Source of the DNA: Myxococcota bacterium
GTDB taxonomy: Bacteria > Myxococcota_A > Polyangia > Polyangiales > Sandaracinaceae
Assembly: GCA_036149055.1 (NCBI GenBank)
Contig: JAYZQJ010000018.1
Location: forward strand, 1-35,906
DNA: 35,906 nucleotides
Reading direction: 5' to 3'
Shown here: positions 1-35,906 of the stretch, one piece after another
Numbering within the stretch: position 1 is the stretch's first letter
How the letters are laid out: each line of letters opens with the position of its first letter
The notes under the pieces: generated by a model
What the model was told of the DNA's origin: nothing
Seen by the model: only the letters and a program-made list of their open reading frames with translations
Databases searched by the model: none
Program-made: the position numbers and the translations under genes

Positions 1-8
1 GCGCTTCG

Positions 9-83
9 CGCTCGCTGGCCGCCCGCTGCCGCGGGATCGGACGAGTGGGTGGTGCGTGCGGCGACCTCGCTGCGCTCGTCGCC
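9..83. repeat. REP-like palindromic repeat at the window start
   Basis: 9-23 CGCTCGCTGGCCGCC is the exact reverse complement of 35892-35906. Hairpin GGCGAC(60-65)-CTCGCTGCGCTC-GTCGCC(78-83). Confidence 0.55.
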
Positions 84-151
84 TGCCGTCGTTTCGAGCC
101 GCGAGGCGGGCGCTGGGTCCCGGAGTAGGGGACGATCTTCCCCATCCCCAA

Positions 152-250
152 CCCGACACCGGGCGGCAGTAGCCCTGCAGCCGGCGAGCCGCCGACGCGT
201 GCCGGCCAGCTCTCTCTTCCTCGCTTCCGCCCTTCCTCGCTTCCCGCGAG
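152..250 (+). repeat. Degenerate intergenic direct repeat, copy 1
   Basis: Core 189-250 CCGCCGACGCGTGCCGGCCAGCTCTCTCTTCCTCGCTTCCGCCCTTCCTCGCTTCCCGCGAG nearly matches 990-1047. CCCGACAC and CTGCAGC are also shared upstream. Confidence 0.8.
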
Positions 251-294
251 TGACATGGGCCGATGCGCGGGCCAGCTGGGCTATGCTCCGCCCG

Positions 295-891
295 GTGCTC
301 GATCACCTCAAGCGTGTGTTCGCCGCGGATCCGCTCGCGGGGCCGGCGGCCGACGCGGCGACGCTCGAGATCGGCGCGACGGTGAAGCTGGTCGGGGTGG
401 TGCGAGCCGTGGGCGAGCCCTGGCGCGCGCCGTTCACCGGGGGCGAGTGTGTCTCGTTCATCGTCCGCGAGGGCCCGCACTGGAACGGGCGCACCGACGG
501 GTCCACCGGTCGCGAGCTGCTGGCGCGCTCCCAGGACTTCTGGCTCGAGTGCGACGGCGGCACGGTCCTGGTCCGGCCGGAGGGCTGGTCCGAGTACTCG
601 CTCTCGGTCACCGAGGCGCGCTCCGACGACGAGACGGCCTACGCGCGCTTCGTCGCGTTCTCCGAGCGCTACGGCATGGAGCACCGCGAGACGCTCTCCG
701 CGTTCACGAACGAGATGGTCATGCTCGAGGAGACGCTCGCGGTCGGCGCCCGCGTCGCCGTGCACGGCGCCGTCGGCCCTCGGGCCGAGCGCCCCGCGCC
801 GCGCGCCGGCTACCGGTCCGAGCGGCCCCTCACCCTCGTGCCGCCGCCCGAGGGCAAGCTCCGCGTCAGCGACCGCCCCGAGCACCTCTGA
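295..891 (+). CDS. Hypothetical protein, GIDE-like (MUL1/SP1-type) beta domain; start GTG 295 or ATG 283
   Basis: Motifs VKLVGVVRAVGEPWRAPFTGGECV, DFWLECDGGTVLVRP and EETLAVGARVAVHG resemble bacterial GIDE-like proteins. The ORF-track extension to 49 runs through repeat DNA. Confidence 0.6.
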   Translation: MLDHLKRVFAADPLAGPAADAATLEIGATVKLVGVVRAVGEPWRAPFTGGECVSFIVREGPHWNGRTDGSTGRELLARSQDFWLECDGGTVLVRPEGWSEYSLSVTEARSDDETAYARFVAFSERYGMEHRETLSAFTNEMVMLEETLAVGARVAVHGAVGPRAERPAPRAGYRSERPLTLVPPPEGKLRVSDRPEHL

Positions 892-941
892 CGGCGCGAC
901 GCGAGGGGCCCATTCCTCCTCGCCTCCACTCTGCCGTCTCC

Positions 942-1047
942 CCCGACACGGGCGCCGAGCCGGGCTGCAGCTGCCCGTGAGGCGGCGGCCCGCCGGCGCG
1001 TGCCGGCCATCTCTGTCTCGCTTCCGTCCTTCCTCGCTTCCCGCGAG
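942..1047 (+). repeat. Degenerate intergenic direct repeat, copy 2
   Basis: Core 990-1047 CCGCCGGCGCGTGCCGGCCATCTCTGTCTCGCTTCCGTCCTTCCTCGCTTCCCGCGAG matches 189-250 with a few substitutions and a small indel. Confidence 0.8.
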
Positions 1048-1075
1048 CGCGGAGTCGGACGAAGGCGAGCGCGGC

Positions 1076-1321
1076 CTACTCGATGTCGGCGACGTCTTCG
1101 TTCGGCTCGAGCTTCTTGTAGACGAAGGCTCCGGCCGCGGCGCCGGCGATGGCGCAGGTCCAGAACAGGCGCATCTGGAGGAGGACCTGCAGCGCGAGGC
1201 CGATGACCAGGCCCAGGAAGGCGACGCCCACGCCGGCGAGCTTGGCGTTGCGCTGGCGGCGGCGCACGTCGCGGATGCGGGCGGTGAGGGCCTCGAGCTC
1301 GTCGTCGCTCACGTCGGGCAT
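1076..1321 (-). CDS. Small membrane protein (81 aa, two predicted TM helices)
   Basis: ATG overlaps the upstream metB stop (TGATG). Two hydrophobic segments: LAGVGVAFLGLVIGLALQVLL and LFWTCAIAGAAAGAFVY. Confidence 0.75.
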   Translation of the reverse strand: MPDVSDDELEALTARIRDVRRRQRNAKLAGVGVAFLGLVIGLALQVLLQMRLFWTCAIAGAAAGAFVYKKLEPNEDVADIE

Positions 1322-2508
1322 CAGAGGCGCTCCAGGCCGCGGAGCACGTCGGCGATGAGCTCGTCGGGGTCCTCGAGGCCGACGGCGTAGCGGATGAGCT
1401 CGTCGGGGATGCCGATCTCGAGGCGCTGCTCGGTGGTCAGCTCGTAGTAGCTCATCAGCGCCGGCTGCTCGACGAGGCTCTCGACGCCGCCGAGGCTCGG
1501 GGCGATGCGCGGGATCTCGAGCGCGTCGACGAAGGCCGAGCCCTGCTCGAGCGTCGCGTCGAGCGCGAAGGTCACGACGCCGCCGTAGCCGGGCGCCATG
1601 AGCTCCCGGGCGACGGCGTGCTGCGGGTGGCTCGGCAGCCCCGGGTACCAGACCTGTTTCACCTTGGGGTGCCCCTCGAGCGCCTCGGCGAGCGCCTGGG
1701 CGTTCTGGTTCTGGCGCGCGACCCGGACGGCGAGCGTCTTGAGCCCGCGGTGCACGAGGTAGGCGGCGTGCGGGTCCATCACCGCGCCGAGCACGTGGCG
1801 GAGGTCGCGGATGAGCGAGACGAAGCCGTGCTTGCCCGCCACGACGCCCGCGAGCACGTCGTTGTGTCCGCCGAGGTACTTCGTGCCCGAGTGCACGACG
1901 AGGTCGATGCCGTGCTCGAAGGGCCGGAGGTTCACCGGGGTGGCGAACGTGCTGTCGATCATCGTCTTGACCCGGTGCTCCTTCGCGATGGCGGCGAGCT
2001 TCGGCAGGTCGAGCACCGTGTTGAACGGGTTGGTCGGCGCCTCGCTGACGATGAGCCGCGTCTCCGGCCGGATCGCCGCCTTCAGGGCGTCGAGATCGGC
2101 CGGCGGCACGAGGGTGTGCTCCACGCCGAAGCGGCCGAGCACGGTCTTCACGAACTGCCGCGTCCGCCGGTAGCAGTCGCTGAAGAGGATCACGTGCGAG
2201 CCCGACTTCACCAGCGCGAGGATGGTCGTGGTCACCGCCGCCATGCCGCTCGCGAAGGCCACCGCGTCATCCGCGCCCTCGAGGGCCGCGACCTTCTCCT
2301 CGACGAGCCGCACGGTCGGGTTGCCGTAGCGCCCGTACTCCTCGCGCTCGGTCTTCCCCTGGAAGTAGTCGTGCAGCTCCTGCGTGTTCCGGAACGTGTA
2401 CGTCGCGGTCTGCGCGATCGGCGCCGCGAGGGCGTCGTAGGGGTAGCTCCGAGGCTCCCCCGCGTGCACGGCCTGGGTGTCGATCGTTCGCTTCGGGCGG
2501 TCGGTCAT
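1321..2508 (-). CDS. metB: Cystathionine gamma-synthase (Cys/Met metabolism PLP enzyme), plant-CGS-like
   Basis: EYGRYGNPT, FASGMAA, EAPTNP, DSTFATP, HSGTKYLGGHND (PLP lysine), SLGGVESL. Start set at MTDRPK (2508). Confidence 0.85.
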   Translation of the reverse strand: MTDRPKRTIDTQAVHAGEPRSYPYDALAAPIAQTATYTFRNTQELHDYFQGKTEREEYGRYGNPTVRLVEEKVAALEGADDAVAFASGMAAVTTTILALVKSGSHVILFSDCYRRTRQFVKTVLGRFGVEHTLVPPADLDALKAAIRPETRLIVSEAPTNPFNTVLDLPKLAAIAKEHRVKTMIDSTFATPVNLRPFEHGIDLVVHSGTKYLGGHNDVLAGVVAGKHGFVSLIRDLRHVLGAVMDPHAAYLVHRGLKTLAVRVARQNQNAQALAEALEGHPKVKQVWYPGLPSHPQHAVARELMAPGYGGVVTFALDATLEQGSAFVDALEIPRIAPSLGGVESLVEQPALMSYYELTTEQRLEIGIPDELIRYAVGLEDPDELIADVLRGLERL

Positions 2509-2561
2509 CGCGGGGGGAGGGTGGCGCATGCGGAGGCCGCTGGAAAGCGCGGCTCGTCCGG

Positions 2562-2599
2562 AATTGAGAAGGCCCGCCGCGAACGGACGCGGCGGGCCT
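2562..2599 (-). terminator. Probable intrinsic terminator of the HEAT-repeat gene
   Basis: Perfect 12-bp stem AGGCCCGCCGCG (2570-2581) / CGCGGCGGGCCT (2588-2599), 6-nt loop, followed on the minus strand by TCTCAATT, about 20 nt past the stop at 2621. Confidence 0.7.
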
Positions 2600-2620
2600 C
2601 GAGGAAGGAGCGGGGAGCGA

Positions 2621-5017
2621 CTACTGCGCCGCCGCCTCCGGGTTGTTGAGCTCCCGGAGCTTGTCACGCGCCTCGTCGGAGCCGGGGCCTCCCTGGTCGC
2701 GGGCCGACATCAGCAGGCCGCGCTCGTCCATCGCCGCGAGCACCTCCGCCGCCAGGGTGCGGAGATCCTCGTCGTCCCCGCGGAGGGCGTTCCAGAGCCG
2801 CTCGCGGATGGCGCGCGGGGTCATGCCGTCGTGGCCGTCCCAGCCGCTCTTCAGCCGCTGGATGATGTGGTTCCAGACGTAGCCGTGCCGGTTGTCGCCC
2901 TCACCCTCGTTGAGGATGTGAGCCACCCGCAGGCGCCGCCAGACCTCGCCGCTCTCGAAGTTGCCCTCGGTGACGAGGTTGAAGGCGTTGCTCTCGTCGT
3001 CGCGGATGCTGAAGAGCAGCACCTGCTGGAGCTCCGCGTTGCCCTCGAGCGCGTCGAGGAGCGCGTTCGCGTTCTCCTCGCTGCCGCCGAGCACGATCAT
3101 GAAGGCCGCCTCGCGCTGGGTGGTCTCGGCCGCGAGCATCTGCGCGACGCGCTGATCGAGCGCGGGATCCGCCGCGTAGCCCACCGCGAGCGAGGCGGCC
3201 CGCTTCACGTCCGGCGGGATGTCGGGGCTCGCCACCAGCTCCATCAGATCGGAGGCGACCTCCTGCGACGGGTTCTGCCAGAGGGTCGCGACGTAGTAGC
3301 GCTTCGCCACCTCGTCGAGGTCGGGGTCGCGCAGCTTCTCGAGGACCTGGGTGAGGACCTCCGGGGTGGCGAGCGCGCCGAGCGCGAGGCCCGCGTCCTG
3401 GCGCAGCCGGCGGTCGTCGAGGGGATCCTCGATGATCTCCATCAGCGCCTCGGCCGCGTCCGGGCGGCCGTAGCGGCCCAGCGCGCGGACCGCCGCGGTG
3501 CGGTTCATGAACGCCTCCTCGTTGGCCACGCTGGGCTGCGAGAAGTCGGTGTCTCCGCGCGGGATCATGCGCAGGAGCCGGTCGTAGGCCGGGTCGTAGT
3601 CGAGGTCGGCCAGGGCCGCCGCGGCGCTCGCGACGTCGTCGCCCTCGAGCTGACGCTCGATGACCGGGCCCACGTGGGTCGCGCCGGTGGTGCCGAGCGC
3701 GCGCAGGATGTTCGCGCGACGGGCGAGGTAGCGCTCCTCGTCCTGCAGCATCTCCACCAGGCCGTCCGCGGCGTTCTCCACGCCGAGGCGCTGGATCTTC
3801 GAGAGCGCCTCACGAGCCACCGTCAGGTCGAGGCCCTGGGCGAGCTCGATGAGCGCGGGGACCGCCCGCTGGTCGCCCAGCTCGGCGAGGCCGAACGCGG
3901 CGCTCTGCTTGATCTCCTCGTCCTCCGACGCGACGTGCTCGGCGAGCGTGTCGGCCGCGCGCGGGTCGTGGCTGTTGGCGATCATCGCGATCAGCTCGCG
4001 GCGGATCTCGATCTCCTCGGCGCTCTGGAGCAGGGCGGCGACGCCGGGGGCGCCGACCGTCTTGCGGAGCGACTCGAGCACCGCGGTGCGCATGCGGGGC
4101 TGGCTCTCCAGGATGCGGAAGAGCGGCCCCCCGGCGCGCGGGTCACCGGCCCGGCCGAGGCCGGAGGCGATCGAGCGCAGCACGTTCTCCTCCGGCTCCT
4201 CGCGACCGAGCTCGAAGTCGGTCATGCGGCTGAGCGGGTCGATGACGTCCGGCGAGCCGGTCTCGGCGAGCGCGGCCGCGGTGAGCGTGCGGACCGAGGT
4301 CTCGTCGTGGTTGAGCAGGTCGTTGCTGCTGAGCCGCTCGGGGCCGAGCACGTCGCTGATCACGCGCGGGTCGAAGCCCGGCTGCCCCTGGAGGCGGCCC
4401 GAGCTGAACTCCTCGATGATCGCGTCCGACGCCGCCGACTCGCCGAGCACCGCGAGCGCCCAGACGACCGCGGCGCGCGCGCCGGTCGGCGCGTTCGGGA
4501 GCACCGCGAGGAGCTGCGGCTTCGCGGGGTCCGCGGCCGGCGACCCGATCGCCGCCAGGGCCCGCGCCGCGGCGGTCACCACCGTGGGCTGCTGCTCGGA
4601 GTCGAGCTGCTCCATGATGACCGGGACCGACTCGGCGTCCTCGTACTCCGCCATCTTCTGGAGGATGCGGATCTTGACGTCTTCGTACTTGGTCTCGGGC
4701 AGGATCGCGCGGATGCGCCGGAGGAAGTCCTCCTGGTTCTCCGCGTTGTCTTGCGCGTCCTGGTAGGCGGTCCAGCGGGCGTTGTACGCCTCGTTCTGCT
4801 GCCACCACACCACGCCCATCCCAGCCACGCCGAGGATGAGGACGAGCAGCACCGCCCACCCCCAGATCGGGGTGCGGCTGCCCATCTTGGCGAGCGCGTC
4901 GTCGTCGCCGAGGGGCGGACCGAGGTCCGCGGCCGCGAAGGCGTCGTCGCCGGGGAGGTCGGGGAGGTCTTCGTGCTCGTCGAGACCGTCGTCCTGCAGG
5001 TTCGTATTGGGATCCAT
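2621..5017 (-). CDS. Membrane-anchored HEAT/PBS-lyase repeat protein (~800 aa)
   Basis: Acidic N-terminus, one TM helix (IWGWAVLLVLILGVAGMGVVWW), then many HEAT-like units (AAARALAAIG, AAFGLAELGDQRAVPALIELA, AAVRALGRYG). Start MDPNTN at 5017. Confidence 0.85.
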   Translation of the reverse strand: MDPNTNLQDDGLDEHEDLPDLPGDDAFAAADLGPPLGDDDALAKMGSRTPIWGWAVLLVLILGVAGMGVVWWQQNEAYNARWTAYQDAQDNAENQEDFLRRIRAILPETKYEDVKIRILQKMAEYEDAESVPVIMEQLDSEQQPTVVTAAARALAAIGSPAADPAKPQLLAVLPNAPTGARAAVVWALAVLGESAASDAIIEEFSSGRLQGQPGFDPRVISDVLGPERLSSNDLLNHDETSVRTLTAAALAETGSPDVIDPLSRMTDFELGREEPEENVLRSIASGLGRAGDPRAGGPLFRILESQPRMRTAVLESLRKTVGAPGVAALLQSAEEIEIRRELIAMIANSHDPRAADTLAEHVASEDEEIKQSAAFGLAELGDQRAVPALIELAQGLDLTVAREALSKIQRLGVENAADGLVEMLQDEERYLARRANILRALGTTGATHVGPVIERQLEGDDVASAAAALADLDYDPAYDRLLRMIPRGDTDFSQPSVANEEAFMNRTAAVRALGRYGRPDAAEALMEIIEDPLDDRRLRQDAGLALGALATPEVLTQVLEKLRDPDLDEVAKRYYVATLWQNPSQEVASDLMELVASPDIPPDVKRAASLAVGYAADPALDQRVAQMLAAETTQREAAFMIVLGGSEENANALLDALEGNAELQQVLLFSIRDDESNAFNLVTEGNFESGEVWRRLRVAHILNEGEGDNRHGYVWNHIIQRLKSGWDGHDGMTPRAIRERLWNALRGDDEDLRTLAAEVLAAMDERGLLMSARDQGGPGSDEARDKLRELNNPEAAAQ

Positions 5018-5081
5018 CGTGTTCCCCCTCGGGTTCCGCTCCCTGGCGACCGCGCCAGCCCGAGCGCCCGAATTCCGCCGC

Positions 5082-5111
5082 ACGATAGCCAAACCCGCGC
5101 CGCGACTTCAA
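5082..5111 (-). promoter_or_regulatory. Putative sigma70-type promoter for the HEAT gene
   Basis: Minus strand TTGAAG-18 nt-TATCGT. Confidence 0.5.
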
Positions 5112-5207
5112 CGACCACGGTCACGTTCTGGTCACGCGGGCCCCCGCGGCCTCCGCCGCCCGCGGGAGGCCGCTTCGGGAGGCTCTCGCAAGTGCCCGAA
5201 ATCGCTT

Positions 5208-5236
5208 TTGACTCCGCCCAACCCCTTGGATATGCT
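5208..5236 (+). promoter_or_regulatory. Sigma70-type promoter for ihfB
   Basis: TTGACT(5208-5213)-17 nt-TATGCT(5231-5236); AGGAGG Shine-Dalgarno at 5248-5253. Confidence 0.75.
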
Positions 5237-5260
5237 CGCCCGGGTTCAGGAGGGGTCTGG

Positions 5261-5560
5261 ATGACGAAGTCCGAGCTGATCGATGCCGTGGCGCGGCGGT
5301 CGAAGATCACCAAGAGCCGGGCCGAGCAGGTGGTCAACTGCATCTTCGAGACGATGACCGCTTCGCTCGAGCGGGGGGAAGGCATCGAGATTCGCGGCTT
5401 CGGCAGCTTCACCGTGCGCAAGTACAAGGCGTACGACGGCCGGAACCCGCGCACCGGGGAGACGGTGCCGGTGCCGCCGAAGCGACTGCCCTTCTTCAAG
5501 GTGGGCAAGGAGCTGAAGGAGCTCGTCAACGAGGGCTTCGACACGCCCTCGGGCGAGTGA
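5261..5560 (+). CDS. ihfB: Integration host factor beta / HU family DNA-binding protein (99 aa)
   Basis: MTKSELI, IEIRGFGSF, GRNPRTGE, FKVGKELKELVN. Strong SD and promoter. It is the real C-terminal part of the 2477..5560 ORF. Confidence 0.9.
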   Translation: MTKSELIDAVARRSKITKSRAEQVVNCIFETMTASLERGEGIEIRGFGSFTVRKYKAYDGRNPRTGETVPVPPKRLPFFKVGKELKELVNEGFDTPSGE

Positions 5561-5563
5561 CCT

Positions 5564-6913
5564 TCAGACGCGCGCCTTCTCGAGGACCTGCGGCAGCAGC
5601 GGCTCGCCCTCGTCGATGCCCTCGAGCATCGCGTCGGCCGGGGTCTTGCCCGCCTCGATCAGCGCCTTCAGCTTCGAGAGGTGGATGCGCTCGTCCTCGC
5701 CGCGCCGGTTGAGGTGACCGAGCCGCTCGAGCCCCGCCTCGCTGATCGCGAGCAGCTCGCGCGCCCACTCACCGACCGGGCGACCGGCCAGCTCTCCGCG
5801 GAGACCGTGCTTCGCGATCCCGGCCCGGGAGGCCTCCACGACGTCGTGGTCGAGGCCGCTCACCAGCGACTCGGCCGCCGTGAGCGCGTCGTCGTCGTAG
5901 AGCACGCCCTTGAGCAGGGCGGGGAGGGCGCAGACCATCGGGGTGGGCTGGGCGTCGGCGCCGCGCACCTCGATCGTCTTCTTGAGGCGGACCTCCGGGA
6001 AGAGCGTGTTGAGGTGGGTCAGCCAGTCGTCGTAGGTCGCGGTCAGCCCGTCCTTGCCCTCGTTCATGAAGGTCCGGAAGGTCTGGTCGGTGTTCTGCAC
6101 GATCTTGCCGCCGCGCTTGACGAGGAACATCGGCACGTCGAGCGCCCACTCGACGTAGGTGCGGTAGGAGAAGTCGTCGGCCCAGGCGAAGGGCAAGAGG
6201 CCGCTCCGGTCCGGGTCGACCTCGAGCCAGACGCGGCCGCGGTGGGTGACCTCGCCGGCGGGCGCGCCCTCGATCCACGGGCTGTTGGCGAACATCGCCG
6301 TCACCACCGGCGACAGGGCGAGCGACACCCGGATCTTGCGGATCGCGTCGGCCTCGTCGGCGAAGTCGAAGTTCGCCTGCACGGTGCAGGTGCGCCGCAT
6401 CATGTCCAGCGCGAGCGCGCCCTTGGTCGGCAGGTAGGACTTCATCACCCCGTAGCGGAGCTTGGGCACCCACGGCAGATCCGCCTGGCGCGCGAAGGGG
6501 TGGAAGCCGAGGCCGAGCCAGCCGATGCCCAGCTCGTCCGAGATGTCACGCAGCTCCGCCATGTGTCCGCGGAACTCGGCGCAGGTCTGGTGCGTGGAGG
6601 TGAGCGGCGCGCCGCTGAGCTCGAGCTGGGCGCCCGGCTCGAGCGTGATCGAGGCGTCGCCCCGACGCAGCATGATGACCTCGCCGCCGTCGTGCTCGCG
6701 CTCGGCGAACCACCCGTGGCGATCGCACAGCTCGAGCAGCACCGACTGGATGCCGCGCTCGCCCTCGAAGGGGACCGGGCGGCCGTCCGAGACGTAGACC
6801 CCGAACTTCTCGGCCTCGGTCCCGACCCTCCACCGCGATCGCGGCTTCTCCGCCTCGTGGAAGGGGCGGAGCAGGTCGTCGAGGCCCTTCAGGGGGCGGC
6901 TTGCTTCGTTCAT
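5564..6913 (-). CDS. gshA: Glutamate--cysteine ligase, plant/alphaproteobacterial (GCS2) type
   Basis: VGTEAEKF, ITLEPGAQLELSGAP, MMRRTCTVQANFD, AMFANSP, YVEWALDVPM, HLNTLFPEVRLK, IEVRGAD. GAGGA SD before ATG 6913. Confidence 0.9.
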   Translation of the reverse strand: MNEASRPLKGLDDLLRPFHEAEKPRSRWRVGTEAEKFGVYVSDGRPVPFEGERGIQSVLLELCDRHGWFAEREHDGGEVIMLRRGDASITLEPGAQLELSGAPLTSTHQTCAEFRGHMAELRDISDELGIGWLGLGFHPFARQADLPWVPKLRYGVMKSYLPTKGALALDMMRRTCTVQANFDFADEADAIRKIRVSLALSPVVTAMFANSPWIEGAPAGEVTHRGRVWLEVDPDRSGLLPFAWADDFSYRTYVEWALDVPMFLVKRGGKIVQNTDQTFRTFMNEGKDGLTATYDDWLTHLNTLFPEVRLKKTIEVRGADAQPTPMVCALPALLKGVLYDDDALTAAESLVSGLDHDVVEASRAGIAKHGLRGELAGRPVGEWARELLAISEAGLERLGHLNRRGEDERIHLSKLKALIEAGKTPADAMLEGIDEGEPLLPQVLEKARV

Positions 6914-7009
6914 CGTCGGGACATTCCTCTCGCCGTTGACCACGGGGTCGGCCGCTCATACGCTCTCGGCCCACGCGCGTCGAGGCGCGGTCCGGACCTG
7001 GAGATGTGA

Positions 7010-7357
7010 GTGAGCAGCCGACGCACGGACGGCACCATCGGCCCCGAACTCGTGGTTCACGGGAGCCTCAACGGCAAGTCCGATCTGCGGATCGACGGCG
7101 CCTTCGACGGTGAGCTGAGGCTCGACGGAGCCCTGGTGGTCGGGCCGGAGGGCCGGGTGCACGCGCCCGTCTCGGTCTCCGACCTCGAGCTCGAGGGGGA
7201 GCTTCGCGGCGACGTGACGGCCGCGGGCGCCGTGGCGGTTCGCCCCGGGGGTCGCCTGGTGGGCGACGTCCGCGCTCGGCGCATCGCGATCGACGACGGC
7301 GGCGCGCTCGAGGGCGGCATCGAGATGGACTTCGATCTGCCGGAGGGTGAAGCGTGA
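7010..7357 (+). CDS. Bactofilin (polymer-forming cytoskeletal protein)
   Basis: TIGPELVVHGSL...LRIDGAFDGEL...GELRGDV...LVGDVRARRIAIDDGGALEGGIEM beta-helix signature. Confidence 0.9.
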   Translation: MSSRRTDGTIGPELVVHGSLNGKSDLRIDGAFDGELRLDGALVVGPEGRVHAPVSVSDLELEGELRGDVTAAGAVAVRPGGRLVGDVRARRIAIDDGGALEGGIEMDFDLPEGEA

Positions 7358-8295
7358 GCCGGACCTCGGTGCTCCCCGCCGGCGTGACCCTCGTGGGCGC
7401 GATCGAAGGCGCGGGCGATCTGGTGATCGCCGGCACGGTCGAGGGCCCGATCGAGCTCGACGGCGGCCTCGTCATCGAGGAGGGCGGCCGGATCCACGGC
7501 GACGTCAGCGTCACGACGCTGATCGTGCGCGGCGTGCTCTCCGGCGACGCCTCCGCCCAGGAGACGATCCGGCTCGAGGGCAGCGCGATGGTGGTCGGCG
7601 ACGCGGTGGCGCCCCGGGTGCACATCGTCGACGGCGCACGGGTCCGGGGCCGGGTCCGCATGAACGGCGAGCCGATGGTGCCCAAGGCGGTGCGCCGCCC
7701 GCGCCGCCCGGCCGAGGAGCCTGCCGCTGGGTCCTCCGCTGCGTCCTCCGCTGGGTCCTCCGCCCCGTCTTCCAGCGGGGCAGTGTCTTCCAGCGGGGCA
7801 GTGTCTTCGGCCGGGAAGCCGGTCTCGCGCAAGCAGGTCGGGCACACCCGGACCGAGCACGTGCCGCCGCAGCTCGCCCACGACGACGACGACGCGATCG
7901 CGCTCGAGGGGGCGCCGACCGCGGTGGGGGCCCCGGCCGCGCTCGACGAGGAGAGCCCGCGCCCGCGGCGCACGACCCGGAGCCGGGGGCGCAAGCCCGC
8001 CGGAGACGAGGCGCCCGAGGAGACCCCGCGGGCCGACGCGGCGGGAGACGAGGGCGAGGGCCGCCGGTCGCGCAAGCGTCGCCGGGGCCGACGACGCGGC
8101 GGCCGCCAGAACGACCGCCCCGAGCGGGAGCAGGCGCCCGCGCCGAAGGCCGAGACGAAGCCGGAGCCGGCCGAGGCGAAGGCCGACGAGCCGCCGAAGA
8201 AGAAGCGGCGCCGGCCGCCGCCGCCGAACATGCCGACGGTCGGGCGTCAGAAGGCCAAGCGCAAGGACAGGAGCGACGCCAACCCGGCGTCGTGA
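7354..8295 (+). CDS. Bactofilin with long disordered C-terminal extension (BacP-like architecture)
   Basis: N-terminal bactofilin domain (DLVIAGTVEGPI...VVGDAVAPRVHIVDGARVRGRVRM) followed by ~200 aa Ser/Ala/Pro/charged tail. GTGA overlap with the upstream bactofilin. Confidence 0.85.
   Translation: MSRTSVLPAGVTLVGAIEGAGDLVIAGTVEGPIELDGGLVIEEGGRIHGDVSVTTLIVRGVLSGDASAQETIRLEGSAMVVGDAVAPRVHIVDGARVRGRVRMNGEPMVPKAVRRPRRPAEEPAAGSSAASSAGSSAPSSSGAVSSSGAVSSAGKPVSRKQVGHTRTEHVPPQLAHDDDDAIALEGAPTAVGAPAALDEESPRPRRTTRSRGRKPAGDEAPEETPRADAAGDEGEGRRSRKRRRGRRRGGRQNDRPEREQAPAPKAETKPEPAEAKADEPPKKKRRRPPPPNMPTVGRQKAKRKDRSDANPAS
7724..7808 (+). repeat. In-frame tandem repeats within the bactofilin tail
   Basis: 12-bp CCGCTG(G/C)GTCCT x3 (7724-7759) and 18-bp TCTTCCAGCGGGGCAGTG x2 (7768-7803). 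Confidence 0.85.
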
Positions 8296-8306
8296 GGGGC
8301 CCCGAG

Positions 8307-8855
8307 ATGGACCGCCTCCTCGAGCTGCTCCGGACCCACAGCTACCGGAAGAAGAAGGTCGTGCTCGCCAGCGGCAAGGAGAGCGACTTCTTCGTCGACT
8401 GCAAGCAGACGGCGCTGCGCGCCGAAGGCCACGCGCTCGTCGGCGAGGCGATGCTCGACGCGCTCTCGCGGCTGCCGACGAAGGCCGACGCGGTCGCCGG
8501 CGTGGCGCTCGGCGGCTGCCCGCTCGCGTCGGCGGTGTCGCTCGTGTCCCACCAGAAGGGGACCCCGCTCGACGCGGTGTACGTGCGCAAAGAGGTCAAG
8601 GACCACGGGAGCCGCCGCCAGATCGAAGGCGACGATCACCTCGCCGACGGCGCGGCGATCGCGGTCCTCGAGGACGTGGTGACGACCGGCGGCTCGACCC
8701 TGAAGGCGCTCGGCTGGCTGCGCGACGCCGGCTACACGATCGCGGGCGTGGTCGCCCTCGTCGACCGCCGCGAGGGCGGGGCCGAGAACCTCCGCGACGC
8801 CGGCGTGCCCTTCGTGGCGCTCTACGGGCGGGAAGACTTCACGGATGAGGGCTAG
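8307..8855 (+). CDS. pyrE: Orotate phosphoribosyltransferase
   Basis: VLASGKESDFFVDCK, VRKEVKDHG, PRPP-binding VLEDVVTTGGS, LVDRREGG. Confidence 0.93.
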   Translation: MDRLLELLRTHSYRKKKVVLASGKESDFFVDCKQTALRAEGHALVGEAMLDALSRLPTKADAVAGVALGGCPLASAVSLVSHQKGTPLDAVYVRKEVKDHGSRRQIEGDDHLADGAAIAVLEDVVTTGGSTLKALGWLRDAGYTIAGVVALVDRREGGAENLRDAGVPFVALYGREDFTDEG

Positions 8856-9516
8856 AGCGTCCGGCGCCGCGGTGATCGCGGCCGCGATCCTCCTCGCCGC
8901 CTGCGGCGCGACGAAGGTCTCGATGCGCCCGGCCGCGCGCTCCTTCACGCCGGACGACTACGACGACATCTACGGGCACTGGACGCGCTCGGAGGACGAG
9001 TTCGCGTTCGGGCGGCTCGAGGACATCCTCCACGTCACCGCCACCTTCGAGTCGTGGGAGTTCCGCTGGGCCTACGTGGTGCGCTACGCGGCCGACTACT
9101 CGCTGCGCACGGAGGAGCGCACCCGGCTGCTCCGCTCGACCCTGGCCGACGCGCAGGAGCGGCACCGCTTCTTCGTGACGATGATCGGCAACCGGTACCG
9201 GGAGAGCGATCTGACCGACGAGCGGAGCGCGTGGCGAGTGCTGCTCGTCGACGAGGACGGCCGGCAGGTCCGGCCGATCGAGGTGACCCGGATCCGGCGC
9301 CCCGGGGCGGCGGAGCGGGTGTACTTCCCGTCGATCACCGTGCATCGCCAGGCCTTCCGGATCGCCTTCCCGACCCAGCACCCCGACGGCACGCCGGTGA
9401 TCGCGCCCGACGACGACCACGTCGTGCTCCGCTTCACCGGCGCCGAGGGGAGGGTGGACCTCCGCTGGGAGCTGGACTCCGCCGGGTCGGCCGACGCGCC
9501 CCTCGCGCTCGATTGA
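8845..9516 (+). CDS. Hypothetical lipoprotein
   Basis: Signal peptide with lipobox ILLAAC; overlaps the pyrE stop; GC-typical codon usage. Confidence 0.75.
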   Translation: MRARASGAAVIAAAILLAACGATKVSMRPAARSFTPDDYDDIYGHWTRSEDEFAFGRLEDILHVTATFESWEFRWAYVVRYAADYSLRTEERTRLLRSTLADAQERHRFFVTMIGNRYRESDLTDERSAWRVLLVDEDGRQVRPIEVTRIRRPGAAERVYFPSITVHRQAFRIAFPTQHPDGTPVIAPDDDHVVLRFTGAEGRVDLRWELDSAGSADAPLALD

Positions 9517-9550
9517 CGCGCCCGGTCGTCGACGTCGGGGCCGGGCGCCG

Positions 9551-9580
9551 TTGACAGCGCGAAGGGCGCCTCGATATCGT
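9551..9580 (+). promoter_or_regulatory. Putative sigma70-type promoter
   Basis: TTGACA(9551-9556)-18 nt-TATCGT(9575-9580); GGAGG SD before ATG 9709. Confidence 0.6.
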
Positions 9581-9708
9581 CGGCGCCGATCCGTCTCGGG
9601 CCGCCCGGGCGACGAGATTTCAATCGGACTCTCCCCCGAGCTGGCACGAGCCGCGACCCACGTCTCGGGTACGCGCCGAGGCCTGCGCGCGGGGAGGGGA
9701 GGCGAACC

Positions 9709-11478
9709 ATGAAGAGGAAGACCATCACACTGTTGCTCACCGGGATCTCGATCTCGGTGGCCATCCTCATCGGCTGCCACGCGAGCCCCGACGATCCCGC
9801 CGGGCAAGCGGAGGAGCTGTCGGACCCGGTTCGCCGCGAGAACGCGGTCGACAACCTCAACCGCCTGTACACGCAGGCGCTCGCCGCCGCGGACGGCGAC
9901 CGCACCGTCGAGACGCTCACCGGCGACGACGGCCGGCAGCGCCCGGGGCCCAAGGCGATCGCCGACGCCTCGATCGAGTCGCTGGTCCAGACCTACGTGA
10001 ACAACCCCGACGCGACCCAGCTCGGGCTGCGCATCCTGAACCTCCTGGTGGAGATGCAGGACACCCGCGCGATCCCGGCGCTCATCGAGGCGCTCGAGTG
10101 GCGCGCCGAGACGACCGAGGACCACGCGATCACCGCCGCCCAGGCGCTCCAGCGCATGGACGTCCCGGAGGACCAGAAGGGCCCGGTCATCGAGGCGCTC
10201 TCGCAGGCGCTCGACCGGGTCCAGCAGGCCCGCGGCATCGACAACCGGATGCGCATCGGCTTCATCCGCGCGCTCGGCTCGATGGAGGATCGTCGCGCCA
10301 CGCCGATGCTCACCAAGATCGCGACCCGCATCAACGAGGACCAGAACTTCCTGATCAACCGCATGGCGGCCGAGGAGGTCGGCGGGCTCGGCGACCCGGC
10401 GGCGGTCGACGACATGATCAAGGGCCTCTTCCTCTTCGCGCCCAACCGCCCCGACATGCGCATGAACGACGTCGCGGCCCAGGCGCTCGTGCAGATCGGC
10501 CGCCCGGCCTACGACCCGCTGGTCGCCCTGACCCGCGGCGAGAACGAGCTCGCGACCCGGATCGCCACCAACTACATCGGCGCCATCCGCCAGCGCGACG
10601 AGGACGCGGCGAGCAAGATGGATCCGGAGTCGGTCGTCGTCGGCGAGGGCTGCTACGCGCTCGGCCAGCTCGGCTTCCGCGAGGGGCTCGACGTGCTCGC
10701 GTCGCGCGTCACGCCGCTCACCGAGATGAACCCGCGCGACATCGGCGAGGACCACCGCGGCCGGATCGGCCAGGCGCTCGCGTGCGTCACCTCGATGGTC
10801 CAGATCAACCGTCAGGACAGCGACACGCCGCGGCTCCGCCAGGCGCTCATCGACACCTACGAGCACATCCCCGAGGACTGGCCGCCGGAGGCGCCGTACA
10901 CCTCGCGGCTGCAGGTGCTCGCGGCGATGCAGCACTCCTTCGACGCGGAGCTGCTCGACTTCCTCCACGACATCGCGGGTGACCGCGAGGCGCTCGCCGA
11001 CTTCCGCGCGGTCGCCTTCATGGCCGAGGCGATGCTCGCCGGGCGCGAGCAGGTGTCGCGGCTCCGCGCCTCGACCCAGGGCGAGCCCGAGGGCTCGGCG
11101 GTGCGCACCCGCTTCGAGGAGTTCGAGCCGGCGCTCGCCACCGCGGAGGAGTGCGGTGACAATCTCCAGTGCTACCTCGGGAAGCTCGCCGACGAGAACC
11201 CGATGGTGGTGCGCAAGGCCGCCTACATGATCGCGCGCTACGGCCGCGGCAACCAGGAGGCGGTGACGCAGCTCATCGAGCACCTCGATCACGAGGACGT
11301 CACGGTCCGCGGCGACGTGCTCTACGCGATCGACTGGATCGCCACCGAGGGGAGCCCCGAGGCGGCGGCCGAGATCGAGCGCATCCGCGAGGCCGAGGAG
11401 GGCCGCACCAGCTGGAACCAGATCAAGGATCTGGCGATGGCCGTGCGCGCGCGCCTCGGAGCCCGCAGCGGCGGCTGA
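9709..11478 (+). CDS. HEAT-repeat lipoprotein
   Basis: MKRKTITLLLTGISISVAILIGC lipobox; HEAT-like units (DPVRRENAVDNL, RAIPALIEAL, VVRKAAYMIAR, VRGDVLYAID). Confidence 0.85.
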   Translation: MKRKTITLLLTGISISVAILIGCHASPDDPAGQAEELSDPVRRENAVDNLNRLYTQALAAADGDRTVETLTGDDGRQRPGPKAIADASIESLVQTYVNNPDATQLGLRILNLLVEMQDTRAIPALIEALEWRAETTEDHAITAAQALQRMDVPEDQKGPVIEALSQALDRVQQARGIDNRMRIGFIRALGSMEDRRATPMLTKIATRINEDQNFLINRMAAEEVGGLGDPAAVDDMIKGLFLFAPNRPDMRMNDVAAQALVQIGRPAYDPLVALTRGENELATRIATNYIGAIRQRDEDAASKMDPESVVVGEGCYALGQLGFREGLDVLASRVTPLTEMNPRDIGEDHRGRIGQALACVTSMVQINRQDSDTPRLRQALIDTYEHIPEDWPPEAPYTSRLQVLAAMQHSFDAELLDFLHDIAGDREALADFRAVAFMAEAMLAGREQVSRLRASTQGEPEGSAVRTRFEEFEPALATAEECGDNLQCYLGKLADENPMVVRKAAYMIARYGRGNQEAVTQLIEHLDHEDVTVRGDVLYAIDWIATEGSPEAAAEIERIREAEEGRTSWNQIKDLAMAVRARLGARSGG

Positions 11479-11514
11479 ACTTCAGGCCCCCGGCGGGCCG
11501 AAAGCAGGGACACG

Positions 11515-13437
<1,923 letters not shown>

Positions 13438-13440
13438 CCG

Positions 13441-15021
13441 TCAGCCGTGGTTGCCGCGCGGGTCGATGACGACGGTGGCGTCGTCCTCCCAGTCGTCGAC
13501 TTCGCTCGCCGCCTCCGGCTTCGGGTTGGTCCCGGTGCGGCCGGTGGGGTTGTAGGTGGTGGGCCCGTCCTCCCAGTCCTCGGTCTGGAATTCGGGCGGC
13601 TCCATGTCGGGGCCGGGGGGCGCCGGGTTGGTGTCCCGCTCGGGGTGCTCCTCGTCGTCCGGGTGGAGCTGCTGGGTCGGGAAGTCCTCTTCGTAGAGGC
13701 CGACCGGGACGCTCGGCAGGGAGCGCACTGTGCCCGAGCTCTCGACGCCGGAGCCCTCGACGCCGGAGCCCTCGACGCCGCGCTCGGGCATCTGGGTCGC
13801 CGACAGCACGTCCTCGAGGCCCGGCGGGCGATCGGTCGGCATGTCGTCGACCTCGAAGACGTCGTCGTGGGTGGTGACGTCATCGAAGGACGGCGGCGTG
13901 AGGGTCTCCGACATCTCCTCGAGCGGGGGAGGGCGGAGCACCGAGTCGGAGGGCGGCGGCGGGATCTCCTCGCGCATCCGCGGCGGGCGGTGGGTCGGCC
14001 GGGCCTGCACGGTGTGCATCGGCGGCGGCGCGGTGGGCGCCTCCGGCGGCACCGAGACGGTCGGCGGGAGATCGGCGTCGGGCGCGGGCGCGACGTCGGG
14101 GAACGCCTCGCGCACGTACTTGCGGAGGCTCGAGATGCCGGCGTAGCAGCCGGATCCGTAGACGAAGGCCTGGAGATCGTCGTGCAGGTCGAGCGCGGTC
14201 GGGTAGCGCTCGTCGCGGTCCTTCGCGAGCGCGCGCCGCACGATCGCCTCGAGCTCCGGCGCCACCTCCGGGTTGAGCGGCTGCATCGGCGGCACCTTCG
14301 CCTCGTAGACGCGGCGGAGGGTGTCCATGTCGCTCGGCCCGAGGAAGAGGCGCTCGCCGGTGAGCATCTCGTAGAGCACGATGCCGAGGCCGAAGACGTC
14401 GACCCGGTGGTCGATCTCCTCGCCCCGCAGCTGCTCGGGCGACATGTAGGCGAGCTTGCCCTTCACCACGCCGGCCTGGGTCTGCACCATGCGGCCGCGG
14501 GCCTTGGCGAGCCCGAAGTCGGCCACCTTCACCTCGCCGTCGAAGCCGAGCAGCACGTTCTGCGGGCTGACGTCGCGGTGGATGACCTGGAGCGGCTCGC
14601 CGCGCGGCCCGGTGGCGAAGTGCGCGTGGTGCAGCGCCTCGCACATCTTCATCACGACGTGGCAGGCGATGCCCACCGGGGTGCGCCCGCCGCGCTCCTT
14701 CTCGTAGTCGTAGAGGGCGCGCAGGTCCTTGCCGGCCACGAACTCCATCGCGATGTAGAGCGTGCCCTCGGCCTTCCCGAGGTCGTGGATGGTCACGATG
14801 TTCGGGTGCTGGAGGCGGACCGCGATCTTCGCCTCGTCGATGAACATCTTGACGAAGTCGTCGTCCTCGACGAGGTGCGGGAGGATGCGCTTGATGGCGA
14901 CCAGGCGCTCGAACCCCTCGGCCCCGAAGATCTTCGCTTTGAAGACCTCGGCCATGCCCCCGACGCCGATCCGCTCGACGAGGAGGTATTTGCCGAATTT
15001 GACGGGTTGCTGGGCGCCCAA
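13441..15021 (-). CDS. Cytoplasmic Hanks-type Ser/Thr protein kinase with Pro/acidic tail (TTG start)
   Basis: IGVGGMAEVF, VAIKR, HRDVSPQN, DFG, GKLAYMSPEQ, DVFGLG; no TM helix; GGAGAGG SD upstream. The tail contains a 15-bp tandem repeat at 13741-13780 (GVEGS). Confidence 0.93.
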   Translation of the reverse strand: MGAQQPVKFGKYLLVERIGVGGMAEVFKAKIFGAEGFERLVAIKRILPHLVEDDDFVKMFIDEAKIAVRLQHPNIVTIHDLGKAEGTLYIAMEFVAGKDLRALYDYEKERGGRTPVGIACHVVMKMCEALHHAHFATGPRGEPLQVIHRDVSPQNVLLGFDGEVKVADFGLAKARGRMVQTQAGVVKGKLAYMSPEQLRGEEIDHRVDVFGLGIVLYEMLTGERLFLGPSDMDTLRRVYEAKVPPMQPLNPEVAPELEAIVRRALAKDRDERYPTALDLHDDLQAFVYGSGCYAGISSLRKYVREAFPDVAPAPDADLPPTVSVPPEAPTAPPPMHTVQARPTHRPPRMREEIPPPPSDSVLRPPPLEEMSETLTPPSFDDVTTHDDVFEVDDMPTDRPPGLEDVLSATQMPERGVEGSGVEGSGVESSGTVRSLPSVPVGLYEEDFPTQQLHPDDEEHPERDTNPAPPGPDMEPPEFQTEDWEDGPTTYNPTGRTGTNPKPEAASEVDDWEDDATVVIDPRGNHG

Positions 15022-15125
15022 TGGTCGCGTGGCCTCTCCCGGCAGCGTGCCGGCTCCGGCGGCGTGCGGTCAAGCGGCAAGCCGCCATGATGACGCTTCG
15101 AAATCGGGGCGTTAGCATGCGCGCC

Positions 15126-15308
15126 ATGGGGCGGTCGTTACGGGATGGTTCCGGGCTCTTGGCGGTGCTGTGCGGCCTCGCGGCCGTCGGCTGGGGCGTG
15201 ACCCTGCTCCGAGACCACGACTACCTCTCGGCCATCCTGATGCTGCTCACCGGGCTGGCGGTCCTGCGGGCCGGGGTCGAGCTGCTGCGCCCCACGGTCG
15301 GAGAGTGA
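15126..15308 (+). CDS. Small membrane protein (60 aa, two TM helices)
   Basis: Two hydrophobic helices; stop overlaps the next GTG (GTGA); ATGACG-17-TAGCAT promoter-like element 7 nt before the ATG. Confidence 0.7.
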   Translation: MGRSLRDGSGLLAVLCGLAAVGWGVTLLRDHDYLSAILMLLTGLAVLRAGVELLRPTVGE

Positions 15309-16231
15309 CGCGCGGTCTCATCGCCGGGCTCGTCCTCCTCTGCGGGTGCGGGTCGCCCGACGTCGCCGATCCGCCCGCGGAGGGCGACTGGGCGCGCGGC
15401 GGGGCCTCGGTCGGGGGGCGGGTGATCTCCACCGTGGACGGCCACCCCATCACCGTGGCCGACGTGCAGGCCGCGGCCCGGGCGGCCGGGGTCTCGCCGC
15501 GGGTCGCGCTGCAACGCCTGCAGGACGAGGAGCTGCTCGCGGCGGCCGCGGCGCGGGCGGGGATCGGGGAGACGGAGGGGCGGCGCGCGGCCCGTCAGGC
15601 GGCGGTCCAGCGGCTCCTGGCCGAAGAGGTGGAGGCCGCGGTCGGGCCCGACGCCGTCGATCCGGCCGCGATCGAGGCGGCCTTCGAGGAGAGCCTGGAG
15701 CGCTTCGAGCGGCCCGAGCGCCGCAGCAGCGTGCACCTCCTCGCCCGGATTTCCGAGGACGCGCCCCCCGGGGCCGAGGCGGAGGCCGAGGCCTGGATCG
15801 CGGCTCGGCACCGGGAGATCGCGGAGGCGCCGGACGCCGAGGCGGCGGTGCTCGCCTACCAGACCCGCCCTCCGGGCGATCGGGCCTTCGAGGTCCTCGC
15901 CGAGTCGGTGCCGGCGCTCCCCCGGGACGGCGCCGCCGATCCGGCCTACCTCCGCGCTCTCTTCTCGCCGGAGGCGGAGGGCCTGGTCGACGCCCCGGTG
16001 CGCACGTCGTTCGGCTGGCACGTCGTGGTGGTCACCGAGATCGAGCCGCGCTGGGAGGCCACCCGGGAGGAGGCCCTCGAGACCCTGCGCGAGGAGCGGC
16101 TCGCGTCCCTGCGGCACGCCCGGCTCACCGCGCTGCTGCAGCGGCTGGCGGCGGAGTCGGAGATCGAGGTGGATCCCGAGGCGGCCCGGGCGGCGCTCTC
16201 GAACCCGGCGCTGGCCGGAGAGGCGCCCTGA
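15305..16231 (+). CDS. Parvulin/PpiC-type peptidyl-prolyl isomerase (SurA/PrsA-like) lipoprotein
   Basis: Lipobox VLLCGC; VISTVDGHPITVADV, RRSSVHLL, GLVDAPVRTSFGWHVV. The central GGDLG motif is not recognisable. Confidence 0.8.
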   Translation: MTRGLIAGLVLLCGCGSPDVADPPAEGDWARGGASVGGRVISTVDGHPITVADVQAAARAAGVSPRVALQRLQDEELLAAAAARAGIGETEGRRAARQAAVQRLLAEEVEAAVGPDAVDPAAIEAAFEESLERFERPERRSSVHLLARISEDAPPGAEAEAEAWIAARHREIAEAPDAEAAVLAYQTRPPGDRAFEVLAESVPALPRDGAADPAYLRALFSPEAEGLVDAPVRTSFGWHVVVVTEIEPRWEATREEALETLREERLASLRHARLTALLQRLAAESEIEVDPEAARAALSNPALAGEAP

Positions 16232-16902
16232 TGCCGCCGCGCGAGCGCAGCTGGGCCAAGGAGGCGCCGCGCGACCAGGGCGAGAGCGCCTTCACACCCA
16301 TCCTGCGCCGCCTGCTCCACCGGACGACGGGGGTCATCGCGGTGTGCTTCGTGGATGGCGAGGGCGAGTGCGTCGACTACGCCTCGACGCTGTCACCGTT
16401 CGAGATCAAGGTCACCGGCGCGCAGCTGCTCGTGACGGTGGAGGAGACGGCGGAGCGGCTGCGGGCGCTGGGCTCGGGGCAGACCTGGTGGATCCACGTC
16501 CAGGGCTCGGAGCGCGAGCTCGCCTGCCGCCGGGTGAGCGAGGACTACCTGCTCGTCGTCGTCACCAAGCCGCGCGCGATGACGCGGCGGCTCATGGGCG
16601 GGATCGAGCAGACGGTGGCCGAGCTGCGCCGCGAGGCGTGCATCGACGCGCCGCTCTGGGAGACGGTCACCGGGAGCGTGCGCGTGGAGGTCCGGCGCGC
16701 CATCGGCTGGCCCTACGCCCCCGCCGCCTACGTGGACGAGCGCGGGGAGCGGATCGCGATCGACGACGTGCTCGGCCGCTGGACCGAGGGCACCGGGCGC
16801 AAGAGCAAGGTCGCGTTCCGGGTCCGCACCGAGGGCGGCGAGGAGCTGACGCTGGTGCACCACCGCGCCGCCGATCGCTGGGAGCGCCAACCGGAGAGGT
16901 GA
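16231..16902 (+). CDS. Roadblock/LC7 (MglB/MglC-like) domain fused to a DUF6504-like C-terminal domain
   Basis: N-terminal FTPILRRLL...GVIAVCFVDGEGECVD...VSEDYLLVVV roadblock pattern; C-terminal PAAY...IDDVLGRW...FRVRTEGGEELTL...W. TGATG coupling. Confidence 0.65.
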   Translation: MPPRERSWAKEAPRDQGESAFTPILRRLLHRTTGVIAVCFVDGEGECVDYASTLSPFEIKVTGAQLLVTVEETAERLRALGSGQTWWIHVQGSERELACRRVSEDYLLVVVTKPRAMTRRLMGGIEQTVAELRREACIDAPLWETVTGSVRVEVRRAIGWPYAPAAYVDERGERIAIDDVLGRWTEGTGRKSKVAFRVRTEGGEELTLVHHRAADRWERQPER

Positions 16903-16904
16903 GC

Positions 16905-18266
16905 TCAGGCGGCCATCCAGAGCAGGCAGCCGACCATCCAGGCGCCGCCGACGAGCAGGAAGAGCGCGGTGTACCCGAGGATGTCGCGGGCGCGGATGCC
17001 GGTGATGGCGAGGAGCGGCAGCGCCCAGAAGGGTTGCAGCATGTTCGTCCACTGGTCGCCGTAGGCGACGGCCATGATCACCTGCTCGACCGGGATGTCG
17101 AACGCGCGCGCCGCCTCGACCGCGATCGGGCCCTGGACCGCCCACTGGCCGCCGCCGCTCGGCACGAAGAGGTTCACCAGGCCGGCCGAGAGGAAGGTGA
17201 TGGCCGGGTAGGTCTCCGCGCTCGCGTGGCTCGCGAGCCAGCCGGCGATCTCCCGCGCGAGGCCGGTGCTGCGCATCACGCCCATGATCCCCGCGTAGAA
17301 CGGGAACTGCAGCACGATGCCGGCCGCGCCCCGGGTCGCCTCGGAGATCGCGCTCGCGTAGCGGGACAGCGAGCCGTGGAGGAGGAGGCCGAGGGTCAGG
17401 AACACGAGGTTGATCGCGTTCGGGTCGAGCGCGCCGATGCCGACCTCGACGAACCAGAGCCCGATCGCGACGGCGAGCGGCACGGCGATCAGCAGCATCG
17501 TGAGCGGGCTCCGCTCGATCTTCTCGGGCACCGTCTCGGCCGGCGGCTCCGGCGGGGCCGGCTCCGGCGCGGGCACGAAGTCGTCGATGGGCGCCGCGCC
17601 CTCGCGCGGGGCGAGGAGCGCGCACAGGAGGGGCACGATCACGAGCAGCCCCCCGGTGACGACGAGGTTGCCGGCCCCGAGCACGGTGTCGGTGAAGGGC
17701 ACCGGGTCGACGGTCGCGGCGAGCTCCGGCCCGAGGAAGCGCTCCACGTCGGGCGGGGTCGTCATCTTCAGGGGCGCGGTGCCCGAGAGGCCGCCGTGCC
17801 AGCAGATGAAGCCGCCATACCCCGCGGCCACGAGGAGCGGGTAGTGCGCCTCGACGCCGCGCTCGCGGCAGGCGCGGCCGACGTCGCGGGCGAGCAGGGC
17901 CCCGACGATCAGGCCGAGCCCCCAGTTCAGCAGCGCGGCGACCATCGCGCCGGCCGCGACGAGGGCCGCGGCCTGGGCGCCGGTCCGGGGCAGGCGGGCC
18001 AGGCGGGCGATCGAGGCGCGCACCGGGCGGGTGGCCGCGAGGGCGTGCCCGGTGACGAGGATCAGCACCATCTGCATCGAGAACGCGAGCAGGCTCCAGA
18101 ACCCGGAGTCCCCCTGCCAGGCGCGGACCACCTCGAAGGGCGAGGCGCCGGTGACGATCGCGGCGAGCGCGAAGACCACGAGGGTCAGGCCGACCGCGAG
18201 CACGAAGGGGTCGGGGGTGGTCGCGCGGAAGAGGCGCTCGAAGCGGTGACCGAGCTGGCTGAGCAT
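16905..18266 (-). CDS. atoE: Short-chain fatty acid transporter (AtoE family)
   Basis: PDPFVLA, FSMQMVLILVTGH, QFPFYAGIMG, VPSGGGQWAVQGP, AYGDQWTNMLQPFWALP; many TM helices. Start 18266 or 18278. Confidence 0.9.
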   Translation of the reverse strand: MLSQLGHRFERLFRATTPDPFVLAVGLTLVVFALAAIVTGASPFEVVRAWQGDSGFWSLLAFSMQMVLILVTGHALAATRPVRASIARLARLPRTGAQAAALVAAGAMVAALLNWGLGLIVGALLARDVGRACRERGVEAHYPLLVAAGYGGFICWHGGLSGTAPLKMTTPPDVERFLGPELAATVDPVPFTDTVLGAGNLVVTGGLLVIVPLLCALLAPREGAAPIDDFVPAPEPAPPEPPAETVPEKIERSPLTMLLIAVPLAVAIGLWFVEVGIGALDPNAINLVFLTLGLLLHGSLSRYASAISEATRGAAGIVLQFPFYAGIMGVMRSTGLAREIAGWLASHASAETYPAITFLSAGLVNLFVPSGGGQWAVQGPIAVEAARAFDIPVEQVIMAVAYGDQWTNMLQPFWALPLLAITGIRARDILGYTALFLLVGGAWMVGCLLWMAA

Positions 18267-18330
18267 CGGCGCATCCATATCGCGTCGCGAGACCTTCGGA
18301 AAAGCGGAGCCGGCGTGCTAGCATCGCGCC

Positions 18331-19644
18331 GTGAGCCGACGTTGTCCGTCCTGCGGGACCGAGTACCCGGACGACACCGCGTTCTGCGGTCACGACGGGA
18401 GCGTCAACATCCAGGTGCAGCCGGAGGACGAGGAGAAGGATCCTCGGCTCGGCGAGAAGCTGGGTCAGTACATCGTGGCCGCCCACATCGCCGACGGCGC
18501 GATGGGCGCGGTCTACGAGGCGCGCAACGCCGAGACGCGCGAGCGCGTGGCGGTGAAGGTGCTCCACACCGACGTGGAGGAGGACGAGATCGCGGTCGAG
18601 CGCTTCAAGCGCGAGTACGAGACCGCCGACATGTTCGACCACCCGCACATCGTGAAGGTGATCGACTTCGGCGAGACCGCGGACGGCCAGCACTACATGA
18701 CGATGGAGTATCTCGAGGGCATCGAGCTCGGCGAGGTGCTCCGGAACGACGGCGCGCAGGACCCGGCGCGGGCGCTGCGCATCTGCGCGCAGGTCGCCGA
18801 CGCCCTCGACCACGCGCACTCGTTCGGCGTCATCCACCGCGATCTGAAGCCGGACAACATCTTCCTGGTCCGCACCGAGGCGGGCGACGACGTGCGCATC
18901 CTCGACTTCGGCTCGGTGAAGCTGCAGGTGGAGACCGGCCCGAAGCTCACTGCCTTCGGGACCACGCTCGGCTCGCCGTACTACATGTCGCCGGAGCAGG
19001 CGAAGGGCCTGCCCGACGTCGACAACCGCACCGACGTGTTCGCGGTCGGCGCGATCCTCTACGAGCTGTCGAGCGGCAAGATCGCGTTCGAGGCGCCGAC
19101 GGTCGCCGAGATCCTGATGAAGATCGTGCGCCTGATGCCGGACCCGCTGACGACGGTGGCTCCGCAGGTGCCCGCCGCCCTCGAGCAGGTGGTGGTGAAG
19201 GCGATCGCGAAGAAGAAAGAGGAGCGCTACGCGACGCCCACCGAGCTGGTGGACGCGGCCTTCGCCGCGTACGGCATCGAGGGTGGCGCCGCCGCGTGGT
19301 CCGAGCGCCCCCAGAGCGAGCTCGCCGAGGCCCTGCTGGCCGCCGCGTCTCGACCCGCCGCGCCGGCCGAGCCGCCGCCGACCGAGTCCTCGAGCGAGCC
19401 GAGCGAGTCGTCGCCGAGCCCGGAGGCGGCGAGCGCCCCCGCGCCCAGCCCTGCGCCCAGCCCTGCTGCCCCCAGCCCGGCAGCTCCGCCGGCGACGAAG
19501 ATGGATCCGCCGCCGGCGCCGATGACCGCCGAGGCGGTCCCGGGGCTGGGCTCCGGCAACAAGATGCTGCTGTTCGCCGCGCTCGCCGGGGTCGGCCTGC
19601 TGCTGCTCGGTGGCCTCGCGATCGCGCTCGCGATCCTGCTCTGA
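18331..19644 (+). CDS. Ser/Thr protein kinase with N-terminal zinc ribbon and C-terminal membrane anchor
   Basis: CPSCG...FCGHDG, VAVKVL, HRDLKPDN, DFG, GSPYYMSPEQ, Pro/Ser/Ala linker, terminal hydrophobic helix. Confidence 0.93.
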   Translation: MSRRCPSCGTEYPDDTAFCGHDGSVNIQVQPEDEEKDPRLGEKLGQYIVAAHIADGAMGAVYEARNAETRERVAVKVLHTDVEEDEIAVERFKREYETADMFDHPHIVKVIDFGETADGQHYMTMEYLEGIELGEVLRNDGAQDPARALRICAQVADALDHAHSFGVIHRDLKPDNIFLVRTEAGDDVRILDFGSVKLQVETGPKLTAFGTTLGSPYYMSPEQAKGLPDVDNRTDVFAVGAILYELSSGKIAFEAPTVAEILMKIVRLMPDPLTTVAPQVPAALEQVVVKAIAKKKEERYATPTELVDAAFAAYGIEGGAAAWSERPQSELAEALLAAASRPAAPAEPPPTESSSEPSESSPSPEAASAPAPSPAPSPAAPSPAAPPATKMDPPPAPMTAEAVPGLGSGNKMLLFAALAGVGLLLLGGLAIALAILL

Positions 19645-19647
19645 GGG

Positions 19648-21567
19648 TCAGCTCGAGGGCGCCGACGCGGGGGCGAAGGCGTCGCCGGAGAACGTGATCA
19701 CCCGCGCCGGGCGGGCCGGGGTGCGCGACGGGCCGAGCCCGCCGCTCGCCGAGACGGTCTCGCGGCGGCCCTGGGTCGTCAGCCACTCGGCGACGCCGGC
19801 CCGGGTCGTCTCGCCGGCCACGACGGCGGCGCGGATGAGCTGGAAGGCGTCGTAGGCCTGGGCCGCGTAGGCGTCGGGCGCCTGGTCGAAGCGGGCGGTG
19901 AAGGCGTCGACGAAGGCGCGCCCGGGCCCGGTGGCGGTCGCGGCGTGGAAGGGGGTCGCGAAGAGCGCGCCCTGGAGGTAGCGAGACGCGCCGGCGGCCG
20001 CGCGATCGTCGATCGCCACCGAGGGCGCCATCAGGGTGATCGCGCGCCCGCCGCGCGGCGCCGCCTGCCCGGCCGGCGTGCTCCAGAGCCCGGCGGCCGC
20101 GAGCGCGGGCGCGATGAGGGAGAGCTGGCGCGCGGCGTCGGGCACGAAGAGCGCGTCGAAGCGCCGCTCGGCGATCCGGCCGACCACCTCGCCGAACGCG
20201 GTGGCGTTCGCCGGGTAGCGCTCGTCGGCGACCAGCTCGCCGCCCGCCGCGCGCACCGCCTCGGCGTAGGCCTCCGACATGGCCCGGCCGTACGCGTGGT
20301 CCGGGCGGAGCACCGCAAATCTGGTGGCGCCGCGCCGCCGCGCCGCCGCCACGAGCGCGGTCACCTCGCCCTGGGGCGAGGTCAAGAGCCGGAACGCCAT
20401 CGGCCCGGGGTCGGTGACGCGCGGATCCGGCACCAGGGTCAGGATCGGCACGCCGAGCTCCTGGGCGCGCTGGGCGGCGGCGCGCGCCGCGGCGCCCTCG
20501 AGCGGTCCGACGATCGCGATCGCCCGGTGCTCGGAGACCAGGTCCTCGACCGCGCGGGCGGCCCGCTCGGGATCGCCGCCGTCGTCCCGGAGCACGAGCT
20601 GCGGCGCGTCCGGCGCGGGCGGCCCCTGGGTCGGCGCGCCCGAGGCGAGCATCAGGCCGCGCACGGTGCGCTGCCCCACCTCGCGGCCCCGTCCGGTCAG
20701 CGGCACGATGGCGCCGATGACCCGCGGATCGGCGCGCTCGGTGCGCTCGGCGCGGACCGCCAGCTCGGCGAGCTCCTCGCTCATCGGGATCTGCCGCTGC
20801 CGGAGCTCGGTCACGATGGCCGAGACCCGGGCCATGTCGCCGGCGTCGAACGCGAGCCGGATCGCCCGCATCGCCACCTCCGGCCAGGCGGCGCCGTCGC
20901 GGGGGAGGGCGTCGTAGGCCTCCTCGATCGCCGCCGCGTCGCTCTCCGCGACCACCCGGCGGAGATCCTCGCGGGCCGCGCTCCGGTCCGCCTCGCCGAT
21001 CTCCTCGGCCGCGCCGAGCCGGTCGAGCGCCTCGAGCGCGAGCACGGTGCGCTGCTCCTGCTGGGCGGCCGCCGCGAGGGTCCGGAGCAGGAGCACCGTC
21101 TCGTCCGGGTCGGTGGTGCGCCCCACCAGGGGCTCGAGCAGCGCGAGGGCCTCGGCGTGGCGTCGCGACAGGTGGAGGGCGACGCCCTGGTAGAAGCGGC
21201 CGGCCTCGGCCGCGCGCTCGTCGTCGGAGGTCGCGACCTCGGCGAAGAGGGCGAGCGCCGCCTCCACGTCGCCGTTGGCGAGCAGCACCCGGCCGAGCCC
21301 GAGGCGCGCGACCGGCACGAGGGGGTCGCGGGGGTGCCGCTCGAGGAACGTCCGGTAGCCGCGCTCCGCGTCGTCGACCTGGCCCGCCTCCGCGGCGTCG
21401 CGCGCGGCCCGGAGATCGGCCTCGGCCTCGGGGTTCGAGGTGGTGATCGACGGGAGCGTGCCGAAGTCGTCCTGCCCGCTGCTGCGCGGGCACCCGGTGA
21501 CGGTGACCATGGCGGCGACCGCGACGAAGAGGCCGACGCGACGGAGGCGAGACGGACGGGTGCTCAT
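19648..21567 (-). CDS. LpoA-like lipoprotein (TPR region + type-1 periplasmic binding fold)
   Basis: Lipobox VTGC; TPR-like helices (YRTFLERHP, ARLGLGRVLL); IGAIVPLTG, AIVGPL, YGRAMSEAY, FDALFVPD, AAQAYDA. Confidence 0.8.
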   Translation of the reverse strand: MSTRPSRLRRVGLFVAVAAMVTVTGCPRSSGQDDFGTLPSITTSNPEAEADLRAARDAAEAGQVDDAERGYRTFLERHPRDPLVPVARLGLGRVLLANGDVEAALALFAEVATSDDERAAEAGRFYQGVALHLSRRHAEALALLEPLVGRTTDPDETVLLLRTLAAAAQQEQRTVLALEALDRLGAAEEIGEADRSAAREDLRRVVAESDAAAIEEAYDALPRDGAAWPEVAMRAIRLAFDAGDMARVSAIVTELRQRQIPMSEELAELAVRAERTERADPRVIGAIVPLTGRGREVGQRTVRGLMLASGAPTQGPPAPDAPQLVLRDDGGDPERAARAVEDLVSEHRAIAIVGPLEGAAARAAAQRAQELGVPILTLVPDPRVTDPGPMAFRLLTSPQGEVTALVAAARRRGATRFAVLRPDHAYGRAMSEAYAEAVRAAGGELVADERYPANATAFGEVVGRIAERRFDALFVPDAARQLSLIAPALAAAGLWSTPAGQAAPRGGRAITLMAPSVAIDDRAAAGASRYLQGALFATPFHAATATGPGRAFVDAFTARFDQAPDAYAAQAYDAFQLIRAAVVAGETTRAGVAEWLTTQGRRETVSASGGLGPSRTPARPARVITFSGDAFAPASAPSS

Positions 21568-21606
21568 GAACGGTCTTTCCCACCCGCGGCCAGCGCGGGC
21601 AAGATC

Positions 21607-21635
21607 GTGACAGAGGGGAGGGCGCGCGGCAGGCT
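21607..21635 (+). promoter_or_regulatory. Putative promoter directly abutting the start of the PFK-2/FBPase-2 gene
   Basis: GTGACA-17 nt-CAGGCT, then 6 nt to GTG 21642. Confidence 0.45.
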
Positions 21636-21641
21636 CCGGCG

Positions 21642-22880
21642 GTGAGCCTCCTCGACGGTCGGCGCGACCCCACGCGCCTCGCGCTGGTGATGGTCGGCCT
21701 GCCGGCGCGCGGCAAGACCCACATGGCCCGGCGCCTCGCGCGCTACCTCCGCTGGCTCGGGGTGAGCACCCGGGTCTTCAACGTCGGCAACTACCGTCGG
21801 CAGCGGCTCGGCAGCCACCAGAGCCACGACTTCTTCGACCCCGACAACCCCGAGGGGCGCGCCGCCCGCCGCGAGATGGCGATGGCGGCCCTCGAGGACA
21901 TGCTCGCGTGGTTCGCCTCCGGCGGCGAGGTGGGGCTCTACGACGCCACCAACACCACGGCCGAGCGCCGGCGCATCGTCGCCGATCGCATGCGGGCGCA
22001 CGGGCTGGACGTGGTCTTCGTGGAGTCGGTCTGCGAGGACGAGGCGGTCATCGCCTCCAACATCCGGCAGACCAAGCTCCGCATGCCCGACTACGCCGGG
22101 GTGAGCGAGGACGAGGCGGTCGCCGACTTCCGGGCCCGCATCGCGCACTACGAGCGGGTCTACGAGACCGTCGGCGAGTCCGAGGGCAGCTACGTCCGCG
22201 TGATCGACGTGGGGCGCAAGGTCGAGGCCCATCGGGTGCAGGGTTACCTCCCGTCGCGCCTCGTGCACTTCCTGATGAACCTCCACGTCGCCCCGCGCTC
22301 CATCTGGCTGACGCGCCACGGCGAGAGCACCTTCAACGTCGACAACCGGGTCGGCGGCGATCCGGGGCTGAGCCCGCGCGGGGAGCGGTTCGCCGAGGCG
22401 CTCGGCGGCTACGTGCGCGACCTCGACCCGTCCCGGCAGGGGATGCGGGTCTGGACCTCGACCCTGCGCCGCACCCGCGAGACCGCGGCGCGCATCGGCC
22501 TGCCGACCGAGGAGTGGCGCTCGCTCGACGAGATCGACGCCGGCGCCTGCGACGGCATGACCTACGACGAGATTCGCGAGGAGCTGCCGCGCGAGCACGC
22601 CGCCCGCCGCGAGAACAAGCTCGCCTACCGCTACCCGCGGGGCGAGTCGTACGTCGACGTGATCCGGCGGCTCGAGCCGGTGATCCTCGAGCTGGAGCGG
22701 GAGCGCCGGCCGGTCCTGGTGGTCGCTCACCAGGCGGTCCTGCGCGGCCTCTACGCGTATCTGATGGACCGCCCGCCCAAGGAGGTGCCCTATCTCCCGG
22801 TGCCGCTCCACACCGTGATCCGCCTGACGCCGATCACCTACGGCTGCGAGGAGGAGCGGATCGAGCTCGGCGCCCCTTGA
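21642..22880 (+). CDS. Bifunctional 6-phosphofructo-2-kinase / fructose-2,6-bisphosphatase (eukaryote-type PFKFB)
   Basis: Kinase domain: MVGLPARGKT, FNVGNYRR, YDATNTTAERR, FVESVC. Histidine phosphatase domain: IWLTRHGES, WTSTLRRT, LDEIDAGACDGMTY, YRYPRGESY, RLEPVILELER, VAHQAV. Confidence 0.93.
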   Translation: MSLLDGRRDPTRLALVMVGLPARGKTHMARRLARYLRWLGVSTRVFNVGNYRRQRLGSHQSHDFFDPDNPEGRAARREMAMAALEDMLAWFASGGEVGLYDATNTTAERRRIVADRMRAHGLDVVFVESVCEDEAVIASNIRQTKLRMPDYAGVSEDEAVADFRARIAHYERVYETVGESEGSYVRVIDVGRKVEAHRVQGYLPSRLVHFLMNLHVAPRSIWLTRHGESTFNVDNRVGGDPGLSPRGERFAEALGGYVRDLDPSRQGMRVWTSTLRRTRETAARIGLPTEEWRSLDEIDAGACDGMTYDEIREELPREHAARRENKLAYRYPRGESYVDVIRRLEPVILELERERRPVLVVAHQAVLRGLYAYLMDRPPKEVPYLPVPLHTVIRLTPITYGCEEERIELGAP

Positions 22881-22929
22881 TCCGGTGCCCGCCGGGCGGA
22901 TATGCCTGCGCCCCGGAGGGACCACCGTG

Positions 22930-23727
22930 ATGCACTGGAAGATGGCGGCCGGGGTGCTGGCCGTGTGTACGCTGCTGGCCAGCGCGAGCGTGGAGGCGCA
23001 GCGGCGTCGCCGGGGCAACCCCGAGCTCGACGCGGCCGTGGAGCAGCTTGGCGCCGACGACCGAGATCAGGTCCGCGCGGGCCTGGAGACGCTCGGCCTC
23101 ATGGGGGATCCGGGCGCGGTCGCGCCGATCTCGGAGCGCATCCGGCGCGGGCTCCCGCCCGACCTCCTCGACATCGCGGTCGACACCCTGACCATCCTCG
23201 GTCGGGCCGAGGCGGGGCCGATCCTCTTCGAGCTCGCGCGTCATCGCCGGGCCGGGATCCGCCTCAAGGCGGTGCAGGGCGTGGTCGCCACCCGCCCCCG
23301 GGGCGCGGCCCGCGTGCTGGTGGCCGCGCTCTCGGACACCGACGAGACGGTGCGGGCGGCCGCCGCGGAGGGCCTCGGCACCCTGGGCGCGCGCGAGGGG
23401 ATCGACGATCTCTTCCACGCGCTCGACCGTCGCGTGCCCAACGCGGCGATGGCCATCGGCCAGCTTGCGCGCCCGGCGGAGGTGGACCGCTTCCTCGGCT
23501 ACCTCGGCCAGCTCCCCTTCGACCAGGTGACCCCCGCGCTCAGCGAGATCCTGCACCGCGACGACCTCGCCGAGCGGGCCAAGCTCGCGGTCGTGCACCG
23601 CCTCACCGAGCTCGCCACCCCCGAGGTCCGGACCTTCCTCGAGGACTACGTGAGCGGGCTCGACCCGGACGATCGCTCGCAGGTGCGGCGCGCGGCCGAG
23701 GACGCCATCCCGAGGATCGGACAATGA
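22930..23727 (+). CDS. Secreted HEAT-repeat protein
   Basis: Signal peptide ending VEA-Q; HEAT units (LSDTDETVRAAAAEGLGTLG); GGAGG SD; start GTG 22927 or ATG 22930. Confidence 0.85.
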   Translation: MHWKMAAGVLAVCTLLASASVEAQRRRRGNPELDAAVEQLGADDRDQVRAGLETLGLMGDPGAVAPISERIRRGLPPDLLDIAVDTLTILGRAEAGPILFELARHRRAGIRLKAVQGVVATRPRGAARVLVAALSDTDETVRAAAAEGLGTLGAREGIDDLFHALDRRVPNAAMAIGQLARPAEVDRFLGYLGQLPFDQVTPALSEILHRDDLAERAKLAVVHRLTELATPEVRTFLEDYVSGLDPDDRSQVRRAAEDAIPRIGQ

Positions 23728-25526
23728 CGCGTGTGATGATGTTGTGTGTCGCGGCCGCGATGGTCGGCTGCGGCGGTGGCGCGGACGCGTTCCGGCCGAC
23801 CTTCCCGGACAACCGGAGCGACGCGCTCGGCGACATCGCCGCCCGGCTCGCCTCCGCGCCTCCCGCCTCCGACCGTCCGCTCGCGGTCGGCCTGACCGCG
23901 GAGCCGCATCGGCTCTACGCCTACGATCTCGAGGCCGGCCGGGTGCTGTGGGAGGAGGCGGTGAGCGAGCCGCAGTCGGCGCCGCACGTCGCCGGAGACC
24001 TCGTGATCCTGCACGAGGGCGGCCGGGTCGTCGGGCGGCGGGCCGCCGACGGACGCGTCGCCTTCCAGGTCGACGACACCCGCCTCTCGCTGATCGGCGC
24101 GGCCGGCGAGGGCGACCTCGCGGCGTTCGTGCTCTCCACCACCGGCGGCGTCGGCGCGCAGTCGCGCGTGTACGTGGTCCGGGGCGGCGGCGTCGTGGCG
24201 CACGCCGACGCCGAGGTGGCGGTCGGCGCGCCGGCGGTCCGCGGCGACCTCGTGATCGTGCCGTGGGGCAGCCAGAACGTCTCGTTCCTCGACGGCGTCA
24301 CCGGCGCCGAGGTCGCGCGCATGCGCTCGCTCGCCGGGGTCGTCAGCCACGCCACCGTGGAGGGCGGAGAGCTCTTCTTCGGCCAGGCCGGGGTCGGGCG
24401 CCTGACGCCGACCAGCGCGAGCGGCGCGGCCGAGGAGGTGGGCTGGGTCCAGCCGGAGACGACGCGCCTCCCGGGCAGCCCGCCGCTCTGGCGGAGCGCC
24501 TACGATCCGCCGGCCGGCCCGCGCAGCGCCGAGCACAAGATCCGGGTCTCCTTCGCCCCCCGCGGCGAGGGCGGCGCGGTCGGCTTCAGCGACGACACCC
24601 TCTACCTCTCGTTCTACCGGCTGATCTTCGGCCTCACGCCCGGCGATCTCTCGCCGCGCTTCGCCTACCAGCACCCGAGCGACGTGGTCGGGGCTCGCGC
24701 GATCGACGGCGGGGTCGTGGTCGCCGACGCCGGCGGCGGCGTGAGCTTCGTCGGCACCGACGGAAGGCCGCGCTGGAGCGTCGACACCGGCAAGGAGCCC
24801 ACCGTGGTGGCCCTGCGCCTGGGCGCCTTCCGGCCGCAGGGCAGCCCCGAGGGGGAGGCGAGCCTGCTCGCCGAGCAGCTCCTCTCGGTCGCCCAGAGCA
24901 CCGACGCCCGCCTGGTGCCGGGGCGCGCGTTCGCGGTCAGCGCGATGGCCGGCCTCGAGGACGAGGCGGTGACCGGGCACCTCATCGTGCTCTGCGACGA
25001 CCGCTCGATGCCCGAGGCCATCTGGCAGGCCGGCTGCGCCGCCCTCGGGCAGCGCACGAGCGGCGCGGCGTCGGTCCTCGCCGCGCTGCGTCGCCACGCC
25101 TCCTTCCTGGAGGACACGGTCGCGCCGGCGGTCGGGCCCCTGGCGACGGTGGCCGCGCGGCTCGAGCTGCGCGACGCGGTGCCGCTGCTGGTGGGGCACC
25201 TCTCGGACCCCGGCACCCGCGCCGAGGACGTGCCGGCGCTCGCCGAGGCGCTCGCGTCCTTCGAGGATCAGAGCGCGGCGCGCCCCCTGCGCGACTTCCT
25301 CTGGCTCTATCACGCGGAGGGTGAGGAGGCGCTCCAGGCGGGCCTCGTGGCCGTGGCGCGCGCGCTGATGGCGCTCTCCGGCCCGGCGGGGCGGGACGAC
25401 GTGCAGGAGGTGATCGACGCCCCCTTCACCGCCGCCGGCGTGCGCGCCCAGCTCGCCGAGGTCGTGCAGGCGCAGGCCCAGGCCGAGCAGCAGCAGGAGG
25501 CAGAGGCCGCGCAGGAGTCGGAGTGA
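23724..25526 (+). CDS. Lipoprotein with PQQ/BamB-like beta-propeller and C-terminal HEAT/alpha-solenoid
   Basis: Lipobox AMVGC; propeller blades (LYAYDLEAGRVLWE, FLDGVTGAEVAR, DGRPRWSVD); helical C-terminus (CAALGQR, AVPLLVGHLSDP). ATGA overlap. Confidence 0.8.
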   Translation: MTRVMMLCVAAAMVGCGGGADAFRPTFPDNRSDALGDIAARLASAPPASDRPLAVGLTAEPHRLYAYDLEAGRVLWEEAVSEPQSAPHVAGDLVILHEGGRVVGRRAADGRVAFQVDDTRLSLIGAAGEGDLAAFVLSTTGGVGAQSRVYVVRGGGVVAHADAEVAVGAPAVRGDLVIVPWGSQNVSFLDGVTGAEVARMRSLAGVVSHATVEGGELFFGQAGVGRLTPTSASGAAEEVGWVQPETTRLPGSPPLWRSAYDPPAGPRSAEHKIRVSFAPRGEGGAVGFSDDTLYLSFYRLIFGLTPGDLSPRFAYQHPSDVVGARAIDGGVVVADAGGGVSFVGTDGRPRWSVDTGKEPTVVALRLGAFRPQGSPEGEASLLAEQLLSVAQSTDARLVPGRAFAVSAMAGLEDEAVTGHLIVLCDDRSMPEAIWQAGCAALGQRTSGAASVLAALRRHASFLEDTVAPAVGPLATVAARLELRDAVPLLVGHLSDPGTRAEDVPALAEALASFEDQSAARPLRDFLWLYHAEGEEALQAGLVAVARALMALSGPAGRDDVQEVIDAPFTAAGVRAQLAEVVQAQAQAEQQQEAEAAQESE

Positions 25527-25999
25527 GGGCGCGCGGGCTCGCGCTCGGCCTGCTCCTCGTCGCCGCGTCGGCGGGGGCGCAGGCCGACGACGCGCTCGCG
25601 GCGACCGTCGATCCGGACCCGATGGAGCTCGCCCGCGCGGCGCGCCGGGCCGGCGACGCGGCGGTGCTCTCGCGGCTGGACGCGTCGATCACCGCCATCC
25701 GGGCTGCGCCGGAGCTGCCGGCGCCCGAGCTGGCCGTGCCCACGCTCGCCGACGTGGCCGCGGGGCGCGACCCGTGGCTCGCGCCCGCCGCCGCCCAGTC
25801 CCTGCTCCGCATCACCCGCGATCTCACCGCGCTCGGGCTCGACCGGCGCGAGGCCGACGTGGCCGGGCTGGTGGACGCGTCGGCTCGCCTCGGCGCGCTC
25901 GCCGACGACGAGACCGCGCGGGCCGATCTGCGGGTCGCCGCCCGGCTCGCCGCCGATCGGCTCAGCTCGCTGACGACCCGGCCCGCCACGCCCGGGTGA
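25523..25999 (+). CDS. Secreted alpha-helical (HEAT-like) hypothetical protein
   Basis: Signal peptide ending AGA-Q; GTGA overlap; AVPTLADVAAGRDPWLAPAAAQSL. Confidence 0.65.
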   Translation: MRARGLALGLLLVAASAGAQADDALAATVDPDPMELARAARRAGDAAVLSRLDASITAIRAAPELPAPELAVPTLADVAAGRDPWLAPAAAQSLLRITRDLTALGLDRREADVAGLVDASARLGALADDETARADLRVAARLAADRLSSLTTRPATPG

Positions 26000-26798
26000 G
26001 CGCGGCCAGCTCCTCGACGCTGAGCGTCTCGGGGCGGCGGCCGGGGTCGACGTCGGCCCGCGCGAAGGCGTCGGCGTCCACCCCGAGCTTCTTGAGCGAG
26101 TTGCGGAGCGTCTTGCGCCGCTGCTGGAAGGCCGCGCGCACGACCGCCCGGAAGTCGTCCGTCTCCTCCGCGCGCGGCGGGCTCAGCGGGGTCAGCTTCA
26201 CCACCGCGCTGTCGACCTTGGGAGGCGGGAAGAAGGCCCCCGAGGGCACCTTCACCACCGGGTCCACCTGGAAGCCGGCTTGCACGAAGACGGTGAGCGC
26301 GCCGTAGGTCTTGCTCCCCGGCGCGGCGAGCAGCCGGTCGCGCACCTCCTTCTGCACCATGATGACCGCCCGGCTGAGGGCGAGGCGGTGCTGGCAGAGG
26401 TTCTCGAGGATCGCGCCGGTGATCGCGTAGGGCAGGTTGCCGGCGAGCGCGATCGGGCCGTGCGCCCGTCGCAGCGCCTCGAGGTCCACGTTGGCCGCGT
26501 CGCCGCGCTCCACCCGGAGCGCCTCGACGTGCCCGAGCTCCGCCTGCAGGACCTCGATCATCTCGGGGTCGGCGTCGATGGCGAGGACGTTCGCCCCCCG
26601 CCGGAGCAGCGCCCCGGTGAGCGTCCCGAGGCCCGGGCCGAGCTCGACCGTCTGCTCGTCCGGCGTCGGCGCGAGCGCGGCCGCGATGGCGTCGACCGCG
26701 TGGCGCGACACGAGGAAGCTCTGGCTGAACTTCTTCTTCGGCGCGAGGCCGTGCCGCCCGAGCACGCGGCGCGGGTCTTCCCAGTCCGGTACCGTCAC
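25962..26798 (-). CDS. rsmA: 16S rRNA m6,2A dimethyltransferase KsgA/RsmA
   Basis: PKKKFSQSFL, VELGPGLGTLT, GNLPYAIT, MVQKEV, FFPPPKVDSAVV, AFQQRRKTLRNSL, RPETLS. The GTG start overlaps the DUF58 stop. Confidence 0.93.
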   Translation of the reverse strand: MTVPDWEDPRRVLGRHGLAPKKKFSQSFLVSRHAVDAIAAALAPTPDEQTVELGPGLGTLTGALLRRGANVLAIDADPEMIEVLQAELGHVEALRVERGDAANVDLEALRRAHGPIALAGNLPYAITGAILENLCQHRLALSRAVIMVQKEVRDRLLAAPGSKTYGALTVFVQAGFQVDPVVKVPSGAFFPPPKVDSAVVKLTPLSPPRAEETDDFRAVVRAAFQQRRKTLRNSLKKLGVDADAFARADVDPGRRPETLSVEELAALTRAWRAGSSAS

Positions 26799-28416
26799 GC
26801 CGCCCTCCGGCGCGTCGCGCGCTGCGCCTGCACGATCAGGATGCCCGGGCGGTCCGCCGCGGTGGCCCGGACCACCGCGCAGCCGAGCGGGGTGAGCGCC
26901 GCCTTCGCCTCGCGGAAGCGCCGCCGCTCGGAGCGCTGGTAGACGGTGTAGACGTCGCGCTCGAGGGGCGCGTCCGGCGCATCCACGAAGGTCGAGGCGT
27001 CCGGCACGATCAGCGAGACCGCGTGCCCGTGCATGCGGAGCAGCTTGGCCGCGCCGACCAGCGGGTCGAGGCCGCCGACCGCGTCGAGATCGCTGATGAG
27101 CACCACGCTCATCGGCGTGCGACTGGTGCCTCCGGCGGCCCGGAGCGCGGCGGCGAGGCCGGGCCCCTTGGCGCCGTCCCGCGGGTCGGGCCGGTAGGGG
27201 AGCGGGATGCCGCGGACGCGACAGAAGCGCCGGAAGAGCGCCCCCGCCTGACTGCTCGCGCGCACCGTGGCGTGGTCCTCGCTGTCCTCGAGCGCCTCGG
27301 TCACGTGCCGCACGAGCGGGGTGAGGTTCCAGCCGCGCCCGTCCTCCCGCGCGAAGTCCACCCCGTCCTGCTGGCGGACGTAGCGGCCGACGATGCTCGT
27401 GACCTCGGCGTCGTCGACGTCGGTGAGGTCCTCGTCCACCGCCTCGGTCGCGTCGAGCAGCGCCTCGAACGCGCGCAGGAGCTGGGGGCGGCCGTCGTTC
27501 GGCTGCACGTGGGTGAGGATCCGGCCGTCCACCGTCACGAGGCCGACCCGGTCGCCGGCGTCGAGGGTGCGACGCGCCTCCGCCGCGGCCGCCTCGACCG
27601 CGAAGTCGATCTTGCGCCGCCCGGGCTCGCCGCCTCGCATCGTGCCGCTCACGTCGACGATCACGTAGCGCGTCTCCTGCACCTCCTGCTCGACCTCGCG
27701 GACCATGAGCCGCCCGCGGCGGGCGCTCGCCTTCCACGCGATCGACTTGTAGGGGTCGCCGGGGCGCAGCTCGCGGAGCTCGCGCAGCTCGGTGCCGCTG
27801 CCGGCCGGGCTCAGGAGGCTCGCGCCGCTCCGCTCGACCGGCAGCCCGGTGATCGTGCGCGGCGCGCTGCGGGTCCGGAGCGCGGCCCGCGGCAGGACCT
27901 TGATGACGAGCGGGTTCGGGAAGTAGAGCGGCACCTCGAAGAGGCCGAGCGGGCCGGGCAGGGTGACCGCCAGCCCGTGCAGCACGACGCGCCCCGCGGC
28001 CGGGGCGACGATGCGGAAGGAGAACTCGGTGCGGGCGTTGGGGCCGAGCGCGAGCACGTCGCCGTCCTCGTCCACCCGCCGCGCGCCGCCGGGGGCCAGC
28101 GGCTCGAGCCGGCCGAGCATGAGACGCATCGCGCCCCGGTGACGGAGGAAGCCGCGCACGTCGAAGGGCTTGCCGGGCACCACCGCGCCGCCCCCCGAGC
28201 CGGGCTCGGCGTGGGCCAGCCACCAGGCGAACTCGAGCCGGTGACGGCGCACCCGCCGCCCGAGCGGCATCGTCATCGCCAGACAGAGCGAGAGCCCGAC
28301 CGCCCCCGCGCCGCCGAGCACGACCACCGGCCAGCTCACGGAGACGGCGCCGAGGCCGACGAGCAGGGCCACCCCGAGCGCGGCCGCCCACGCGGTGCGC
28401 GTGGGGATCGGGAGCA

Positions 28417-28417
<1 letters not shown>
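26795..28417 (-). CDS. DUF58 family protein (MoxR-associated, vWA-like) with N-terminal TM helices
   Basis: ELRELRPGDPYKSIAWKASAR, IVDVSGTM, GDRVGLV, VVLISD; TGATG coupling to moxR. Confidence 0.88.
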
Positions 28418-29381
<964 letters not shown>

Positions 29382-29385
<4 letters not shown>

Positions 29386-30608
29386 CCAACTTCCAGCGTG
29401 GAGAGTAGCTGCTCACCCTCCGCCACGAGCTGACGGAATCGGCGGGCCCCGATGTGGGGCGCGCCGGGAGGCTCATCCTGGGCCGCGCGGAGGCGGTCGA
29501 GCTCGAGCAGGAGGGTTCGCATGCGAGAGACGTCGGCCTCGCCGGCGCCGCGCGCGCGCATCGCGTCGAGCACGTCGCGGAGCAGGGTCCGCTCGCCGAG
29601 CCCGAGGTGCTCGAGGAGCGCGGCCTCGAGCTCGAACTTGTAGACCAAGAGCGGCGCGAGCAAGCTGACTTTCTTGCGGCCGAAGAAGGCCACCCGCCCG
29701 GCGAACCCGCCGACCGACGGCGCCCGCGCGAACATGCGGCTGGTGCGGTAGGGCGTCTGGCGGGGCAGGGCGCCGAACGCGAGCACCAGCGCGATCGCCG
29801 CCAGCGCGAGGGCGGCGATGCGGAGGGCGAGCGGGGGCAGCTCGAGGTGGGCGAGCGACTCGAGCGCGCTCCGGAGATCGTGGAGCGGCCGGTCGGCGCC
29901 CGGCTCGCCGAAGCGCCCGGCCAGGGTGGCCTCGGGCCCGATCACGTAGAGGGTGCCGCCGCGGCCGTCGTCCAGGTACGAGAGCAGGTTCTCGGCGAAG
30001 CGCCGGTTGTCCCGGAGCTCGAGCATGTTGTCGATGAGCACGCTCGGATCGGAGAGCACCACCAGCCGGCCCGAGCCCACGGCCCCCGCGAGCACCAGGG
30101 CCTCGCCCTCGGACAGCTCGAAGATCGGGGCGAGCTCCCGGTGATGCACCATCGCCGGGTGGTTGCTCCCGAGCGCCGCGACCCCCTCGGTGAGGCGATG
30201 CCGCCCCCGCGGACGCGCGAGGAGCAGCTCGGGGTTGCCGCGCAGCTGCGGGGCGCGCCGGGCGTCGGGCGCGGCTCGGGAGATCTGGAAGACCTCGAGG
30301 AGAGCGTCGCCGGCGCCGAAGTCGTCGGCCAGCGCGGCGCGTCCCCCCGCGCGCAGGAACGCGGTGACCGCCGGCGCGGGCAACGCCTCACGAGGGTGAA
30401 GTATCAGCAGCGAGTCGGTGGGCTGGAGCGTGCCGACGTCGAGGCGATCGGGGGTCTCGACCGGGATCTGGCGATCGCGTGCGATCTGAATCAGACGCGA
30501 TACGGAGTTCCACTCCCCCGAGTCGGTGGCGTAGTCGGGGCCCTGCGCGAGGGCGGGAGAAGCCCAGCCCGAGAGGACGAGCGCAGTCGTGACCCATGCC
30601 GCGCGCAC
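29382..30608 (-). CDS. DUF4350-like exported/membrane protein
   Basis: Signal peptide, FLRAGGRAALADDFG, GSGRLVVLSDPSVLIDNML, NRRFAENL, one TM helix. Typical first gene of MoxR-DUF58 operons. GTG start 30608. Confidence 0.75.
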
Positions 30609-30863
30609 GCGCGGAGGATAGCAGGCGCGGGGCCTCCGGCTCTTTCTGTTCCAGAGCCGCGCGCTCGTGTTAGCGTCCATCCAAGGATTGGGACCCTTCA
30701 GGGGTCCTCCCTGCACGCCGTCGTGGCCCCCATTCACGCAGCTCCGATTTGGGGGGAGAGCCCGGATTGGATATCCTCGAAGCGAACGGAATTCCGGTGG
30801 GGGTTTTCAAACGGGGGCGTCGGACCCATCTTGTTGGACGAGTAGCGGAGGGGAGCTGAGCCC

Positions 30864-31040
30864 ATGCTGCCTTCTTTCATCATCGACCAGATTCGACGGC
30901 GAGAAGACGACGAGCGACGGCGACAGGACGCGCCGGTGCGCGAGCTCGAGCTTCCGCTCCCCATGCCGCGGGACCACCGCCCGGCGGGCGGTGACGACGA
31001 GCCCGAGCGCGGGGTCGTGATCATCGATCTCGGGGCGTAG
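30864..31040 (+). CDS. Small hypothetical protein, 58 aa (not in the ORF track)
   Basis: MLPSFIIDQIRRREDDERRRQDAPVRELELPLPMPRDHRPAGGDDEPERGVVIIDLGA*; GGAGGGGAG SD upstream; fills the gap and ends 6 nt from the convergent SDR stop. Confidence 0.75.
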   Translation: MLPSFIIDQIRRREDDERRRQDAPVRELELPLPMPRDHRPAGGDDEPERGVVIIDLGA

Positions 31041-31046
31041 CCCCCG

Positions 31047-31892
31047 TCACCCTCGGGTGACCTCGGACCACGCCTGGGCCAGCGCCTCGGGCGTGGGCGG
31101 CGCGCCTTCGGCGAACCAGCCGGGCGTCTCCCTCCCGTGCAGCGCGTAGTAGCGGGTCCCGGCCACGCCGAGGACCTCCCCGCTGACCTCGCGCGCGTGG
31201 TCCGAGGCGAGGAACACCGCCACCGGAGCCACGAACTCGGGCCCCATGGAGTCGGGCGCGATCCCGGTGAACAGCGGCAGCTTCTCGGTGCTCCGGGTGC
31301 GCGCGGTCGGGGCGATGGCGTTGACCCGGATGGCGTGCTTGCGGAGCTCGATCGCGGCGCTCCGGACGAGGCCGGCGATGGCGGCCGAGGTGGCGCCGAG
31401 GGCCGACTGGCGCGCCGCGCCGAAGAACGCGGCGGGGCCGGTGTGGAGCACGATGGAGCCGCCGTCGCCGGCGTCGATCATCGCGCGCGCGGCGTGTCGG
31501 ACGAGGGCGAAGCTGCCCTTCACGTGCACGTCGATCATCCGGTCGAGCCCGGCGTCGTCCATCTTCATCACCGTGCGGTCGAGGGCGAGGCCGGCGGCGC
31601 CGACCACCGCGTCGACGCGCCCCCACGTCTCGAGCGCGCGGGAGACGATCTGCGCGGCCCCGGTGGCCACGTCGGTGTCGTCCGCGATCGCGTCCGCCCC
31701 GGCCTCCCGGAGCTCGGCCGCGACCGCCTCGGCGACCGCGGGATCGTGACCCTCGCCGCGCAGATCGCAGCCGAGGTCGTTCACCAGCACCTTGGCCCCC
31801 GCCGCCGCCAGCGCGCGCGCGTGCGCGCGACCGACGCCGCGACCGCCCCCGACGACGACGGCGACCTTCCCGTCGAGCACCTGACTCACCAT
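31047..31892 (-). CDS. SDR family NAD(P)-binding protein with degenerate catalytic motif
   Basis: LDGKVAVVVGGGRGVG, VLVNDLG, WGRVDAVV, IRVNAIAP, VAPVAVFLAS; AGGAG SD; the YxxxK position reads LGATS. Confidence 0.9.
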   Translation of the reverse strand: MVSQVLDGKVAVVVGGGRGVGRAHARALAAAGAKVLVNDLGCDLRGEGHDPAVAEAVAAELREAGADAIADDTDVATGAAQIVSRALETWGRVDAVVGAAGLALDRTVMKMDDAGLDRMIDVHVKGSFALVRHAARAMIDAGDGGSIVLHTGPAAFFGAARQSALGATSAAIAGLVRSAAIELRKHAIRVNAIAPTARTRSTEKLPLFTGIAPDSMGPEFVAPVAVFLASDHAREVSGEVLGVAGTRYYALHGRETPGWFAEGAPPTPEALAQAWSEVTRG

Positions 31893-31908
31893 GTCACTCC
31901 TCTACTCT

Positions 31909-33858
31909 TCACTCGATCAGGGCGCTGGCGCGGAAGACGAAGCCCTGACCCGCGCTCCAGCGATCGTTGGAGCCCGAGCCGACCACCCGCCAGTACATGA
32001 CGAGCGAGTCGTCGCCGCGCGCGGTGTCGGCCAGCTGGTCGCCGGCGCCGAAGGGCGCGCAGCCGTCGCTCGCCGGGTCCTCGCCGGGGCCGCACGCCCG
32101 GCTCTGCTCCGTGCTGTGGAAGAGGCCCACGTAGTGCCCGATCTCGTGGGCGAGCACGTGCCCGACGAGCCGGGCGCCGGTCCCGCCGGAGCCGACGACG
32201 CTCGGGTCGAACGCGGCGACCACGCCGCTGTGCTGGGTCCCGTGGAGGCCGACCGGGCCGGGGATGCCGCCGGCCACGCCGAGGGCCGCGAACCCTCCGC
32301 CCCGCGAGTCGATCGAGCGCACGAGGAAGATGTTCAGCACCCGCCCGCTCGAGACGCCGCCGCTCAGCCGGAAGAGCCCGGCCAGCTCGCTCGACTCTCC
32401 CTCGGTCGAGTCGATGACCTGGTAGCGGCTCGCGTCGGCGCCGGTCACGTCGAAGTAGCGCACCGCGCCGAGGCTGACCCCGGTCGGCGCGAGCCGATCG
32501 GAGAGCCGGCCGAGCGCCGTCTGCACGCGGCTGTTCGAGGGCGCGGAGGTCGCGGTCACGCCGACGCCCACGAGGAAGATGTTCAGGTCGAGCGTCCCGC
32601 CGGTGACGGCGCCGCCCGCGGCCCGCTTCACGAGCGCGCTGATCTGCATCGAGGCCGAGCCGCTGTCCCCCATCGAGCGCGGGTACGTGTTCACGCTCAC
32701 CCGATGGCGCCCGGCCACGAACGCGACCCGGTCGGGGGTCGTGTTCGGGATCAGCATCGCGATGCTCTCGCCGGTGTCGACGGGCAGCCAGCGGATCGGC
32801 TGATCGTTGAGCATCAAGATCTCGCGCACGTCGAAGAGCATGGCGTCCGCGGGGTCCTGCACCGTCGAGAAGCCGAGCGGCAGCGGATCGCCCCCGGTGC
32901 GGCGGGCCTGCAGCGTGACGCTCACCGCGTCGGGCGGGGCGGCGAAGGTGAGGTCCTCGAGGAAGCCCGCGCGCAGCGTCGCCGCGCCGAGGTCGATCTC
33001 GTCGATCTGCACGGCGCCGCTCCGCGGCGGGTAGCCGCAGCCCGAGAAGGTGGCGCTCGTCCCCGCCCGCGGCAGCGTCGTGCAGACCTGGCCGGTGAGG
33101 CAGTAGCTGTCGTCGCTGCACACCTCGGTGCACTGCCCCTCCTGGCAGATGCGAGCGCCGCACTGGTCGTCGGAGGTGCAGGCGGCGCCGACCGGGCGGC
33201 CCCCCTCGGGGAAGGGCACGCACACGCTGCGCGAGGGGTCGTCCACCCGCACCGAGCAGCCGTACTCGGTCGCGAACACGAAGCACGCGTCGGCCGAGGC
33301 GCACTCCACCGAGCACGCGCCGCCGAGCGCCGGAGGCAAGCACACGCCGCTCTCGCACTCGCCGTCCCCGGCGCAGGGCGCGCCCGGGGGCAGCATCAGC
33401 CCGCCGTCCGGCGGCGCGGCGACGCAGCGGAAGCCGCTGCACAGCTGGCCCGGGGCGCAGTCGCTCGCGTCGGCGCACTCCGCGCCCTCGCAGCGCCCGT
33501 CGGCGCAGGTCGCGCCCTCTCCGCCGCAGTCCGCGTCCCGGGTGCAGGCCGGGCGACAGGCGCCGCGCCAGCAGTCGTAGCCGTCCCGACAGGCGTCGTC
33601 GCTCGCGCACGCGGCGAGGCAGAGGGGCGGCGAGGTCGCGTCGCTGCAGACCCCGCCGGTCGGGCACGTGCCGTCCTCGCAGGTGAGCGTGCAGTAGCCG
33701 CCGGGGAACGTGTCGTTGGACACGCAGCCGAGGCCGCCCGCGCAGACCCCGTCGGGGCACGGGGCGCCGAGGGTGGACGCGCCGCCGTCGGGGGCGTGGG
33801 ATTCGCCACAGCCAAGGGCGACCAGCGTCGCCATGATGCAGAGGAGCAGAGGTCGCAT
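31909..33858 (-). CDS. Cys-rich repeat lipoprotein with metzincin zinc-metalloprotease domain (pappalysin/M43-like)
   Basis: Lipobox VALGC; repeated CxxDxxCxxGxxC units; GVAGGIPG; HEIGHYVGLFH zinc motif; candidate Met-turn LVMYW. Confidence 0.82.
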   Translation of the reverse strand: MRPLLLCIMATLVALGCGESHAPDGGASTLGAPCPDGVCAGGLGCVSNDTFPGGYCTLTCEDGTCPTGGVCSDATSPPLCLAACASDDACRDGYDCWRGACRPACTRDADCGGEGATCADGRCEGAECADASDCAPGQLCSGFRCVAAPPDGGLMLPPGAPCAGDGECESGVCLPPALGGACSVECASADACFVFATEYGCSVRVDDPSRSVCVPFPEGGRPVGAACTSDDQCGARICQEGQCTEVCSDDSYCLTGQVCTTLPRAGTSATFSGCGYPPRSGAVQIDEIDLGAATLRAGFLEDLTFAAPPDAVSVTLQARRTGGDPLPLGFSTVQDPADAMLFDVREILMLNDQPIRWLPVDTGESIAMLIPNTTPDRVAFVAGRHRVSVNTYPRSMGDSGSASMQISALVKRAAGGAVTGGTLDLNIFLVGVGVTATSAPSNSRVQTALGRLSDRLAPTGVSLGAVRYFDVTGADASRYQVIDSTEGESSELAGLFRLSGGVSSGRVLNIFLVRSIDSRGGGFAALGVAGGIPGPVGLHGTQHSGVVAAFDPSVVGSGGTGARLVGHVLAHEIGHYVGLFHSTEQSRACGPGEDPASDGCAPFGAGDQLADTARGDDSLVMYWRVVGSGSNDRWSAGQGFVFRASALIE

Positions 33859-33955
33859 TCGCCGGGGGAGCATACACCGCGATCGGTGACGGTTCCGTGC
33901 CCGCCCGGGCTTTCCCCTGTACGCTCCCGGGAGCGGTGCGCACGCCCATCCTCAA

Positions 33956-35335
33956 ATGACCACGAGACTCGCGAGCTACGACCTGGTTCGAAAGATCGCC
34001 GCCGGCGGCATGGCGGAGATCTTCCTCGCGCGACAGTGGGGCGAGGGCGGCTTCTTCCGCGACGTCGTCATCAAGCGGCTGTTCCCGCACCTGGCCGAGC
34101 ACTCGCGGCAGCTCCGCATGTTCCAGGACGAGGCGCGGCTCCTCTCCGAGCTGGCCCACCCGAACATCCCGCAGGTCTACGACATCGGCTTCGCCGACGG
34201 CTACTGGTACATCGCCATGGAGTACGTCGAGGGCCTCACCGTCGCCGATCTCTGGCGGCTCGGGGCCAAGGCGGGGGCGGTGATGCCGATGAACGTGGCG
34301 GTCGCCGTCGTCGTGCAGGCCTGTGAGGCGCTGCATCACGCGCACGAGCGCCGGGATCGCGCCGGGCGGCCGCTCCGCATCGTCCACCGCGACGTCACCC
34401 CGCACAACATCATGCTCACGCGCGACGGCGTGGCGAAGCTGATGGACTTCGGCGTCGCGGCGACCAGCGCGCGCAAGGACACCGAGGCCGGCGCGGTGCG
34501 CGGGACCTTCGCCTACATGGCGCCCGAGCAGGTGCGCGGGAAGCCGCTCGACAAGCGCGCCGACGTCTTCGCCCTCGGGGTCGTGCTCTACGAGCTCACC
34601 ACCGGGACCCGCCTCTTCCGCGGCAGCGACGTCCAGATCATGACCCAGGTGGTCGAGCAGGACGCCGCGCCGCCCTCCACGGTGGTGCCGGGCTACCCGC
34701 CGGACCTGGAAGAGATCGTGCTCGCGGCCTTACAGCGGGATCGCAGCCACCGGATGCCGAGCGCCGCCCACCTGGCGATGTACCTCGAAGAGCTCTCGAT
34801 GCGGAACGGCATGCTCGTCGGTCCGCGCGCCATCGCACGCTACTTCGGCTCGGTGGCGCCGGCGGAGCGCATCCGAGAGGAGGAGCTCGGCATCGTCGAG
34901 GCCGATCCGCCGCGGCTCGAGGTGGTGCCGGACTCCGAGGCGCGCCGCGTCTGGGGACAAGAGGAAGAGGTCTTGCCCGACATCGACGAGGGCGCGCTCC
35001 TCGACGACCTCCAGCTCCTGAGCGTGCCCGACGAGCCGCGCGGCGGTCACACCCCCGCGCCGCTGGACCTCGCGGGCGACTCGAACGACGCGATGAACCT
35101 CGACGAGCTCGTCGACGGACCCTCGCTCAGCCTCGAGGACTCCGGCTCGCTGATGCTCGACGGCTTCGGCGGCGCCGACGAGACGGGCAAGAACCGCCCG
35201 GTGGTCCTCCTCGACGACTCCGCGCGCAAGAAGCGCGAGCGCGCGGACGACAGCCACCCGCGCACCAAGGCCAAAGAGGGCGCGGACTACTTCGAAGAGC
35301 TCGAGCGCCGCTTCGCCACCGAAGGCGACGACTAG
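33956..35335 (+). CDS. Cytoplasmic Ser/Thr protein kinase with acidic tail
   Basis: IAAGGMAEIF, VVIKR, HRDVTPHN, DFG, GTFAYMAPEQ, DVFALG. Confidence 0.93.
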   Translation: MTTRLASYDLVRKIAAGGMAEIFLARQWGEGGFFRDVVIKRLFPHLAEHSRQLRMFQDEARLLSELAHPNIPQVYDIGFADGYWYIAMEYVEGLTVADLWRLGAKAGAVMPMNVAVAVVVQACEALHHAHERRDRAGRPLRIVHRDVTPHNIMLTRDGVAKLMDFGVAATSARKDTEAGAVRGTFAYMAPEQVRGKPLDKRADVFALGVVLYELTTGTRLFRGSDVQIMTQVVEQDAAPPSTVVPGYPPDLEEIVLAALQRDRSHRMPSAAHLAMYLEELSMRNGMLVGPRAIARYFGSVAPAERIREEELGIVEADPPRLEVVPDSEARRVWGQEEEVLPDIDEGALLDDLQLLSVPDEPRGGHTPAPLDLAGDSNDAMNLDELVDGPSLSLEDSGSLMLDGFGGADETGKNRPVVLLDDSARKKRERADDSHPRTKAKEGADYFEELERRFATEGDD

Positions 35336-35339
35336 CCGG

Positions 35340-35576
35340 TCACCCCGGCGGCCGCACCGGCTCGCCCTCGCCCGGGCAGGGCAAGACGAGCGACGGCTCC
35401 TCCGCGCAGAACCCGTTCACGCAGACCGTGAGCAGCCCACAGGTCTCACCCGCGTTGCAGTCGTCGATCTGCTCGCACGCCACCCCCATCCCCGGGGCCG
35501 GCGCGTCCGGCTCGCGCGGGCAACCGGTGAGCGCCACGAGCGCCACCGCGACCATGAGCCAACGAGAGATCCGCAT
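35340..35576 (-). CDS. Small Cys-rich lipoprotein (78 aa)
   Basis: MRISRWLMVAVALVALTGC lipobox; CEQIDDCNAGETC...CVNGFC. The upstream in-frame extension is repeat DNA. Confidence 0.75.
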   Translation of the reverse strand: MRISRWLMVAVALVALTGCPREPDAPAPGMGVACEQIDDCNAGETCGLLTVCVNGFCAEEPSLVLPCPGEGEPVRPPG

Positions 35577-35682
35577 CGCCCCCACGATAGCGCCGATCCC
35601 CCCTCCCGTCGCCCTCGTCTTCGGCCGGGAAAAGGGAGAGGGGAGGAGGGAGGCGAGGAGGAATGGCCCAGGCGAGTCGGCG

Positions 35683-35820
35683 CCGAGCCCGACCCCCGAC
35701 ACCGAGCCCGACACCGCGTCCGAGTCCGAGTCCGCGTCCGAGTCCGACACCGAGTCCGACACCGAGTCCGAGTCCGAGTCCGAGCCCGAGCCCGACACCG
35801 AGTCCGACACCGAGCCCGAG
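35683..35820. repeat. Hexamer tandem repeat CCGA(GT/CA/GC)
   Basis: Run of roughly 20 CCGAGT/CCGACA/CCGAGC/CCGCGT units in an intergenic position. Confidence 0.9.
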
Positions 35821-35906
35821 GAGAGGCGAGAGCCGAGAGCGGAGAGGGGCAGGCCGAGAGACGAGGGACGGAACCACGCCAGTCGGGGAAAGGCGGCCAG
35901 CGAGCG

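Follow-up and report, generated by a model that had tools for sequence, protein, structure and literature searches.

Fructose-2,6-bisphosphate (Fru-2,6-P2) is taught as a regulator found only in eukaryotes. The stretch of DNA analysed here (35,906 nucleotides from a member of the Sandaracinaceae, phylum Myxococcota; the window) contains a gene that an earlier note had read as an intact eukaryote-type 6-phosphofructo-2-kinase/fructose-2,6-bisphosphatase (PFK-2/FBPase-2). Two questions become testable with a phylum-wide bacterial clade that has the eukaryotic pocket unchanged and includes the cultured species Sandaracinus amylolyticus: do bacteria produce Fru-2,6-P2 and respond to it, and from where did eukaryotes obtain their enzyme? 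Bacterial copies are already in print (Desulfovibrio), and NCBI already names Myxococcota proteins 6-phosphofructo-2-kinase/fructose-2,6-bisphosphatase, e.g. that of S. amylolyticus (P0046); the copy in the window is one ordinary member, and the value lies in the clade and its candidate targets. New here are the contrast between the pockets of two bacterial clades, the co-occurrence with fructose-1,6-bisphosphatase (FBPase), a head-to-head pair with a PPi-dependent phosphofructokinase (PPi-PFK), and tree tests on the direction of transfer.

Gene features and protein architecture

The gene, its two domains and its motifs are located in the window as follows.

21642..22880, + strand, PFK-2/FBPase-2 gene (412 aa, GTG start, open reading frame without internal stop)
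21672..22295, + strand, 6-phosphofructo-2-kinase domain, aa 11-218 (Pfam PF01591, 6PF2K, E 9e-76)
21696..21719, + strand, Walker A motif GLPARGKT, aa 19-26, with K25 and T26 (K25 in 99/99 unique phylum sequences)
21777..21800, + strand, FNVGNYRR, aa 46-53 (V48, R52 and R53, equivalent to PFKFB3 V70, R74 and R75)
21942..21968, + strand, DATN (aa 101-104) through ER (D101, T103, E108 and R109, equivalent to PFKFB3 D124, T126, E131 and R132)
22302..22850, + strand, fructose-2,6-bisphosphatase (histidine phosphatase) domain, aa 221-403 (Pfam PF00300, His_Phos_1, E 2e-41)
22314..22322, + strand, RHG, aa 225-227, with phospho-acceptor H226 (in 99/99 unique phylum sequences)
22458..22475, + strand, STLRRT with R277 (aligned to 1FBT; Arg in 99/99)
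22524..22538, + strand, LDEID, aa 295-299, with E297 (motif and alignment to 1FBT)
22722..22733, + strand, VAHQ, aa 361-364, with H363 and Q364 (motif and alignment to 1FBT)

The Pfam search placed 6PF2K at the N-terminus and His_Phos_1 at the C-terminus of the 412-aa protein. The fusion in the animal/fungal order, as claimed in the earlier note, is thus present, and all six motifs on which the note relied (GLPARGKT, FNVGNYRR, DATN, RHG, LDEID and VAHQ) occur in the order and place claimed. The closest solved relative is human PFKFB3 (E 4e-132), aligned over aa 14-409 in one stretch, followed by the rat testis, human liver and heart isoforms of PFKFB. When the kinase domain was compared with solved structures, PFKFB chains accounted for 12/12 matches. 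The phosphatase domain is closest to the rat liver FBPase-2 domain 1FBT (E 2e-66), with PhoE-type phosphatases far weaker (E ~1e-13; bacterial PhoE 6e-13) than FBPase-2 (1e-65). The AlphaFold model (50-row alignment, no templates) has a pLDDT of 93 and a TM score of 0.93 to human PFKFB3; across PFKFB1-4 the TM score is 0.92-0.94 at 46-49% identity. Known PFKFB enzymes are homodimers formed through the kinase domains. The protein shares domain order, fold, Fru-6-P pocket and phosphatase residues with animal PFKFB1-4 (PDB 2AXN/2DWP, PFKFB3; 1BIF, rat testis; 1K6M, human liver; 5HTK, heart), but its termini are short (the PFKFB3-aligned core is flanked by 13 N-terminal and 3 C-terminal residues) and the regulatory N- and C-terminal tails bearing phosphorylation sites are lacking; the earlier note had likewise seen no long regulatory termini.

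Active-site residues and predicted activity

All 13 residues of the PFKFB3 Fru-6-P pocket named in the accessible part of PMC3177832 (T48, V70, R74, R75, F87, R98, D124, T126, E131, R132, R189, Y193 and Y424, numbered as PFKFB3 chain position minus one) are identical in the query by alignment; the counterparts are T26, V48, R52, R53, F65, R76, D101, T103, E108, R109, R166, Y170 and Y400. The phosphatase domain has R225, H226, N232, R277, E297, Y308, R322, K326, Y337, H363, Q364 and R368 in common with rat liver 1FBT. Among them are the catalytic residues (RHG His, Arg, Glu and second His) and the substrate Arg, Lys and Tyr. Conservation was assessed on 99 unique sequences, obtained from 107 full-length proteins among 108 loci. 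K25, R52, R53, D101, T103, K145, R166, R225, H226, N232, R277, E297, R322, K326, Y337, H363 and R368 are found in all 99; less constant are R76 (98), Y170 (97), R109 (94), Y400 (93), Q364 (83) and E108 (only 37). R277 aligns to Arg in rat liver 1FBT and to Ser in PFKFB3, the latter being presumably the cause of the weak phosphatase of PFKFB3. Since the query carries the liver-type Arg and not the PFKFB3 Ser, both kinase and phosphatase activities are predicted. Judged by its residues, the protein very probably catalyses both reactions, as a genuine 2-kinase for Fru-6-P and a genuine phosphatase for Fru-2,6-P2.

Native status in the host genome

The gene has a GC content of 0.72 and a GC3 of 0.97. 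Both values fall between the extremes seen in 9 other genes of the window (0.69-0.78 for GC, 0.94-0.99 for GC3), in agreement with the host-like codon usage reported before. At least 0.89 of the sequence words were present in 14 DNA runs from 8 studies, mostly of seawater, one run being a possible source. In the four runs examined, two other studies each have one contig that covers window positions 19600-25600 without a break, with 26 and 31 differences. An orthologue in the same genus is 92% identical, with conserved synteny and a dN/dS of about 0.08; values beyond the genus (0.24-0.31) are unreliable because synonymous sites are saturated at GC3 0.97. In trees, the query groups with Sandaracinaceae sequences, and its named relatives belong to the Sandaracinaceae, the Polyangiaceae and other Myxococcota. 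The identity to eukaryotic proteins is about 48-56%, which could be taken to mean that the gene was recently inserted from a eukaryote, is a contaminant or is a chimera of the assembly. This reading is refuted by the contigs spanning the locus in two other studies and by the presence of the gene in 23/24 genomes of the family; the syntenic orthologue, the host-like GC3 and the grouping with Sandaracinaceae also speak against it, and it can be practically dismissed. No chimeric eukaryotic insert was found in the spanned interval, and the earlier judgement that recent transfer or contamination is unlikely holds. The gene is native to the host and has been passed on by vertical descent within a large Myxococcota clade of PFK-2/FBPase-2. 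Contigs from RNA runs overlap it (X16 at 21805-22004 and 22771-22943; X15 from 22668), of a kind that cannot show transcription, and a promoter/terminator scan, uninformative at this GC, returned 0 sites.

Distribution and the two bacterial clades

In the family, the 6PF2K domain is present as a single copy in 23/24 genomes (G023 included), the genome without it being 82% complete; it also occurs in 5 of the 16 other families of the order. Across the phylum, PFK-2/FBPase-2 was detected in 66/301 genomes, always as one strong copy, and the carriers are spread over 11 families, two of which account for 40/66. Annotated Myxococcota PFK-2/FBPase-2 proteins are orthologues in the same clade, 61-92% identical among the 120 matches listed, with no material difference from the query. 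A Desulfovibrionaceae match at 34% identity led to a second bacterial clade (P0272-P0391), which includes Oleidesulfovibrio alaskensis G20 (P0285) and shares 31-39% identity with the query. The earlier statement that homologues occur in a few bacteria understates how widespread they are.

The Desulfovibrio-type proteins are likewise bacterial, about 410 aa long, and have the same fusion and catalytic core (kept in 118/118), but they form a separate clade on a long branch and their pocket is changed: V48N, F65Y and loss of the Y400 segment are found in 118/118. They also differ at Y51L/V and C131N, and their substrate or dimer contact may not be the same. As judged by alignment, it is the Myxococcota clade and not the Desulfovibrio clade that keeps the eukaryotic Fru-6-P pocket. 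An excerpt of PMC9721465, citing Rider et al. 2004, states that bacteria lack Fru-2,6-P2, with D. desulfuricans as the exception. The literature searched, with few subscription papers among it, contained no study of a myxobacterial PFK-2/FBPase-2, nor any assay of the enzyme from bacteria; myxobacteria may already be discussed in Rider 2004 and in Michels & Rigden 2006. Bacterial PFK-2/FBPase-2 is absent from the accessible part of one recent glycolysis review (PMC12965863), and terms for it are absent from that of another (PMC12525153). The databases are not uniform in their naming, and some call members of the family only "broad specificity phosphatase PhoE/predicted kinase". Oleidesulfovibrio alaskensis G20 formerly bore the name D. 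desulfuricans, and the exception of Rider et al. 2004 reportedly concerned a gene.

Such names, and the lack of an assay in the literature searched, would fit an enzyme whose substrate is a different sugar phosphate, or one that serves chiefly as a phosphatase in repair and takes no part in signalling; the pocket changes of the Desulfovibrio clade indicate that the substrate may have drifted within the family. The Myxococcota clade, however, keeps the PFKFB3 pocket unchanged, its phosphatase domain scores far better with FBPase-2 than with PhoE-type enzymes, and the 99 sequences keep the kinase and the phosphatase active site side by side; this reading is thus quite improbable for the query.

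Candidate target: class I FBPase

If the enzyme is active as predicted, the kinase domain would convert Fru-6-P and ATP to Fru-2,6-P2, and the phosphatase domain would remove the 2-phosphate via phospho-His226. As there are no regulatory tails, the balance of the two activities is probably set by metabolite levels, and Fru-2,6-P2 would be a read-out of hexose-phosphate supply. It would inhibit the single class I FBPase of the host at its active site, so that abundant Fru-6-P would hold back both gluconeogenesis and futile cycling; in other lineages it may act on a phosphofructokinase (PFK). A regulatory role of Fru-2,6-P2 in vivo is considered likely, and class I FBPase is put at about an even chance of being the main target in the host.

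The host genome encodes one class I FBPase (G000:C149:10799-11830), of the E. coli type and with conserved active-site motifs, and gave no match to GlpX; PGI, pyruvate kinase and glycogen phosphorylase are also present. The model of the host FBPase (pLDDT 80) matches 2QVR with a TM score of 0.87, an entry titled as E. coli FBPase with citrate, Fru-2,6-P2 and Mg2+ bound. The receptor, described before as unknown, is therefore less of a blank than stated, with the host enzyme as candidate. According to the accessible part of PMC5639204, Fru-2,6-P2 competes for the active site of the mammalian and Leishmania FBPases and so inhibits them (Ki 1.9 uM), and the Leishmania enzyme has the same Tyr-to-Asn change as that of E. 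coli; the host enzyme likewise has Asn at this position. The same sensitivity is described for plant cytosolic FBPase in an excerpt of PMC12675262. Binding of Fru-2,6-P2 is a general active-site property of class I FBPase, and so gives no sign of selection for regulation.

Class I FBPase was found in 61/66 carriers of PFK-2 and in 101/235 non-carriers of the phylum, a contrast inflated by kinship (11 families, with 40/66 carriers in two of them); in 5/66 carriers it was not found. It is present in 23/24 genomes of the family (G023 included) and almost universal in the order, with or without PFK-2 (39/41). The co-occurrence in carriers and the solved Fru-2,6-P2 complex of the E. coli enzyme make it the best host target. 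Against it stand the 101 genomes that have class I FBPase without a PFK-2 gene, the lack of any FBPase gene in the flanks of the 108 loci (1.3 Mb, partly redundant), and the neighbours of the host PFK-2, which are envelope and repeat proteins.

Phosphofructokinases and other candidate receptors

Plant PFP is activated by Fru-2,6-P2, and the same chemistry could have a PFK as its main target, with Fru-2,6-P2 activating a PPi-PFK or a PfkA of GGNG type. PFK-2 lies head-to-head with a gene of one PPi-PFK clade in 14/20 carriers of family f47 and 1/5 of family f41 (15/25), with 83-321 bp between the aligned starts, and one such carrier (G272) has no class I FBPase that could be found. A GGNG-type PfkA gene lies ~5 kb from PFK-2 in 2 further unrelated loci of the 108, and this subtype is present in 27/66 carriers versus 40/235 non-carriers. 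PFK-family genes thus occur near PFK-2 in three independent settings (rough chance 0.01-0.02). The pair, however, may be one inherited arrangement (3 genera, with their PFK-2s in one subclade), and its PPi-PFK clade is not enriched in carriers (15/66 vs 75/235) and has no member in the host. The three host PFKs (360-403 aa) are single-domain proteins far below the cut-off TIGR02478 for eukaryotic PFK-1, whose tandem-duplicated form with a regulatory half is absent in the host by this test, and M. tuberculosis PfkA is barely activated by Fru-2,6-P2 according to an excerpt of PMC7867265. A PFK as main target is accordingly held to be unlikely.

The head-to-head pair is kept in genera with GGDD and with GGDG (L146:7111-9616 in G162:C1, and L200-L224): genus g109 has GGDD (6/6) and genus g124 GGDG (8/8), with PKTIDND in 7/7 checked. 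This split suggests a switch of phosphoryl donor with the linkage kept, as far as motifs can tell. Representative PPi-PFK genes of such pairs are G162:C1:983377-984615 for the GGDD type and that of G182 for the GGDG type. The PPi-PFK is NF041103-like (543 bits; cut-off 550), and its closest solved relative is 9DQM, a T. vaginalis enzyme with a putative effector site in the portion of PMC12203962 available. The PFK-2 proteins of the f47/f41 subclade (L144, L146, L147, L150, L160-L163 and L185) have Arg at Q364 in 8/9, a replaced Y51 in 9/9 and mostly Asn at C131. The lineage in which PFK-2 is linked to PPi-PFK thus shows an altered active site.

The host PfkA (L022:1303-2385 in G000:C88) has GGNGS instead of GGDGS, and PASIDND; GGNG is shared by the best 20/20 relatives. 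It represents a myxobacterial PfkA subtype altered at the position of a Mg ligand. A eukaryote-like nature of this PfkA was rejected: its top PDB matches are eukaryotic because the scores of two halves add up, and per domain the best score is with Bacillus-type PfkA. Another host protein of the PFK family (L023:1438-2601 in G000:C213) is highly divergent (Pfam E 2.5e-33). As a regulatory subunit binding Fru-2,6-P2 it was rejected as a general partner, since it is found in 3/301 genomes compared with 66 PFK-2 carriers.

Alternatively, Fru-2,6-P2 could be made and sensed by a pyruvate kinase, a glycogen enzyme or a transcription factor; in 25/66 carriers, neither of the two PFK subtypes searched for is present. 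Trypanosomatid pyruvate kinase responds to Fru-2,6-P2. In three genomes of genus g114, which are f30 carriers without a class I FBPase found, a pyruvate kinase (PK)-barrel gene lies ~3.7 kb from PFK-2:

L176:12630-13631 (also in L169 and L171), PK-barrel gene, 333 aa

This link is limited to one genus, and to a barrel of 333 aa that is not adjacent to PFK-2. The neighbours scanned with Pfam (141 of 198 chosen) are heterogeneous and show no recurring transcription factor; PFK-family and PK-like genes are the only recurring metabolic neighbours across the 108 loci. A receptor of this kind is rather doubtful, and class I FBPase remains the preferred target in the host.

Neighbouring genes

The genes next to PFK-2 in the window are the following, all three being given for context only.

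19648..21567, - strand, TPR and periplasmic-binding (LppC-like) protein, divergent neighbour (near the gene in 9/20 family-level loci)
22927..23727, + strand, HEAT-repeat protein, downstream
23724..25526, + strand, PQQ/BamB-like beta-propeller protein, downstream

These three genes (window 19648-25526) are linked to PFK-2 in part of the family only, and PFK-2 is better conserved than they are in every locus holding them. A conserved operon throughout the phylum was rejected, as the neighbour clusters (70 sequences) are lineage-limited.

Phylogeny and direction of transfer

In a FastTree of 210 rows, the Myxococcota form one clade (support 0.995; 78 rows, three without organism). Its stem is short and arises amid rows of eukaryote type; the branch leading to the Desulfovibrio clade is long. 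The Myxococcota clade had a support of 1.0 in a tree of 236 rows, and a quick IQ-TREE tree of 74 rows under a mixture model gave it an SH-aLRT of 89. When 43 rows were used, a row of no stated organism (P0136) fell inside the myxobacterial set (support 80). The query does not group with the Desulfovibrio sequences, which form a separate clade (support 1.0/100). Among 30 tree representatives, 12 were eukaryotic, 1 was from Myxococcota and 17 had no stated organism, and in the topology tests named eukaryotes made up only 10 of the 46 non-bacterial rows. In the best tree found under LG+F+G4 (lnL -42927.9), the Myxococcota are monophyletic and nested in the eukaryotes, which are paraphyletic; the reverse nesting, with monophyletic eukaryotes within the Myxococcota, is 1.7 log-likelihood units lower (lnL -42929.6, p-AU 0.61). 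None of the seven trees (0/7) was rejected under this model, in searches that had not converged. Comparison with eukaryotic PFKFB, as proposed in the earlier note, separates the Myxococcota as a clade, but the trees cannot tell a transfer from a eukaryote to a myxobacterium from a myxobacterial origin of eukaryotic PFKFB.

An acquisition by eukaryotes from myxobacteria has been proposed before for sterol synthesis. A combined reading, in which the Myxococcota have a genuine Fru-2,6-P2 circuit (acting on class I FBPase here and on PPi-PFK in the head-to-head lineage) and eukaryotic PFKFB derives from a myxococcotal gene via the eukaryote stem, is tentative and is given a low probability. A p-AU of 0.046 against myxobacterial monophyly in a fast LG test is a search artefact, because the unconstrained tree itself had the Myxococcota monophyletic. 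One protein of 1069 aa (P0122) contains two complete PFK-2/FBPase-2 units in tandem and groups among the non-myxobacterial rows.
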